Of a stretch of DNA of 64,000 nt, positions 1 to 64,000 are shown one piece after another (positions within the stretch are counted from its first letter, which is position 1; each line of letters begins with the position of its first letter). Position numbers and translations under genes: made by a program. The stretch comes from a virus. The DNA lies in the IMG/VR virus record IMGVR_UViG_3300037485_001282, positions 1-64,000 of that record; one strand, written 5' to 3'. Below the pieces are notes generated by a model that had not been told where the DNA came from, did no database searches, and worked only from the letters and a program-made list of their open reading frames with translations.

Positions 1-1075
1 ATGCTGGATGAATCTCAACAACTTCGATATTATTAATTATTCCTAACATTTTTATCTTATCAATAAACAATCTATAAGGCCAACAATTCTTATTCTTTCT
101 ATTAACAAACTTATTATTAAATGCTGATTTTTCTTTCGACTTCTTTTCAAAAGAAAAATTCAATTCTTCAACCGAAATCTTTTTAACTTGGAAATGAATA
201 GCAGTTTTTATTAAAGAATGAACAATTTGCAAAATCTCGTAATTGCGTTTATTAGTCAAATATTTCGATTCTGGATCGTCAGAAGGTTTTCCTGATTTAA
301 CTGTCAAATTCGACAAATCAAAGCATTCTGCCTTTATAATCTTTCCACTTGGTTGGTCAACAATCGAATAACCAATATTGTCAGGATTCAAATCAATTCC
401 CATTACTCGTTGATCCAAAACTTTATGTGGAGTTTCAACAAAATTTTCAACATCTATCGTTATGTTAATTCGTTTGTCATCTAATCTAACTGAGAAACAT
501 TTGCCATTATCCTGAATGTATTTTAGTTTTTCGATATAAGTACGACGTAAGCCAACAAACTTAATTGGAATCTTTATTCCTCGCTCTGGTTTAAAAATTA
601 ATTGATTATTATCTATGTCTAGTTCAAACTTTCTATTACCACCTCGGTTTTCTTCTCCAATGGATTCAAGCATGTAGATTCGTTCTTGTTTCCATTCGGC
701 TGAAGAAATCTTTCCCTCTGCTCTTTCTTTAAACTTTTTTCTTGTTCCAAATATCGGAACATGCATTCTTGGTTTGATTTTGTTTTTATCTTTTGATTTT
801 TCAAAAGATTTCATTGCTGAATCAAACTGTTTTTTATGGGCAGAAAACAATCCATCTGCCTTAATGACAGCACACCGAATAAACCAAGAATCGAGTGTTT
901 GAATGTTTTCGTAGTTATATAGTTTATGTTCTGTGTCTTTCTTTGTTTCCCCTCTATTGAGTTCGTTGTAAGCACAACGAAACATATTAGAGAACTGCCG
1001 ACAAACATTTTGAACATGTTCTCTCTGTTCTTCGTCTTCAATTTTTATATCGGCAGAGATAACAAAACTACTCAT
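1..1075 (-). CDS. tnpB: TnpB-like (IS200/IS605 accessory) RuvC nuclease, 3' end outside window
   Basis: Manual translation from ATG at 1075 is open to the window edge (358 codons, MSSFVISADIK...). It shows FSNMFRCAYN, FGTRKKF..EGKISSAEWKQER..LESIGE...GNRKF, RuvC-I VMGIDLNPD, RuvC-II ISVEELNF and VEIHPA(Y). Absent from the ORF track because its stop lies outside the window. Confidence 0.85.
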   Translation of the reverse strand, partial: MSSFVISADIKIEDEEQREHVQNVCRQFSNMFRCAYNELNRGETKKDTEHKLYNYENIQTLDSWFIRCAVIKADGLFSAHKKQFDSAMKSFEKSKDKNKIKPRMHVPIFGTRKKFKERAEGKISSAEWKQERIYMLESIGEENRGGNRKFELDIDNNQLIFKPERGIKIPIKFVGLRRTYIEKLKYIQDNGKCFSVRLDDKRINITIDVENFVETPHKVLDQRVMGIDLNPDNIGYSIVDQPSGKIIKAECFDLSNLTVKSGKPSDDPESKYLTNKRNYEILQIVHSLIKTAIHFQVKKISVEELNFSFEKKSKEKSAFNNKFVNRKNKNCWPYRLFIDKIKMLGIINNIEVVEIHPA

Positions 1076-1082
1076 ATACACC

Positions 1083-1090
1083 TATTTATA
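1083..1090 (-). promoter_or_regulatory. T4-type late promoter TATAAATA upstream of tnpB-like gene
   Basis: Minus strand reads TATAAATA-GGTGTAT-ATG. Confidence 0.55.
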
Positions 1091-1194
1091 TAAAATACCA
1101 CAAAAAATAAGTTTATATGAAATTTTATTATTTTATACAAAAACGGCATTTGCTCCCGTCATAATTGCTTTCCTTCTTAGTTTCTTGAGAGGGG

Positions 1195-1222
1195 ATTATA
1201 GCGGCTTTTTGTAGGAAGTCAA
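1195..1222 (-). promoter_or_regulatory. sigma70-like promoter TTGACT-N16-TATAAT
   Basis: Minus strand: TTGACT tcctacaaaaagccgc TATAAT, directly after a terminator. Confidence 0.65.
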
Positions 1223-1230
1223 TAGCCGAC

Positions 1231-1263
1231 AAAAAAGCCCCTAAAAGAAACTTCTAGGGGCTT
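1231..1263 (-). terminator. Rho-independent terminator
   Basis: AAGCCCCTA/TAGGGGCTT stem followed by a T-run on the minus strand, downstream of 1288..2085. Confidence 0.75.
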
Positions 1264-1287
1264 AAAGGTACTTCTAGCAACTACTTA

Positions 1288-2085
1288 TTAACTTTCAAAT
1301 TTATTTTTAAGACGCAAATACTCTTGGTACTCTTTAGTATCTTGCTGGGTTATTCCAAGTAACTGGAATTTAAAAGTAAGTGACTCAATAAGCGGATCGT
1401 CGCCTAACCAGTCAACAGTAGTAAATTGTTGGTTACTCTTAGAACCTTCAATAGTCGCTCCAGCGTTTGATAATGATCTGGATTTAATGGTATCACATGA
1501 ATAAGTTACATGTGATGATTTACTTCCACGTAAACAATTTATATTAGTGGATGAGTTAAATTCGGCCCCACTACTAGAGAGCGTAACTGGTCTATAATTC
1601 ATCCAAGTAGCGTCTCCAGAAGATCCTAGCGGACATCCAGGTGGATAATCGGAAGGCTGAAATGGCATTGTCCATTCCCATCTCTTCCACGATTCATTGT
1701 CTCCTATAGTGAAATGGGATCGACCTTTCTCGAAATTAACATTTACAGTAATTATTCCATTTTCTTTACTAGTTGGATCAGCAACTTCTGAGTTTGAAAT
1801 AGGAACAAACTTAAATTTACGATCCGAATTAAGGAATCTCTCAAGGGTGCATTGATGTTTAGCTGAAACTATAAGTCCATCATTAGTGACTGAAGTTCCA
1901 TCAATGTCAATATCCAAACGAATATTTCTTTCGTGAGAATTTTTGATGAGAATCTGATATTCAGAATCGAATGGAAGATGAACGGTTGACTTTCTACCGT
2001 TAGATAATCTTTCAGAAGAGTATCCTCTAAAAGATTTTTGTTTTGAGTCGAGGATAGCCACGACTATGCTGTTTAAATGCATCAT
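1288..2085 (-). CDS. Conserved hypothetical phage protein (YxIxxxN...IDIDG...LERF...KFKF family)
   Basis: 265-aa ORF with AAAGGA RBS; motif pattern recalled from an uncharacterised phage family. Confidence 0.75.
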   Translation of the reverse strand: MMHLNSIVVAILDSKQKSFRGYSSERLSNGRKSTVHLPFDSEYQILIKNSHERNIRLDIDIDGTSVTNDGLIVSAKHQCTLERFLNSDRKFKFVPISNSEVADPTSKENGIITVNVNFEKGRSHFTIGDNESWKRWEWTMPFQPSDYPPGCPLGSSGDATWMNYRPVTLSSSGAEFNSSTNINCLRGSKSSHVTYSCDTIKSRSLSNAGATIEGSKSNQQFTTVDWLGDDPLIESLTFKFQLLGITQQDTKEYQEYLRLKNKFES

Positions 2086-2090
2086 TTTCG

Positions 2091-2162
2091 TCCTTTCTTA
2101 AAGCCAAACGACTAGTGGCTGGGGTATTAAAGTCGCTAAACGGCGGCGATGCGGTGCCGCTG
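2091..2162 (-). promoter_or_regulatory. GC-rich structured 5' leader, candidate cis-regulatory RNA
   Basis: GCGGC/GCCGC hairpin plus crossing pairings CGACT/AGTCG and AGCCA/TGGCT just upstream of the RBS. Confidence 0.4.
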
Positions 2163-2178
2163 AAATTGATTATACCAA

Positions 2179-2949
2179 CTATTTATTATTTTCTTTTATT
2201 TCTTCTTCGTAGTGTTCCATTAATTCGAAGTACATCTGATATATTCTCTTAAGCCACTTTCGATGATATTTTTCATTTTCTGGAATTTGATTATAAGTTT
2301 TTGGATTATGTTTATTAAATAAAATCCAAAATTTATCTACGAAATCTTGAGCAGAATCACCGAAAGTCTCTAAGAAAGAACATTTAGAAGAAACTACTTC
2401 ATCAACCGTGTCTTTGAGAAACTTTCGGAATTGGTGAAAGTAAGCATTAAATTCGTCGGGAGTTGTTATTACTCCTTGTTGATCTGTACAGGTTCTCTTA
2501 TGTTCATTCTTATAGGAATAATAATTTAAAAAATGAGTTAATTCATGGTAAACGGTATATTTAAAATGTTCTATTATCTTAATGAAGTTCTTATTATCAA
2601 AATCTTCTTTTAAGTCATCCCCAACGCAAATAACAACACAGGGTATCTTCTCTTCTTGTTTCCTAGTCGCTGAGGCTAGAAACGAAAAGTAACCAGTTCT
2701 ATGTGAGTTACTTACTCTTTCTATTATAAACTTAAAAGAGAACCGAGGAATAAAAAGAGACGCTTTACCTTCTTTATTTTCTTTATAAGTTTTTATAATT
2801 TCCTTATATAGAACATCTAATCCTCTAGTGAATTGATCGTCGCCTTTTCTTTCAGTCAACACCCCACATTCACATAAACAATCATCAACATCGTATATTT
2901 CGATGTTCTTAAATGCTTCTTTTAATCGTTTCTCAAGTTTAGATAACAT
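2179..2949 (-). CDS. Putative zinc metallopeptidase (HExxH)
   Basis: VYHELTHF plus a downstream PDEFNAY acidic ligand motif. Confidence 0.6.
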   Translation of the reverse strand: MLSKLEKRLKEAFKNIEIYDVDDCLCECGVLTERKGDDQFTRGLDVLYKEIIKTYKENKEGKASLFIPRFSFKFIIERVSNSHRTGYFSFLASATRKQEEKIPCVVICVGDDLKEDFDNKNFIKIIEHFKYTVYHELTHFLNYYSYKNEHKRTCTDQQGVITTPDEFNAYFHQFRKFLKDTVDEVVSSKCSFLETFGDSAQDFVDKFWILFNKHNPKTYNQIPENEKYHRKWLKRIYQMYFELMEHYEEEIKENNK

Positions 2950-2951
2950 AA

Positions 2952-3695
2952 TTAATCCTTATTTATTTCTCGCCATCTTTCTATCGACATCTGAGTGTAC
3001 TTTAAAGGCGCTAACCCGTAGTTACCAAGAGCGTACCCATCATTCAATTCAACTATTAAGGTTCTACCAAGCGAATCATTTCCTACATCTAACGAATAAA
3101 ACACAGGCATCTTAAGCGACTTTAAGATTCTAAAAATATCTTCTACTACATCTAAATTAAGCTCAAAAGAATCTTTCCAGTCGCTCACATAATATTTAAA
3201 GAAATCCACTATTTCGTTCCTAAAGATGTAAAATCTATATTCGCTTTTAAAAGATACTACATCGCTAACGTAGATCATGGTAGAATCTTCGATAGATGCT
3301 TTAAGTACCTTTAGATCCGCTATCGAAGAAACTACTCGGGCTTCAAAAAGTTTATTCCTAATCGGCTTAATAAAGTAATTCTGATCATCTTTAAAAGATT
3401 CTTCAAAGTTCCTAAAAGAAACTTGAGTTATGTTCCTTCCATAGAAACTCTTAAGTTCCTCTGGATACCCTAAAGATTCTGGAATAGGAACTTTGTTTTC
3501 GTTTAGGATAAAATGGCAAAGATTAATGTGTCCACAAAAGATGTCACTTTTAGTAACCTTTTGTACACCTAAGTAAATTTCAGTTTCTTTAATTAACTTA
3601 GTAGGTAATCCAAGATTCAAATAGCCGTCATAAAGATCTAGTTGGTCCCGATCCTTTAATTGGCTTTTAGAATCTACGAGTACATAAGCAGTCAA
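2952..3695 (-). CDS. ATP-grasp domain protein (DUF4343-like)
   Basis: YPEELKSFYGRNI, FIKP, SEYRFYI, YSLDVG, IVELNDGYALGNYG. Confidence 0.8.
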   Translation of the reverse strand: MTAYVLVDSKSQLKDRDQLDLYDGYLNLGLPTKLIKETEIYLGVQKVTKSDIFCGHINLCHFILNENKVPIPESLGYPEELKSFYGRNITQVSFRNFEESFKDDQNYFIKPIRNKLFEARVVSSIADLKVLKASIEDSTMIYVSDVVSFKSEYRFYIFRNEIVDFFKYYVSDWKDSFELNLDVVEDIFRILKSLKMPVFYSLDVGNDSLGRTLIVELNDGYALGNYGLAPLKYTQMSIERWREINKD

Positions 3696-4226
3696 TCAAA
3701 GTTCCTTATCTAAATAATAGTTTCTGTTATCAATTAACCGTTCCTTTAGATGATAAACTGCTTCATTTATGTCATTCATTAATATAATTCCGTATCTCTG
3801 ACAAACTATATCAACATTACCTTTGCGCCAAAATCCGTTTGGACAGCATACGATTAACTTTCCACTCGATGCGAATAGTCCAAGTTCCAATAAACTAATA
3901 GGTGATTTTGTCTTAGGATCAAAGTACATAAAGATAAAATGCGACATCGATAGTGCATCAAGTTCCCAGTTAACTTGCTTAACGAATTCGGGGCTATCTT
4001 GGTGCCACGTTGAGTTCCAATCGTCTCTTCTTGGGTTAAAAATGTAAGAAGCCATCCCAGTTATTTCCCCAGTTACTGTTTTTTGCCAATCTATCGCGGT
4101 TCCCATTTCAATTGACCCCGCTAGGAAAACCGAAAGTGGACGAAAACCTCCCATATGGGTAATATCTGGCAGTGAGGTTGGTGGTTTAATTACTTTAGTA
4201 ATCATAGATTTAACTCTTCTTTCCAT
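3696..4226 (-). CDS. Nucleoside 2-deoxyribosyltransferase-like protein (likely start 4205)
   Basis: VFLAGSIEMG..DWQ, FNPRRDDW, QVNWELDAL, SPISLLELGL, FWRKGNVDIVC. Confidence 0.85.
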   Translation of the reverse strand: MERRVKSMITKVIKPPTSLPDITHMGGFRPLSVFLAGSIEMGTAIDWQKTVTGEITGMASYIFNPRRDDWNSTWHQDSPEFVKQVNWELDALSMSHFIFMYFDPKTKSPISLLELGLFASSGKLIVCCPNGFWRKGNVDIVCQRYGIILMNDINEAVYHLKERLIDNRNYYLDKEL

Positions 4227-4474
4227 TTATTGGCGATTTTATTTGCTTCTTCAATGTCTTCTTTCGAATAGGGGTTAAAGTATTTTTCGATATATTCTTT
4301 AATTGCGTTAGCCAGTTGTTCCTCATTTAGAGTTACGTTAGCTATGTTCTGATTTTTATCACTTGAAACGTAAGTTACTCTTACACCATCTTCGTCAAAA
4401 ATGTTTATCTTTGAGTTCCCACTAGAGATCTCAAAGTAATAATAACCACCATCATCTGGACAAAAGCTAATCAT
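4202..4474 (-). CDS. Hypothetical protein
   Basis: 90-aa ORF with ATGA-coupled overlaps to neighbours. Confidence 0.6.
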   Translation of the reverse strand: MISFCPDDGGYYYFEISSGNSKINIFDEDGVRVTYVSSDKNQNIANVTLNEEQLANAIKEYIEKYFNPYSKEDIEEANKIANKWKEELNL

Positions 4475-4788
4475 TTGGAACCTTCCATTAACTCGTTGTA
4501 ACTTGAGTATCTCATTGCTCTTTTCTTTGCTTCTTTAATTTCCTTCGTAGTTAATATCTTTGGCTTATGCATGATTATCTTATCTATTTTATTTTCGGTG
4601 TCGATTATCCAAGTAAAATTATTGCCGCACTTAATGTACTTTCTAGAAACTTTAGCAATTTCAGATTCATTAAATGTAGCAAAGCAATCACTCCGTTCCC
4701 CAGAATAGTCAATTAATCTGGCTCTGAAAGATTTTCCTTCTTCTAGAGTCTCAGTTACTTGGAAAATTTCGCCAATAAACTTAACCAT
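4471..4788 (-). CDS. Hypothetical protein
   Basis: 105-aa ORF in a tightly packed operon. Confidence 0.65.
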   Translation of the reverse strand: MVKFIGEIFQVTETLEEGKSFRARLIDYSGERSDCFATFNESEIAKVSRKYIKCGNNFTWIIDTENKIDKIIMHKPKILTTKEIKEAKKRAMRYSSYNELMEGSK

Positions 4789-5151
4789 TTAGTCGTATTC
4801 CTTAAGAATAACTATTCCATTTATCTTATCCAGGTTCCGTATGGACTCCTGAATATTATCATCGTGAATAGAAACTCTTTTTTCGTAGATCTTAAAGTTA
4901 TTCTTTTTGAGATTCTCTATTTCATCTTTCCAATTACCTTCAGTAACCCAAGAGTCACTATTTGCTGGACAAAAGGAACAAGTATCGTAATCATCGGAAG
5001 ACTCTAGAATTAACTTAATAGAATCTTCAATGAACTTTTTCCATTTCTTATCAGTATCTATTAAGTTACTTAAATTTTCTATTCCGCCTTTAATGGCGAT
5101 AATGAACGAGGTACTTGAAGAATTGGTTACGAAACCTTGGCGATATTTCAT
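4789..5151 (-). CDS. Hypothetical protein with N-terminal GFVTNSSSTSF motif
   Basis: MKYRQGFVTNSSSTSFII; a recurrent uncharacterised phage/bacterial N-terminal motif. Confidence 0.75.
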   Translation of the reverse strand: MKYRQGFVTNSSSTSFIIAIKGGIENLSNLIDTDKKWKKFIEDSIKLILESSDDYDTCSFCPANSDSWVTEGNWKDEIENLKKNNFKIYEKRVSIHDDNIQESIRNLDKINGIVILKEYD

Positions 5152-5576
5152 TGGGATATTCCTATGTCGAATTTGCTGTTGTGGATTGCTAGATCTTGTG
5201 TTGCTTCAATTGACCATTTAACATCTAACATTCTTCTGGTTGCCTTAATTTCTTGAGTTTCGTACCCATTAAATATCTTGATAATTCCAGTATCTATTTT
5301 TTGATGTCTAATCAATCTATCTTTTAGAGACCAGTATTTTTCTGGTGCTCTATAAGAAGTTTCTGAATAAAACTCAAAAGGAACTCTATTGTCAGAAATT
5401 ATTGCCCATTTCTTTTCTAGAACCTTTATATTGACTGGAAATTCAATTATCTTATTTCGAATCAGATAATCAAAATCCTCATACCAAAAATTGGCTATTT
5501 CGTAGCCTTTCCCATCCTCTGCGTCTAAGGAAAAGTAATTTCCGTGATTTAATGGAAAGTCTTTTTCATCAGCCAT
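5148..5576 (-). CDS. Hypothetical protein
   Basis: 142-aa ORF, stop overlapping the next start. Confidence 0.65.
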   Translation of the reverse strand: MADEKDFPLNHGNYFSLDAEDGKGYEIANFWYEDFDYLIRNKIIEFPVNIKVLEKKWAIISDNRVPFEFYSETSYRAPEKYWSLKDRLIRHQKIDTGIIKIFNGYETQEIKATRRMLDVKWSIEATQDLAIHNSKFDIGISQ

Positions 5577-5643
5577 AACACCAACGCAACTAGCGAATCC
5601 TAGTGAAGTCGCTTTAAGGTTCTTTAAATTTTCTATTTTTTGT

Positions 5644-5820
5644 TCATTTTAGTTCCTTTGAGTTCCTAAATTGAATAACTCTTTTAGTGGCTTCTTCCCG
5701 TGTCATTTTCCCATCCCCAAACACAGAGTCACCATAAAGTAAATTATTGGTGGCTTCTTCAACTGTGAATGGTGGAAGAAACTCGCTTCCAGGTTCATGT
5801 GATGCTTTTAATTTGTTCAT
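5644..5820 (-). CDS. Small hypothetical protein (58 aa, not in ORF track)
   Basis: AAGGAACTCAAA-ATG start; MNKLKASHEPGSEF...RNSKELK. Confidence 0.55.
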   Translation of the reverse strand: MNKLKASHEPGSEFLPPFTVEEATNNLLYGDSVFGDGKMTREEATKRVIQFRNSKELK

Positions 5821-5842
5821 TTTGAGTTCCTTTCAAAACTTT

Positions 5843-6313
5843 TTAGTTTGATATTTTCCAATATTGGAAATTTTTGGGATCTACTTCTATATTTTCTCTA
5901 AACTCGGTATAAACATTTGCTCCATATGATTCCAATATAAAAGTTAAAGACGGAAATATACCCATTAACTTAAAAATGAATTGTTTGGTTTTCTCAACGC
6001 TGGCGGTAAATGAATACATCCCATCAACTTCGCTACTTTCAAAAATATCAAAATAATTTAGCGATGAATCAACTTTAGTACAATCAATAGATTTGTTTAT
6101 GCTTTTATAAGCAGTTAATAATTCATTAAATTTATAACTATTGTATCTATGTGGGTGATTAGTTTCAACAAATTCCATAACTTTCGACCAATCATAACTT
6201 GAATCGTCTCTTTTAAGAAACTCGCGCATTGCTAACCGAGTATCAGCGACCCCCCAAATAATTAGGTGCCATGAATAATAACCACGTTTATATGCTGTGA
6301 AATCATGAGTCAT
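5843..6313 (-). CDS. Hypothetical protein
   Basis: 156-aa ORF with AAGGAACT RBS. Confidence 0.7.
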   Translation of the reverse strand: MTHDFTAYKRGYYSWHLIIWGVADTRLAMREFLKRDDSSYDWSKVMEFVETNHPHRYNSYKFNELLTAYKSINKSIDCTKVDSSLNYFDIFESSEVDGMYSFTASVEKTKQFIFKLMGIFPSLTFILESYGANVYTEFRENIEVDPKNFQYWKISN

Positions 6314-6534
6314 TTTAGTTCCTTTGAGTTCCTATAAGAGTGACTTGTCCACGCATTTGCTACTTGAAATTTTCCACTAATCGACTTAAAATATTCTATT
6401 TCTTTTTGCAATGAAGTTTCTTCAGTTTCTATAATGCTACTTTCGATATGCGCTACTAGTTCAGGTGACATTGGCTTTTCGTTTTCTTCTGGAGTTACTT
6501 TATATAATACTTTTAATAGTCTATTATCAGTCAT
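6310..6534 (-). CDS. Hypothetical protein
   Basis: 74-aa ORF with AAGGA RBS. Confidence 0.6.
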   Translation of the reverse strand: MTDNRLLKVLYKVTPEENEKPMSPELVAHIESSIIETEETSLQKEIEYFKSISGKFQVANAWTSHSYRNSKELK

Positions 6535-6774
6535 TTAAATTTCCTTATTGTTAATCGACTTCGGACCAACGCCATATTCCACTTCAAACTCTTCTATCAA
6601 TGAAGTGTCTCCATCCAGCGTCCCTTTCACATAACCACGAACACATGCAATGCCGCTCTTTACCCATTCGTTCCAATCATCCTTAGTAAATCTATTGCCA
6701 TCATAATTATATACTTCGGTTCCCGCATCATAGTAACTATTGGGTTTAGCTATCAACTTTATGTGATTATTCAT
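6535..6774 (-). CDS. Hypothetical protein
   Basis: 79-aa ORF with coupled stop/start. Confidence 0.6.
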   Translation of the reverse strand: MNNHIKLIAKPNSYYDAGTEVYNYDGNRFTKDDWNEWVKSGIACVRGYVKGTLDGDTSLIEEFEVEYGVGPKSINNKEI

Positions 6775-7196
6775 TAAATTTTCCTTATTGGCTGGTAGGG
6801 ATACATTAAGCGTCTTAGATTTTCTTCGCTGCGGTCAAGATAAACTTCTTGTTCCTTAATAGTTCCTTTAATATAATTAACTACGAAACTTGCTAAAGGT
6901 ACATGATAATAAGTTAAAACATACCCAGTACCTCCAAAGTTACTTGATAAGACAAGCATATTCACTCTTTCCTTATGAACTTTAAGGAACTCAATACAAT
7001 CTTCCTTAGTCAATACGGAACTATCTATTTTCCTAACAGCATGGAAGATTATCTTATCGGTTTCTTCATCAATGAACTTGATTTTCTTATCAACTTCATT
7101 TAACATTTTCTCTTCTAGTTCCTTAGCGAAACTTGAAAGATACTTTTGATCTTCTTCAATTTCTCTATAATTAACTTTAGTCCAGTCAATGCTCAT
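6774..7196 (-). CDS. Hypothetical protein
   Basis: 140-aa ORF with AAGGAACT RBS. Confidence 0.65.
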   Translation of the reverse strand: MSIDWTKVNYREIEEDQKYLSSFAKELEEKMLNEVDKKIKFIDEETDKIIFHAVRKIDSSVLTKEDCIEFLKVHKERVNMLVLSSNFGGTGYVLTYYHVPLASFVVNYIKGTIKEQEVYLDRSEENLRRLMYPYQPIRKI

Positions 7197-7498
7197 TCTA
7201 GTTCCTTTAAGATACTTTCAGTTACTTTAAGTCGCTGATATGAACTTAGAGGAACTGAATTATGTTTATTTAATTTAAAAGAATCTTTCATATTGATCTT
7301 AACATTCGATTCTATTTTAAAATTCACGTTTTCTCTAACGACTTTAGCTACAGATAAGTCCAAAAAATCCTTATACATATAACATAAAACAAGATACCCG
7401 TCATCGTCATCTGGATTTACTTTCGTTAATTTAGTAGCTAACTTCCCATAGAATAACTTTATAATTTCTCTTTTTCTAATTAGTTCAGAAAACTTCAT
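7193..7498 (-). CDS. Hypothetical protein ending VTESILKELE
   Basis: 101-aa ORF. Confidence 0.6.
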   Translation of the reverse strand: MKFSELIRKREIIKLFYGKLATKLTKVNPDDDDGYLVLCYMYKDFLDLSVAKVVRENVNFKIESNVKINMKDSFKLNKHNSVPLSSYQRLKVTESILKELE

Positions 7499-7524
7499 TC
7501 TAGTTCCTTTAAGATACTTTCAGT
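7193..7524. repeat. 30-bp direct repeat at gene junctions (7193-7222 and 7495-7524; partial third copy 7785-7799)
   Basis: tcattctagttcctttaagatactttcagt occurs twice. Confidence 0.85.
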
Positions 7525-7788
7525 AACTAAAAGTTTCTGTAACTCCGAGATACTTCTATTTTCTAGCTCAAGTCGCTTAAGATATGGAAGATATACGTTA
7601 TTCTTAGATTTTAAATTATGATAAATTAAGAGGAAAAGATTTGTGGAACGATTAAAATTGGCTATATTATTTAAACAATTCTCAAAATATTCATCTCTTT
7701 GTTTTACGTGGGGGTTAACTCTATTTTCTACTAAGTTCCTTAAAGTTACCTTAAGTAAATTATGGGAAATTATATCTTCTTGGTTCAT
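7495..7788 (-). CDS. Hypothetical protein ending VTESILKELE
   Basis: 97-aa ORF. Confidence 0.6.
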   Translation of the reverse strand: MNQEDIISHNLLKVTLRNLVENRVNPHVKQRDEYFENCLNNIANFNRSTNLFLLIYHNLKSKNNVYLPYLKRLELENRSISELQKLLVTESILKELE

Positions 7789-7798
7789 TCTAGTTCCT

Positions 7799-8761
7799 TC
7801 AAGTTACTGTAATTAACTTACAGGATCTCAAAGCAGATAGATCTTTACCCCCAGCGTAGCTAATAGCTGATTGAAGATCCTCTTGAATTTCCTTAAGTAA
7901 ATGGGTCATGTCGCCTTTATAGTCCATTAGGATTTTCTTTCCCTCTACTCTTGAATATGTTTTCTTATTATGTTCACTCGCTGATCCGTAATAAACACAT
8001 TTCATATGACCGTCAATTTCAATTTTCTCTGATGAACTCTGGTCATATGAATTAAATAAGGAACCAGCCATCACAAGATCAGCGCCTATAGCAAGAGCAA
8101 CCGAAAGATCACCATGATGTTCTATTCCACCATCTAGGATTATTGGTTTTTTTGCAACTTGTGCTATATCAATTCCACAGGATACCATTCCTCTGTAAAC
8201 CTTTGTCTTTAAACGGGTTATGCAACTTTTCCCCGCGCCGATTCCTGCTTTTGTTGCGTCTGCTCCCCAACTTTCAATAGCAACACATGCTTCTGGAGTA
8301 TTGTAATTCCCAACAGTCAAAAAAGTATTAGGAAAATTGTCTTTAAAATACTTAGTCATGTTCTCTGCTTTAGGCGAATAAGCATACGCAATATCTAAAG
8401 TAGCGTAATGTAACTCTTTTTCCAGTCCAGCGGCTTTAATCTCTCTAAGTTGCTTATAAGTATCTTCATTAACACCTATGGAGATACTTGTGAAGTGACC
8501 ATTTGATCTCATGTAGTCTATGAATTCAATTTGATTTACACCAAATCGATGCATTACGTAGTACCATCCATTATCAGCGAAGAACTTACAAGTTTCCATA
8601 TTGACAACTGCTGGCATATTAGCAGCAACTACAGGAACTTTGAATTTTCTTCCCCCAAAGATAACCGAAGTATCACATTCACTTCTAGAACCTACAATGC
8701 ACTTATTAGGAACTAGATAAACGTCAGAGTAGTTATATTCTCTTTTAATTTGGATTTCCAT
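7799..8761 (-). CDS. guaC: GMP reductase (GuaC type 2, IMPDH/GMPR family)
   Basis: YSDVYLVP, PVVAANM, YVMHRF, SISIGV, GIGAGKSCIT (catalytic Cys), DGGIEHHGD, MAGSLF, YYGSASEHNK, VEGKKIL, DLQSAISYAGG. Confidence 0.88.
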   Translation of the reverse strand: MEIQIKREYNYSDVYLVPNKCIVGSRSECDTSVIFGGRKFKVPVVAANMPAVVNMETCKFFADNGWYYVMHRFGVNQIEFIDYMRSNGHFTSISIGVNEDTYKQLREIKAAGLEKELHYATLDIAYAYSPKAENMTKYFKDNFPNTFLTVGNYNTPEACVAIESWGADATKAGIGAGKSCITRLKTKVYRGMVSCGIDIAQVAKKPIILDGGIEHHGDLSVALAIGADLVMAGSLFNSYDQSSSEKIEIDGHMKCVYYGSASEHNKKTYSRVEGKKILMDYKGDMTHLLKEIQEDLQSAISYAGGKDLSALRSCKLITVT

Positions 8762-8776
8762 TTAAGTTCCTTTTAG

Positions 8777-9397
8777 TTAACAAAGATTCTCAAAGGCACA
8801 ATCGACCATTAGTTCAATTGCTGCTAGTTCTGGAATAGTATATAATGGTTTCTCAAATTGTCTAGATCCGAAAGATACTAACGGGAAATGTTTAGTTTCA
8901 TAAACTCCATATGTCTTAAGGTAGTACAATTCACTTTTAATGTCTTCTTTGTTCGTCGGATGTCTTACTGGATCTGTATATAGCAAATTTGATTTCTTTT
9001 TACATTTTCTATATAACTTAAGTTTCTCTTCGTTACTAAGACCTTTAAGTGGTTTTTTTGTCCACTCTACTTTCCCGCTATGAAATAGTTTCCACAGTGC
9101 AAATGCTTTTATTCTTTGATTGTCAAACCAATGATAGTTTCCATAAACCATTAAATAATGCATTGCTCTAGCTACTTCGTTTTTAATATTGGAAATATAG
9201 TCTTTTTCGGTTTTTTCTTTATTTCGATCATCTAAATAAACTTTTTTAAGATTAACTTGACCACACAAAAAATAATTCCAACTGAATTTTGGTCCATAAG
9301 GATAATAGTTTAGAATATCTAGTTTATGAAAATGTTCATCTACGAGTCTAGAGAACTCTTTAGTAACGTGATTATATTTTTCTGGATCTGGTTTCAT
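8777..9397 (-). CDS. Hypothetical protein
   Basis: 206-aa ORF with AAGGAACT RBS. Confidence 0.7.
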   Translation of the reverse strand: MKPDPEKYNHVTKEFSRLVDEHFHKLDILNYYPYGPKFSWNYFLCGQVNLKKVYLDDRNKEKTEKDYISNIKNEVARAMHYLMVYGNYHWFDNQRIKAFALWKLFHSGKVEWTKKPLKGLSNEEKLKLYRKCKKKSNLLYTDPVRHPTNKEDIKSELYYLKTYGVYETKHFPLVSFGSRQFEKPLYTIPELAAIELMVDCAFENLC

Positions 9398-9437
9398 TTA
9401 AGTTCCTTATAGTAACTCATTAAGAGTTACCATCGTT

Positions 9438-10262
9438 TCATTGAGTTACTATCTTGCGGCGAATCCAGATAGGAATGATACCAAAGAGCCAATAGGTAGA
9501 AACTTGAGTTACTGGTTTAGTTTCTGAAGTGGGACGTTGTATTGCATTTAATTTTGCAGCTACTTCCGCCCACGCTTCTTTTTTATCTTCCGTATATCCT
9601 ATAGCAGCATCTACTTCTTTATTAACCTTTTCCTCAATTTTTTGTCCACGGCAATCATAAAAATCTGGAGTCTCTTTCGCAATACTTTCCTTAAATTCTT
9701 CCGAAAGTCCTCTTTTTGAATTAATATATTTTCTACAGAGGTTAATGTCTCTTTCTATATTAGTAGTTCCTAAAGATGAAATAATGGCACTTCCCTCAAA
9801 CTTAGTAATTGACTTATCAATGGCTTTCTTGTCCGCTTCGGGTAACCTACCGAAAGTCACAGAATCAGTAACTATTGTAGATACATTATTGGAGCTATCA
9901 TATTTAACTGAAACATTTAAATCATTCTTTAATAAACTAATTATCTCTGTTCTATTTGTTTTTTCGTCTAGAAAATTAATCAAAGATGTCATCTTATCTT
10001 CCGCTTCCATGAGATTAAGGGAAGGAGCAGGAATCCAATTTTTAAAAACTGTTCGATTTCCTTTGAGGATTCTTTTTAATGTAGAAAAGATAATAGCTTC
10101 TGAATCGGTTGACACATGCTCTCTTTTCATCAATTTAGTAATAAGATACTTTTCATAGTCACTTAGAGTAAAAGCATAAGCGTACTTAGTCGTAGTTTCT
10201 ACTTTAGACCCTACATTTGGATGTTTTTTCATTTGAGTTCCTTTGGTGATTATTTTAGCCAC
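9438..10262 (-). CDS. Hypothetical protein (alternative start 10232)
   Basis: 274-aa ORF; C-terminal YWLFGIIPIW. Confidence 0.7.
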   Translation of the reverse strand: MAKIITKGTQMKKHPNVGSKVETTTKYAYAFTLSDYEKYLITKLMKREHVSTDSEAIIFSTLKRILKGNRTVFKNWIPAPSLNLMEAEDKMTSLINFLDEKTNRTEIISLLKNDLNVSVKYDSSNNVSTIVTDSVTFGRLPEADKKAIDKSITKFEGSAIISSLGTTNIERDINLCRKYINSKRGLSEEFKESIAKETPDFYDCRGQKIEEKVNKEVDAAIGYTEDKKEAWAEVAAKLNAIQRPTSETKPVTQVSTYWLFGIIPIWIRRKIVTQ

Positions 10263-10290
10263 TTAAATTAAAATTCAAGACAATTCTCTA

Positions 10291-10614
10291 TTATTCCCAT
10301 GGATAATTCTTTTTTGGTGGACACTTTAATGACTTTAAAATAAAATTAATAACATCTTCTCGGGTTTCTAAGTTATGTCTATCAGAAAAATCATAGTATC
10401 TTTCGTTATCAATATCAGTTAGGCACTGCACAATAACATACTTATCAGCCACTTTAATTGCCTTTAAAGTTAAAAATTTTCCTATATGTACCCAAAACTC
10501 ACCATGGTCTTCAGTTCCTATATTGACCTGTATAGGAAATACATAGAAACTATCGCCACTAATAGAATGAGTTATCTGCATTCCATCTTCTTCTAAGTGC
10601 ATGTCTTCAAGCAT
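10291..10614 (-). CDS. Hypothetical protein
   Basis: 107-aa ORF with AAGGAACT RBS. Confidence 0.65.
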   Translation of the reverse strand: MLEDMHLEEDGMQITHSISGDSFYVFPIQVNIGTEDHGEFWVHIGKFLTLKAIKVADKYVIVQCLTDIDNERYYDFSDRHNLETREDVINFILKSLKCPPKKNYPWE

Positions 10615-10725
10615 CTTTAAGTTCCTTTTTAGTACCTTCTAAGTTGATTTCTAGGCGCTTAGGCGACAAAAGCAACTCAAAGGTACTTCGAGTGCCTTTA
10701 AGTCACTAAAAGTTCCTATAAGCCT

Positions 10726-10959
10726 CTATTTTCCACCAAAGATGCCCGAGAAGGGATTATCTTTCCCAAACATTTGCTCAAAGGGATTCGGATTATCCTT
10801 TTCTTTAAGTTTCTTTAAGTAATCTATAGTTTCTTCTGGGGAAATATTAAAAACTTCTCGGATCCTAGAGTCAACGTGGGCAACCAAGTCGCTATTAGTT
10901 CCTTCAACGTAAATGATTACCTCTGAGCCAGATTTGTGCTTTAAGATTATTTTAGCCAC
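10726..10959 (-). CDS. Hypothetical protein
   Basis: 77-aa ORF, first gene after the promoter; NPF repeats at the C-terminus. Confidence 0.65.
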   Translation of the reverse strand: MAKIILKHKSGSEVIIYVEGTNSDLVAHVDSRIREVFNISPEETIDYLKKLKEKDNPNPFEQMFGKDNPFSGIFGGK

Positions 10960-10978
10960 TTTTAGTTCCTTTATAGGA

Positions 10979-11006
10979 ATTATACAAAGTTGCTTTTTAA
11001 AGTCAA
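10979..11006 (-). promoter_or_regulatory. sigma70-like promoter TTGACT-N16-TATAAT
   Basis: TTGACTTTAAAAAGCAACTTTGTATAATTCCTAT; near-identical frame to the promoter upstream of the ligase. Confidence 0.75.
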
Positions 11007-11058
11007 TAGCAACTCTAAAGTTCCTACTACTAGGAACTTAGAATCCTATTTTAATTCC

Positions 11059-11066
11059 TATAAATA
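11059..11066 (+). promoter_or_regulatory. T4-type late promoter TATAAATA
   Basis: 18 nt upstream of the only plus-strand gene in this region; GAGGA RBS follows. Confidence 0.65.
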
Positions 11067-11084
11067 GGAACTTAGAGGAACTTT

Positions 11085-11606
11085 ATGTGGCTTAATAAAT
11101 TTCAAGAGGCTTATAGTTTATTAAATGAATTTAAGTATCGCCAAGTTACTGAAACTGACCGTGAAGTGACTTATAGATTTAATACTAGCAAATACGAGTA
11201 CGAAGTTGCTTTTGAAAATACTAGTCACGGTTGGGAACTTATTTTTGGGGTTTTGGTGGACGGTAGGATAGATACTAGAAAAATGGTAGGTAGTCCATCA
11301 GAAATAATGGAAGTTTTGACCACAATTTATAAAGAGATTTTAAGAGACTTTATAGGTTCCCATATTGAAAATGAGGATCCATTAGTTATTATCCGAGTTC
11401 CACAATGTTTGGAGGGGGAATCAGAGAATACCAATCCGTTTGAAAGAAAAAGAGGTAGAGTTTCAACTAGAATAGTTAAAGATGATATATCTTCAAACAA
11501 CTTTTATAAGAGATTTAATGTTACTTGGGAAGTCTCTAAATTTCTTCCATTAAGCATTTTAATGATAGTTGAAAAAATTCAGACACATTCTGACGATAAC
11601 CCGTGA
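11085..11606 (+). CDS. Hypothetical protein, possible internal head protein
   Basis: 173-aa ORF with late promoter and RBS; N-terminal FQE/LNE motifs. Confidence 0.7.
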   Translation: MWLNKFQEAYSLLNEFKYRQVTETDREVTYRFNTSKYEYEVAFENTSHGWELIFGVLVDGRIDTRKMVGSPSEIMEVLTTIYKEILRDFIGSHIENEDPLVIIRVPQCLEGESENTNPFERKRGRVSTRIVKDDISSNNFYKRFNVTWEVSKFLPLSILMIVEKIQTHSDDNP

Positions 11607-12370
11607 CCAAGATCAACTGAACTAGAGGAACTAGATTCACTTGAAGTAAATTTAAAGCAACCATGGCGACAGTTATTATTGTCGAATGATATTTTAATAG
11701 TTCCTCTATCGGTTTTTTCGACTTTTATACATTCGCTTCCTATTATTGATTTTAGCATTAATTTAGCGGTATAAAGTTCATTGTCTATTACTTTGTCGTC
11801 TATTAGAGAAACTGACCTTTTATTCCATAAAGGATCCGAAATGGGATTATCTTTTAATGTATAGTCTCTTCTTTTAATTACTATATTTCCGTTATCATCG
11901 GTAATGTTATTGTCATCACATTCTTTATTATCTATATAGTCTGGATCAACAATATTTTGCTTACCGTCCCACAAGAATCTAGATTTTGTGTTTGATTTTA
12001 TTAGAACCGATCCATCGGACGTTAATGTTTTAAATTTTACTGTTAAAGTAAATTTATTATCGTTTTTTTCTATTTCTTTGAAAATCTCATAAGTATTTGT
12101 TGGTGCGTTTGTTTTTATCGATGAATCAAAATTATACCATCTAGTATCCAAGTAAATATACGGATCTGTCTCTGTTGCTGGTGTTATTTTTATGTTTTTA
12201 CCGCCAATAATGGTAGCGAAAATAAACACATCATGGCAATTTTTCTGTACTTGGTGTGGAAATTTTGAAGTCTGCGCCCCGAACACTCCAGCAACAGTGG
12301 ATTTACCCAAGTATGTATATGCGGGAGTTGATGGATTTTTTGCTTGATATACTTTAAACTCGAAAGCCAT
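11579..12370 (-). CDS. Hypothetical protein, probably structural
   Basis: 263-aa ORF, last gene of the baseplate operon. Confidence 0.7.
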   Translation of the reverse strand: MAFEFKVYQAKNPSTPAYTYLGKSTVAGVFGAQTSKFPHQVQKNCHDVFIFATIIGGKNIKITPATETDPYIYLDTRWYNFDSSIKTNAPTNTYEIFKEIEKNDNKFTLTVKFKTLTSDGSVLIKSNTKSRFLWDGKQNIVDPDYIDNKECDDNNITDDNGNIVIKRRDYTLKDNPISDPLWNKRSVSLIDDKVIDNELYTAKLMLKSIIGSECIKVEKTDRGTIKISFDNNNCRHGCFKFTSSESSSSSSVDLGHGLSSECV

Positions 12371-12373
12371 GGG

Positions 12374-12805
12374 TTATCCGATTCTTTTTATTATTACTTT
12401 AATAGTCATTTTTCTAGATAAGTAAAGAGTTACATCGTTTTCGGAAGGTACTATAGAATCAACTAAAATTAATGTATTGGATGAATCATATACATTAACC
12501 TGAATTCCTAAAGGAAATATATTATTGGTGTCATTTAATGATGTCAATTGCCAGTTATGTGGTATGGTTATGTAGTACCCAACTTGACCATAAGAGTCAA
12601 AATAGCTAGTCCACCCAGAATCTGTATTTTCGATAAAAACCATTAGAGCGGGATCTATGGATATATTTCCAGAAACTAGATCTCTAAGTCTTACCAAAGG
12701 AACATAAGGATCAGAGAGAGTCATATCTCCTTGTGGTGATATTCCTATTTTATTGCTTGTATCTCCGATAATGATTTCACTAGTTGAGAAAGGGGTTAGT
12801 GACAT
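12374..12805 (-). CDS. Putative tail/baseplate-associated protein
   Basis: 143 aa; N-terminus resembles those of the 429-aa and 2478-aa neighbours; C-terminal ITIPHNW beta module. Confidence 0.65.
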   Translation of the reverse strand: MSLTPFSTSEIIIGDTSNKIGISPQGDMTLSDPYVPLVRLRDLVSGNISIDPALMVFIENTDSGWTSYFDSYGQVGYYITIPHNWQLTSLNDTNNIFPLGIQVNVYDSSNTLILVDSIVPSENDVTLYLSRKMTIKVIIKRIG

Positions 12806-12814
12806 AAAAATTCC

Positions 12815-14104
12815 TTAGTTATTTAATAAAATGACTGTCCAGTCAATATTGCCAATAAATTCTTTTGAGGTGTTAATAATAAATCCATTTTCTGTTTTAT
12901 TAGAATACCAACATTTGATATTTTTATTGGGGGTAAGTTGAATTGAGAAATTAGTATTTTCTACTGGGGTACTAAATTCGACTGAAAATGAATTTGTATT
13001 TGCGAAATCGGCAGAACCATGTTTTCTACTTAATTTGGAACTTGGGTTAACATCAAATACTATCATATCAATGCTGGACTTCGTGATAGCTTGATTTCCA
13101 ATAGCAGCGCCGATTACTCTCTCCCAATGGTTGGGGTGGTAATTTATAGCATGGAATTGTACTTTAATTATGTGCGATTGATCAGCAAATTTGTTGTTAA
13201 TGTATTTTGAGTTTGGAATGAAGCAATTAGGGTCACCCTTCACACACGTTGATGTAGAGCATCCACACGTTCCAGTTGAACATGTGCTGGATGATGTTGA
13301 ATTTGTATCATACAAGTTACCAAAGTAACTTAGAACTACTGGTCCTAATATCTTACCAGAATTTGCTTGTGTTATTGCTGTTCTTGTTAATTCTTTTCCG
13401 ATAGTTGCGTCATAAAGTCTAAAAATAATTGGTTCGGACATATTATAGCTCTGGAAAGAAATCTTGGCTAAAATATTAGCTAATTTATACGGATCTGAAA
13501 TTGGTGGAACTACTAACTCTAGATTCTGAACATCCCACCACACCCATTCACCAGTATCTGGGTTTATTGATTTTTCGTAAAATGTCATAGGTGATGGAGA
13601 TTCGCATTTACTTATATTTGACACTTCAGATAAGAATCTATCAATACTCCATAGTAAATTTATAGAGTTTGGATTATCTTTTTCTTCCTCGATTTGAATA
13701 TTGGCGCATTCGGTGTGATCTATTTCCGTTCTACCGACCCACCAAAGAGGACCAGTTATTAAGTTTCTTCTACTGGTTTGGCATAAGTTAACGATTTCTT
13801 CCAAGGAATATGCTCTACTAACTGTTCCATCTTTAAAATACATCTTTTCTATGGTTTTTGATGAATCATTTGGATCTGGAACTAACTCAACAAAGACGCC
13901 TTTATTTTTATTATATATTTCTCTTAAAGTAATAGAATCTTTTTTAAGTACGTTTTTTACATAATTATCTTTAAAAACTAAATCACCCGATTCATTAATA
14001 AATAGTCCCATCTCAATATCATCTAAGTTACTAGATAATGATTGAGTTACTGGTCCTTTCAGAACCAATCCGTTTACTGTAAATTTTTTATTATCTAAAG
14101 TCAT
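12815..14104 (-). CDS. Putative tail appendage protein with C-terminal lectin-like beta-sandwich module
   Basis: 429 aa; C-terminal HGSADF...FSIQLTPNKNIKCWYSNKTENGFII...GNIDW. Confidence 0.7.
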   Translation of the reverse strand: MTLDNKKFTVNGLVLKGPVTQSLSSNLDDIEMGLFINESGDLVFKDNYVKNVLKKDSITLREIYNKNKGVFVELVPDPNDSSKTIEKMYFKDGTVSRAYSLEEIVNLCQTSRRNLITGPLWWVGRTEIDHTECANIQIEEEKDNPNSINLLWSIDRFLSEVSNISKCESPSPMTFYEKSINPDTGEWVWWDVQNLELVVPPISDPYKLANILAKISFQSYNMSEPIIFRLYDATIGKELTRTAITQANSGKILGPVVLSYFGNLYDTNSTSSSTCSTGTCGCSTSTCVKGDPNCFIPNSKYINNKFADQSHIIKVQFHAINYHPNHWERVIGAAIGNQAITKSSIDMIVFDVNPSSKLSRKHGSADFANTNSFSVEFSTPVENTNFSIQLTPNKNIKCWYSNKTENGFIINTSKEFIGNIDWTVILLNN

Positions 14105-14106
14105 TT

Positions 14107-17100
14107 TTATAGTCCCTCATAAGTATCGAACGGAATATTATCTCTACTGCTATCATCTATATTTGATTTTACGATTCTATCGCTAAGAACAATTTGCCAA
14201 TCTACAGTTCCTGTCCAAGATGATATTCCAACAACTATAGAAAACCCATTTTCTGATTTATTTTCCCACCAAGTATTTACATTATCACTAGGTGTCAATA
14301 TAATACTGTATTTATCTTTATTCACTATTTCTTCTGGAATACTTAATTTTACATCTACACTATTAGTTCCGTTAAATATAGCGGTCCCCTGTCTTTCAAT
14401 TAGGATATTATTTGATACGTCATATAAAATGGACCCCATATTGGATTTTGATGACGAGATCTCATAATTACTAAAGAAAGGCGATAGTCCTCTCTTTGTA
14501 TAGTTTAGATTAAATGTATCTTCTAAATTGATAATAGATTTATTCCATTTAAATGTAAAGTTAGTAGTTAAATTTTCCCACCACATCTTGCTTCTATTAT
14601 TGTTACCAGCACTTGGAACCGATATTCCACCGAACACCACCGCTTTTTCTGGAGTTCCGAATGCACATTGTCCTATATAATAAGTGTTGAGTGGATTACA
14701 TAGTAACTTATCTGTCTCTGTGTGTATTAACGGAGCATCTCCACCAAGACCCACCCCATCCTGATAACGTCTCCATGAAGTTTCTACAATTTTAATATCT
14801 GATGATAATTCGTTTGTTGCGTTTGAAACGTTATTACACCCCAAATATTTCTCTATATTATGTTTAAAGAAATATTTATTATCCTTCTGTTTATCTAAAA
14901 GTGATTTTTGTGACTTCCATTCCTGAATAAAACTAGAAACCCATTCAGCATATAAGAAATGCTCGGAAGTACAAATCTCCTTTCCGCTAACAAAAGGATT
15001 TATGTAGGATTCTTCAGGATAAAAAATAGAAATATTATTATCACAGTTAATACCGAGAACCTCATATCCAGTGCTATTTTCTTTTTTGTATTCTATTCCC
15101 CCAGAATAGTCGCTATATGATAGCTTTAAAATATCGTCTATCAGTGGTTTTGTTGTTGTGTCGTTATAATAGACAGAGAAATCAAAGCTAAACTCATCAT
15201 AAAATACTCGACATGGAATTGGTGATAGTGATTGTATGTCTTCTAGATTGGAGATTTTTAGTTCCGCTGTTAGTGTCGAAAAATAAAGTTTGTTTCTATC
15301 TGGTTGACTATTAATTAACTCCCAATTCCCATTTTCTAGCCCATAACCAGCTTGTGGATCACTTACTCCTATTCTTTGTTTTCTATAATGTAAAGTAATT
15401 TCCCCGTTCTCATTAGATGCCCATATATTAGTTCCCCATCTATTATTTTTACTATTTCCAGCGGTTAACCAAACGTTAAATTCCTCCATACTGAACGCAC
15501 CAGCAAAAGGAGATTCTATAGCTGGAACGGTCCATTCCTCGTGGAAATGGTTTGTCCATTTATATTCATCTTCTGTTTTATTTGATAAGTAAGTGGAAAT
15601 ATCCGTATAACAGCTACCTAAGCAAGACTGTTTTGATAAAATACAGCACAAAAGATCGAAATATAGACTTTCTTCACATGTTGAGTGGATTAGTGGATTA
15701 AAATTACCAGACATGTTTGGTTTAAGTGATACATAAGATTTAACCATTTGTTGATTAAATTTAAATAACTTATCGGGTGATAGATGCGTATTTTCTAACC
15801 CAACTTCATAGAGATTAATATATTCTTTTCTGTCCAGATAAGGGACTTTAGGATTATCTAAAACAAAAATATCTTTTGGTTCTATTGGGTTATCGTCAAA
15901 CGATAATATTTTTATATTAAATCTAGGAACCAGATCAACTGAATTGAAAACATGGATCATCAAATCTTTACTAGAAGTTCCGTTTAATCTACCGTTAAAC
16001 TGTGTTATTTCGTTATTTTCGAATATCCCATTTGAATATAGAGGCTTTATATCTCCATATATTGGCTCAGTAGTTGGTTCTAATGTGTTTTCATCTGTTA
16101 CTATATATTTAATTTGATTCGAAACTGGAAGATTTGTATCGACTAAAAAATCATACGCATCTATGACATTATGGTCATATTCTGGTAATTTTGTCTTCAT
16201 CCATTCATTAATAGCAACTAACTTCTCTAACTTTGTTTTTCCAATAAACGGATCAATCTTTCCGTTATATACGCCGAAGTTTAATGGAATATTGGTTTTA
16301 TTTCCATATACTGGAGAGTTTTGTGAGCTAGATCTTATTGGGGAAATCTGATCATCTAAAGTACCATCACCAACTAAATTATGATACCAAACATGATTTT
16401 CTATTGCTATATCATGCTTCATCATTGGGCGAGGGGGTATTGTTAAGAATATAGTCCATAAGTTATTTTCTTGAGCAACTTTGGCTATTTCTTCCAAGAA
16501 GAAAATAGTTTCGTAGTAGTTTTTATCAAAGAGAATATCATAAAGACCCACACATACTATAGCCACATTTGGAGTAACCGATAAAGATTTATCCGTAATG
16601 TCTTTGTTGGTCATAATATCTCTCGGATTATATTTGATTCCATTTATATCTTTATATGTAAATGGATATACATTGGTCCCAGAGTTATCAACAAACTCAG
16701 TGTCTAACTTATCGGTTCCTAACGCATCTCTCTTAAATCTAGCAAATAGATTTGATGTGAACTCGGTTGCTATACTTGTATTGTACCACTCTACCCCAAA
16801 TTCTCTCATAATATTGTCCATAAAGAATTCAGGCTGACCTCTAACACCGTTATATGTTGGATCATATAAAGGCTCATTTTGTTTTGCGATGATAGATCTT
16901 AAGGTGTAACATGGATCCACCTCACCAATTAATCTAATATCGCCAATAAAAACTCCAGAATGTGGACTTAAGTTAAATTGATTATATCTAAGTCTTATTA
17001 AGTTTTCCCTAACGCCACAGAAATTTTCATTTAGTATTTGTGGTGGTATATTATATCTTACTTTATTTTGTATTTTTTTGTGCTTTGGGTTATACCATTC

Positions 17101-20100
17101 CTTTGCTGGAGTTATTGATAACGTATTTTTTCCATACGAATTTCCTTCTATATACACTTGAACTTTTTCAGTGTTATTATAATAGTTTAATTCATTTAAT
17201 AACTCACCGAGGTTACAATATTTAAATGGATAGTCTGATATTGACGTGCTATCGTACTCTTTCTTACACGCTTCGTTCCACCCGAAACTGTTAACCGATA
17301 CTTGGGAAACATCAAAATTCTGTTTATTACCGTATATATGTAAACTATTATATTTAGTATAATCAAGTCTCTGTTGTTTTACATCATCACCGAATAATCT
17401 AATTGCGTTATCTTCGCCTCTTACCGAACTATATCCAGAACTATCAACTGAAATTTTATTATCTACATATTCTAGATTATAGTCAAATTCTTTGTCTCCA
17501 TTTTTATTATATTTTGTTATAATTATTTTTTCCGTTGTAATTCCGTCATTTATAGTTACATCACTAACTACTGCTACAAAGAATGCGCCAGTTGTATCCC
17601 ATAAGAAAGTATAGTCGTTCTTAACGCATGAATTTGATGCGTCTCCTTGAAGTAAATCGTTCCAAGGCCAAAGACCAGATTTATCTCTTATTGAACTGGA
17701 TTTATTCGATGAGTCAAAAAATTTATTAAATTCAAAATAATTACTGTTATCATAGTTAATAACTGGGTAGTAATCGGATGTTTGCAAATTTATATACGGA
17801 ACGTTTATAAACTGAGAATCTGAAAAGGATTTAACAACAGAATTGAAGTTACTGAAGAAGGTGGAGTTAATATTTTTAAATTTCCCTTTACTAACTGTCC
17901 CATTTCTATAAACAATAGGATCTTCTAAAGGAACTTTAGATAACTCTGGTGTCCAGGTTCCGTCAGATAAAAGTTTTCGTTTTAAATCGATATTAATATT
18001 AAATAATTTGGATATTGAAGAAATCCCCCCTGGCATCAGAGTGAAATTTATATTATCGTTTTCAAAATACTTTATAACCCGTTTTGTTTTAAATATATTA
18101 TTCCAGTCTTCAACGAAAATATGTGTTCCATCACTATAACTATCTTTTGTAGTTAAGAATTGATTTAATCCTTCGCTCTTTGGTCCAACGAAAAAGGTAT
18201 GTGTATTTGGATTGTTATTATCGATACTAAACCCGAAACTATGGTTATTTCTATCTGAATATGATATTCCATCATAGTTAATATTTTTTGGATCAAATAA
18301 CGATTCACCAAAAGAAGGACGACTCCATAGCCACATTCCACCATTAGTTGGGTGGCCTGCGTAATTATAAGATATATTATTTAAGAAATTATTTTTTCGT
18401 GGATAGTGACAAACAGGAAATTCCTGGTTATCGTCATATGGGTTGTATGTGTCCTTAAATTGTTCTGCATTTAAATTGGAATATAATGCAAATTTTCCAG
18501 TTTTTGAAATCGACGAGTCACTCGCTATATCCTCAAAAATGTTTAATTCTTCGTGTTTCGATGGACCACTATTACTATCTTCGTTGTTTAATAAACGAGA
18601 TTCCCCATCAGAAAAAACGGTAGTTTTTATTATATTTGTTTTAATCGACTTACTTGTTATCCCAAAGAAACTGAAGTAATTATATATACTTTCTTTAAAT
18701 TTTTCCAAAGTTATTATAGTTATTTTACCAGAAATTAAATCAAACTCTAAATCTTTTGGACCCTTAATTACACTATCACTTATTAAATCTATTGTTATTT
18801 TATATTGATTTGGTGCATAATAAATTGTATTATATTCGATAGTTATAGTAGAAACTCTATTTGAATATATTCTCTTGTTTGGAAATGTAAACTCTGGATC
18901 AGCATAATTACTGAAAGATTTAATTAATGGATATTCTGATTGTATGGTTGGAAGGTTATTGTTAGTATATTCGGAAGAATATATTACTCCAAGATTGGAA
19001 GTATCTCGTAAGTCTCTGGTTTTATAATATGTGTTACCGTAACTATCGGAAAAGCCATAAGACTTGGAATCAATTAGAGAAGAAAAGTGACTGAACTGAA
19101 TATTTCCATTTAATCCAACGCTTCCGTTTTTATGAAAAGAACCACCGAACGTTCTAATCATAGAATCCCAATCTTCACAGTTCCTAATAGTAGTGTTCAC
19201 ATTGGGGTTCTCTAGTGTAGAATGGATTCCACCAAAAAATACGGAATTTTCTAAATTACCGACACCAACATGATAATAGACTGATTCTGGTAAATTTTCT
19301 TTTCTAATCCAAGTTATTCCATTATTTTCATATGTATAAGGAACTACCGATAAGTTATTTTCATTGAAATTATTAATATCTAAATAATAATTTCGCATAT
19401 TTGTTTTAACATTATTGGTGGTACTTATTAGAGAATTTCCTGTTTTCCCTCCCGTAGCCAGACCACTATTATTGTCCCCAACGTAGGCAACTCCAAATGC
19501 TTTTATTGGATATTTCCTGTATGGGTCAATGTTCCAGCAACCATATGCGTTTTCTTCTTGGGTTGTTTCTATATCTGGATTTGATGTGTTTTTTATTATT
19601 TTTATCCAACTTATTTTTTCAAATTCATCTGATAATATATTATCCGAAACGTGATCTAATCTAATATGGTTATCGGTGGAACCACAGAAAGAAATACCAT
19701 TAGTCTGCCAAATATTAAACCATACTCTGGGTTTGACATTTGGTACTTCTAACTCGGTGTTGTTAGAAAAAGTCTGAGACGCAAATTGTTTGGCTTTTGA
19801 AATAGCTTCGGCGCATATTTCCACATTGTTCGAATCTAGTATGGAATCAATGCTTTCCCCAGCTTTTGATTCTTTGTATGATATATTTAAGTATCCAGAT
19901 ATACTATGTTTACTTATCGGTGGGGTAACATCGTTTACAACCTTCCACGACTCTATACCAAGATAAGAGGACAGAATTAGTGATTTTTGTGGAAACGAAT
20001 GTGAAGATGGAGTGAAACTATTTTCGAATGTCTTATCTGACGGATCCCAAATATTATTAATTCCTTGTGATATTATACCAGTAGTAGAATTCCCACCAGA

Positions 20101-21543
20101 TAGCCCACATGCTCTAGGTGAAGATAATTTGCTCTTTACTAACCACGAAATTCCGTTCCAAGATTCGGTTTCGTCCGTTGTTCCTATGATTTCTTCGGAG
20201 TCATTATGAAAGTACCCACCAGCGGCATAACCATTAAAGAAATCTCCGCTACCGTATGCAAATGCTCTATCTAAATTAAGTTTACCGCTGAGATAATTTT
20301 CTTTACCGAACTCACTGGTTAAATTTAAAATTTCATTGTTAATAGACACAGTATCTATTCCAGTTGTCCAGTGAATTGCATCTACGGTATTTAAAATATC
20401 GGGCTTAGTACTTAAAATAGTCTGTATAGGGTTAACGTTAAATTGAACATCAAACTCATGCGAGAATCCAGTCGATTCTGCGGATATTACATTTTCATCT
20501 AATGTGAATAGTGAACCGTCACATTTATTAATATTTATTTTCTGACAGTTACTCTTTTTTGAGGAACTAGTGACATTAGCGTTTTCTAAAGATAAATCAT
20601 TTAATTTTCCATTATAACTAAGAGTAATGCAATTAGTTATTTTATCTATTAAATTTGATCTGATTGAGGTTCTAGATAACTCTGTTCCAGTTGTCCTATC
20701 TATCAATCGTAAACCAAAATCACTTAATTTATTGAATGAGTTTAATTTAAATATATCACATGTATATGATAGTGACGCAAAGATGAATGCTCTTTTAGCG
20801 TCTAAAATTTTAGGGGTTTTAATATTTATTGACGCATTGGTATCATGTGCAAAATCATCAGAATAAACCGATCTAATAATCTGATCAATACTTATCCACC
20901 CAGATTCCGTATAGTCGGGATTATTCAAAAATCCAGAATAAGGAGGATAAAGAGATTCTTTATCTGTATTTTTATATGTATTGTATAGATTATCTTTATA
21001 TTGTTTTCTAACAAATTCATCATTTAGTAACTTATCTAAAGAATAGTAACCAACTATATTTGTTAATGATGTAACTATTTTGGCATTGGGGAACTTGAAA
21101 GACCCATAGTTAATTTGTTTAAACTGAAAATCATAAATATCACCGAAGTTATTAATTTTATCTAATATCTGTACAGTATCAATATCAGATACTAAAGCAT
21201 TTAAACTAATTGTATCTGAATTCGGTAACTTGCAGCCACTAGTATATTGTTTTGTTAAAGATTCATCGGAGAATAAAAGAGTTTGTGTATCACTATTAAA
21301 AGATATTCCTTTTGGTATATCTACTAAATCAGATATTGAAATTTCTTTTATCTTTTCAACAAAAGAGTTATTAAACTTGTCAGTATTGGAAGACCACTCA
21401 TCAGAAAATCCAATTTTTGGGTTCTCTGTAGTATTATCCTTAGATACTTCAGTATTAATAGGAGCTATACTAGCTAAAGAGTCACCGTTCTGTAAAAGTA
21501 ATTCATTTGCTAAGAAAGATGATTTTTTATCACTTATGGTCAT
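14107..21543 (-). CDS. Giant putative receptor-binding protein (Kelch-like repeats, degenerate SGNH domain, C-terminal lectin-like module)
   Basis: 2478 aa; GG..TESWNGISW..KL..PR Kelch-like blades; PNVAIVCVGLYD...FLTIPP...INEWM..VIDAY SGNH-like segment. Confidence 0.7.
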   Translation of the reverse strand: MTISDKKSSFLANELLLQNGDSLASIAPINTEVSKDNTTENPKIGFSDEWSSNTDKFNNSFVEKIKEISISDLVDIPKGISFNSDTQTLLFSDESLTKQYTSGCKLPNSDTISLNALVSDIDTVQILDKINNFGDIYDFQFKQINYGSFKFPNAKIVTSLTNIVGYYSLDKLLNDEFVRKQYKDNLYNTYKNTDKESLYPPYSGFLNNPDYTESGWISIDQIIRSVYSDDFAHDTNASINIKTPKILDAKRAFIFASLSYTCDIFKLNSFNKLSDFGLRLIDRTTGTELSRTSIRSNLIDKITNCITLSYNGKLNDLSLENANVTSSSKKSNCQKININKCDGSLFTLDENVISAESTGFSHEFDVQFNVNPIQTILSTKPDILNTVDAIHWTTGIDTVSINNEILNLTSEFGKENYLSGKLNLDRAFAYGSGDFFNGYAAGGYFHNDSEEIIGTTDETESWNGISWLVKSKLSSPRACGLSGGNSTTGIISQGINNIWDPSDKTFENSFTPSSHSFPQKSLILSSYLGIESWKVVNDVTPPISKHSISGYLNISYKESKAGESIDSILDSNNVEICAEAISKAKQFASQTFSNNTELEVPNVKPRVWFNIWQTNGISFCGSTDNHIRLDHVSDNILSDEFEKISWIKIIKNTSNPDIETTQEENAYGCWNIDPYRKYPIKAFGVAYVGDNNSGLATGGKTGNSLISTTNNVKTNMRNYYLDINNFNENNLSVVPYTYENNGITWIRKENLPESVYYHVGVGNLENSVFFGGIHSTLENPNVNTTIRNCEDWDSMIRTFGGSFHKNGSVGLNGNIQFSHFSSLIDSKSYGFSDSYGNTYYKTRDLRDTSNLGVIYSSEYTNNNLPTIQSEYPLIKSFSNYADPEFTFPNKRIYSNRVSTITIEYNTIYYAPNQYKITIDLISDSVIKGPKDLEFDLISGKITIITLEKFKESIYNYFSFFGITSKSIKTNIIKTTVFSDGESRLLNNEDSNSGPSKHEELNIFEDIASDSSISKTGKFALYSNLNAEQFKDTYNPYDDNQEFPVCHYPRKNNFLNNISYNYAGHPTNGGMWLWSRPSFGESLFDPKNINYDGISYSDRNNHSFGFSIDNNNPNTHTFFVGPKSEGLNQFLTTKDSYSDGTHIFVEDWNNIFKTKRVIKYFENDNINFTLMPGGISSISKLFNINIDLKRKLLSDGTWTPELSKVPLEDPIVYRNGTVSKGKFKNINSTFFSNFNSVVKSFSDSQFINVPYINLQTSDYYPVINYDNSNYFEFNKFFDSSNKSSSIRDKSGLWPWNDLLQGDASNSCVKNDYTFLWDTTGAFFVAVVSDVTINDGITTEKIIITKYNKNGDKEFDYNLEYVDNKISVDSSGYSSVRGEDNAIRLFGDDVKQQRLDYTKYNSLHIYGNKQNFDVSQVSVNSFGWNEACKKEYDSTSISDYPFKYCNLGELLNELNYYNNTEKVQVYIEGNSYGKNTLSITPAKEWYNPKHKKIQNKVRYNIPPQILNENFCGVRENLIRLRYNQFNLSPHSGVFIGDIRLIGEVDPCYTLRSIIAKQNEPLYDPTYNGVRGQPEFFMDNIMREFGVEWYNTSIATEFTSNLFARFKRDALGTDKLDTEFVDNSGTNVYPFTYKDINGIKYNPRDIMTNKDITDKSLSVTPNVAIVCVGLYDILFDKNYYETIFFLEEIAKVAQENNLWTIFLTIPPRPMMKHDIAIENHVWYHNLVGDGTLDDQISPIRSSSQNSPVYGNKTNIPLNFGVYNGKIDPFIGKTKLEKLVAINEWMKTKLPEYDHNVIDAYDFLVDTNLPVSNQIKYIVTDENTLEPTTEPIYGDIKPLYSNGIFENNEITQFNGRLNGTSSKDLMIHVFNSVDLVPRFNIKILSFDDNPIEPKDIFVLDNPKVPYLDRKEYINLYEVGLENTHLSPDKLFKFNQQMVKSYVSLKPNMSGNFNPLIHSTCEESLYFDLLCCILSKQSCLGSCYTDISTYLSNKTEDEYKWTNHFHEEWTVPAIESPFAGAFSMEEFNVWLTAGNSKNNRWGTNIWASNENGEITLHYRKQRIGVSDPQAGYGLENGNWELINSQPDRNKLYFSTLTAELKISNLEDIQSLSPIPCRVFYDEFSFDFSVYYNDTTTKPLIDDILKLSYSDYSGGIEYKKENSTGYEVLGINCDNNISIFYPEESYINPFVSGKEICTSEHFLYAEWVSSFIQEWKSQKSLLDKQKDNKYFFKHNIEKYLGCNNVSNATNELSSDIKIVETSWRRYQDGVGLGGDAPLIHTETDKLLCNPLNTYYIGQCAFGTPEKAVVFGGISVPSAGNNNRSKMWWENLTTNFTFKWNKSIINLEDTFNLNYTKRGLSPFFSNYEISSSKSNMGSILYDVSNNILIERQGTAIFNGTNSVDVKLSIPEEIVNKDKYSIILTPSDNVNTWWENKSENGFSIVVGISSWTGTVDWQIVLSDRIVKSNIDDSSRDNIPFDTYEGL

Positions 21544-21554
21544 TTAATTTCCTA

Positions 21555-22877
21555 TTAATAGTTTTCTTCGAAATTAAAAATATCTGGATATACATCAACC
21601 TCTACTGATGGTGGAGTTATATAGTCATATCTATTAGCCTCATAAAGAATATCGGCTGTTTCAATTGATGGGATATACCAGTTAATTTTATAGTTATCAT
21701 TTTCTGGATAATCAGAAAGAGAAACACTAAATTGACTATCCCGAACATCAAAAATATTTGCTATGAACATCGCAGAATCACTGAAAGGCGAAACAATTGA
21801 TATAACAGGATAAGATAATCCAGGCTTTAGTGGGTGGTGATTTATAGTATATACTAATTGGCTGGACGATAAATTAATTGATCCGTGTTCTGGTTTACTT
21901 CTGTCTGATGGTATCGTTAAAGTTGTTGCTCTGGTAACCACCTTTGAAATTGTCTGATATACATCAAGTACAGATGCTATATCGTTTACAATTGGATCAA
22001 CTCCCCTCGGCGCAAATGATCTTCCTAATACACTGGTTGCTGTCAATTTAGAATTATCATTGTCAAAATCATAATAGCTATTAATATCAATATCTTTTAC
22101 TGGGTATTTTGATTGACTGTTATCATATGGCAATGTTAATGAACCCACGAAAATTCTATTAATATGTAAGTATCCATCATTATCGGTTCTAAAAATCTTT
22201 ATCTTAATTGTTGGGCTTTCTATTTTAGTAACAAACGAAACATAAGACGAAATCATTTTTGGTGAATATGATTTGATATTAAATTCATCAAAATTCGGAA
22301 ATGGACCTAGTATTTTGAATTCTCTTACAGTATCTCTAGCGTTTTCTATTTCGATTGCTACTGTTTCATACATATCACCTAAAGCAACATGTTGTGAGCC
22401 AGAAATCTCCCAATTCATTGAATTTGGAAATTTGGATCCTTTAATAGCGAAAATTAGCTCCTGACCTCTTAAGATTTCAGGAATAAATATATCTCTTTCT
22501 ATCCAAGACTCTCTATTTACATTATAGTCTATAGATCCGGCTGGTGTGTCACTATATCCCTTATAGACCATATTTTCGTTTGCTGCATCAAAAATTAGAT
22601 CTTCGTCATTGTTAATAGCGAAATTTTTTAGCGCCTTCCATGTATTGCAGTTCTTGTATGTATTCATTTTTCCGCCATTTACAAGAACCTTATCACCATT
22701 TATATTATAATCTAATAAATTTCCGTAAATTGATTTTATTAAAGTTCTATTTCCATTTAACATCTTCAAAATATATAAGTCATTATCAATCAGCTCCTTA
22801 AGAGGAGCATTAACGTTTTTGTCGTTAAGAAAATCCGCTGGGGTTACTACCGATATATCTCTATTGAATCCAGACAT
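21555..22877 (-). CDS. Putative tail/baseplate protein
   Basis: 440 aa; VNAPLKELIDNDLYILK N-terminal motif typical of tail fibre/attachment proteins; divergent lectin-like module near the C-terminus. Confidence 0.65.
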   Translation of the reverse strand: MSGFNRDISVVTPADFLNDKNVNAPLKELIDNDLYILKMLNGNRTLIKSIYGNLLDYNINGDKVLVNGGKMNTYKNCNTWKALKNFAINNDEDLIFDAANENMVYKGYSDTPAGSIDYNVNRESWIERDIFIPEILRGQELIFAIKGSKFPNSMNWEISGSQHVALGDMYETVAIEIENARDTVREFKILGPFPNFDEFNIKSYSPKMISSYVSFVTKIESPTIKIKIFRTDNDGYLHINRIFVGSLTLPYDNSQSKYPVKDIDINSYYDFDNDNSKLTATSVLGRSFAPRGVDPIVNDIASVLDVYQTISKVVTRATTLTIPSDRSKPEHGSINLSSSQLVYTINHHPLKPGLSYPVISIVSPFSDSAMFIANIFDVRDSQFSVSLSDYPENDNYKINWYIPSIETADILYEANRYDYITPPSVEVDVYPDIFNFEENY

Positions 22878-22889
22878 TTAAAACACTCC

Positions 22890-23687
22890 TTAAGGTAATT
22901 CGTCCCACCAATCAATACCGTTTTTGATAAACAAGAAGTCTATTATACAATTAATTGGATAACTTGTTCCAATTTTTGCCCGATCAGTGGATTTATCGAG
23001 CCAAAATGTATTTATATTAGTATTAGTTGATAAGAGAATTGAATAATTATTATCAGAAAACACCATTGGGATAGTAAACGAGTCTATACTTGTCGATGGT
23101 TTAATTATTAACTCATTTTCGTACCATCCACGTAGATTTGTGTGGCAGTTTTGACTAATATCTAGTTCTTTTGATACGCACGCATCTGTATTTCCACAAT
23201 CTAATGTTAATTCGGTACATGGAATAGTATCGTATATTAAATTTCTGGATCCAGAGTAAATAGTTCCTGGGTTATTAACTCCAGTTAGATGAGAAAAGGA
23301 CTTATGTATAGCTAACCACGTAATTTCTGAGTCAAATTCCGAACTTGCGTTAATTATAAATCCGTTTTTCTTTTTCGATGTCCAGAATAAGTTTACGTTT
23401 GAGTTTGAACTAAAAAACACATAATAATTGTCGTCTATAAAGGGGGTCTTAAATACTACCTGAAATGTTGATTTCTTGTTTTTAAATTTAATAACGTTAG
23501 ATTTTACATAGTGAGTATCTGTTGTCTTTGTCAGTACCCAGTCAAATATGCCCTCTAATGGATTAAATGACCCGTTGACGGTAAATTCGCTGGAATTTAC
23601 TCTGGTGTACCATGCTGAAGTATTGTTTCCAGCAGTGACTATAAGACCACCACTAATTTTTTGATTATCTATTAGGACACTTGACAT
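22890..23687 (-). CDS. Protein made of about three lectin-like beta-sandwich modules
   Basis: VVFKTPFIDDNYYVFFSSNSNVNLFWTSKKKNGFII..ITW and two related segments. Confidence 0.7.
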   Translation of the reverse strand: MSSVLIDNQKISGGLIVTAGNNTSAWYTRVNSSEFTVNGSFNPLEGIFDWVLTKTTDTHYVKSNVIKFKNKKSTFQVVFKTPFIDDNYYVFFSSNSNVNLFWTSKKKNGFIINASSEFDSEITWLAIHKSFSHLTGVNNPGTIYSGSRNLIYDTIPCTELTLDCGNTDACVSKELDISQNCHTNLRGWYENELIIKPSTSIDSFTIPMVFSDNNYSILLSTNTNINTFWLDKSTDRAKIGTSYPINCIIDFLFIKNGIDWWDELP

Positions 23688-23688
23688 T

Positions 23689-26600
23689 TTAATCCCCTAT
23701 TTTGTTACTTTCTAGTTTATAATCATGAATACTCTTTATGTTTCTAATTTCCATAAACGCTGGCTTAAATAATCTGGTATTTTCTTTTATAAAATTGACA
23801 ACATTGGGTCTGTCTTTCTTATTTACGACAATATCATCAAAAGCAACATCGAACACGTTACTCTTAAACATATCCACCTGTCCGAATCTAACCGTATTGT
23901 CGATTTGAGATAGATATACGTTTATATTGTTCTCTACCGCTACTACTGTTTCCCCAACATCATATACCTTACAATAACTAAATCTATTAATATTTTCTTC
24001 TTTAAATTCATCCATTAACCAGCACCCATAATAGTTATCTTTCCAGATATTTTTCTTCTGACTCTCGGTTACTGATGTATTATTATAATATAAAGTTAGT
24101 TTTTCTTGGTTCCATTCGTTTAGTTTTACCCAAATAACTAAAATATCCTGATCGAAATCATAAGAATCTACTAAAATATCAAGTTCCTTTGAGGCTCCTT
24201 CAGCAAATACTGAAAATGACTTTTTATTAAAGCTAATTTTACTAAAATCGAAAACGTTTCGTTGGATCTGTGGGTTGATCTCGTTATTATTGTATGAAAT
24301 AATATTATATGAGTTTCCATAAAGAACTAAAGGAACTATTAAAGTATCTTTAAATGAATTTATATTTTCTAATGTAATTTGTCTTTTAAAGTTAAATTTA
24401 TTTACTGTTTTATCAGATGAAGAAACTTCGTGTTCGGTTCCAAGTTTAGCCCAGCCTATATTCATTAGAGACTTATGTAAAACATCTATATAAGACGCTA
24501 ACTCTAATGGTCTTTTTCGTACATCAAAGTAACTTAATGAACTTAAATACTCATTATATGGATTAAAAGTTAATTGGTATATATCTACATTATTTAAGGA
24601 ACAAGTAGTGTCTGTAATTAACTTAACCCCGTTTACATATACTGAAAAATTCAATAAGTTCTTTATTAAACACCCTTCATTAACTTTATAACCACCATCA
24701 AAGAAAGTTGTGCTAGTTCCGCCTTTAACTTCGTGAGTGAATAAATCTACTGTTAGTATATTGTTTTCGTCTGGTCTTAGCATCGGACCACCAGAAATAT
24801 TAGATACTAATATATTACAATCGGTGTCTTTTTTAATTAAGTTCCAATTATGTGTTTTGAAATTATAAGTAACTGATAAAGCAGATTCAGTAACATCATC
24901 GGCGCAGTTTATAGTAAATAATGTTAAGTCTCTATCAATATAGTTAATCGGAAATTCTATATTAATTGGGTTTGCTCTAGCGTATTCGTAATCAGATTTA
25001 TTTAGTAAATGTACAATGTTTCTATTAAGTAAATCAAAGTTGCTTATTTCACCAGACACACCAGCATTATCTGTGGAAATTGTACTAGAATCTATATTGA
25101 ATGATAATGTACTATTGAATTCTTTTATTTTAGAATCTTCCAAGTCGAAACTAACAGATGAGCTACCAATATACACTTCTTTTTGATGTGGTGATCCCAT
25201 ATTAACGTAAGAATATCCACCGCTTACTAATCCGCGAGAATAGTGATTGTCATATATTATTTGTGACAAATCTGAGAATTGCAAAGAACTTAGATTTTCA
25301 ACTACGTTTTTTATTGTTTTAATGTTGCTAGTTTCGTTAGTTGGTATAATAGATTCATGAACTTTAATATCTCTTAAAATTAAATCTTTTTCCCATATTA
25401 AGAGAATATTTCCCTTGAATTTATCGTAGTAACAGTCGGTAGTATTTAGTCCACTTAAAGTGAATAAATCATCTTGAATAATAATGTTATTAGGATAGAA
25501 ATTCTCTTTAATTAGGCAATCGTAGTAACTAGAAACTGTAGTCGCCAATTTGTTTTCATATCCGTAATCTACTCGACTAAATAATGATGCGTTAACGTGG
25601 CTCAAATCTATGGAAGCTACTCTTGTGTTCCATTTATAAAAATTATGATTATAGTTTAGTATTTCTCTTTCGGTATAATTAGACTCTAATTTAGCATAAA
25701 AGACATATGCGTAACTAATATCTTCCTTTTCCGAAATGAAAATATCAAATATAAGTTTTTTGTTCTTAATACTGTTCACTTGATTAATAAGAACATCACC
25801 AGAAGTAGAAAGAGATAAACTTAAAGACGAACCGCTAATAGTTTCTACAACATCTGTTCCGTGGTTATCTATATTATGTATCTGTTCTGGCTCATTGCAT
25901 TCCATTAACTTTGTTAAGCTATCGTAACTAATATCTTCGATTTTATGTGAATCAGTGAATAATGGAGTTAAAGAAACATCTATATATCTGTTTTCGGTTA
26001 TACTAAATCCATTACTAATAGCGAGTAATCTTAGCTCCGATGTTAATGGATCAAAATCGGTTATGTTTCCTTCGGTTCCGTTGGCTATATAGAAAATATA
26101 TGTATATGTATTCTTTTTAAGAATTTTCAGTATATTGGTAACATTAGTTGATCCAAACTCATTTGGGAGCGCATCTCTAAATATTATTTTATCGTCGTTT
26201 AAAGAACAACTAAATAGATTACTATAAGATAATCTGCTTGGTTTCTTTAGAACTTTAATACTCAAAGATCCAATATTTAAAATATAGAAAAACTCGGGTA
26301 AATTTAATATATCATTGTTCTGGGTAGTTTCTATTTTTATCCATACTTTTAAAAACTGTCCAGGCAACAACTCATTATTATGTGTTATCTGTGATGACCA
26401 AGTTGCTCCAGTTAACTTACCTTGGCTATCGTGCTCATCATCTAATACTATAGTATTTTCGCTAGTTAACTCTGAATATACCCCTTCTGCCCATAAAGTT
26501 ACCAAAACCGAGTTATTAAATGCTATGTTTTCGCTAAACTGATCTATAGAGGAACTTAAAGTTCCTAAAATTTCAGATTCATCGTACCGTTCATTGGCAC

Positions 26601-26847
26601 CAATGTATAATGCTCTATAAGTGATAGACCCATTAGAATAATCGGAATCGGTAATTGGTTTAAAAAACCAAGTGGAGTCATTGGACAGATCGGTATAATG
26701 GTTTTTATAATAAGTAGATTTTGGCTGATCATCGGTTCTAATACTCAGAAGTAATTTCCCACCCAATGATGATCCAAAAAACTTGGAATCAGTGGTAACA
26801 CCGACTTTATTCTGATTATTGCCTATTGACGGACGGTAAGATAGCAT
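23689..26847 (-). CDS. Large structural protein with DUF2341-like domain
   Basis: 1052 aa; FKRQITL...DILVIWVKL..LTLYYNN..NIWKDNYYGCWLMDE at about 24008-24396. Confidence 0.65.
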   Translation of the reverse strand: MLSYRPSIGNNQNKVGVTTDSKFFGSSLGGKLLLSIRTDDQPKSTYYKNHYTDLSNDSTWFFKPITDSDYSNGSITYRALYIGANERYDESEILGTLSSSIDQFSENIAFNNSVLVTLWAEGVYSELTSENTIVLDDEHDSQGKLTGATWSSQITHNNELLPGQFLKVWIKIETTQNNDILNLPEFFYILNIGSLSIKVLKKPSRLSYSNLFSCSLNDDKIIFRDALPNEFGSTNVTNILKILKKNTYTYIFYIANGTEGNITDFDPLTSELRLLAISNGFSITENRYIDVSLTPLFTDSHKIEDISYDSLTKLMECNEPEQIHNIDNHGTDVVETISGSSLSLSLSTSGDVLINQVNSIKNKKLIFDIFISEKEDISYAYVFYAKLESNYTEREILNYNHNFYKWNTRVASIDLSHVNASLFSRVDYGYENKLATTVSSYYDCLIKENFYPNNIIIQDDLFTLSGLNTTDCYYDKFKGNILLIWEKDLILRDIKVHESIIPTNETSNIKTIKNVVENLSSLQFSDLSQIIYDNHYSRGLVSGGYSYVNMGSPHQKEVYIGSSSVSFDLEDSKIKEFNSTLSFNIDSSTISTDNAGVSGEISNFDLLNRNIVHLLNKSDYEYARANPINIEFPINYIDRDLTLFTINCADDVTESALSVTYNFKTHNWNLIKKDTDCNILVSNISGGPMLRPDENNILTVDLFTHEVKGGTSTTFFDGGYKVNEGCLIKNLLNFSVYVNGVKLITDTTCSLNNVDIYQLTFNPYNEYLSSLSYFDVRKRPLELASYIDVLHKSLMNIGWAKLGTEHEVSSSDKTVNKFNFKRQITLENINSFKDTLIVPLVLYGNSYNIISYNNNEINPQIQRNVFDFSKISFNKKSFSVFAEGASKELDILVDSYDFDQDILVIWVKLNEWNQEKLTLYYNNTSVTESQKKNIWKDNYYGCWLMDEFKEENINRFSYCKVYDVGETVVAVENNINVYLSQIDNTVRFGQVDMFKSNVFDVAFDDIVVNKKDRPNVVNFIKENTRLFKPAFMEIRNIKSIHDYKLESNKIGD

Positions 26848-26888
26848 ATTCCGTTATTTATACGAAATGATGATATTTAATAAGAAAA

Positions 26889-27239
26889 TTAAATTGGCGA
26901 ACATGCGATAAAAATATTGTCTTTTGCGATGTGCATTTTGTCTATTTTTCTATTCGTATATTTCATGTAGTTATTAATATTATCAACGTCAAATGCTTTA
27001 TCCTTAATGTTTATAATTTTTTCCTCTAAGAAGTCTTCGTTGTAAATGATAATAGAATTAAGACCATCAATTTCTCTTAGAAGTATTATTTTATTTTGGA
27101 ATACGAATACGGCTTTAACGTTAATGTCTTTTTTTACCGTACTACACCCATACTTTTTGTAATAAAGGGAATTTTCATAATGCAAAATATATGTTCCACT
27201 TAAAGTTTTTCCAATAAAATTTACTTTTGGGTTAGTCAT
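26889..27239 (-). CDS. Hypothetical protein
   Basis: 116-aa ORF within the structural operon. Confidence 0.6.
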   Translation of the reverse strand: MTNPKVNFIGKTLSGTYILHYENSLYYKKYGCSTVKKDINVKAVFVFQNKIILLREIDGLNSIIIYNEDFLEEKIINIKDKAFDVDNINNYMKYTNRKIDKMHIAKDNIFIACSPI

Positions 27240-27240
27240 A

Positions 27241-30200
27241 TCAATTTCCGTTTGTTTTCGTAATGTCGATTATCATTTCGGTTAAGTCGATTCCCTGGAA
27301 TGGGTTACCGATCTTTATTCCATCTTCAGACAAATATTTATACTTGATATTTGTCATATAGGTGTATTCGTTGAATATTCTAAATCCACAAAGAGAACCA
27401 AATGGTCTAGTGGATGATATTAAGTCGTTGTTTATATTGTTTCGAACAAAATTAGTATCTGTGATTTCGCCAGCTTTATCTGGATAAGTAATATTCATAT
27501 TCTGTAATCCAGCAATATTATAAACCAATTCCTCGAAATTACCATCTAAGTATCTAGATGGATCTGTTTGATAGTTTTTGTTAATAAAGTAATTTAATAC
27601 TAGTTTTTCTGGATTATCTTTCTCGTTGAATAAAACTCTTATATAGTCGTCTGTAACGACACATCTAATTGTGTACCAAGTATCAAACTTAATATTTTTA
27701 GTATTATAGTCACCGAATCCAGCTAAAAACGAAGTATTGGTATTGGAAGTACCGTGATTAAACGCAGATACGCCCAACGCAATATCAAAATCAAAGGATC
27801 CTATACCAGCAAAATAATAACTATTAAGAACGTTTTTCTTGTTTTTATAATCGAATATTTCAGACGACTTTAAAATTACTTCAAACTTTTTCCCTTTGTA
27901 ATTTTTTATGTCATTTAACTTACTATCGAAGAAAACGTCGGCACTTATATCAAATATGTAGTTATCGTTATCTATTACATATAGTCTTCTAGCATTTGGT
28001 TCATTTTGTTTTACGTTTATTGTTTTTGATGATTTTTTTGAACCACTTTGTCTTCCTTCGAACGGAAATAAAGAGTTTCTATTTAAAGATTTAAAACAAT
28101 TTACATTATCTACTGATATGATCTCATAAAACTGTTGATTAGGTGTAGTTTCCCCTAATAACATATTAGTTGATGGTAATCTAGAAAGATTTTCATAAAT
28201 TTCATTTGAATTTGCTTCATATGGTATCCAATTTATGTCTCTTTTTAAACGGAAATCATCGTGTTTTTCTTTGAATGTTTTACTTTTATCAAAATATAAA
28301 TCAAAATCGAAAACACCATACACGGAACTACCTACCAATTTATTTAAAAACGAATTATCCTTAAATAAAATTGATGTTTTATTGATAACGTAACTATCTT
28401 CTGGAACCAAATAATCATTGAGAGTTATTTTTCTAACATTATTAACCCAGAATTCCATATCTTTTAATACGTGAGGGATTTCAAAGTAATAGTTAGTATT
28501 TGTTATTTTTGTAACTGCTAAATTTATGTTTTCTATAATATCCCAATCTAAAATGTTATTATTGTACTCTATATTAACGTTTGAGCCTATATTTAAATAG
28601 TTTTCGGACAGAATTGTATATTTATTATATAATTTATAATTTTCTGGACTAACTTCTTCATAAATTTCCAGAATTTCTAAATGATCTATAAAGTACTTGT
28701 TCCAATCCACGATACTCCACTCTGGGGTTTCTTTAATATATTTTGCTAACTGTGTGGTATTTAAAAGAACGTTAATATTTGTGTTTTGCTTATAGTTTAA
28801 CGCTTCTGTCATTTGACCAAGTGGGGTGAACGAGAAACTTTCTTGACCAGAAAAGCTTCTTTCGATAAAATTAGCATATTGTAAGGTATCATTAAGTATT
28901 GTTGGTGTATTTTTGTTTTTATCGGTAGAGCACTTATCGTATTCGGTATTTGCTGTTACGAGTTCATCATAAGCGTACCAAGAGAGTGGGATATATATTT
29001 CTTTACATAACTTTATGGGCGCTGCTTTAAATGCGCTATTTGAATTCGATTTATTATTTACCTTTAAATTTTCTCGATCTATTTCAGTTAACATATCAAA
29101 TGTTTTATTATCGAACCCAGAATAGTCTATTTTTATCTTTACTTTGGCATAGTACATTGATCCAGGGGTTATTTTTCCATCTTTTAATTTCAGTCTAAGC
29201 GAATTTACTTTATCATGGTTCGTGTCAATATCTTTACCGAAAAATATCTTTGGTGAGTTATTTTTTTCTATGGATTTGTCTGTAAAATTAATTCCAGACA
29301 GAATATCCTCAGATAAATCTGCTTCGAGTTGTTCGAAACTGCGTTTTCTCCAAACTGTTTTCGGTAACCACCAATTAAGGTCTTCTATAGTGTGCAGTTG
29401 TGTATTTGATAAATCACTTAAAAAACTTCGAATGTTTTTTGAAATAATGAAGTCGGTGTTTCTTTCGGTCGCTGAATTTGGGTTTTCTTCTAAATTGGTC
29501 GCTAAATTTAAAGAAGCCGATATAAAATAAGAAACCGAAAGACCAGTTTCGAGTGACTCAAAGGGATTTGGAGTAGTTAATATAATTTTATTTTGGTTGC
29601 TATCAAAATTATATGATAGTAAATTAGCAAATAATCCATTCAAAGTAATAAGAGAAGGTATATTATTACTTTGTTTAACGAATTCATTTCCCAAAGAATA
29701 TATGGTAATCTCTTTGTTAAGAATTCCAAGAGGAATAAAAATGTCTATTTCGTAATCGTTTGGAAATAGAGAAGATTGTTTTAACTTATTACTAGACGGT
29801 TTGTACTTAACTGTATTACATGGAATATGAAATTTAAAACTTCCATAAAGAACAACTTCCTTATTAAATTCAGTCGAATATCTACTAATTAATTGGTCAA
29901 TATATGAACAATTATTAAATTGGACACCGATAACTCTCTTTCCCTCTGGTATATCTACCGTCACAGGGGAAAACATTTTATTCTTAAAAACAGATAAATC
30001 ATCTAAGATAATATCTGAGTCAATTGATTCAAATTTATTTGAGTGTGGATATACCTCTTCCCAAATTCCCTTTATCTCAAAATCGGATTTATTATATGTA
30101 ATATAACTAGATAATTTATCAGAAATATAAAGATCAGTGGAATATTTGGCTCTTGATAATTCAGAAAAACTATCAAATGGTTCCGTATTATATTTTCCCA

Positions 30201-32565
30201 AAACAGTTAATTGATCTGCTGAAAAGTACCCACATGATCCGCTTATTGAATTATATCTAGAATAATTCTCCTTCTCCATTATTTTATTTTCTGGTATAAA
30301 CCAAGATAATTGGCTTCCGAATGGTATAATTATGCTATTGATAAGATCGGAATCAGATGCGAAATTTTCCGAAACCCATGATTCATTAAAAGAAACAGTG
30401 TATCTGGTTCCAATATCAGTTGATACTGGGGAATTAGTAATAAATAATTTTTCTAAAGAAGTTGATTCTTCTACTGTTATCGGGTATAGAGAATTTGGTA
30501 CAAAAGATTTTGTTATTGTTTTTATGAATTGTTTTTGGGTGTCGCCATAATTATCATATCTAACATCAAATCTTTCTACATTTTCTAGATATTTTGGTTT
30601 TATTTGTAGTTCTTTTTCTAGATCAGTGTATAGAGAAGTATCTATATCCATATTATTCAAACTTATGCCATGTATAATAATTTTTCCATTTTTTACACCA
30701 GCACCGTAATGCCCAGGATCGTTAATTGTGGTATATGGTTCGGAATAAATTTCTTTCCCATCTATATCAACTGATTTAATTTGCTTCTGTGGAACATTTA
30801 GAGAAAAATTCTCTAACATATTAACCCACTCGGTATCTTCGTTAATTCCTAAATTATTAGATCCTTTTAGTTGGATCATAGCGTTAAATAGTTCAGATTC
30901 TCTTTTGTTTTCTCTAATAAACGCAGATACCTGTATATCCGAAACAACTAACAAAATTTCGTATATTTTATTCTGTTCAAAGACAAAAATATTTCCGCTT
31001 TCATCCAATATAACCGATTCGTAAATATTGTCGTCTATGTAATTTAAACTTATGTGTTGAGTTAGATAGTCATTTATTCCAGAATTATAGATTACCTTAT
31101 CGAGAGAAAACGCAGAATTCTCAATATTAATATTGAATTTATAGAAACTATCATAATCAGTTCCGTTCGAATTTGGTGCTTTAATTCCTCTAAAAATAAC
31201 AAAAATTTCGTTATCAGGTGTTGAAAATAAGTTGGATCTATGGTTAATTTCGCCCATTTGGAATTTAAGTCTTACATCAAAATCCTTTATGGTTTCGTTA
31301 TTAGACGATACAGCACATTCAATTTTTTCTTCCATGGGTGAATCATAAATTACAGTTAGAGTATCCCCCTCTGAAAGTATATCTGGGTTTATTTGGAGTA
31401 TTGTTGGGTTATTTTCATTTTTTCTAGCTGGTTTATTTTGTACAATATCGTATTTTTCCGAAAAAGTTACTAATTCAGCCACGCTTCTATTATTGTTACA
31501 TATATTAATAATACTGGGTAAAGAGTTAGATAGCTCGAACTCCAACCATCCATCTTTTTCTGATCCGCTTATTGTCGCAACAGAATCAGTTGATATGTTA
31601 ACTTTATCGCTACTATGATAACTATCAAGAACAATATAGTTATTTTTTATGATTAAGTTTGATTTATCATTATTAATGTTTGAAATATTTAAGTTATCCC
31701 ACTTTAATCCGAGTTTATTATCTTCAAACTTATCCAATAAACAAAAAGTCTCGGAGATACTTCCTTTTGTAACTAAATTCCAAGTTTTAGTCCACAGTTC
31801 TTTAACTTTGCAGTTAATATCAAAGAAACTAAAGAATTTTGAAATATTATCATTAGTTCCTTTATTTCTGAATATCTCGACACTATAAAGAAGAAATTTT
31901 CTAAATAGTAAAATCTCATCAGTAGTCGCCGTTCCCAATTTAATTCTATCGTAAATATCGTAATTTAAAATATCGTTTTTGTCTAATGTGTATCCTACTT
32001 TTCTAATGTAATCTTCGTGCCCTAATGTAAGTGCCCAATACTCAAAAAAGGACGGATCGAGTCTTTCTATATCGATTAATTTATATAGATCCGTGACATC
32101 TTTATGCATTCTGTCGAAAAACCGACTAAGAGATAAAACCAAATCATCAAATTCTGGTGATTTGACTTCATCATAGAGCGGAAATTTATTAATTAGAAAC
32201 TTAAAAAATCTTGATTGTACATCTACTTGTTTAGTAATTGAATGTGTAAAATAGAAAATATCGCCGTTGTATGTAAACGCATCAGACCAGATCTTTAATT
32301 TAACGTATTCGGTTTTGGATTCTTTAAATTTATGATTAACTGTCTCTGAATTATAAAAAAATCCATCGCTAAATGACCATTCTATCTTGGATATGTTAGA
32401 AATAAAGTAATCTGAAAGAGTTAGATCGCTTTTCTGTACATGGCCATCAATTTCTAAATCAACTGAATCTTGCAGTAACCCAGTTTGGTGTTCAGCGGTA
32501 AAAAGGATTTTTTCATTAGCGTATGCGCCAATATTATCAAAGGTAAAGTTAGATAAAAATGTCAT
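27241..32565 (-). CDS. Baseplate wedge protein, T4 gp7 / P2 gpI-like, greatly extended
   Basis: 1774 aa; FFDRMHKDV..LIDIERLDPSFFEYWALTLG...IFRNKGT; PKD-like N-terminal segment; follows the gp6-like gene. Confidence 0.7.
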   Translation of the reverse strand: MTFLSNFTFDNIGAYANEKILFTAEHQTGLLQDSVDLEIDGHVQKSDLTLSDYFISNISKIEWSFSDGFFYNSETVNHKFKESKTEYVKLKIWSDAFTYNGDIFYFTHSITKQVDVQSRFFKFLINKFPLYDEVKSPEFDDLVLSLSRFFDRMHKDVTDLYKLIDIERLDPSFFEYWALTLGHEDYIRKVGYTLDKNDILNYDIYDRIKLGTATTDEILLFRKFLLYSVEIFRNKGTNDNISKFFSFFDINCKVKELWTKTWNLVTKGSISETFCLLDKFEDNKLGLKWDNLNISNINNDKSNLIIKNNYIVLDSYHSSDKVNISTDSVATISGSEKDGWLEFELSNSLPSIINICNNNRSVAELVTFSEKYDIVQNKPARKNENNPTILQINPDILSEGDTLTVIYDSPMEEKIECAVSSNNETIKDFDVRLKFQMGEINHRSNLFSTPDNEIFVIFRGIKAPNSNGTDYDSFYKFNINIENSAFSLDKVIYNSGINDYLTQHISLNYIDDNIYESVILDESGNIFVFEQNKIYEILLVVSDIQVSAFIRENKRESELFNAMIQLKGSNNLGINEDTEWVNMLENFSLNVPQKQIKSVDIDGKEIYSEPYTTINDPGHYGAGVKNGKIIIHGISLNNMDIDTSLYTDLEKELQIKPKYLENVERFDVRYDNYGDTQKQFIKTITKSFVPNSLYPITVEESTSLEKLFITNSPVSTDIGTRYTVSFNESWVSENFASDSDLINSIIIPFGSQLSWFIPENKIMEKENYSRYNSISGSCGYFSADQLTVLGKYNTEPFDSFSELSRAKYSTDLYISDKLSSYITYNKSDFEIKGIWEEVYPHSNKFESIDSDIILDDLSVFKNKMFSPVTVDIPEGKRVIGVQFNNCSYIDQLISRYSTEFNKEVVLYGSFKFHIPCNTVKYKPSSNKLKQSSLFPNDYEIDIFIPLGILNKEITIYSLGNEFVKQSNNIPSLITLNGLFANLLSYNFDSNQNKIILTTPNPFESLETGLSVSYFISASLNLATNLEENPNSATERNTDFIISKNIRSFLSDLSNTQLHTIEDLNWWLPKTVWRKRSFEQLEADLSEDILSGINFTDKSIEKNNSPKIFFGKDIDTNHDKVNSLRLKLKDGKITPGSMYYAKVKIKIDYSGFDNKTFDMLTEIDRENLKVNNKSNSNSAFKAAPIKLCKEIYIPLSWYAYDELVTANTEYDKCSTDKNKNTPTILNDTLQYANFIERSFSGQESFSFTPLGQMTEALNYKQNTNINVLLNTTQLAKYIKETPEWSIVDWNKYFIDHLEILEIYEEVSPENYKLYNKYTILSENYLNIGSNVNIEYNNNILDWDIIENINLAVTKITNTNYYFEIPHVLKDMEFWVNNVRKITLNDYLVPEDSYVINKTSILFKDNSFLNKLVGSSVYGVFDFDLYFDKSKTFKEKHDDFRLKRDINWIPYEANSNEIYENLSRLPSTNMLLGETTPNQQFYEIISVDNVNCFKSLNRNSLFPFEGRQSGSKKSSKTINVKQNEPNARRLYVIDNDNYIFDISADVFFDSKLNDIKNYKGKKFEVILKSSEIFDYKNKKNVLNSYYFAGIGSFDFDIALGVSAFNHGTSNTNTSFLAGFGDYNTKNIKFDTWYTIRCVVTDDYIRVLFNEKDNPEKLVLNYFINKNYQTDPSRYLDGNFEELVYNIAGLQNMNITYPDKAGEITDTNFVRNNINNDLISSTRPFGSLCGFRIFNEYTYMTNIKYKYLSEDGIKIGNPFQGIDLTEMIIDITKTNGN

Positions 32566-32566
32566 T

Positions 32567-35500
32567 TTACTCTCTTTCGATTATTACGTCACCTAATTTT
32601 GGAAATTCAAATTCAGATAATTGAATATCTAAACTATAATTCCATTCTCTGGTTCCGTCTATATTAAGTGTATCAAAAAGGGGCTGATAAATCTTTACCA
32701 ACGATGGGTCTTTTGCTACTAGTTCCATTAATTTATTTCGTCTTGCGACATTAACATCGGAATCTGATGTTCTAAAATCGACATTATAATCACTTGCCGA
32801 GAGTTTATTATCTGGGTCTTTATTTAACATTACTTCAAAAGAATCTATGTTTTCCGTGTTAATTAAAGAGGAAATCTTCGAATGATTTATTTTCTCCCCT
32901 AAATTATGTTGAGAAAGATCGGAAAAGTATTCTTCTAAATTTTTTCTAATTTGTGTTTCTATTACTTGACTGCTACCGTTTCTGTTTTTCTTATATCTAA
33001 TTGCAACATCAATGGGAACCCAAGATGCAGCAAAGATCTCAACTTTAGTGCCAGACATTTTAAATATATTATTATCTAATTGAGATTTTAAGTAATCTCT
33101 CAAGTTTTTATTGATGTAATTTGACCCGTCCTTATTAAGTCCGATAACAAATATATGATTAAACCAGTAGTTAGCTAAATCGTTCTGTGGAATTAACGAC
33201 TTTAGTTTAGCTTCTTCATAAGAAAATACTTTCGATTTAACTAGATAGTCAGTAAAGGCGACCGAGATATATTTAACATAGTCTGGAATAGAAACTAATC
33301 TATTTTGGGTAACAAAGAAATTAGATGAATTTTGGCGTAACTCGTCTGCGGTCTCTACATCGTTTCCACCAAAAGAATTCTTATTCTGTACTATAGTAAT
33401 ATCCGATGTTTTGAGTTTTGTGTTTTCGGTATCTATTATTCTGGTTTCAACATTGTTTCCGTTAAAATAGAGTTTAGATTTAAGTCCAATTAAATTCACT
33501 AAATTTTGTTCAAACTCTATAGATGTTACGTCATTTCCTAGAATATATTGCGATAAAATGACGTTTGTGGAAAGAGTGTTTTTAGTTATGTTTCCTTCAG
33601 AACCAACCGAATTAAGACCTATAATTAATACTTCGGAGTCTAAAATTGATGTTCCCCAATGAACGGTATCACCAAACTCTATCGATAATTTTTCGGAAGA
33701 AGACATTGTTAATTTGAATATTTTTTCACCTGGATAAAAGGATGTATTAGTTGTAAATCCAGATCTTTGCCACTCGTCCCAATTTCCTTCTTTATTTTTC
33801 ACAAAGACTCGGATTGAGTTTGTTGAGATTTGATTATTTCCAATAATAAATTTTATGTCTCTCTCATATGTTCTTGATGGATCTAAGTATAAATCAAATC
33901 CGTTTGTCGATGAGTCAATTACGCTGTTAGCGTTTATGTGCGAGATTGCTGGTGAACCTTCATATAGATTATCTATCTTAAATGTCTCTGGAATGTTAAT
34001 GAATAAGAATCCAGGGATTTGATTATTAAGGGTATTTTGATCCGAGAAAAGAATCTCGCCGTGTTTTTGATAAGTATAGTCTTCGGAAAAATCAACATAC
34101 CAATCAACTATAATATCATTATCATCCGATGATTGCTCTGCGTTAATGGTGAATCCAGATGACGATTTATTAGTGTACCATAGTAATATATTTCTATTAG
34201 AAACTAATTGAATAGAATAGTTATTGTCAGAGATTAAATTTTTAAACTTAATATCATACCCATTTATAATATCTGTTTTGCTCAATACCAAACGACCAGA
34301 TTGTTTATTTGAATTTAGTGATTCTAGTGGTATTTGAGAATCTAAATAATTGTATGCGCTCCAAGACACTTTTCCAATAAAATTTCTGTTTGACTTTATA
34401 GTAAATCCATTTGCTGTTAGATTTTCATACCATACTTCAATATTGTCATTTGGAGTAAGCATTACCATATAGTTACTAACGGGAACATTATTTTCGATGA
34501 CTTCTGATAGAGGAGAATTGAATATGACTTTCATTTCCTTAATATTGGGTTCTATGGTTTCGGTAGCTATCCAATTAATGTCCCCACTGAAATTAGAATT
34601 TGGTTCTATATAAATTGTAAATCCGTTTATACTTTGACTAGCGTACCATTTTCTTATATTACTAGTCGAAGATAAGTTAATTTGATATGTTGCGTTTGAG
34701 AATGGTTTATTGAAAATAACTTTTGATTTATATGTACCACTAGAAAAAGATACTGTTCCTGCTTTTTGAACAGTTGATTTTGTTTGTAGGTTACTAACTA
34801 CTTGAAAGTCACCAAAACGATTTCCACCAGTAGTTAATAGGGTTGGTGTGCCTGTGATTGGATCTATAAACTTAGTAAATATTTTACCAATTATTATCTG
34901 ATTTGATGATGGTTGATTAGATGTTATATCCAATTTTGCACCATAGTTAATATTGGGTAAGTCTGGATTGTTAATTGTTAATAGTACATTATATTCTGGG
35001 ATTCCCCTATCCCAGAAATCTGGTTTTATCTTCGATGATTCGATTGTTCCCGAACTAAATGTATAAATTTTTCCTTCAACCAATACACCTAAAGGTGGTT
35101 TAGATCCGTCTTTGTTTATTATTAATTTTATTTTTTCTACTGATTTTGGGCGATTGGTCATTGTATCGTATTCTAGCGACACGCTCTCTAAATTTTGAAT
35201 TCCAGTATTTCCGACGTAAAATCTATTAAAAGTATAAGTATCTAATAACTTTATTGTGTAGAAAGAATTTGTATTATCTGTTGGTTGAAGCATAAAAGAC
35301 ACAATAACATCGTTTTCTTTTTCCCCGATATTTGATATATTATCGGTAACTGTTAAATATGTCTGTGAATTCGACTGATTATAGTTGAATAGCAAATAAT
35401 ACTCTACATTTGGTAATAAATTAGACCCATAGTTAAGTGTATTAATTGTAATACGAAACGGTTGACCAGTTGATGAACTGTTAGAAGGAGATACGAGTGG

Positions 35501-36163
35501 ATAGTTAGCGGTATCGTAACCTCTGTAATTAGAAATATCATTCTTATTTAAGATTCTAAGAGGCTTATAGATGGACAATGGAATAGAGAAACCATCAGAT
35601 AGATAACTAATTTGATTATCGTTAGTAAAATAAGAAGCGGGGGCAGTAAATGGTAGAGACTGACCTCTGTATGTAATATCTGAAAATTCTAGAGGTCTTA
35701 CCCCATATGATTTTATTATATAGTTTACTGGTTCGATATTAGTAAATTGAAAATTTTTATTAGTATTAACTGTTGGTTTGGCTGAAGGAAAAATTGAGTA
35801 GGCTGGGATTTCAATTTGCTGTCCGTTTTTAGACATAACATATTCTGAAGAAAGCGAAGCGATAACATCTACTTTACTAGAAGTAACTCCTCTTGCCTCG
35901 TATCTTAATAATTCAGCGAATTTTATAATATTTTTATACTTTTTAGCGGTAGGTTGAAAGATCTCATTAGCGGCTGAATTAATATAATATCCAAATAGTT
36001 GACCAACATATGCCGCAATATCTGTATATGTTCTGATATTAGAACCCATTACATCAATATCTTTAAAGGAGTTTGTTTCTTTAATATATGATATTAACTC
36101 TAATCTCAATGATTCAAAGTCATATGCAGTATAATTTATGGTTCGTATGTTTTTATTATCCAT
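32567..36163 (-). CDS. Baseplate wedge protein, T4 gp6-like, with inserted modules
   Basis: INYTAYDFESLRLELISYIK..FKD..GSN; IEFGD..WG; S.GSEGN; SFGGNDVET.DELR..QNRLVS..DY. Confidence 0.85.
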   Translation of the reverse strand: MDNKNIRTINYTAYDFESLRLELISYIKETNSFKDIDVMGSNIRTYTDIAAYVGQLFGYYINSAANEIFQPTAKKYKNIIKFAELLRYEARGVTSSKVDVIASLSSEYVMSKNGQQIEIPAYSIFPSAKPTVNTNKNFQFTNIEPVNYIIKSYGVRPLEFSDITYRGQSLPFTAPASYFTNDNQISYLSDGFSIPLSIYKPLRILNKNDISNYRGYDTANYPLVSPSNSSSTGQPFRITINTLNYGSNLLPNVEYYLLFNYNQSNSQTYLTVTDNISNIGEKENDVIVSFMLQPTDNTNSFYTIKLLDTYTFNRFYVGNTGIQNLESVSLEYDTMTNRPKSVEKIKLIINKDGSKPPLGVLVEGKIYTFSSGTIESSKIKPDFWDRGIPEYNVLLTINNPDLPNINYGAKLDITSNQPSSNQIIIGKIFTKFIDPITGTPTLLTTGGNRFGDFQVVSNLQTKSTVQKAGTVSFSSGTYKSKVIFNKPFSNATYQINLSSTSNIRKWYASQSINGFTIYIEPNSNFSGDINWIATETIEPNIKEMKVIFNSPLSEVIENNVPVSNYMVMLTPNDNIEVWYENLTANGFTIKSNRNFIGKVSWSAYNYLDSQIPLESLNSNKQSGRLVLSKTDIINGYDIKFKNLISDNNYSIQLVSNRNILLWYTNKSSSGFTINAEQSSDDNDIIVDWYVDFSEDYTYQKHGEILFSDQNTLNNQIPGFLFINIPETFKIDNLYEGSPAISHINANSVIDSSTNGFDLYLDPSRTYERDIKFIIGNNQISTNSIRVFVKNKEGNWDEWQRSGFTTNTSFYPGEKIFKLTMSSSEKLSIEFGDTVHWGTSILDSEVLIIGLNSVGSEGNITKNTLSTNVILSQYILGNDVTSIEFEQNLVNLIGLKSKLYFNGNNVETRIIDTENTKLKTSDITIVQNKNSFGGNDVETADELRQNSSNFFVTQNRLVSIPDYVKYISVAFTDYLVKSKVFSYEEAKLKSLIPQNDLANYWFNHIFVIGLNKDGSNYINKNLRDYLKSQLDNNIFKMSGTKVEIFAASWVPIDVAIRYKKNRNGSSQVIETQIRKNLEEYFSDLSQHNLGEKINHSKISSLINTENIDSFEVMLNKDPDNKLSASDYNVDFRTSDSDVNVARRNKLMELVAKDPSLVKIYQPLFDTLNIDGTREWNYSLDIQLSEFEFPKLGDVIIERE

Positions 36164-36174
36164 TTAAATCACCT

Positions 36175-36558
36175 TTAATTTTTTTGTATGGTTATGTCAA
36201 CTTGATCGTTTAGTTTCTTGTCGTTCACAAAATATTTTATCGATATTTCATAACCAGGAACAGAATCATTTATGATTTTTATTTGTATCTTATTAATAGT
36301 AATTCTTGTTTCAAATAATTCTAATTGTTTTTGAATTTCTGTTGCTATTGCTGACGCTACTTCTTCGTTTATAGGCTCAAAAAGAAATCGTTCAATGCCT
36401 ACGCCAAATATTGGCATCATTACTCTAGAACCTCTTGGGGTTTTTATTATAGTGTAAATTGACTGCTTAACCGAATCCAAGTCCGTTACTGTTGTTAAAT
36501 CACCAGCGGAATTAAGTTTAGGGTTAAATGCCAAATCAGAATAAATCGGAACCGCCAT
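36175..36558 (-). CDS. Baseplate wedge / sheath initiator, T4 gp25-like
   Basis: YSDL.F, SVKQSIYTIIKTPRGSRVMMPIFG, LFEP, FETRI. Confidence 0.92.
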   Translation of the reverse strand: MAVPIYSDLAFNPKLNSAGDLTTVTDLDSVKQSIYTIIKTPRGSRVMMPIFGVGIERFLFEPINEEVASAIATEIQKQLELFETRITINKIQIKIINDSVPGYEISIKYFVNDKKLNDQVDITIQKN

Positions 36559-36584
36559 AAATAAAGCCTCTGGCTTTATTTATA
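36557..36584 (-). promoter_or_regulatory. Late promoter TATAAATA (36577-36584) inside a 12-bp hairpin covering the gp25 RBS and start
   Basis: Perfect inverted repeat ATAAATAAAGCC-AGA-GGCTTTATTTAT(G). Confidence 0.7.
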
Positions 36585-36592
36585 AGATTCGC

Positions 36593-38326
36593 TCATTCTA
36601 TTTCTGATTTATTAGTAACTACTGCCACTGAATTTATAGTTGCTGAAAATGATTTATTAACGTATGAGTCTGCTTTAGTTGGTTCGCTAACTTGGTCCGC
36701 TGGTAGAATAACTACTGGAACGGGAACTCCAGGCGTGCCAATCCCAAGAGTAACTTTTCCAAGTATATTTGAAACTGGGCCTCCAATATTGACCACAGAT
36801 CCATTAAATGCAGCGTTCCCACCAGATTTAAGGGTCATATTACTTGAAGCCATCATTGAAATAGCTTTGGAATTAATAAGAACATCACTATCAATATTTG
36901 ACTTATCGGCTTTTATGGAGACTACATTAGATGATAATATCCAGTTAGGTACGGTGAAACTAACGGATTTATTGGATTTAAAAGAGGTAAAACTACTCGA
37001 AAAAGACGTATCAGTAGCAGACTTTGATGATATTGATCCATCGGATAGGAGACTAACCTTGCCTTTTGAATGTAAAATAGACTCAGATAGTGATGTGAGG
37101 TTTATTTTTTTCGCTTCGGATAAAATAGTTCCTTCAGCTTTAGATGAGATATTTGTTGAATATAAGTCTATAGCTACTTTTGATTTCATGATTATGTCTT
37201 GATCAGCCGAAAATTGAATAGTCTTTCCCGAGAAATTCAAATTAGATTTCGGCGCGGACATATTAATGTCGCCGTTCTCCGCGAGTACATTGATATTCCC
37301 GTTTCTACTAACAACACCAACATTATCCATAACATTTATATTGGCTGTTTTTTCACATTGTATAAAGCAATTATTCTTAACATATACCGACATATCACCC
37401 AAAATATATACCTTTTTATTACCAGCAACTATATTTGTCTCATCGTTCTTTTTTCCGCTAGAATGATTGGGGGTAATTGGATCGCTGATAATTGGATTTG
37501 TTGTTCCAACGATGGTAGTTCTTTGACCAAACTCATCAGTATATTCCAAATAACCTTTATGCATAACATAAAGTTTCTCGGTTTCATTTTCGTGAACAGA
37601 AATACAGGTTGTTCCACCAGGAGAAGTCCAACTCGATACTTTACTATTCAGATTTAAATAATTTTCAGTAAAAAAAGAATCACCTATATCTATATTAGGT
37701 GTTTCTATGGGTGTTCCTATCTTTATTTTATCAGATATAACACCAGTTCCAACGTGAGTAACTTTGTCTATCTCTATAAACTTTAAAAGATTAGTTGCGG
37801 TTGCTGCTTTGTCATATACTTCGTTACTTATTTTTTCTTTTTGAGTCTTCCAATCTCTAGCATCAACCGCCATTGCTATATATTTTGGGTATAGGTGGCA
37901 CCCATCATCAAAGAAAATCCAAACTATAGACCCTTTTGCTGGAACATCAAATTTTCCACCAGTTCCACAATTAAGTAACTTATCGTCCTGCCACTCTTGG
38001 ATAGTTATTAACTTAGTTGTTTGCTTGTCTGGCATCGGTGTGGAAGGAAACTCTTCGAAAACCGATGGAGCATATCTCCCGACTGGCTTAACTGTTGATT
38101 TAATATCCTTAGTGTTAAAACCACCGCTATATGAAATTGAGATTGCTGGTTCAGCCCAAGGTAAATGGGTGATCGGAGTTTCTAAAGGATCCATTGAATG
38201 GATCCCAAGAATACGAATTCTAATTCGGCCTGCGTCTAAAGGATCTTCAGAGTCCTCGACTAATGCCTTTTTAAATCCGTTTATTTTATAATCTTCAATC
38301 GCATAATCGCTATAATCAACATCCAT
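36593..38326 (-). CDS. Baseplate central spike, T4 gp5 / VgrG-like (OB fold plus beta-helix, no lysozyme recognised)
   Basis: VEDSEDPLDAGRIRIRILGIH, LPWAEP, VPAKGSIVWIFFDDG; Ser-rich beta-strand repeats in the C-terminal half. Confidence 0.88.
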   Translation of the reverse strand: MDVDYSDYAIEDYKINGFKKALVEDSEDPLDAGRIRIRILGIHSMDPLETPITHLPWAEPAISISYSGGFNTKDIKSTVKPVGRYAPSVFEEFPSTPMPDKQTTKLITIQEWQDDKLLNCGTGGKFDVPAKGSIVWIFFDDGCHLYPKYIAMAVDARDWKTQKEKISNEVYDKAATATNLLKFIEIDKVTHVGTGVISDKIKIGTPIETPNIDIGDSFFTENYLNLNSKVSSWTSPGGTTCISVHENETEKLYVMHKGYLEYTDEFGQRTTIVGTTNPIISDPITPNHSSGKKNDETNIVAGNKKVYILGDMSVYVKNNCFIQCEKTANINVMDNVGVVSRNGNINVLAENGDINMSAPKSNLNFSGKTIQFSADQDIIMKSKVAIDLYSTNISSKAEGTILSEAKKINLTSLSESILHSKGKVSLLSDGSISSKSATDTSFSSSFTSFKSNKSVSFTVPNWILSSNVVSIKADKSNIDSDVLINSKAISMMASSNMTLKSGGNAAFNGSVVNIGGPVSNILGKVTLGIGTPGVPVPVVILPADQVSEPTKADSYVNKSFSATINSVAVVTNKSEIE

Positions 38327-38350
38327 AGTTCCAACTCAATTTATTAAACC

Positions 38351-38358
38351 TATTTATA
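38351..38358 (-). promoter_or_regulatory. T4-type late promoter TATAAATA
   Basis: 24 nt upstream of the gp5-like start. Confidence 0.7.
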
Positions 38359-38784
38359 TCAAAAAAAGAAAAGATCCCATACCAGTTTTTCTTTGCCGCT
38401 ATCGTCGGTAATCTTCTTTTCTAAAATTGTAATTCCTCTATATATCCATCGGTTTTGTTGTGCGTGTTGCAACAATGAAGTATAATTTTCATGGGTTGCT
38501 TCTATTTGAACTATTTCACCCACCATAGGTACTGGTTGTAAACTAGGACCGAATTGATTTTTAGCAACGCTTGGGTTATTTGGTACTTCGGGTGGAATAA
38601 ACGCTTTCAATTTATCAGTATTAGTCGAAATAAATTGTAAAATCTGTTCCCTCGATTTTATATTTGAGTTATCTGCCATATAACTGTATATTGGTTCTGT
38701 AATATCATCGTTAATAGATATTAACAAATTTCTAAAGTTTTTATCTCCGACTAATCTAGATAAAAAATATTCTGGATTTACCAT
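38359..38784 (-). CDS. Hypothetical protein
   Basis: 141-aa ORF with AAGGA RBS. Confidence 0.7.
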   Translation of the reverse strand: MVNPEYFLSRLVGDKNFRNLLISINDDITEPIYSYMADNSNIKSREQILQFISTNTDKLKAFIPPEVPNNPSVAKNQFGPSLQPVPMVGEIVQIEATHENYTSLLQHAQQNRWIYRGITILEKKITDDSGKEKLVWDLFFF

Positions 38785-38801
38785 GGTTAATTCCTTTAAT
38801 T

Positions 38802-38828
38802 AAAAAAGCCCTCGTTTGAGCGAGGGCT
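38802..38828 (-). terminator. Rho-independent terminator
   Basis: AGCCCTCG/CGAGGGCT stem plus T-run on the minus strand. Confidence 0.8.
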
Positions 38829-38853
38829 ATTGTACCACAATTTGTTGTTTATT

Positions 38854-39054
38854 TCACGCAACAAGGATCTTAGCGCCATAATGGCGACTAACATAGTTAG
38901 CAACACTCTTAGTAAGGTGTGTGGCTCGACTACGATCCTTAACCCAAATGTACTTGGATTGGGTTGCGGTTACCCGATTCTTGCGAAGAGTGAGGTATTG
39001 GCCTCCTGTGGTGCGGGTGTAAGCAATGAATGCTTGTGATTTTGATTTGGACAT
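38854..39054 (-). CDS. Small basic protein (start reassigned to 39054)
   Basis: AAAGGAGA RBS precedes MSKSKSQAFIAY; has its own promoter and terminator. Confidence 0.65.
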   Translation of the reverse strand: MSKSKSQAFIAYTRTTGGQYLTLRKNRVTATQSKYIWVKDRSRATHLTKSVANYVSRHYGAKILVA

Positions 39055-39081
39055 GTTATGTCTCCTTTCATCATGGCCATG

Positions 39082-39108
39082 ATTATACCATACTATTTTT
39101 AATTTCAA
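39082..39108 (-). promoter_or_regulatory. sigma70-like promoter TTGAAA-N15-TATAAT with extended -10 TG
   Basis: TTGAAATTAAAAATAGTATGGTATAAT. Confidence 0.6.
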
Positions 39109-41048
39109 CTAATTAATTTTAGAAACTCATCTTCGCTTATTATTTTACTGCCAAGTTTCTGCGCTTTCTGGTTCTTAGATGATCCAGAATGCGGATCGTT
39201 AGTAACTAAGTAAGTTAACCCCTTGGTTACTGATGACTTACAATCCCCACCATACTTTAAGACATTATCCTGTGCTTGCTTTCTATTCATGGAATTTAGT
39301 TCCCCAGTAAAGCAAAAAGACATTCCTTGGAGTTTATTAGAGAACAGTGTTGGCTTCTCATAGTTTCTTATAGTTACTAAAGCAGCCAGTTCCAAAATAT
39401 ATTCTTTTTTGTTTCTAATAGATTCTTTAAGTTCCTTTATAGAGGTTTCAGCAAAGCCAGGAACGTGACCTAAGCCTCTATCGGAAGGAACCTCTATAAA
39501 ATCTATTACATGCTTTAGAGAGATACTATCTGTTTCTATTTGCATGTATTCTAGTAACTTAGTCCACATTCTGCAACCAAATCCATCTAAGTTAAGACCA
39601 CCAAGGAACTTATTTAAGTCAATATTTAAAGTTGATTTAATTTGTTCTTGGAGAGTTTCTAATTTAGAGTCACCCATACCTTCAATAGAAAGGATCTTTT
39701 TAGTTACTTCTTTACTCGGCTCTGCTAATTTAATAAACTCTGGAAGACTAGTTGCTATTTTATTTTCGAAAAGTAAATCAATAGTTTTTTCAGCTACACC
39801 TTTAGTCTCATTAACTTCAAGCCACTTAATAATATTCTTTTTATTTTTCTCTGGGCACTCAGGATTATTACATACCAGCCAAGCCATTTCATCATCGTTA
39901 ATATTAGTTGCGTAGGAGACGTTTCCACCACAAATAGGGCAAGAGGACGAAGCAACTACTTTAGCGCCACCATGAGCCTCTAAGACCCTTTCTACTTGGG
40001 GAATTACATCGTTTCTTCTGGTGATTTCAACAGTATCTCCAATACATAAGTTCAATGAGTCAATATAAGAAACGTTATGGAGACTTGCTTTACTGATAGT
40101 TACCCCAGCGACTTCGGTAGGTGATAGAATAGCGACTGGATTGATTCGCTCACCAGATACTTGCCAAATAACATCAAGTAGCTTTGCTTTTCCTCTTTGA
40201 TTGGGGAACTTCCAAGCTACTTGAAATGCTGGATATGCCCAAGTGTCTTTCTTTTTAGTGAGCGGCTTAATAACTAAACCATCAATGTCATAATCGAGTT
40301 TCTCTCGTTTATCATTATGGTAACTCTCGTAAATAGAATAAACTTCAGAGGAACTTCTAGTAACTTGATAAGGAACTACATCGAATCCTAGTTCCTTTAA
40401 TTTTAATAAGTCATTTAATTCACTCTGGTCGGAACTATTAAGGATCGAATAGACAATCACATTTAAAAAGTGACATTTAGATCCTGAAAGTTCCTTGGCT
40501 GATCCAGTAGCCATGTTTCTACAGTTTCTGCCTTTAAGTTCTTCTGGAAGACTATTAAAGACTGATTTTTTAAGAACTATTTCGCCTCTAATTACTAATA
40601 GAGAATCATGTTTAATAAACTGAGGAACTCCTTTCATCTTCTGAACGTTCCTAGTAATGTTTTCACCAACTTCACCAGTTCCTCTAGTTACTGCGGATAC
40701 TAAAGTTCCTTTAAGGTACGTTAAGGCGATAGACATACCATCTAGTTTCTCTTCAACTACTTTATGCTCCTTATTATCCCATCTTTCGTATTCGGGATAG
40801 GTATTGACTTTATTTAAAGAACCTAGAGGAAAATCATGCTTCTGTTTTTCCCAATTAGAATCTTCAAGGGTCTCAGAAAGCGCCTCTGAAGCTACTTTTT
40901 TAAGATAGTCGTTATCTGGATCTAATTTTCTTAGAAGATCCTTTAGACGATCATATTCAGAGTCACTAATTTTTGAGCTTCCGTCACCATAATAGGCTGC
41001 GTCAGCTACACTTAGCTTCTCCAGTAAATTTTGAATAATTTGCGACAT
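39105..41048 (-). CDS. ligA: NAD-dependent DNA ligase
   Basis: YY..ISDSEYD domain Ia, EEKLDG motif I, TRGTGEVGENIT, RGEI, DIDGLVIK, AWKFP, SLHN, Cys4 zinc finger, C-terminal BRCT (FCFTGEL, SVTKGLTYLV). Confidence 0.97.
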   Translation of the reverse strand: MSQIIQNLLEKLSVADAAYYGDGSSKISDSEYDRLKDLLRKLDPDNDYLKKVASEALSETLEDSNWEKQKHDFPLGSLNKVNTYPEYERWDNKEHKVVEEKLDGMSIALTYLKGTLVSAVTRGTGEVGENITRNVQKMKGVPQFIKHDSLLVIRGEIVLKKSVFNSLPEELKGRNCRNMATGSAKELSGSKCHFLNVIVYSILNSSDQSELNDLLKLKELGFDVVPYQVTRSSSEVYSIYESYHNDKREKLDYDIDGLVIKPLTKKKDTWAYPAFQVAWKFPNQRGKAKLLDVIWQVSGERINPVAILSPTEVAGVTISKASLHNVSYIDSLNLCIGDTVEITRRNDVIPQVERVLEAHGGAKVVASSSCPICGGNVSYATNINDDEMAWLVCNNPECPEKNKKNIIKWLEVNETKGVAEKTIDLLFENKIATSLPEFIKLAEPSKEVTKKILSIEGMGDSKLETLQEQIKSTLNIDLNKFLGGLNLDGFGCRMWTKLLEYMQIETDSISLKHVIDFIEVPSDRGLGHVPGFAETSIKELKESIRNKKEYILELAALVTIRNYEKPTLFSNKLQGMSFCFTGELNSMNRKQAQDNVLKYGGDCKSSVTKGLTYLVTNDPHSGSSKNQKAQKLGSKIISEDEFLKLIS

Positions 41049-41073
41049 AAGTTTCCCTTCGTTGCTGATAGGA

Positions 41074-41100
41074 ATTATATCGTAATATTTTTAAAGTCAA
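41074..41100 (-). promoter_or_regulatory. sigma70-like promoter TTGACT-N15-TATAAT
   Basis: TTGACTTTAAAAATATTACGATATAATTCCTAT upstream of the ligase. Confidence 0.7.
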
Positions 41101-41101
41101 T

Positions 41102-41347
41102 TTATTTGATTATGTAGATATTAATTTTCTTGCTAATTAAATCTAATAAATCTTCATTAAACTCATTTGCCTTGAAAATAACGGTATCGTCTTCGAAATC
41201 TACTTCAATACCAAAATCAGATGATGCTTCGATGAAATCCAGAAACATAATATCTGAAACTTTCTTAACTATACTTTGGGAGTCTCTATTAACGGAACAT
41301 ACTCCAATGGTAACATCTCCGTCAGTAGTGGTAAAATATTCAATCAT
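41102..41347 (-). CDS. Hypothetical protein
   Basis: 81-aa ORF, GAGGGG RBS, ATGA overlap. Confidence 0.6.
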   Translation of the reverse strand: MIEYFTTTDGDVTIGVCSVNRDSQSIVKKVSDIMFLDFIEASSDFGIEVDFEDDTVIFKANEFNEDLLDLISKKINIYIIK

Positions 41348-41589
41348 TTGGCCCCCTCATAATAAAGTATATCTTGCATAATGTTTTTAACGTCTGTAGT
41401 TATAATTGTTTTCATTGATTCACCATAGCCATATTCAATAATGAAATATTTATACTTTCTACTGAACCATCCGTTAAATGGGACAGTTGTGTTATCCAAG
41501 AACTCTAAAACTGGATGGAGATTCTTTATAAATCCCTTTTTAAGTTTTATGAAAATCTCTTCGTCTAAATTAGCTACTTCGACGTACAT
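41344..41589 (-). CDS. Hypothetical protein
   Basis: 81-aa ORF. Confidence 0.6.
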   Translation of the reverse strand: MYVEVANLDEEIFIKLKKGFIKNLHPVLEFLDNTTVPFNGWFSRKYKYFIIEYGYGESMKTIITTDVKNIMQDILYYEGAK

Positions 41590-41590
41590 T

Positions 41591-41854
41591 TTATGTTTCC
41601 TTTAATGAATTTATTATAGCATCTATTTTATTTTGTTCTTCTAAAATTCGAACATCATCATCAAGAACGAACCAACCTCTCCAAAAACCATCTGGGGAAA
41701 CACAGAAAATACCTTGCTTCCCATTTGGTGAAATCGAAAGAGCGTTACCCATATTATCATATTCGACTAAAGATAAATTATTTTGATAATAAGAAATTAT
41801 TTTTTTTGCTCTGTCATTGAGACCTATTAAGCTAATCCTATGAAAATTATTCAT
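41591..41854 (-). CDS. Hypothetical protein
   Basis: 87-aa ORF. Confidence 0.6.
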   Translation of the reverse strand: MNNFHRISLIGLNDRAKKIISYYQNNLSLVEYDNMGNALSISPNGKQGIFCVSPDGFWRGWFVLDDDVRILEEQNKIDAIINSLKET

Positions 41855-42621
41855 CAGAAGATGTAACCTGGATTTTTAATTAAAATTTCTTTTCTCGCTT
41901 CGTTTCTTTCATGATTTAGATGATATAAAGGTTTAATCAACCCAGCGTATGTTGGATCAACCCCCATTTGTTTTCGAAATCCAATTTCCGATTTTGTTAC
42001 AAAATGGTCAATTGAATTTACTGGAGTGTCTCTATAACCACCATATTCATAAAAGTTATTTTCTTTTAGCTTTTCTACATTGAAAATCTGAAATCCGCCA
42101 GTTCCTCTAGCTCCAGAAATAATTTTAGTATTAATACTTAATATTTTTTCGTGCCAGTTTTTTATTGGGGAATCTTCGTATATTTCATTATTAACTAACA
42201 TATTTCCATCACTAATTTCCATAGTTCGTCTAATAGCAGCGATGCATTTATTATTTCCTTTTTCTTTCCACTCACATAACAATGGAGTTAAGCTTGAAAA
42301 AAAATCAGGATGAAAAACCTCATCTGAGTCAACAAATAATATAAAATCACAAGAAGCGTTTTTAATATCGTTTGTTCTTGTAAATCCTCTCCTAAAAAAA
42401 GAATCGGAACACCATTCTCTATCATTTATCTTAATTTTATCTTTAAATGTAGATAAGAGTTTTTTTGTTAAATCTATTCCTGGGTCGCTTTTATGATAAT
42501 TCAACGTATAAACAATTGAAGGTAAATTGGTTTTAGTTTGGTCCGCTAAACTGCTTAGTTGCCACCAAGCTCTTCTCTGGTATCTATATTGAAAATTAGC
42601 GATTTCTATAGAAATAGTCAT
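41854..42621 (-). CDS. GT-A fold glycosyltransferase (GT2-like)
   Basis: DFILFVDSDEVFHP DxD motif, GGFQIF, LYHLNH. Confidence 0.75.
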   Translation of the reverse strand: MTISIEIANFQYRYQRRAWWQLSSLADQTKTNLPSIVYTLNYHKSDPGIDLTKKLLSTFKDKIKINDREWCSDSFFRRGFTRTNDIKNASCDFILFVDSDEVFHPDFFSSLTPLLCEWKEKGNNKCIAAIRRTMEISDGNMLVNNEIYEDSPIKNWHEKILSINTKIISGARGTGGFQIFNVEKLKENNFYEYGGYRDTPVNSIDHFVTKSEIGFRKQMGVDPTYAGLIKPLYHLNHERNEARKEILIKNPGYIF

Positions 42622-43334
42622 GCGTTTTCCTTTAGTATGTAATCTTTGAAATCTGTATATACTGGATTTAAAAAGTATTCTAGATTACAATCAATTGAAA
42701 TTCCACTATTTAATCTTAGTAATCTCCATTGAATCTGATCGTCACATATGTTATTTTCTTTATATTGATCTATTAAAATAGTCATTAAGTTTTTAATCTT
42801 TTCTTTTTTCCCAAAAAAGCACCCAGCATTTAAGTGAAAGAAATCTTTGTCTGGTAAAATCTGTTTTTCTTTATCGATAATATATTCCATATTCAGTTTT
42901 TTGAGTTTTTTAAGTTGATTTCCTTTTTCGGATTGAAAAATAATATCATCTTTGATATTTAAAAGTCTAGTTAAATCACCTTGGAGAAATACGTCATAAG
43001 AATCTACACATAATACAAACTCTTCGGCAATTTTATCGTAATTTTCAATAAAACCATGTATTTTTTCCATCCAGTTAAATTCAACGTTTGTTCTGGCGCA
43101 ATTATAATATTTAACTCTATTGTTTATACAAATTTGTTCCAAGACACCGCGTTTTCTTCTCCTTAAATCATTATTATAAGTTACTATTGCTATATTCTTA
43201 GGAACAGTAATTTTAAAGTCATTTAGTCTTTTTTCACAGAAATCCCATAGTCTCCAGTCCCATGATTTGGGTCCACCCGAAAAATGTATCGCTAATGGTT
43301 CCTTTATGGAATCTTTATGATTATATTTTAACAT
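42618..43334 (-). CDS. PLOD/procollagen glycosyltransferase-like GT-A protein
   Basis: FVLCVDSYDVF, IIFQSEK, FHLNAGCFFG, DDQ, IDCNLEYF. Confidence 0.7.
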   Translation of the reverse strand: MLKYNHKDSIKEPLAIHFSGGPKSWDWRLWDFCEKRLNDFKITVPKNIAIVTYNNDLRRRKRGVLEQICINNRVKYYNCARTNVEFNWMEKIHGFIENYDKIAEEFVLCVDSYDVFLQGDLTRLLNIKDDIIFQSEKGNQLKKLKKLNMEYIIDKEKQILPDKDFFHLNAGCFFGKKEKIKNLMTILIDQYKENNICDDQIQWRLLRLNSGISIDCNLEYFLNPVYTDFKDYILKENA

Positions 43335-43336
43335 AA

Positions 43337-44053
43337 TTACACTCTTTCTATTCGTTCCTTAAGATACTTCAATTTACTCTTAACATCCTTCTTAGCACAA
43401 TGATGAATCAATATAGTATCTTTGCCTTCTTCTTTTTGATACTTAGGATAATAAATATACTTAGAATCATAAAGACCAATATCATCTATTCCCAAGTAAA
43501 TCATACTATTCAACGCACTCTGATCATTAAGTGAAAGCAGATCTCTATCTTTTTTTCTGGTATTGTAAAATGTCTTCCAGTTATCTAGAAAATCATAGTT
43601 ACTTTCATTAAACGAAAATACGCCAGAGCAAAATGGCTTTACCCTTTCTGGAATAGTCTCTTCGTAGTTATATAAAGAACCACCATACCATTTATAGTTT
43701 CTTTTATTTAATTCAATTGGAGTTAAGAAAATTAAAGGGTCTTCAGCAACTTCTAGTTCCTTAAATAACCTGTCTATCGACCTAACAGCAATAACATCAG
43801 TATCTAAATATAAGTACCTATCGTAACCAGAAGCAAATTCAAGGATCTTCGCTCTATACATACAAAGATCATATAAGTTGCTAGATGGTTCCTTAAAGAC
43901 AATAGTCTTAGCTCCTTCAAATTTATAATCAATGTCACTCAGAACAACAATGTCCCCACTATAACCAGTCTTCTTTAAACTGGATATAGTGAGGTCAGCA
44001 AATTCCTTGTAAATCTTATTACCAAATACAACTAGGTAAACTAAGGTGCTCAT
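43337..44053 (-). CDS. GT8-like / nucleotide-diphospho-sugar transferase
   Basis: YDRYLYLDTDV, FCSGVF, NDQSALN, LIHH. Confidence 0.75.
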   Translation of the reverse strand: MSTLVYLVVFGNKIYKEFADLTISSLKKTGYSGDIVVLSDIDYKFEGAKTIVFKEPSSNLYDLCMYRAKILEFASGYDRYLYLDTDVIAVRSIDRLFKELEVAEDPLIFLTPIELNKRNYKWYGGSLYNYEETIPERVKPFCSGVFSFNESNYDFLDNWKTFYNTRKKDRDLLSLNDQSALNSMIYLGIDDIGLYDSKYIYYPKYQKEEGKDTILIHHCAKKDVKSKLKYLKERIERV

Positions 44054-44292
44054 TTTGCATCTTGGGTAATCGTAATCACCTCAACATTAGGAGCACTAAG
44101 CATCTCCTTCTGCTTAGATGCTTCTAGCTCCTTCTTTTGCTTCTCCTGCTCTGCCATTTGAGCAACAAAAGCCTCTACAGTTCCTATTGACTGATAAGCT
44201 AACTGACCCTCCTGAGAAGGTAAATTGTCGGCAATAGCAGCAAGTCCCTTACGGGCTAAAAAGATTAAATTTTGAAGATCCTGAAGTGTCAT
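44050..44292 (-). CDS. Hypothetical protein
   Basis: 80-aa ORF with AAGGAACT RBS. Confidence 0.65.
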   Translation of the reverse strand: MTLQDLQNLIFLARKGLAAIADNLPSQEGQLAYQSIGTVEAFVAQMAEQEKQKKELEASKQKEMLSAPNVEVITITQDAK

Positions 44293-44330
44293 TTATAGTT
44301 CCTTTAAAGATAATTATAGCAACTTCTAGT

Positions 44331-46535
44331 TTATTTTATCTCACATCCACCACCAGAGCAACTAGCAGCAGCCAAAGTGTTCATATCAAATTTAAAATCT
44401 TCTTCCATAAACAAAGACCAGTCAACGTCTTGATATTCTCGCTTAAGATCTAACCATAGTTTCCAAAGAGAAACGTGCTTAAGTAAATGTGAGCATTTTC
44501 GCAAATCACCATCAACGTATCTAGCTGCAAATTGCTTAAACCGTCTAACCCAATCTTTTTTCTTTTCTTCTTTATTGAAATTTTCTACATCATCATAATA
44601 CTGTTTAAGATCCCCAGCATATTTTATTAATTTGCTTGCGTGTTGTTTGTCTGTGAATCCATTTTTGGCGGGTCTAATCGGTTCTTCTGGTTTATTTAAA
44701 TTTATAATCTGTTGCCCAATATCTAATGCACAGTCGCACGCTGCCCATAAGTTATCACTAAAAGCATCCAATCCATCAACTATAAGACCAGACGCAAAAA
44801 GAGATCCTTCTCCGTATTCAGCGATTAGTTCCTTTTCATTTAAAATATTAGAAAAAGGAGCTTGTGGATAATCTAAATCACCAGAGAACGGCAATAGTGA
44901 AATTCCACCGAACCATTTTTTATTATGATAAATAAACTTTTCAACTTCGTCCCATTCTTCATTTTTTACCGAAATGGTGTTGGATACATTATGACGCAAC
45001 CAAGGTTGAACGCTTCTTGTTGTTGTTCCGTATTCAACCCAGTTTTGTTGAGTTAACATAACTTTTTCTAATAACTCAATCGCGCCAACTTGATTCTTTA
45101 CAATCGCGCCATCTGGCACTTCACACAAGAAACTTATAACTTTATCGTTTCCCGATTTACTCCAAACAGATTTTTCAACCGCTTTAGGATTATGTACCTC
45201 AAAATATTGAAGAGGGGATTCCATAATATTCGCTTGAACGCGCCGCAAATATCTCCTTGAGAAAGAAGGGTGAATTCCATTGGAAACACCTAGGAGACAA
45301 GAAGATGTGCCCTCTGGCTTTATTGCATTTACTCTTGCTGCCGCATTTATTCCCAATAATTTTGCGATCCTTTCGTTGGTTTCTATTATAGTTTTGGCCC
45401 CATTCTGCTGGAAGATTGGATTAAGTGCTATAGTTGGGTTATCCATTATCCCAGTCATAGAACACCCGAGTAACGCCTCTCGTTTATTAATATCTTCAGT
45501 TACTTTTCCAAGATATGGAAATTTATTGTATGACGCTTGTATTGTTCCAACAATAGCCGATGCTTTACACGCAGAGTAAAAATCCTCCTCTGTTTTACAT
45601 TTCTTAACGTTAATGGTAGTTAAATTACAGAATTCCCATCCAGAATTTCCTTCTTCGTCGTAGCCATAAAGGCCAATTTCGCAGCAGTTATGTAGAATTA
45701 GGCCACTGGAGTCAAACGCATGAGCGCCATTTATGGTGCAGTCATAAACGTCTTTTTTTCCAACATATTCAATATTTTCTACTATTGCTGTTTTACTTGT
45801 GCGAAACACTGAATATTCTTCATAATGGGGGTCGTTTTCGGTTTCTTTCTTATACTCGAAATAAGCGTCTGACTTATAAAAAGAATGATCGTGTACCATT
45901 AAAAATTCACCGATAGTAATATGTTTTTGCTCTACCCATTCTGGCTTATTGTTTCGCAAAACAAGTAACTTATGGTTTGATGTTGTTTCGACCGATTTAC
46001 CACATGTGGTTGTGATCTTATACACATCTTTATTTCCAGTATAGAAGAATCCGCTCTCAGTTGATTTAAATTCTTCACCATTAACCAACGCAATGAATTG
46101 GTTTCCGATCAAATCATTAACAGTTTTTATACCAGATGCCGTTAAAATTTCGGTTTCGCCTGGAACACATGGGTTAAACAAGGCTCTGTCGTTATCGGTC
46201 CAAATAAATCCTGGTTCACCAAAATCTTTAGTCGATTTAAATAATTTAGAAAAATCATCTTTAGAAATCTCGCTTCTAACTAGTAACGCGGAGTTATTAG
46301 ATCTTCCTCGTTGGGGGTTTTTTATAAACCAATCTGCCGTTTTCGCTTTAGCCATTTCTTCATCATCTGGTGAAAATAAACATATTACTGCTGAATTATG
46401 TGAAATAGAAGTAAACCCATTAAGTTCATTTTTTGCATTAAAACAATGAACCTCATTTACTTCTATATCATATGTGTTTTCTTCCCCATAACTGGAAACA
46501 CATGTTACTCTTGAAAGTTTAAAGTTACTCTTCAT
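44331..46535 (-). CDS. nrdJ: Ribonucleotide reductase C-terminal part (RTPR/NrdJ-like), carrying the split-intein C-fragment and a mini-intein
   Basis: SAVICLF, QRGRSNNS, GEPGF, NP|CCEI, FCNLTTIN, LLGCSMTG, IKPEGTSS, HNVSNT, GISLLP, YPQAPF, C-terminal CSGGGCEI. No YY radical-transfer pair is seen, favouring class II, but class is not certain. Confidence 0.9.
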   Translation of the reverse strand: MKSNFKLSRVTCVSSYGEENTYDIEVNEVHCFNAKNELNGFTSISHNSAVICLFSPDDEEMAKAKTADWFIKNPQRGRSNNSALLVRSEISKDDFSKLFKSTKDFGEPGFIWTDNDRALFNPCVPGETEILTASGIKTVNDLIGNQFIALVNGEEFKSTESGFFYTGNKDVYKITTTCGKSVETTSNHKLLVLRNNKPEWVEQKHITIGEFLMVHDHSFYKSDAYFEYKKETENDPHYEEYSVFRTSKTAIVENIEYVGKKDVYDCTINGAHAFDSSGLILHNCCEIGLYGYDEEGNSGWEFCNLTTINVKKCKTEEDFYSACKASAIVGTIQASYNKFPYLGKVTEDINKREALLGCSMTGIMDNPTIALNPIFQQNGAKTIIETNERIAKLLGINAAARVNAIKPEGTSSCLLGVSNGIHPSFSRRYLRRVQANIMESPLQYFEVHNPKAVEKSVWSKSGNDKVISFLCEVPDGAIVKNQVGAIELLEKVMLTQQNWVEYGTTTRSVQPWLRHNVSNTISVKNEEWDEVEKFIYHNKKWFGGISLLPFSGDLDYPQAPFSNILNEKELIAEYGEGSLFASGLIVDGLDAFSDNLWAACDCALDIGQQIINLNKPEEPIRPAKNGFTDKQHASKLIKYAGDLKQYYDDVENFNKEEKKKDWVRRFKQFAARYVDGDLRKCSHLLKHVSLWKLWLDLKREYQDVDWSLFMEEDFKFDMNTLAAASCSGGGCEIK
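45687..46169 (-). mobile_element. Contiguous mini-intein (161 aa) at the catalytic NP|CxEI site
   Basis: Starts CVPGETEILT, block B ETTSNHKLL, block F VYDCTI, ends ILHN followed by Cys+1; no endonuclease domain. Confidence 0.93.
46395..46535 (-). mobile_element. Split intein C-fragment (IntC, 47 aa)
   Basis: MKSNFKLSRV...TYDIEVNEVHCFNA...SISHN then Ser+1 (SAVIC); own AAGGAG RBS at 46545-46550. Confidence 0.92.
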
Positions 46536-47766
46536 TTATTTTATCTCCTTTGATAAATTTAATCGCATTGAATAGCGTTAGTGTTGGATATTTAATAAAG
46601 TCATTTTCCCATATAGTTAATATTTCATAGCCAGATTTAATTGCGAGAAGATATTTTAAATGATCTTTTTTCCAAATATCCTCGGCTCTTACATCATTAT
46701 ACCTCATTCTTATAATTGAATCTGGTCCGTGTTTAATTGGATTGGCATGCCAGTAGTCCCCATTAAACTCTATTAATTTGTCTTCGTAGTTGAAATCATA
46801 AGATAAAGTAATGTCTCTACTCGCTGAGTTCTTCTGGATAAGATCAATTTCATTTTCGCCATATTTACATTTTTCTACATCCAATCCACCCGTTGTTATT
46901 AATTTTTCGAAGAAATCGGTTGATATTTTGGATACGTTTTTCCCAAAGGATCTAGAATTTCTAGTTTGATTCCGTTTCATTTCTTCATATAGCAGCTTAC
47001 CTTCGATTTCCCCATATTTATTAGTAAAATAATCCAAGTTCATTTTACCAGAAGCCGAACCAAAAAACCAAGAATTTCCATATTTTTTATTATTTGTTTC
47101 TTTTGTTTTTTCGGTGGGACAGACGCCAGTTAAATTTTCTAATCCGTATTTTTCTATTCTGGTTTTTGTTGCTTTTTCTAGAAACTCTGGGCACTGCATA
47201 GTATGTTCATGTCCATATTTTTCTTTTAACGTTGCTCTACTTTTTTTCTTAATATCTTCGTTTTGAAATACATTCTCGAATCCATATTTTTCAATAAATT
47301 TTTTCTTTATTTTTTCTTTAACATATTCTTGTTGGGCTGGGTTAATGTAACCATATTTTTCTAATAACTTCTCTTTTTGTCTTTTAACGATTTCTGGGTG
47401 TTTCCTGCACTCATGGCTACATGCGTATATTCTATCAGGATGGTTTTTAAGGTAACATGGTTTAATGTGAACAAAATTATTGCAATCTGGATTCGCGCAT
47501 TTTCTATCTTCGCCTGGGAATTTTTTTGCGTTTTTTTCTTTTATTTTTAATTTGGATACGGGATTTTGTGATGGATATTCATAGCCATGTTTTTTAATAA
47601 AATTTTCTTTTTTTATCTTCAATACTAGTGGATTTTCCGCACATTCTTTGCAACAAGTATGCACTTTATCTGGGTGAGATAATATCTCCCACTTTCTCAC
47701 GTAAACCATATTTCCACACTCTGGGTTTCCGCATTTCTTGTATTCTCCTGTTCGATGTCCTGCCAT
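46525..47766 (-). CDS. Free-standing homing endonuclease with Vsr-like/DUF559 nuclease domain and DNA-binding repeats
   Basis: Two CxNPxC...CxxEC zinc modules, multiple EKYG repeats, C-terminal YDF..KLIEFNGDYWHANP...D..K..GYEILTIWEND. Confidence 0.85.
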   Translation of the reverse strand: MAGHRTGEYKKCGNPECGNMVYVRKWEILSHPDKVHTCCKECAENPLVLKIKKENFIKKHGYEYPSQNPVSKLKIKEKNAKKFPGEDRKCANPDCNNFVHIKPCYLKNHPDRIYACSHECRKHPEIVKRQKEKLLEKYGYINPAQQEYVKEKIKKKFIEKYGFENVFQNEDIKKKSRATLKEKYGHEHTMQCPEFLEKATKTRIEKYGLENLTGVCPTEKTKETNNKKYGNSWFFGSASGKMNLDYFTNKYGEIEGKLLYEEMKRNQTRNSRSFGKNVSKISTDFFEKLITTGGLDVEKCKYGENEIDLIQKNSASRDITLSYDFNYEDKLIEFNGDYWHANPIKHGPDSIIRMRYNDVRAEDIWKKDHLKYLLAIKSGYEILTIWENDFIKYPTLTLFNAIKFIKGDKINEE

Positions 47767-47770
47767 GTTT

Positions 47771-47800
47771 TGTCTCCTAATATGTATTTATAGGAGGACA
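47771..47800 (-). promoter_or_regulatory. RBS-sequestering hairpin containing late promoter TATAAATA (47785-47792)
   Basis: mRNA sense TGTCCTCCTA-TAAATACATAT-TAGGAGACA-AAAC-ATG. Confidence 0.8.
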
Positions 47801-47823
47801 TCGTTCCACCAGTGGATACAAGG

Positions 47824-48840
47824 TTAAGCCTCACCAATCAATGAATAATCTTGTGTTAGATCTTTTGCCATTACCCACTCCTCTGACTCGGTTATGTGAT
47901 TAAAAGCTAACCACTTGTGATTTGGAGTAGAAACATGAAACCCGTCCTCTGTATCTATTTTTAGTAATTTCTGAACCCCATTATTATATGTATTATTAAC
48001 AGTATATTCGTTCCCCATGTACTGTATAGTATCTCCTTTTTTTACTTCAGTGATGTTTTTATATATTCCATTTGCCATCTGAACAGAATAGAAAGAAGGT
48101 AAACACCGTCTAACCCCACCAGATATGACCCCATCGCTGGCGTGCATAATAATATCATATGCTTCAATTGGCTTTAATTTTTCTCTATCTTCTTTAAGAA
48201 CGTTTTCAAATATACCTTCAATTAACTGGAGACTTTTTCTTAGCGCATCTGGGCCAGGGGCTTTGCCACCCCAACTTACAGTAGATCCCGCTGGTCTAAT
48301 TTTAGAAAAATCAAAAGAGATAGTCTTTTCGAAATATTCTGGAAATGGTTGGTCTTTGGTGAAGTAAGAAGAAACTAAAGCACCTAAAGAATCGGCCCAG
48401 CCTTCTATACTATCTTCAACAACAAATACTACCTTTTCATCTGATCGTTTAGCAATGGGGGGCAATTTATCTACGTCTTTGTGTTGAAAACTAGTTCCCG
48501 CGCCACATCCAGCTAGAAGTAAAAACAGCAACTCTTGAAAGAATCTAGGACGATCACAATACGAAGCGCAACAATTAAAAATTCTCTCCTGTTTCTTTAA
48601 AATTGGATCTCCACCGAACTGCAAGGCTCTTTGGGAGCCTAAGATTCTTTTTTTAAGCATCATATCTTTTGCAAAGTAAAAATCTTCTTTTATAGAATCT
48701 AATTTAGCTCCTAAGTGTTTCTCATGCATATCGAAGACTCTATTGATTTGCTCTTCCCAAGTTTCTCTTCGTTTCTTTTCTGGTAAATATTTGGAGTATT
48801 TTGAGATGCGGGTATATTCTGCTAGAGCCTTGATGGACAT
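47824..48840 (-). CDS. nrdJ: Ribonucleotide reductase N-terminal part (245 aa) fused to split-intein N-fragment
   Basis: RRETWEE, GSQRALQFGG, FNC, LLLAGCGAG, EDSIEGWAD, DFSKIRPAG, APGP, VISGGVRR followed by intein. Confidence 0.9.
   Translation of the reverse strand: MSIKALAEYTRISKYSKYLPEKKRRETWEEQINRVFDMHEKHLGAKLDSIKEDFYFAKDMMLKKRILGSQRALQFGGDPILKKQERIFNCCASYCDRPRFFQELLFLLLAGCGAGTSFQHKDVDKLPPIAKRSDEKVVFVVEDSIEGWADSLGALVSSYFTKDQPFPEYFEKTISFDFSKIRPAGSTVSWGGKAPGPDALRKSLQLIEGIFENVLKEDREKLKPIEAYDIIMHASDGVISGGVRRCLPSFYSVQMANGIYKNITEVKKGDTIQYMGNEYTVNNTYNNGVQKLLKIDTEDGFHVSTPNHKWLAFNHITESEEWVMAKDLTQDYSLIGEA
47827..48105 (-). mobile_element. Split intein N-fragment (IntN, 93 aa)
   Basis: Cys1 block A CLPSFYSVQMANG..KNITEVKKGD, block B STPNHKWL, WVMAKDLTQDYSL, then stop. 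Confidence 0.92.
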
Positions 48841-48941
48841 ATGTAATTACCTTTCTAAGTAAAAATGTAAGCCTATTTATCATAACTTTTTTAGATTTTT
48901 TTTAAGTTTCTTTTAAGTCCCTTTTAGGGGCTTAATTAACT

Positions 48942-48973
48942 AAAAAAGTTCCTTGAAATTTCTTCCAAGGAAC
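48942..48973 (-). terminator. Rho-independent terminator
   Basis: GTTCCTTG/CAAGGAAC stem with T-run on the minus strand. Confidence 0.6.
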
Positions 48974-49018
48974 CTAATTATACTCTGAGAAAATAAACTT
49001 CAATAGAAACTTTTTGAA

Positions 49019-49207
49019 CTATCTACGACCACCGCAACCACACCCTTTTTTTGGCGCTGTAGGTACTGTAGGAGCATTAGGAGCTTGTGTTGGCATTGGA
49101 GTAGCGGTAGGTAAATTAGTGGCTGTAATGACCTCTTTTCGTGTGCTAGGGTCTATTTTTATCTCCTCAGTTACTAATACGCCATTTCGGTATCGCTTGA
49201 TTATCAT
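49019..49207 (-). CDS. Small Pro/Thr-rich protein ending GCGCGGRR
   Basis: 62 aa; AAGGAACTCAA-ATG start. Confidence 0.7.
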   Translation of the reverse strand: MIIKRYRNGVLVTEEIKIDPSTRKEVITATNLPTATPMPTQAPNAPTVPTAPKKGCGCGGRR

Positions 49208-49223
49208 TTGAGTTCCTTTAGGA

Positions 49224-52200
49224 TCATTCCGCCGATTTTCGCCACTTCTCGTTGCCTTTTTCTTTTTCGCTTTTAGTTGCTTCGATTACTTTGGCTAACC
49301 ATATGTCGTTAGTAGGAGAAGTTTCAAAAGTATCTACTAGAGTTTGATTTTTATTCCAAACATCTATAAAGATATTTTCGCCTTTTTTAACTTGAAAGGA
49401 ATATTTTGCTAACATTTTAATAATGTTAATTTGCTCGGAGGTTAATGGTTGTCCTATAGTCATTCCATTAAGTTCCTCTGACCATCTTACATTACCAGTT
49501 CCAATACAGTATTCGATGTCACAGTCGTATCCTTGGCTTCTTGCGTAACTCATGTGAGATTGTCTGCCAATTTCAATAGCTTCACCGTCTCTACCAATAA
49601 ATCCTCTTGGAAAGTCAAAAGTATCTTCGAAGTCATCATCGTTTAATGAAAAGTTCTCAGAAACGGCTTTTCTATTAACTTTAGATGCTTGTATTACTCT
49701 TGATAACCAAATTTCGTTGGTAGGAGAAGAATTAAGACAAATAGCAGCACCATCATCATTCCACACCTCAACGATAATATTTTCGCCACGTTTTACAATC
49801 GGGGAATATTTACAGATTTTTTTAATAACCTCTATTTGGTCTCTAGTCATTGGCTGCCCAATGTCTATTGAATTTGTTATTTCTGACCAGCGGATATTAC
49901 CTGTCTTTCTAACATAATCAATAGCATCGTTATAACCTTGATCCGCAGCAAATTCATTATGAGACAAATTAGTTATGTTTATCCTATTTCCTTCTCTATC
50001 TATAAAACAATCGGGCAAATCAAAAGTTTCTGTCTCATCATCATGTACCGAGAAATCTTCATTTAGACTCTTGGTATTTAACCATATATTATCCATATCC
50101 ATAATGAACATAGATTTACCAGAATAATCTTTATTTTCCGCGACTTCTACTGAGTCGTAGCCTTTTTCTTTAATTCGCTTAACGACTTCTGGTTTGTCCA
50201 ACATATTCCAATCGATGAGATTTTCGGAGAAAATCGCCATAAGCCATTCGCCACAATCCTCAGATTTCTCATCGTTAATGACTTCCTTGTAATTTATACC
50301 ATTTTCGACTTCGATATACCTTTTACCGTTCTTTTCAACTATGGCTGGTTCGAAAATGTAAAGACAATCGTTATAAACTTTAACGCACTCAGTTGAATCC
50401 AACGTAGAGGCTGGGATCATGTCTGGGCTTAAAAATGGCTTGTAAGATCTCAAATAAAACGAATTGACGTACCGCCCATACCCTCTCGCGTCCTTCGCTG
50501 ACTCAGAAAAGAAAATACCACTAGAGGTGACTTCATACTCGTCAAATAGGACCGATCTTATTGATTTCTTTCCAATCTCAAATTTATTAAACTTTTCATT
50601 TGTGCCATGATAAAATACTCTCGGTTTCCCAGAATCATCAACTAATTTAGAACCACGGAACCAATCTTCAAAGTCGGAATTATCGTTTCTGGATACTTCT
50701 TCATTTAAATAATTAAAAGACTCCCCAAGTATCTTCTCTAAAGGAACTTTATAGATACTTTTAAATACTTCTATTAAATAGTCGATACCTTCTGAGTTAC
50801 CTTTAAGTATCTTTGAGTATCTTTTAAGTTCATTACTAGTATCTTTGAGTAGCTTTATGTTACTTTTGTATTTTATGGGATCTGAAGTTTCTTTAGTTAA
50901 TAGGATAGCGTCTTTAAGTTCTATTAGTTTATTTCTAGAACCTCTTAGTAACTCTATAGCTTCTTTTTTGACATTAGAGAAGTCAGCGGTTTCTTTAACT
51001 AGGGACTTTAGAGTCTCTGTGATTATCTGTGAAGGATCTTGAATAGAAGGATCCTTAGAAGATACTTGGTAGAGACTTTGAGTGACTGAAGTATCTGAAT
51101 TAACGTTGAGATGAAGTAGCTTTGATTTAATTTGTGCCTTTAAGTTACTAATAATATCTACGGTTTCGTTTTTCAATTTACTATTAGTTTCTTTTTCGTT
51201 CACATAATTTTCTGAATAGGCTTTAAATTCTATTACTTTTCCTTCTTTTGCTTTGGCTCTAATGATTAGACCTTCTATAGCGTCTGGGGAGAAGTTACTT
51301 TTTACGTTATTAGAATGAGTATCTAAAGCTTCTTGGATTTTCTTTTTAGATTCTGTAAGTAGCTCTACTACTCTTCGTTTTTCTGGAGTTAATTTAGAGT
51401 TTAATAGTTCCTTTAATTTAGTTATTCCATTTTCTGATTTTAGGTAAGTATCTAATTGTTTAAAGTTAAAATCAATTGAGAGTGGTTCAGCTATAGAAGC
51501 ATGAGTAGTGTCTGAAAATACTCTCCATTCTTTTGAGTCTGCGTCTTGGACATTAGTGATGAGTTTATTTAAGGTTGTTCTATTTGGCTGAGTCCAGTTT
51601 TTTCCATCCAAGACTTGTGCATTGAAAACCATGAAGCTACCTTGATTTCCTACAATTTTCCTATCGTAAGAAACTTCCTTAACTTTAATAGGAGCTTCAA
51701 TATCATCTGCATTAGGATTTACTATTAGTTCAGCTTCAAATTTAATAGGATCGTCTAGTTCCTTTGAAAGAGAATTTAAGACGGAGATTACTAGCTTATT
51801 CTCTAAAAGGAACTTAAAGGTATTTTTGAAAGTTTCATTATCTGAAAATTTAGTTTCGTAATTATCTTTAGTTACTTCACCAGAGTCTCTAGATTCCATA
51901 AAGAAGTCTTTATTTTTATTAAGACCAAATTGGCAATATAAAGCGTCGATCTTTTCAACTATATTAACTTCGGTATTGTCTGCAACTAAGTTTCCTTTAG
52001 TTATATGAGGATAGATTATTTCTAAAAGATCAATGTAGTCACTAGTGGATAATTCTGTTGGATCTCCATCTAGTTTAGGGATTCTTTTAGTTTTCTTTTC
52101 TTCATTATATATTAACGAGTTTGCTTGTTCGGTTAGATTTGATATTTCTTTATCAATAGGGATAACAGGGAAATCTTGATCTAATATTTTATTAATACCG

Positions 52201-53315
52201 ATTTTTTCCCCTATCTTCTTGAGAGCGGCTCTATATTCCTCTTCTGAAAATTGACTACCTAATTTACTTAAAGTTCTCTTCGAGTTAATTAAATATTCCC
52301 ATATTTTTTTCTTTTTATCGTCATCAAAGCTACTATTAATATACTTAAGAGTCTTAGTTAAACTATAAAGATCATCTTCGGTTGCTGTCTTTCCTAAAAG
52401 AATCTTAGCGATATTCTCAGGATACAATAGTGACAATTTGTTAATAGGTGATTCTAGTAAATCAAATGACTTAGATGTTTCTTGACCTTTAATTTTAACT
52501 ATGCCTTTTAACATCAATCCATTTATAGCAGATGATAATACTATTTTCTTATATTTACTAAAAACTGGAGTAACATCTAAGGAACTAGAAGTTACTTGTT
52601 CGCCACTTTCTAGTGACTTTAAGTTTACTTCATTTCCTTTTTTGGATAAACAGATAAACTCTTTTCCTTTAAATGTTACTCGCATTCCTTTTCTAATAGA
52701 AGTATTATTGGCGATGTCACTGTAGTTTTTTCTAAAATTTATTTGAACTTGATTCATTAACTTATCATAATCCATTGATGTTATATCTGCTACTTCCTTA
52801 ACGAAAGTTTCGGTAGATATTAGTCTGCATAATGCGTTGTGAACATCTATTAGAAAAATAGAGTTTATATCATTAACTTCATCGTCTATTGATAAAGATT
52901 TCCAATATTTTAGATATTTTTTAATATCTTCATCTACAATAAGTAAGAAGTTAATCTTTACGCCACTTATAGTTACAAAAATATCAGATGTAGTGGAAGT
53001 AACTATTTCCCCACTTTTTGCGATTTCTTCTTTTATTTTACTAAATGCTTCTTTTGGATCTAATTTATCGTCTAAATATAAATCAACATCTAAGTTTTTA
53101 ATTCCTTGGGTAATCTTTTTAGTCTCTGCTGTATTTGTATTTTCGTCTTCTAGATCCTCGACTGCTTTTTTTATGCTTTTCTTAAAAAAACGATAAGCTA
53201 ACTTAGTTGCGCCAATATCAAATAATGGTTCCTTTGATATTAGGTTCTTTTCTTTTAAGTTCTCTATTACTTTGTTAATGAAATTAAACGCAACTATTGT
53301 TTTATATTCGGACAT
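49224..53315 (-). CDS. Large polyvalent protein: ligase-like nucleotidyltransferase region, ADP-ribosyltransferase-like domain, duplicated C-terminal domain
   Basis: VEKIDA/FEAEL/IEGLII/FK motifs; DWFRGSKLVDDSGKPRVFYHGT..F..F..GIFFS..A.GY..FYL..P..GYDSV; two ~130-aa tandem repeats. Confidence 0.7.
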   Translation of the reverse strand: MSEYKTIVAFNFINKVIENLKEKNLISKEPLFDIGATKLAYRFFKKSIKKAVEDLEDENTNTAETKKITQGIKNLDVDLYLDDKLDPKEAFSKIKEEIAKSGEIVTSTTSDIFVTISGVKINFLLIVDEDIKKYLKYWKSLSIDDEVNDINSIFLIDVHNALCRLISTETFVKEVADITSMDYDKLMNQVQINFRKNYSDIANNTSIRKGMRVTFKGKEFICLSKKGNEVNLKSLESGEQVTSSSLDVTPVFSKYKKIVLSSAINGLMLKGIVKIKGQETSKSFDLLESPINKLSLLYPENIAKILLGKTATEDDLYSLTKTLKYINSSFDDDKKKKIWEYLINSKRTLSKLGSQFSEEEYRAALKKIGEKIGINKILDQDFPVIPIDKEISNLTEQANSLIYNEEKKTKRIPKLDGDPTELSTSDYIDLLEIIYPHITKGNLVADNTEVNIVEKIDALYCQFGLNKNKDFFMESRDSGEVTKDNYETKFSDNETFKNTFKFLLENKLVISVLNSLSKELDDPIKFEAELIVNPNADDIEAPIKVKEVSYDRKIVGNQGSFMVFNAQVLDGKNWTQPNRTTLNKLITNVQDADSKEWRVFSDTTHASIAEPLSIDFNFKQLDTYLKSENGITKLKELLNSKLTPEKRRVVELLTESKKKIQEALDTHSNNVKSNFSPDAIEGLIIRAKAKEGKVIEFKAYSENYVNEKETNSKLKNETVDIISNLKAQIKSKLLHLNVNSDTSVTQSLYQVSSKDPSIQDPSQIITETLKSLVKETADFSNVKKEAIELLRGSRNKLIELKDAILLTKETSDPIKYKSNIKLLKDTSNELKRYSKILKGNSEGIDYLIEVFKSIYKVPLEKILGESFNYLNEEVSRNDNSDFEDWFRGSKLVDDSGKPRVFYHGTNEKFNKFEIGKKSIRSVLFDEYEVTSSGIFFSESAKDARGYGRYVNSFYLRSYKPFLSPDMIPASTLDSTECVKVYNDCLYIFEPAIVEKNGKRYIEVENGINYKEVINDEKSEDCGEWLMAIFSENLIDWNMLDKPEVVKRIKEKGYDSVEVAENKDYSGKSMFIMDMDNIWLNTKSLNEDFSVHDDETETFDLPDCFIDREGNRINITNLSHNEFAADQGYNDAIDYVRKTGNIRWSEITNSIDIGQPMTRDQIEVIKKICKYSPIVKRGENIIVEVWNDDGAAICLNSSPTNEIWLSRVIQASKVNRKAVSENFSLNDDDFEDTFDFPRGFIGRDGEAIEIGRQSHMSYARSQGYDCDIEYCIGTGNVRWSEELNGMTIGQPLTSEQINIIKMLAKYSFQVKKGENIFIDVWNKNQTLVDTFETSPTNDIWLAKVIEATKSEKEKGNEKWRKSAE

Positions 53316-53331
53316 AGATCCCCCGCACTCT

Positions 53332-53339
53332 TATTTATC
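53332..53339 (-). promoter_or_regulatory. Late-promoter variant GATAAATA
   Basis: 16 nt upstream of the 1363-aa gene; the same variant lies upstream of the reductase. Confidence 0.45.
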
Positions 53340-53365
53340 TATTTTAGTATATTATAACGAGAAAC

Positions 53366-53397
53366 AAAAAAAGGAACGTATATTCTACGTTCCTTTT
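53366..53397 (-). terminator. Rho-independent terminator
   Basis: AAAAGGAACGTA-tattc-TACGTTCCTTTT inverted repeat. Confidence 0.75.
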
Positions 53398-53418
53398 CTG
53401 AATCTATTAAGATTGAAT

Positions 53419-54000
53419 TCACTTTTTCTTTTTGAGTTTGCCTTTACTTTCAGCTAATTCTTCTGGTTGGGCTTCTGGTTGAGTTTCGAGTTCGCCACCA
53501 CCAATATCATCTAATCCTGCGGCATCGCCAATTTCGCCTTCTCCACCATGTTCAGCTTCACCACTTTCTTCGGCAGCGATTGCTTCAATAGCAGATGAAA
53601 GTTCCTTAGCAGCAGCGGTTAAACGTTCCCATGGAGTTAATTCGGCTGGGGCACCACCAATATCGCCGCCTTCTTCACCACCGATACTACCCATATCTTC
53701 GTCACCTTCTGTTGCGCCTGCGTCATCTATACCGCCAACATCAGCGTCGATACTTTCGGGAGCGCCAGTATCTTCATTTTCCTCTTCAGCAAGATTTTCA
53801 ACGCCTGCTGGTGGTTTTGCTAATGGGGTGCGGACATTCTTGGCAGTTCCAGTTGCAGCGACCTTGCGAACTAGTTTGATATTCTCTCCATCACCAGTTC
53901 CGCGAGTAATATCGCCTTCTTTTAAAGTTGGCTCTAAAGTTTCCCAAGCCTCTTTAATAAGTCTGGTTTTGTTGTCGTCATTGAGATTATAAGCAGTCAT
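53419..54000 (-). CDS. Acidic Gly/Glu-rich protein, possible prohead core/internal protein
   Basis: 193 aa, low complexity; IKE/LKE/LAE motifs; GGAGG RBS; late promoter upstream. Confidence 0.7.
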   Translation of the reverse strand: MTAYNLNDDNKTRLIKEAWETLEPTLKEGDITRGTGDGENIKLVRKVAATGTAKNVRTPLAKPPAGVENLAEEENEDTGAPESIDADVGGIDDAGATEGDEDMGSIGGEEGGDIGGAPAELTPWERLTAAAKELSSAIEAIAAEESGEAEHGGEGEIGDAAGLDDIGGGELETQPEAQPEELAESKGKLKKKK

Positions 54001-54030
54001 GTGATCCTCCGTTTGGATTAAGATAATATT

Positions 54031-54038
54031 TATTTATA
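54031..54038 (-). promoter_or_regulatory. T4-type late promoter TATAAATA
   Basis: 30 nt upstream of the start at 54000. Confidence 0.65.
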
Positions 54039-54142
54039 TGCGAGACACTAATTTTTTTCATTAAGTCAATTTTCTAGTTCAGTAGAATAATAAAAAATCA
54101 AATAAATGATATAATCATTTAGTTATTTATAAAAGGAAATAC

Positions 54143-54877
54143 ATGCCATTAAACGTAGGAATCGGGTTGTGTTCATATAAAAGACCCGATTTAGCAAATA
54201 AGATATGCTCGGAGATTATATCTACGGTAGATAACTCCAAATACAATATACAGACCGTTTGTAGTGTGGATGATTTGAATATTTCTGGGTATGAAACAGT
54301 TAAGTCGCGGTTTAACTTAATATATGGGGAAAATAGTGGAATATCAGTTAATAAGAATAGACTTTTAAAGTTCCTAAAAGGAAACGATGTTATTTTTATA
54401 GTTGAAGATGATATTAGCTTTATTAAGCCTGGGTGGATTGACATTTATCTAAATGCTATACAAGTAACTGGAATACAACACTTTAACTATATAGTATCTG
54501 ATTATAGAAAGTTTATTACGAAAATTTTAAAATTTAATGAAGAAGTTTCCCTCGGTATAACTGGCCCATATGTCAATGGTGTTCTAATGGTTATGACGAA
54601 AAAATGTATAGATACTGTTGGTGGGTTTGATATGCGGTTTAAAAAGTATGGGTATGAGCACGCTGAATTTACTAGAAGATGTTCATTAAATAACCTTTAT
54701 CCACCACAGCATGTGCATTTGATGTCTGCTTCTGATTATATTGGGTGGGAACACTCTGATTCGGTTATAATTAGTTCCGAGAAACAAGAATTTATAGACT
54801 ATAACGCCAAAATCTTCCACACTATTGTTAATAAAAACTTTATTCCTTATGAAACGGTTGGGTACATAAATGCATGA
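54143..54877 (+). CDS. Glycosyltransferase family 2
   Basis: IGLCSYKRPD, VDD, NSGISVNKN, FIVEDD, VGGFDMRFKKYGYEH. Confidence 0.85.
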   Translation: MPLNVGIGLCSYKRPDLANKICSEIISTVDNSKYNIQTVCSVDDLNISGYETVKSRFNLIYGENSGISVNKNRLLKFLKGNDVIFIVEDDISFIKPGWIDIYLNAIQVTGIQHFNYIVSDYRKFITKILKFNEEVSLGITGPYVNGVLMVMTKKCIDTVGGFDMRFKKYGYEHAEFTRRCSLNNLYPPQHVHLMSASDYIGWEHSDSVIISSEKQEFIDYNAKIFHTIVNKNFIPYETVGYINA

Positions 54878-55646
54878 TATAAGAGATGTTACATTCAATA
54901 TTCCAGTGAAAATAGATCAGCCCGATAGATTACGAAATTTATCTATAGTGATGGGGTATTTAAATAAATATTTTAAAACCAACATAATACTATCAGAAAT
55001 GGATGAATCTAGTAAATTAAATGATTTATTTAAAGATATATCGTTTAAGCACGTATTCATGAAAACAAGTAGTCCATATTTTCATCGAACCATGATGCTT
55101 AACTATATGGCAAAGGTATCAACAACACCAATTATAGTTAATTATGACTGTGATATTTTATTAACTCCAGATCAAATAGTTGAGGCTGTGAATAAAATAA
55201 GGTTCTTTGGAGAAGAAATGGTTTTTCCATATGATGGGAATTTCTATGACGTACAGCCTCAATATATAGATCTAATTAAAAACAACTTAGCTATAGAAAC
55301 TATATCCACTAGAACAATGTGTAAAAATTTACGACCAGAAGGAGATTCTGTTGGTGGGGTTATCTTTTGGAAAAAAAGTAAATTTATGGAAATAGGTATG
55401 GAAAATGAAAATTTCATATCATGGGGGTTCGAGGATACCGAAAGATACGAAAGAGCGAAGAAACTAAATGTAAAAATATACAGAGGAAACGGTGGGTTAA
55501 TTCACTTACATCACAACTCAAGTCTTAACAGCGCCAACGCATCTCATCCGTTTTATCTTCAAAACGAAAACGAATACAAAAAAGTTAATCAAATGAGTCC
55601 AGACACATTACTAAATTACGTTAAAACATGGGCTTGGGCAAAATAA
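54870..55646 (+). CDS. Galactosyltransferase-like GT-A protein (GT2/GT7 C-domain)
   Basis: DVTFNIPV, FHRTMMLN, NYDCDI, SVGG, GMENENFISWGFEDTER, LIHLHH. Confidence 0.85.
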   Translation: MHDIRDVTFNIPVKIDQPDRLRNLSIVMGYLNKYFKTNIILSEMDESSKLNDLFKDISFKHVFMKTSSPYFHRTMMLNYMAKVSTTPIIVNYDCDILLTPDQIVEAVNKIRFFGEEMVFPYDGNFYDVQPQYIDLIKNNLAIETISTRTMCKNLRPEGDSVGGVIFWKKSKFMEIGMENENFISWGFEDTERYERAKKLNVKIYRGNGGLIHLHHNSSLNSANASHPFYLQNENEYKKVNQMSPDTLLNYVKTWAWAK

Positions 55647-56672
55647 ATGTCAATATACAAAAATATATTAAAAAGACCAATAAAAATATTAATGCATGGA
55701 ATTAGAAAGATAGTTTTACCTGGACAAAAAATAGAAGGAGGGGAAGAACTGAGAAGTTATGCTGGATTGATGAAAATAGAATCAAAAAATAATGAAGAAA
55801 GAAATAACCTAATATCGAATGCGTTTGAAAAATATTTTGGGGATCTAAAAATAGAAACACATACTAGAATAGTAACTAATGAGGAAATTATGGAAAAAGC
55901 GGATTTAACCGACGTAACATTCAATATACCTATATCTATAGAGTCAGAAGACCGAAAAAACAACCTAACTCTTATATTAGATTATATTGGGAAATATTTT
56001 AACACAAATGTAATTATTTGTGAGAGTTCCGAAAAAATGAATATTAAGGATTTTTGGAAACCAGAATGGTCTTCATTTGTTAGAATTCTCTTTGCGGAAA
56101 ATAAAACTCAATTTTTCTATAAAACAAAGCTACTAAACGAATTAGCAAAAATGTCAAAGACCGAGATAATTGTTAGCTATGATAGCGATGTTATTTTAAG
56201 CCCGAGTTTATATATACAAGCAGCAAACGCAATTAGAAACAAAGAATATGATTTCTGCTACCCATTCAATAAACCACTTAAGCATATAAAAAAGGAAACT
56301 TTCCCATTAATTAGAGACACTCTAGATGTATCGATTATCGACCCACACACGGAAATAACTCATCCAGGGGTTCCTCCAGGTGGATGCTTCTTTATGAATA
56401 GAGAAAAATTTATAATGGCTGGAATGGAAAACGAAAATATGATTTCCTGGGGACCAGAAGATCAAGAGCGTTTATACAGAGTTCGAAAGTTAGGATATAC
56501 TGTTGGGGCGTTAAATGGATCTCTTTATCATCTAGATCACCATATCACACCAAATAGTTTCTATACAAACCCGATTTATCATAAAAACGTGGATGAGTTT
56601 AATAAAATACAGAAAATGTCATTAACCGATCTAGAAGATTATATTAAAACTTTTTATTGGATCAAAAAATGA
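55647..56672 (+). CDS. Galactosyltransferase-like GT-A protein, paralogue of 54870..55646 with N-terminal extension
   Basis: DVTFNIPI, SYDSDV, PGG, GMENENMISWGPEDQER, LYHLDH. Confidence 0.85.
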   Translation: MSIYKNILKRPIKILMHGIRKIVLPGQKIEGGEELRSYAGLMKIESKNNEERNNLISNAFEKYFGDLKIETHTRIVTNEEIMEKADLTDVTFNIPISIESEDRKNNLTLILDYIGKYFNTNVIICESSEKMNIKDFWKPEWSSFVRILFAENKTQFFYKTKLLNELAKMSKTEIIVSYDSDVILSPSLYIQAANAIRNKEYDFCYPFNKPLKHIKKETFPLIRDTLDVSIIDPHTEITHPGVPPGGCFFMNREKFIMAGMENENMISWGPEDQERLYRVRKLGYTVGALNGSLYHLDHHITPNSFYTNPIYHKNVDEFNKIQKMSLTDLEDYIKTFYWIKK

Positions 56673-57526
56673 AAATACAGATTTTCTCAGACTTTGCCAC
56701 TCCTTCAGAAATTCTAGGAGCTATGCGTTCCTGGGGCAAGGATATTCAGTATAAAAATATTGAATTTGTGTGTGACAATAATTTCTCTCACGCTGTAATT
56801 ATTAATACAGCAACTCCATCTCTTTCTATACCAAAAGAAAATGTGATGACTTTTATGTGGGAACCATATGAGCTTTTAAATATGCCAAGGTTTATGGAAT
56901 ACAATAAGCAACATAGTGGATGCATAATTAACCACGATAAAAACTTCATGAATGGTCCTATTGTTAAAGAATGGATTCCATTTCTACCGCCACTTCCACT
57001 AAATCAAACTTATAATCCAATCAAAACCAATGTAATGAGCATAATAGCCTCAACGAAATCATACTTACCTGGACATTCACTAAGACATCAAATAATCCAA
57101 AGAATTCTTAAATCTGATTTAGATATTCATATATATGGAAACGGTATAGAAAGTATATACGGTAAAGAAGATAAAAGAATTAAAGGAACTCTAGTTAATA
57201 AAGAAGATGGGCTTCTTCCGTATCTATATACTATATCTTTAGAAAACACAAGATATAACTATTATGTTACAGAAAAATTCACAGATCCTATTATTTGTGG
57301 ATGTGTTCCTCTTTATTGGGGTGCTAATTGCATAACTAATGTTTATGGAAACGAATCTCATTTTGATCTACCAAATACAACTAACGCCGATGAGATATTT
57401 GATTGTATTAAAGTGATTTTTAATAACCCATCAAAGTACCTTAAAGATACTTCAAAGGTTATTAATCAACTAAAAGGTACTAATAATTTACCTCATTATA
57501 TTTGGAGTCACTTCAACGAGAAGTAA
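56669..57526 (+). CDS. GT10 fucosyltransferase-like protein
   Basis: SIIAS.K..GH.LR, IYGNG, KEDGLLPYLYTISLEN..YVTEKF.DP..GCVPLYWG; ATG at 56669 overlaps the previous stop. Confidence 0.85.
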   Translation: MKIQIFSDFATPSEILGAMRSWGKDIQYKNIEFVCDNNFSHAVIINTATPSLSIPKENVMTFMWEPYELLNMPRFMEYNKQHSGCIINHDKNFMNGPIVKEWIPFLPPLPLNQTYNPIKTNVMSIIASTKSYLPGHSLRHQIIQRILKSDLDIHIYGNGIESIYGKEDKRIKGTLVNKEDGLLPYLYTISLENTRYNYYVTEKFTDPIICGCVPLYWGANCITNVYGNESHFDLPNTTNADEIFDCIKVIFNNPSKYLKDTSKVINQLKGTNNLPHYIWSHFNEK

Positions 57527-58340
57527 AGTTAAGATTCATTTCGAAATGTGGGCTAGGGGTCATTAGATCATAAATCCCATTAGTATCTATTATAGCCCCT
57601 TTAAGAAACTTAGAGTTAATCTCTTCGGCTGTTAATAGACAAGTTACTCCAGCGTGATTTCCATTTTCTTCTTGGACTTTATTTGCTGGGATATTTAGTA
57701 TCTTAGCCTTTTCAAAACAAAGCATAGATTTTCTATTTCTTGGTGAATTTGCTGCTAAGTAAGATTCAAATGTGTTGGGAGCTTTATATGGCGCATTTTC
57801 TATTGTTGAGATAATATCAAACGTTCTGAACAAATGACCATCCACGGACATTGGATAACCCCAGTCGCTAGGGTATCCATGAAATAGATCATTATTAGCG
57901 GCATCGATCCAGTTCCACAAAAAGTTATGTAATTTCGGAATCTTCACGTCTCTTTTTTGGGTATAGCATTTACTAATATAAGGAGCCATTCTCAAAGATA
58001 CTGTTAAAATATCTTCATGATACATGAAAGTTTTAATTGGAGTTTCTTCTAACCCAAATCGTCTAATGAAAACATTATCATCAACTAAAAACATAGTATA
58101 TTCATCTGCTCTAGTTACTAGTTGAATTAAATCATTTTTAAAATTATGTTCTCTAATAAAATTAAATTCAGGGTGTAGTTTCATTAATAAACTATACCCA
58201 GCATCAAATTCTTCGGTAGTTGATTTATATAAAATGGAAATTCTATTCTCATTCCATTTAACAAACTTTTCTTTAATTGAACGTAAAAGCAACTCTAATT
58301 GGCATGCTCTGTTCTTTGAGAATATTACTATGTTAACCAT
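57513..58340 (-). CDS. GT-A fold glycosyltransferase-like protein
   Basis: IVIFSKNRACQLELLLRSI, MFLVDDNVF, WGYPMSVDGH, PNTFE. Confidence 0.7.
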   Translation of the reverse strand: MVNIVIFSKNRACQLELLLRSIKEKFVKWNENRISILYKSTTEEFDAGYSLLMKLHPEFNFIREHNFKNDLIQLVTRADEYTMFLVDDNVFIRRFGLEETPIKTFMYHEDILTVSLRMAPYISKCYTQKRDVKIPKLHNFLWNWIDAANNDLFHGYPSDWGYPMSVDGHLFRTFDIISTIENAPYKAPNTFESYLAANSPRNRKSMLCFEKAKILNIPANKVQEENGNHAGVTCLLTAEEINSKFLKGAIIDTNGIYDLMTPSPHFEMNLNFTSR

Positions 58341-58350
58341 TGGTTTGTTC

Positions 58351-59037
58351 CTAGATTCTTGAAGCGTAGAATTTTTCGACTGGGAATTGCCAACTAGTGT
58401 TATGAGGCGGGGGTCCAGTTTTTCCCCCAGGTGATTCTAGTTCCAATATATCACCGTACAAATTTACTTCAGATAAGTTATATCCTTCTTCTTCAAAAAA
58501 GAAACCATATCCACCCTCAAGGCATCCAACGTCTCCACGGGAACTTGGAAGTAACTTATCTACTCCTTTTGCTTCCAGTTTCTCCATTAAGGTTCTTTTT
58601 ATAAAAAACAGAGGACCATAACAGCCTTTTCCATTAAACTTATCTGGAGTGTAACTATATCCAGTTTCGTTAGTTATCTTCTCAGCCCAGGCATTAAATG
58701 AAGGAGCTACTGTTCTATTAAAAGTTGCTAGAGTTACTAAATCTCGTTCCTTTAAATAATCCAAATTGGCTTTTATTCGCATAGTATCGTGAAGGAAATA
58801 GTAGAAATCTCTTTTATATTTCTTAAAGGCATGCCAATAAGCGCCTATCATCCAATTTTTGTTACCAACATCTTCTATTATTACATTATATGGTTTAAGT
58901 AAATCAAAATAAGACTTATCATCTGAGTCACTATCAACTACTACTATTTCCTCAGTTGGATGAAAGTTCCTAATATCTTGAACTAATGGTAAAATGTGGT
59001 TATTCTTTGATGAATACTTACATGGGATAACAAACAT
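58351..59037 (-). CDS. GT2-like glycosyltransferase
   Basis: FVIPC, IVVVDSDS, YYFLHD. Confidence 0.65.
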   Translation of the reverse strand: MFVIPCKYSSKNNHILPLVQDIRNFHPTEEIVVVDSDSDDKSYFDLLKPYNVIIEDVGNKNWMIGAYWHAFKKYKRDFYYFLHDTMRIKANLDYLKERDLVTLATFNRTVAPSFNAWAEKITNETGYSYTPDKFNGKGCYGPLFFIKRTLMEKLEAKGVDKLLPSSRGDVGCLEGGYGFFFEEEGYNLSEVNLYGDILELESPGGKTGPPPHNTSWQFPVEKFYASRI

Positions 59038-59048
59038 TTAAATTCCTT

Positions 59049-59516
59049 TTAAAAATAATTAAAAATGTAATCGGTGCAAATACCTAAACAAGACCGAAGA
59101 TCCTGATTTGAATAAGTTACTCTATGATTCTCTGGTAATACGCATATACTATTGGAAGTCAATTTTTTCCCTGGATAAGCCCATATAAAGTTCCTTGAAG
59201 TTAATACGAAATCATCTTTATCGTGAAAGAAACAATTATGTGTGTCTTTTAAGGAGAATAAAGCATCTAGGTTTTTACAGTGAACCCAAAGATGATCATA
59301 GTAACTATCAAGGAAATCTGTAGAAACTGGATATTGAGGATAATCATGTCCTAAGAAAAACCGATTATCTTCTTTCCATACATCTATTTCAACATCAAAC
59401 GAAAATTCGGTAATACAAAGTTTTATTTGAGTTATTGTGTTTTCTGTTTTTGGGTCTGGTCCATTTAAATTACCTCGATGGGAAATACGATACTGATTAT
59501 ACTTCGAATTTATCAT
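59049..59516 (-). CDS. Short glycerophosphodiester phosphodiesterase-like protein
   Basis: ISHRGNLNGP, ENT, DVEIDVW, LGHD, WVHCKN, GICTD. Confidence 0.8.
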   Translation of the reverse strand: MINSKYNQYRISHRGNLNGPDPKTENTITQIKLCITEFSFDVEIDVWKEDNRFFLGHDYPQYPVSTDFLDSYYDHLWVHCKNLDALFSLKDTHNCFFHDKDDFVLTSRNFIWAYPGKKLTSNSICVLPENHRVTYSNQDLRSCLGICTDYIFNYF

Positions 59517-59817
59517 TTTTCGCTCCAGGAACCTTAACTACAACAGTTTTAGTATCCTCTAATACTCTAAAATCAGTAACTTCTAGTGGATTGATGATAA
59601 TAATATCTCCTTTTTTATACTGGATATTATTCATCTCAACTAATCCATCTGATAGAAAAGTAATTTCAGTGGCTATTTTATGATAATGCCCTGGATGATA
59701 CTCTCCCTTTTTGTATTCCTTATAAGCAACTTCGCAACTACTTGTGCTAAAAGCTACTGGAGTAATATCGCCAACAAACCACCCCTTTATCATGTTTTCT
59801 ATATTAAAAACGTTCAT
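59497..59817 (-). CDS. Cupin domain protein
   Basis: MIKGWFVGD, HYHKIATEIT, GDIIII.P, VVVKVPG..NDK. Confidence 0.8.
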   Translation of the reverse strand: MNVFNIENMIKGWFVGDITPVAFSTSSCEVAYKEYKKGEYHPGHYHKIATEITFLSDGLVEMNNIQYKKGDIIIINPLEVTDFRVLEDTKTVVVKVPGAKNDKFEV

Positions 59818-60605
59818 ATTACACCCTGTCCCCTTTCTAAACTTTCTATTTTTCTTTGGTCATAGTGTTGGTAATCATGCACTAACTCTGAATCTGGTAT
59901 AACTAGTCTTCTCAACTCTTCCCCAGTCGCATCGGACATTTCAGTAAAATATCTTCCCTTTTCCTTTAAGAGTCGATTTGTCGAATGTCTATTGAAAGAC
60001 ACATTGTATTTTTTCTGTAAAGCGTGGCACCATCTAAAGTCTTCACCGTCACCCCAACTTAACGCTTCTTCTAATGGAAACTCATGCATTATTTGCTTCT
60101 TGCCAACCCAATAATATCCGCCAATTACCACAAAGTGATTCAAATGAGTAATATCGTGTGGAATTAAATATGCTGGAGTTATTAGTTTATTAGTTAAGTA
60201 AGTATTTAGTTTCTCTGATCGGGCTGGGGAAACTATCCAATCTCTAAATCTTTCTCCAGTAACACAGTATATTCTATTGGAACATACATTAAAGTTATTA
60301 CCAAATTTAAGGAATCCTTCGTACCAATCTGGATCATAGGTTAAATAGTCATGTGAATAAACTACGTTCTCATATCTAGCTAACCAAGTAATTATGTTCT
60401 TTTTTCTAGTTATCCAATTCGGCTTTATTGATTCATTAAATGGGATATGTGATGTATTCTTTCGACATGGATTATTACCGCCAACTATAATTACTTCATA
60501 ACTATCTTCTGGGATATTTAGTCTTTCAATAGAGTCTATAATAGTATTAATTCTAAAAAGATTATCTGGATGTGGGAACGTAATTATTCCAAAAGTAAAT
60601 TTCAT
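59814..60605 (-). CDS. GT2-like glycosyltransferase
   Basis: FTFGIIT, YEVIIVGG, WITRKKN, HDY, LSWGDGED. Confidence 0.75.
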   Translation of the reverse strand: MKFTFGIITFPHPDNLFRINTIIDSIERLNIPEDSYEVIIVGGNNPCRKNTSHIPFNESIKPNWITRKKNIITWLARYENVVYSHDYLTYDPDWYEGFLKFGNNFNVCSNRIYCVTGERFRDWIVSPARSEKLNTYLTNKLITPAYLIPHDITHLNHFVVIGGYYWVGKKQIMHEFPLEEALSWGDGEDFRWCHALQKKYNVSFNRHSTNRLLKEKGRYFTEMSDATGEELRRLVIPDSELVHDYQHYDQRKIESLERGQGVI

Positions 60606-61585
60606 GGTTGGGTTTCCTTTAAATATTCTTTCATAGCGTTAAAAAACAAGTCTGCTATTTCTTTGTAATATACTCTACCTGTTACGTTTATGGTGTTATA
60701 TGCAGGATGTACGGCGAAAGCGTTATTAATGAATACCATTTTTAAATTATGAATTTGTCTAAACTTATTAACTGGAACTTCATCGAAGTCATCAACATAA
60801 AGTGATCTATTATTAATTATCTCAGCGTATCTATCGGTTCTAATAGCAAAGAAACTATTACAGTAATAGGGTCTATTATTATCAAAATTAAAACTTAGTT
60901 CCTTGTTTTCAAACAGCCGAGGGATTCTTTCGATAATTCTTTCATTGAGGTACTGTTGGGCTTCTAAAGAAACTCTTATTGGGTGGATCCCCATGAAATG
61001 ATGGTTATTAGTTGCTACAAGAGAATAGAAAGACTCTATATTCCAATTAGGCGCATGAATAGTCGCTGAGTTCAGTCTCTCATAATTTGCTCCCCAGATA
61101 TTATCTATATGAGTATTCTTGAAGATAGAATATAAATGTTGCTTTATATGATCTTCATCTTTAAAGAAATTATCTATAAACATATCTACAGTAGGAATAC
61201 CAGTTGATAGAAGAGGAGCAACAAACAAATTATTATTATCATCTAGAACATTAATGTTTTCTATCAAAAAATCCCAAGTTTTAGTAGTAACGAAAACGTC
61301 TTCATCTAGTTTAACACAATATTTACCGCTAGTCTCTACACTATTTTTTATCCGCATCATATATTCGTTGTAAAAAGGCGAATAAAGAGTAGTGTTAATT
61401 CCGTTAGAGTCTAAATCAGCTTTAATAGCATCCCAGTCTCTTCTCCCACAACCAGTATGAGACCCATAAAGATTTACGCTTATCTTTTGTTTATTTTCTG
61501 GCTTAATTCTTTTAAGCTGATGAAAAATTTCATCAAGGTACATGGGGCGAGCAAGAGGGATAGCGTTAATAGTAATTAGGCTCAT
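60602..61585 (-). CDS. GT-A fold glycosyltransferase-like protein
   Basis: YCVKLDEDVF, DE, HPAYNT; cluster context. Confidence 0.6.
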   Translation of the reverse strand: MSLITINAIPLARPMYLDEIFHQLKRIKPENKQKISVNLYGSHTGCGRRDWDAIKADLDSNGINTTLYSPFYNEYMMRIKNSVETSGKYCVKLDEDVFVTTKTWDFLIENINVLDDNNNLFVAPLLSTGIPTVDMFIDNFFKDEDHIKQHLYSIFKNTHIDNIWGANYERLNSATIHAPNWNIESFYSLVATNNHHFMGIHPIRVSLEAQQYLNERIIERIPRLFENKELSFNFDNNRPYYCNSFFAIRTDRYAEIINNRSLYVDDFDEVPVNKFRQIHNLKMVFINNAFAVHPAYNTINVTGRVYYKEIADLFFNAMKEYLKETQP

Positions 61586-62142
61586 TATTTTTTCTCGATA
61601 AAGCAGATTTTGTTATTAAAGATACTAAGCGACTTAATATCTTCCCGTTGAAGAGCCTGGAGGTAACTTAAAATAGAAGGACCATAGGGATTATACTCTG
61701 GGACATCTGAAATATGTAAATCTTCAATGACATATATTCCACCTGAATTTACGTTAGGAAATATAGTCTCAAAACTAATGATAGTAAGTGGAGAAACGTG
61801 AGAAGCATCGTCTATTACAATATCATAGTTACCTGATCTTTTATGGATTTCATTCAGTGCGTCTTTGTCTGTCTGTGAACAAAAAGTAAAATGTACTCTA
61901 CTAGAATCAAACTTAGCTGGACATTTACCTTCTTTATCATTATCAAGGCACCAAATTTCGGCATTTGGCATATACTCTAGCCACAAGTTTATAGACCAAC
62001 CTTCTCTAACCCCGAGTTCAAATAAATTTAGTTTATCGTTTCTACGTGGCTCGAAGTATCTCTCATAGAATGGAGTGTATGAGTGTCCGTTTTTGGATTG
62101 TTTGTCTGTTCCATGCTTAATCGCTAATTCTTCTAAGTTCAT
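61585..62142 (-). CDS. Class I SAM-dependent methyltransferase (sugar O-methyltransferase-like)
   Basis: HGTDK, HSY..Y, LFELGV..G.S, DIVIDDASH, GGIYVIEDL. Confidence 0.85.
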   Translation of the reverse strand: MNLEELAIKHGTDKQSKNGHSYTPFYERYFEPRRNDKLNLFELGVREGWSINLWLEYMPNAEIWCLDNDKEGKCPAKFDSSRVHFTFCSQTDKDALNEIHKRSGNYDIVIDDASHVSPLTIISFETIFPNVNSGGIYVIEDLHISDVPEYNPYGPSILSYLQALQREDIKSLSIFNNKICFIEKK

Positions 62143-62759
62143 TTTTCCTCGTATCTCTGCCTTGGATAAGCGTGTAAGTGTCTCTCAAATACTGAAATTC
62201 CACAATCATGAGCCGAAAAGTTCTTCCCGTTACTATTAGATCCTATCCAAAACTCATTCTTGTGTCTTTCAGTAAATGGAGAAAAAGTTTCTTTAATTGG
62301 CTTTAAGTTCCTTAAGTAGCTTGAATTGGCCCACCAGAAGTTCCCAGAGTAGTGTCTAACAGGTTCTAATCTAAAATCCACACCATAAGTATCATAAGTA
62401 TCTAAAGCGACTAGAGCGTCTCTAAATCGCTCACAATTGAAATAAAACATATATTCTCGCCAGTCTCTAATATTAGGATTCTCGTTAGTTACTCCCTTAG
62501 TATGCATATAGAGAATCTTACCATTATCAACTTTAGATAGTTCCTCAATTCGACTTAAAGTTCCGTATTCGCCTTCATTGTTTCCATTTTTAATTATAGT
62601 AACTTTTTTTAGATTACAATAAGGAACTTGATCGCCCTCATAGCATAAATTAATAGAGTCACAAAAATTAAAAAACTCGGAGCCTTTATTAAAATAATAA
62701 TCTAATATTTCCTGGAAGTTATTAACTGAGTAACAATGGATGAAACAATTTACGCTCAT
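62139..62759 (-). CDS. Glycan biosynthesis protein (YxHTKG family, putative glycosyltransferase)
   Basis: EYGTL, LYMHTKG, DWREYM, HYSGNFWWA, E.WIG. Confidence 0.65.
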   Translation of the reverse strand: MSVNCFIHCYSVNNFQEILDYYFNKGSEFFNFCDSINLCYEGDQVPYCNLKKVTIIKNGNNEGEYGTLSRIEELSKVDNGKILYMHTKGVTNENPNIRDWREYMFYFNCERFRDALVALDTYDTYGVDFRLEPVRHYSGNFWWANSSYLRNLKPIKETFSPFTERHKNEFWIGSNSNGKNFSAHDCGISVFERHLHAYPRQRYEEK

Positions 62760-63472
62760 AGTAACGCAACACCCATATTGACTACTTTATCTCTGTTTTC
62801 TGTGTTCCATTCTTCAAAGTCCCATTTGGGTGTCTTTATATCATTAAAGAAACGACGAACTTCCCTAAGTCTATAATCCCAAATATCATCTAAGATAATT
62901 AAAGTATTTTTATTAGAAACTAATTTAGAATAGTTCCAATCAAATCCAACCCCATCGTAACTATGGTCGCCGTCAATATAGATCATGTCATAGCCTTTAA
63001 GTGGCTTTATTGACTGAAGATATTTAGAGTTCTTTTCAAAAATTTGCTCGTTAGTTAATTCTAGGAAACCACTGTCTTTAGTTTCTTGATCGGTTTCTTT
63101 CCAATCATCATAGATTGTCTTATGTGGCATCCAAATGTGCTTAGAAACTCTTTTGGACTTGGGAAAATTGTTTTGAATCCCATCGTATCCACCTTGTTTA
63201 ATGTCGAATGAATCAACGTGACCTATTGGAGAATCCTCACCGTATATTTCATCCAGACTAAATCCCATTTGATCTGAAGTTCCAAAATGCCACGATCCAA
63301 TTTCTAAAATATTTTCAGGTTTCAACATTCTAATAAGTGTCTTTACGCCACTTCTAGTATTAATTGAACACCCACCGAATTTTTCATGAATTAAAGTATT
63401 TGGGTACTCAACATCTGGGCGATGCTGAAAGTTACTTTTAAAATTATCTTTAATAAAATCTATTAAGCTCAT
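62756..63472 (-). CDS. Class I SAM-dependent methyltransferase (Methyltransf_24-like)
   Basis: ILEIGSW.G.S, YDMIYIDGDHSY, IILDD. Confidence 0.85.
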   Translation of the reverse strand: MSLIDFIKDNFKSNFQHRPDVEYPNTLIHEKFGGCSINTRSGVKTLIRMLKPENILEIGSWHFGTSDQMGFSLDEIYGEDSPIGHVDSFDIKQGGYDGIQNNFPKSKRVSKHIWMPHKTIYDDWKETDQETKDSGFLELTNEQIFEKNSKYLQSIKPLKGYDMIYIDGDHSYDGVGFDWNYSKLVSNKNTLIILDDIWDYRLREVRRFFNDIKTPKWDFEEWNTENRDKVVNMGVALL

Positions 63473-64000
63473 AAAGTTCCTTTAAAGTTACTCAAAAAGT
63501 AATTAAGATCCTCTGGAGTTCCTAGACCCCATACCTTTTCGACATCAAAGATCTTTATTTTCTTAGATTCCTGAATTGCCTCATTATAAACTGGGGCAAC
63601 GTAGAATTCATTATTAACTCTAATGTTCTTAGCGATCATATTTTCGGCGTATCTAACATAATCATTTCCTTTAGCCCAATAATAGATACCAACAGTTGCT
63701 CTATCAGAAATTACGATCTTTTCAGCCAATTCAGTGACATAATTTTCTTCATCGACTTTAACGTAACTCCATTTTGGCGAAGTATTTTTAAAAGTTAATA
63801 TGCTACCATCGCATTTTCCTGTAGTGATCGAATACATAAACTCCGAACTACTCCATTCCATAAATTGGTCACAGTTGGCGATTAATAGTGGCTCATCTGT
63901 ATTGATAACATCTTTTGCTAGAAGAGTAGTACATGCTGCGCCTTCTGTAAGTTTATCTACACATATAATATTACAGTTTGGGGTGATGACGTTTAACATA
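63469..64000 (-). CDS. Sugar-phosphate nucleotidyltransferase-like protein, 5' end probably outside window
   Basis: TEGAACTTLLA, LLIANCDQ, KWSYV, AEK..IS..ATVGIYYW, RVNNEFYVAPVYNE, GLGTPEDL. Confidence 0.85.
   Translation of the reverse strand, partial: MLNVITPNCNIICVDKLTEGAACTTLLAKDVINTDEPLLIANCDQFMEWSSSEFMYSITTGKCDGSILTFKNTSPKWSYVKVDEENYVTELAEKIVISDRATVGIYYWAKGNDYVRYAENMIAKNIRVNNEFYVAPVYNEAIQESKKIKIFDVEKVWGLGTPEDLNYFLSNFKGTL

Follow-up and report, generated by a model that had tools for sequence, protein, structure and literature searches.

The gene lying between the two halves of a fractured phage class II ribonucleotide reductase gene (nrdJ) is, with a probability of roughly 0.8, a free-standing EDxHD (Vsr-like) homing endonuclease, set between the split-intein halves that interrupt the reductase at GGVRR/SA (the slash marks the junction; Table 1). 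Vsr-like free-standing homing endonucleases of 'fractured genes' have been described before (Dassa, London, Stoddard, Schueler-Furman and Pietrokovski, 2009, NAR 37:2560, PMC2677866), and the prototype of the EDxHD family is I-Bth0305I (Taylor et al., 2011, NAR 39:9705, PMC3239194; PDB 3r3p). The layout of the locus and the argument that the endonuclease gene supplies a start to its neighbour are already in print (Dassa et al., 2009; Taylor et al., 2011). The gene is an ordinary case of the pattern published in 2009, and only its putative DNA-binding arm of zinc ribbons and KYG repeats is still unstudied. By the window we mean the whole stretch analysed, 64,000 nucleotides of a 143.7-kb record.

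Table 1. Positions of the endonuclease gene, its parts and its surroundings in the window.
Feature	Position	Strand	Basis or remark
Endonuclease ORF	46525..47766	-	open frame, 413 aa
Module 1, residues 1-78: Cys4 zinc ribbon (C12, C17, C38, C42) and one KHG unit	47533..47766	-	
Module 2, residues 79-156: Cys4 zinc ribbon (C90, C95, C116, C120) and first canonical KYG unit	47299..47532	-	
KYG array, residues 124-260: 4 canonical 23-aa units and 2 degenerate	46987..47397	-	Pfam DUF7487
EDxHD / Vsr-like nuclease domain, residues 277-413: D324, E333, D337, H340, D368, E387	46528..46938	-	
nrdJ N-extein, residues 1-245 of 338-aa ORF, ending ...ISGGVRR	48106..48840	-	PHROG 367 and Pfam
IntN, 93 aa, start CLPSFYSV, TPNH (block B-like)	47827..48105; stop codon 47824-47826	-	
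IntC, 47 aa, ending ...SISHN, then +1 Ser of C-extein (SAVICLF)	46395..46535	-	
nrdJ C-extein	44331..46394	-	Pfam Intein_splicing 3.4e-13, Ribonuc_red_lgC
Overlap/coupling region: endonuclease stop TAA 46525-46527, IntC ATG 46533-46535, AAGGAG 46545-46550	46525..46550	-	
Endonuclease 5' UTR hairpin: loop TATAAATA 47785-47792; 3' arm RBS AGGAG 47774-47778	47771..47800	-	sequence and RNA fold

A reductase gene in two halves and its relatives

Both nrdJ halves lie on the same strand and match PHROG 367 (ribonucleotide reductase), the N-extein at 2.6e-43 together with a Pfam RNR-II insertion domain match at 9.4e-06. One enzyme gene carried as two same-strand ORFs with split-intein halves is a 'fractured gene' in the sense of Dassa et al. 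(2009), and the split intein between GGVRR and SA would rejoin the two halves of the class II reductase by putative trans-splicing, as far as its sequence indicates. A second intein, a contiguous mini-intein of 161 aa (45687-46169), interrupts the C-extein directly before the thiyl-radical Cys. An empty form of the mini-intein site (FNPCSEI) occurs in locus L003, which encodes a contiguous NrdJ reading ...GGIRRSAC... and 57% identical to the N-extein. The two 15-mers that the earlier note proposed to join into an empty target site correspond to the extein edges, with the final 15 nt of the N-extein in one and the opening 15 nt of the C-extein in the other. L003 is the only intein-less allele found, no closely related empty nrdJ allele having been recovered, and it agrees with the window at 18 of 30 nt on one side of the site and 16 of 30 on the other; an allele this distant is no evidence of recent homing.

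Like the loci of Dassa et al. (2009), this one has an endonuclease gene between the halves, a 3' overlap, and a late-promoter motif within a 5' hairpin. The phage setting is shared too, and nrdJ is among their host genes (Dassa et al., 2009). The NrdJ-1/2 inteins of that study lie one residue after the thiyl-radical site, whereas the split intein of the window lies at GGVRR/SA. An endonuclease gene also splits a reductase gene in the case of mobE (nrdA of Aeromonas phage Aeh1; Edgell, Gibb and Belfort, 2010, PMC2988022), although in Aeh1 no intein takes part in the assembly of the halves (Crona et al., 2011, PMC3045599), and the catalytic domains of mobE and I-TevI are HNH and GIY-YIG, in contrast to the Vsr-like domain found here.

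The arrangement recurs. Three metagenome loci (L005, L038 and L055) carry a related endonuclease, 30-34% identical in alignment A4, between the same IntN and IntC at GGxRR/SA. The IntN-bearing ORF and IntC of L005 are 52% and 56% identical to those of the window, and L038 and L055 have the same intein start and the same ...SISHN/SA ending. A full-length copy from another sample (P0001) is 92% identical and free of indels. A quick tree built from 72 nuclease domains pairs the window protein with that of L005 (SH-aLRT 96). For the four same-site rows 2 label changes are enough, where shuffles need 3.9 (0/500 as low); in this tree they form two pairs and no single supported clade. GGxRR/SA in nrdJ is a further split-intein site with its own endonuclease lineage, of possible interest to collectors of orthogonal split inteins.

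Elsewhere the family sits beside other genes. A scan of 126 same-strand flanking ORFs covered 78 of 80 loci, the two left out having no detected endonuclease ORF. At 47 of the 78 a flank encodes one of the following: terminase large subunit (16), DnaB-type helicase (11), DNA polymerase B (6), clamp loader, SbcC-like and RNR (3 each), RecA and RNA polymerase (2 each) and Pol III alpha (1). An intein/Hint match lies on a flank at 19 of the 78. The window itself carries myovirus-type baseplate genes.

Marker exclusion is the mode of T4-type phage free-standing endonucleases, e.g. the T4 Seg and Mob enzymes. By this precedent the enzyme could cut nrdJ or nearby DNA of competing phages, intein or not, so that flanking markers are preferentially inherited; we consider this unlikely. 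The myovirus-type baseplate genes of the window and the presence of TATAAATA no more than 31 nt upstream of 5 ORF starts in it are in keeping with such a role, as is the tolerance of I-Bth0305I for many site substitutions (Taylor et al., 2011). Yet in reductases that have diverged, the same endonuclease lineage and the same split intein are found at one and the same codon junction, which is what homing linked to the insertion site predicts. Marker exclusion and homing of that kind are compatible and not exclusive.

Fold and family of the nuclease domain

The C-terminal domain contains the EFNGDYWH motif reported in the earlier note, at residues 333-340, and the Vsr-like fold for which that note proposed an AlphaFold check is seen in the prediction. 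The AF2 model of residues 277-410 has a pLDDT of about 95, and in VIA it aligns with Vsr bound to DNA (1cw0_A; Z 11.1, rmsd 5.3, 125 residues), with I-Bth0305I (3r3p_A; Z 9.8, rmsd 3.9, 96/97 residues) and with 1vsr (Z 9.6, rmsd 3.5, 110 residues), the last being top ranked by Foldseek (prob 0.97). D324, E333, D337, H340 and D368 are invariant in alignments A2 (16 sequences) and A4 (6 sequences), and the surroundings of D368 align with Vsr ERDRRD...VWEC. From spacing and motif, two of these residues would be equivalent to D196 and H213 of I-Bth0305I. The protein matches PHROG 3339 'homing endonuclease' at 1.6e-16, and tblastn matches include Aeromonas phage genes annotated as putative VSR endonuclease. 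Sequence searches gave no significant match to solved Vsr or I-Bth0305I (E about 0.5), so the link to the family rests on fold, motifs and context. A Vsr-type variant of the PD-(D/E)xK fold, the Glu/Asp/His/Asp residues and the setting within a self-splicing element together place the domain in the EDxHD (Vsr-like) group.

With E. coli Vsr (1vsr, 1cw0) the domain shares the core fold, the Asp-His-Asp pattern and the two aromatic residues that precede the His (YWH here). Vsr itself is small (solved chains of 134-155 residues) and works on its own in repair, nicking DNA at T:G mismatches; the window protein differs in its 276-aa N-terminal arm, an extra conserved Glu (E333) and its place inside a fractured gene. 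A Vsr repair endonuclease proper was rejected on the length of 413 aa, the arm and the flanking reductase halves. I-Bth0305I has, like the window protein, a C-terminal Vsr-like catalytic domain with an Asp/Glu/His/Asp set, and both are bipartite, with an N-terminal DNA-binding region in I-Bth0305I and a putative one here (Taylor et al., 2011). Unlike the window protein, I-Bth0305I is encoded in a recA group I intron and has N-terminal motifs of the NUMOD/HTH type (Taylor et al., 2011); it has 266 aa against 413, their sequence similarity is not significant, and the whole record of phage 0305phi8-36 contains no match to Pfam DUF7487 at E <= 0.01.

Overlap, hairpin and a proposed homing cycle

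The endonuclease and IntC overlap by 11 nt, and AAGGAG lies within the K-G-D codons of the endonuclease, 9 nt upstream of the IntC ATG, in agreement with what the earlier note had read from the sequence. Translation of the IntC-NrdJ C-half thus depends on an RBS and a start codon that lie in the 3' end of the endonuclease gene, and to delete that gene alone and precisely would cripple an essential-type enzyme. The view of the earlier note that the gene is hard to delete fits the related loci: a downstream same-strand ORF overlaps the endonuclease 3' end in 47 of 78, and in 18 more the gap is 0-15 nt, counts made with an ORF caller that starts each frame at the first ATG/GTG/TTG following a stop, which tends to make downstream ORFs too long. 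The argument has been made before (Dassa et al., 2009), for loci in which the endonuclease 3' end likewise overlaps the IntC start, by 6-69 bp in 15 loci. Embedded promoters are known as well (Edgell et al., 2010), and with I-TevI and mobE, as here, embedded signals of the host gene favour retention of the endonuclease (Edgell et al., 2010).

Upstream, the hairpin with TATAAATA resembles those in the 5' UTRs of the fractured-gene loci (Dassa et al., 2009), and I-TevI (T4) and mobE also have a late promoter in or beside a hairpin that sequesters the RBS (Edgell et al., 2010). Over its full 81 nt the hairpin stretch shows no more stability than shuffled sequence (z -0.32), and the window has no excess of TATAAATA, with 11 copies against 17.3 expected. 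Among 71 relatives, just 5 carry the motif within 60 nt upstream of the endonuclease gene.

In the cycle that we propose, the basic N-terminal arm, with its two Cys4 zinc ribbons and about six helix-loop KYG units of ~23 aa, would lie along the DNA flanking the target and provide affinity and some specificity. The acidic Vsr-like domain, probably as a dimer by analogy with I-Bth0305I, would cut near the GGVRR/SA codons in the nrdJ of a co-infecting relative whose allele lacks the intein, and repair by recombination off the occupied allele would copy the endonuclease gene along with the split intein. The recognition site in the enzyme's own genome would be parted into two halves by the insertion, and the enzyme would prefer the empty allele. 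Expression would apparently be confined to late infection, the RBS being paired in the hairpin on read-through transcripts, while transcripts begun at the late-promoter motif TATAAATA in the loop would be without the 5' arm of the hairpin.

These same signals could have outlived homing. A domesticated or decaying endonuclease would keep an intact frame, without homing, for its 3' RBS and start codon of the IntC-NrdJ C-half and for the 5' stop and termination context that it gives to IntN. The gene occurs once in the record, no closely related empty allele was found, and the overlap with its embedded RBS makes loss costly; the GC content of the gene (31.7%) equals that of the window (32.3%), so the insertion is not recent. 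Even so we hold this reading to be quite unlikely, given that relatives with no more than 30-34% identity all keep the catalytic D/E/H/D and the zinc ligands, that the 92% identical copy is full-length and without indels, that the gene retains its own RBS, hairpin and late-promoter motif, and that a pure spacer would have no need of 413 conserved codons.

The zinc-ribbon and KYG arm

The two related Cys4 modules of the earlier note prove to be a tandem duplication: a gap-free alignment of residues 1-78 with residues 79-156 gives 40% identity over 72 aa (E 1e-20), and the two share the pattern C-x4-C-x20-C-x3-C (third position of module 1, C38/C39). The number of repeats that the note gave, about seven, also stands. 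K[YH]G occurs 9 times in the 413-aa protein against a mean of 0.32 and a maximum of 4 in 10,000 protein shuffles, none of which reaches 9. Seven of the nine form the array (Y/H residues 60, 138, 161, 184, 207, 229 and 251), with spacings of 78, which is the duplication, then 23, 23, 23, 22 and 22; the other two, at 302 and 346, fall within the nuclease domain. Each unit of the array has one 15-residue helix in the AF2 model, and the 23-aa period recurs in a repeat logo of homologues. Residues 1-276 carry a net charge of +22 (pI 9.4) and the nuclease domain one of -5 (pI 5.3).

Residues 122-210 match Pfam DUF7487 (PF24308) at 59.8 bits, with a gathering cut-off of 27. No NUMOD profile (NUMOD1/3/4, Pfam) matches the protein, nor does any Pfam family besides DUF7487 at E <= 0.1; for NUMOD2 we know of no Pfam model. 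The family runs to 14,332 cluster representatives at E <= 0.001. C90, N92, P93, C95, C116 and C120 of module 2 are invariant in all six sequences of A4, whereas module 1 is found, among these six clade members, only in the window protein and P0001. P0001 is also the only one of the best 150 of 14,332 matches whose top alignment begins at query residue 1. Unlike the other DUF7487 proteins of phages and giant viruses within that scope, these two duplicate the zinc-ribbon-plus-KYG unit, and module 1 is, on these alignments, a lineage-specific duplicate. For the published fractured-gene enzymes the N-terminal modules described are NUMOD-3 repeats, found in two of the proteins; the sections consulted, where 'cysteine' is absent and 'zinc' is used only of Vsr, make no mention of zinc ribbons or KYG repeats (Dassa et al., 2009).

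DUF7487 has no described function. A literature search found no paper on 'DUF7487' or on 'KYG' with 'homing endonuclease', and we found no activity data for any DUF7487 protein, that of the window included. Structure searches add little for the array, modelled with a pTM of 0.39, which has no significant match among 48,161 solved chains (best VIA Z 3.3). In BFVD the arm has 24 look-alikes at E <= 0.001, from phages, Klosneuvirus, Marseillevirus and an iridovirus, named as endonuclease-like, zinc-ribbon-containing or DUF7487 proteins.

The arm might instead bind RNA (e.g. its own mRNA, in autoregulation), or act as a spacer or an oligomerisation element, leaving all target recognition to the nuclease domain. 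The only solved look-alike of a zinc module, which concerns module 2, is the zinc-bearing C-terminal part of the tRNA-binding protein TrhO (9j5o_A; Foldseek prob 0.85, 45 columns, 36% identity), a match that is not significant (E 0.97; VIA Z 2.6). The lack of a structural match for the array also fits such a role, as does I-Bth0305I, whose specificity comes mostly from the nuclease-domain dimer (Taylor et al., 2011). We regard it as very unlikely, the arm being strongly basic, occupying the place of the DNA-binding NUMOD/HTH region of I-Bth0305I (Taylor et al., 2011) and being joined to DNA nuclease domains of several unrelated kinds: one DUF7487 cluster has a fusion to DUF559 and another a fusion to HNH, and MTES_1575 matches occur in 12 of 36 aligned homologues.

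If the arm does bind DNA, it may do so in a modular way. In I-TevI, a zinc finger and small helical modules follow one another along the DNA. A more speculative idea, to which we give little credence, is that the 23-aa KYG units are a natural modular DNA-reading repeat, in which each helix-loop unit would read a short run of bases in a predictable way. The target would then depend on how many units there are and in what order, and the array would have been combined in the course of evolution with different kinds of cutter (Vsr-like, HNH, MTES_1575). The N-terminal arm of I-Bth0305I contacts DNA largely non-specifically (Taylor et al., 2011), which argues against strictly repeat-coded recognition. 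Were modular reading true, the duplicated zinc-ribbon-plus-KYG unit would be a recent extension of the recognised site, and the array a compact new scaffold for designed nucleases. Zinc ribbons with KYG repeats (DUF7487) are among the commonest nuclease-associated modules of phage and giant-virus proteins, and one footprinting or co-structure study of such a member would annotate thousands of proteins.

The endonuclease gene inside a fractured reductase

The parent record of the window is 143.7 kb long and estimated to be 79% complete; its first 64 kb, the window, encodes myovirus-type baseplate genes and an NAD-dependent ligase. Three consecutive ORFs are of concern here (see table); the outer two each encode one half of a class II ribonucleotide reductase (PHROG 367, 2.6e-43 and 1.2e-43; Pfam RNR-II insertion domain and Ribonuc_red_lgC). 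The N-half ends in ...ISGGVRR followed by the 93-aa split-intein half IntN (CLPSFYSV..., with TPNH), and the C-half starts with the 47-aa IntC, which ends in ...SISHN before SAVICLF. On the viral contig L003, NrdJ is a contiguous protein of 801 aa, 57% identical, which reads ...SGGIRRSACIALF... at the split site. Together with the split-intein halves, this shows that nrdJ has been fractured at GGVRR/SA (slashes mark intein insertion points) by a split intein, and both 15-mers put forward in the earlier note are true extein edges. The NrdJ-1 and NrdJ-2 inteins of Dassa et al. (2009) lie elsewhere in NrdJ, one residue past the thiyl-radical site. A compositional island was ruled out, the GC of the insertion being equal to that of the window.

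The reductase C-half has a second, contiguous mini-intein, without an endonuclease domain, immediately ahead of the thiyl-radical Cys (FNP/CVPGETEIL...LILHN/CCEIGL); it is absent from L003 (FNPCSEI) and from the related locus L005 (VNPCAEV). Another gene of L003, open at its 3' end, has an intein-like insert (...TLDGG/CLTLDTKVCLLDG...) and, further along, an HNH-type motif. Around the reductase of the window, the large upstream ORF has two tandem C-terminal module copies of ~120 aa each by eye (...NIRWSEITNSIDIGQPMT...GENIIVEVWN... and ...NVRWSEELNGMTIGQPLT...GENIFIDVWN...) and a single family match, PHROG 21376, of unknown function. The three ORFs just downstream have no PHROG match, and glycosyltransferase-type genes (PHROG 2456, 1721, 15655) occur at 54-57 kb.

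Coordinates of features in the window and in related loci
Feature	Sequence	Position	Strand	Details
Reductase N-half ORF	window	47824..48840	-	338 aa, first of three consecutive ORFs
Endonuclease ORF	window	46525..47766	-	413 aa, middle of three consecutive ORFs
Reductase C-half ORF	window	44331..46535	-	734 aa, last of three consecutive ORFs
Endonuclease stop	window	46525-46527
IntC ATG	window	46533-46535
IntC RBS	window	46545-46550		AAGGAG
Mini-intein	window	45687-46169	-	161 aa
Upstream ORF	window	49224-53315	-	1363 aa
Downstream ORFs	window	41854-44053	-	three ORFs, 238-255 aa
Glycosyltransferase-type genes	window	54143-56672	+
TATAAATA	window	11059-11066	+	<=31 nt upstream of an ORF start
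TATAAATA	window	26855-26862	-	<=31 nt upstream of an ORF start
TATAAATA	window	38351-38358	-	<=31 nt upstream of an ORF start
TATAAATA	window	47785-47792	-	<=31 nt upstream of an ORF start
TATAAATA	window	54031-54038	-	<=31 nt upstream of an ORF start
Gene with intein-like insert	L003	7987-10086	+
Relative/Tad3 locus	L082	515-1129	+
Split relative	L006	3177-4298	+

Vsr-like nuclease domain and zinc/KYG arm

The AlphaFold2 model (36-sequence alignment) has a mean pLDDT of 78.8, rising to about 95 across residues 277-410, and it supports the Vsr-like fold implied in the earlier note. The VIA-align Z-scores were 11.1 (1cw0_A), 9.8 (3r3p_A, 96 of 97 residues aligned) and 9.6 (1vsr), each over model residues about 263-410; FASTKD/RAP-type Vsr-like domains came next (Z about 9), and other PD-(D/E)xK nucleases reached at most 7. 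Foldseek placed 1vsr (Vsr) top (prob 0.97) and 3r3p (I-Bth0305I) fifth and sixth (prob 0.85-0.93), with E-values that are weak (0.07-0.19) because the query was the whole multi-domain model. Residues D324, E333, D337, H340 and D368, which include positions of the EFNGDYWH motif (residues 333-340), are invariant in alignments of 16 and 6 sequences. Against PDB chains, a whole-protein sequence search gave no significant match and the 16-sequence profile just E about 0.5 for Vsr and 3r3p, the D368 stretch being aligned to ERDRRD...VWEC of Vsr. The endonuclease belongs to a family that Taylor et al. (2011; PMC3239194) named EDxHD and that Dassa et al. (2009; PMC2677866) had first predicted from exactly such loci. 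A Vsr repair enzyme was ruled out by size and context.

Residues 1-276 form an arm of zinc modules and KYG repeats. All the elements named in the earlier note are present, including its two related modules, which are a tandem duplicate (residues 1-78 and 79-156; 40% identity over 72 aa, ungapped, E 1e-20), each with C-x4-C-x20-C-x3-C and one K[YH]G unit. Its estimate of about seven K[YH]G repeats also holds, the array having seven copies at spacings of 78, 23, 23, 23, 22 and 22. The protein has nine K[YH]G in total, where 0.32 are expected (10,000 shuffles; maximum 4); the remaining two fall within the nuclease domain, outside the array. Among the 120 homologues listed, YG-to-YG spacing was 23 aa in 507 cases, followed by 46 (24) and 72 (23), and the unit consensus is roughly E-I-K-E-K-I-K-K-T-N-L-E-K-Y-G-V-E-N-P-x-Q-S-E. 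The models show every unit as a single helix of 15 residues followed by a loop (H124-138, H147-161, H170-184, H193-207). Modelled alone (residues 1-275), the arm has a pLDDT of 80.9 but a pTM of 0.39, and therefore a confident local structure without a fixed overall shape.

The sole Pfam match in the arm is DUF7487 (residues 122-210, 59.8 bits, cut-off 27). A NUMOD-type arm was ruled out, there being no profile match. The arm model had no significant fold match among 48,161 PDB representatives (best Z 3.3), and Foldseek on PDB returned nothing at E <= 0.001; a short likeness was seen between the zinc module and the C-terminal part of TrhO (9j5o_A; prob 0.85, 45 columns, 36% identity, E 0.97). 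Weak zinc-ribbon matches (eS31, E 0.048; TrhO, E 0.43) were all that a zinc-module profile gave, with no Pfam family below E 0.05, and we therefore label the module a Cys4 zinc ribbon without family assignment.

The arm is strongly basic (net +22, pI 9.4), and the nuclease domain acidic (net -5, pI 5.3). Elsewhere the DUF7487 repeat region is fused to other nucleases: the Atlas structural neighbours include one cluster of 377 members with DUF559, one of 59 with HNH (in 85%) and one of 67 with Mom (in 25%), and the 36 aligned homologues include MTES_1575 (12/36) and DUF559 (6/36) matches. BFVD holds 24 look-alikes of the arm at E <= 0.001, named 'endonuclease-like', 'zinc-ribbon-containing' or DUF7487, from phages, Klosneuvirus, Marseillevirus and an iridovirus. 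Most simply, the arm would be a DNA-binding arm, being basic, extended, nuclease-associated and located at the NUMOD/HTH place of I-Bth0305I. Across the entire record of the phage encoding I-Bth0305I, DUF7487 has no match at E <= 0.01, and the arm is therefore a different solution from that of the prototype. Our literature search found no paper on the zinc/KYG arm.

Recurrence of the element and the genes it occupies

An exhaustive search of representatives gave 14,332 matches at E <= 0.001, 4,357 at 1e-10 and 80 at 1e-30. A word-indexed search gave 384 at E <= 0.001, and among the 120 matches listed we counted an E-x-N-G-x-x-W-H-type motif in 77. One relative, P0001, is 92% identical over 413 aa without indels. 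Only this protein and that of the window have the duplicated first module among six aligned clade members, the remaining four beginning at the second module, and P0001 alone has its best stretch from residue 1 among the best 150 of the 14,332 exhaustive-search matches. The arm has thus been lengthened by a recent duplication specific to this lineage.

A viral-contig scan with the endonuclease protein found one distant locus, L001, and nothing else. The metagenome scan (16-sequence alignment, pattern EFNGDYW), which excluded the window's own or near records, confirmed 456 relatives, the best 80 of which were kept; the endonuclease ORF was located in 78, and L028 and L030 were dropped. The same element occupies the same site in L005: its IntN-bearing ORF (...SGGVRR/CLPSYYSVQM...) is 52% and its C side (...SVSHN/SATIALF) 56% identical to those of the window, and the endonuclease between the intein halves (34% identity) has one zinc module and an 8-nt overlap. 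L038 and L055 have a more distant reductase (...TGGGRR/CLP[AS]TYS... and ...SISHN/SAHI...) and endonucleases 30% identical to that of the window. In a quick tree built from 72 nuclease domains, the window groups with L005 (SH-aLRT 96) and L038 with L055 (100), with no single supported clade for the four. These four rows needed 2 label changes against 3.9 when shuffled (0/500 as low), a test that near-copies favour.

The downstream ORF is on the same strand and overlaps the endonuclease end in 47/78 loci, a count inflated by an ORF caller that uses the first possible start. It starts 0-15 nt past the endonuclease in 18 and further off in 3, lies on the opposite strand in 7, and is absent in 3. 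By our own tally of Pfam results for 126 same-strand flanking ORFs, 47/78 loci are flanked by one of nine gene types: terminase large subunit (16), DnaB-type helicase (11), DNA polymerase B (6), clamp loader, SbcC-like and RNR (3 each), RecA and RNA polymerase (2 each) and Pol III alpha (1). These are classic targets of phage homing endonucleases and Dassa's fractured genes. An intein/Hint match occurs on a flank in 19/78 loci.

Two relatives have other arrangements. In L082 the endonuclease overlaps by 8 nt a Pfam Tad3 gene (Thoeris inhibitor, 5.9e-26), and so adjoins an anti-defence gene rather than lying inside a replication gene. In L006 the relative is seemingly split into a DUF7487 ORF (147 aa) and a nuclease ORF (205 aa), 60 nt apart, and may be a frameshifted or decaying gene.

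Expression signals and the proposed homing cycle

In the 57-nt spacer before the endonuclease ATG, the predicted fold pairs the RBS AGGAG with CUCCU and leaves TATAAATA in the loop. Dassa et al. (2009) describe a hairpin in 15/16 endonuclease 5' UTRs, ten with this late-promoter motif. For I-TevI and mobE, read-through transcripts conceal the RBS and late transcripts starting within the hairpin expose it (Edgell, Gibb and Belfort, 2010; PMC2988022). The arrangement in the window is a match to this published mechanism in sequence only. The 81-nt hairpin stretch has no extra stability relative to shuffles (z -0.32), and TATAAATA is not enriched in the window (11 found, 17.3 expected), so its position was used and not its count. 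The gene-rich strand has ten of the 11, and the five near ORF starts suggest T4-type late promoters in this phage. Just 5/71 related endonuclease genes have the motif upstream; it characterises certain phage lineages rather than the endonuclease family.

The anatomy, fold, family, context and recurrence of the endonuclease are established. By analogy with the family of Taylor et al. (2011) and from homing theory, the enzyme would dimerise and cleave intein-less nrdJ near the junction, the occupied allele would be protected since its half-sites are separated, and the endonuclease gene and split intein would be co-converted. The earlier note had held the gene to be hard to delete; its 3' end does overlap IntC by 11 nt and carries the IntC RBS within its codons. 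The idea is reasonable and the overlap survey is consistent with it; it already appears in the discussion of Dassa et al. (2009), and an embedded-promoter version in Edgell et al. (2010). The locus is a well-formed example of a known pattern.
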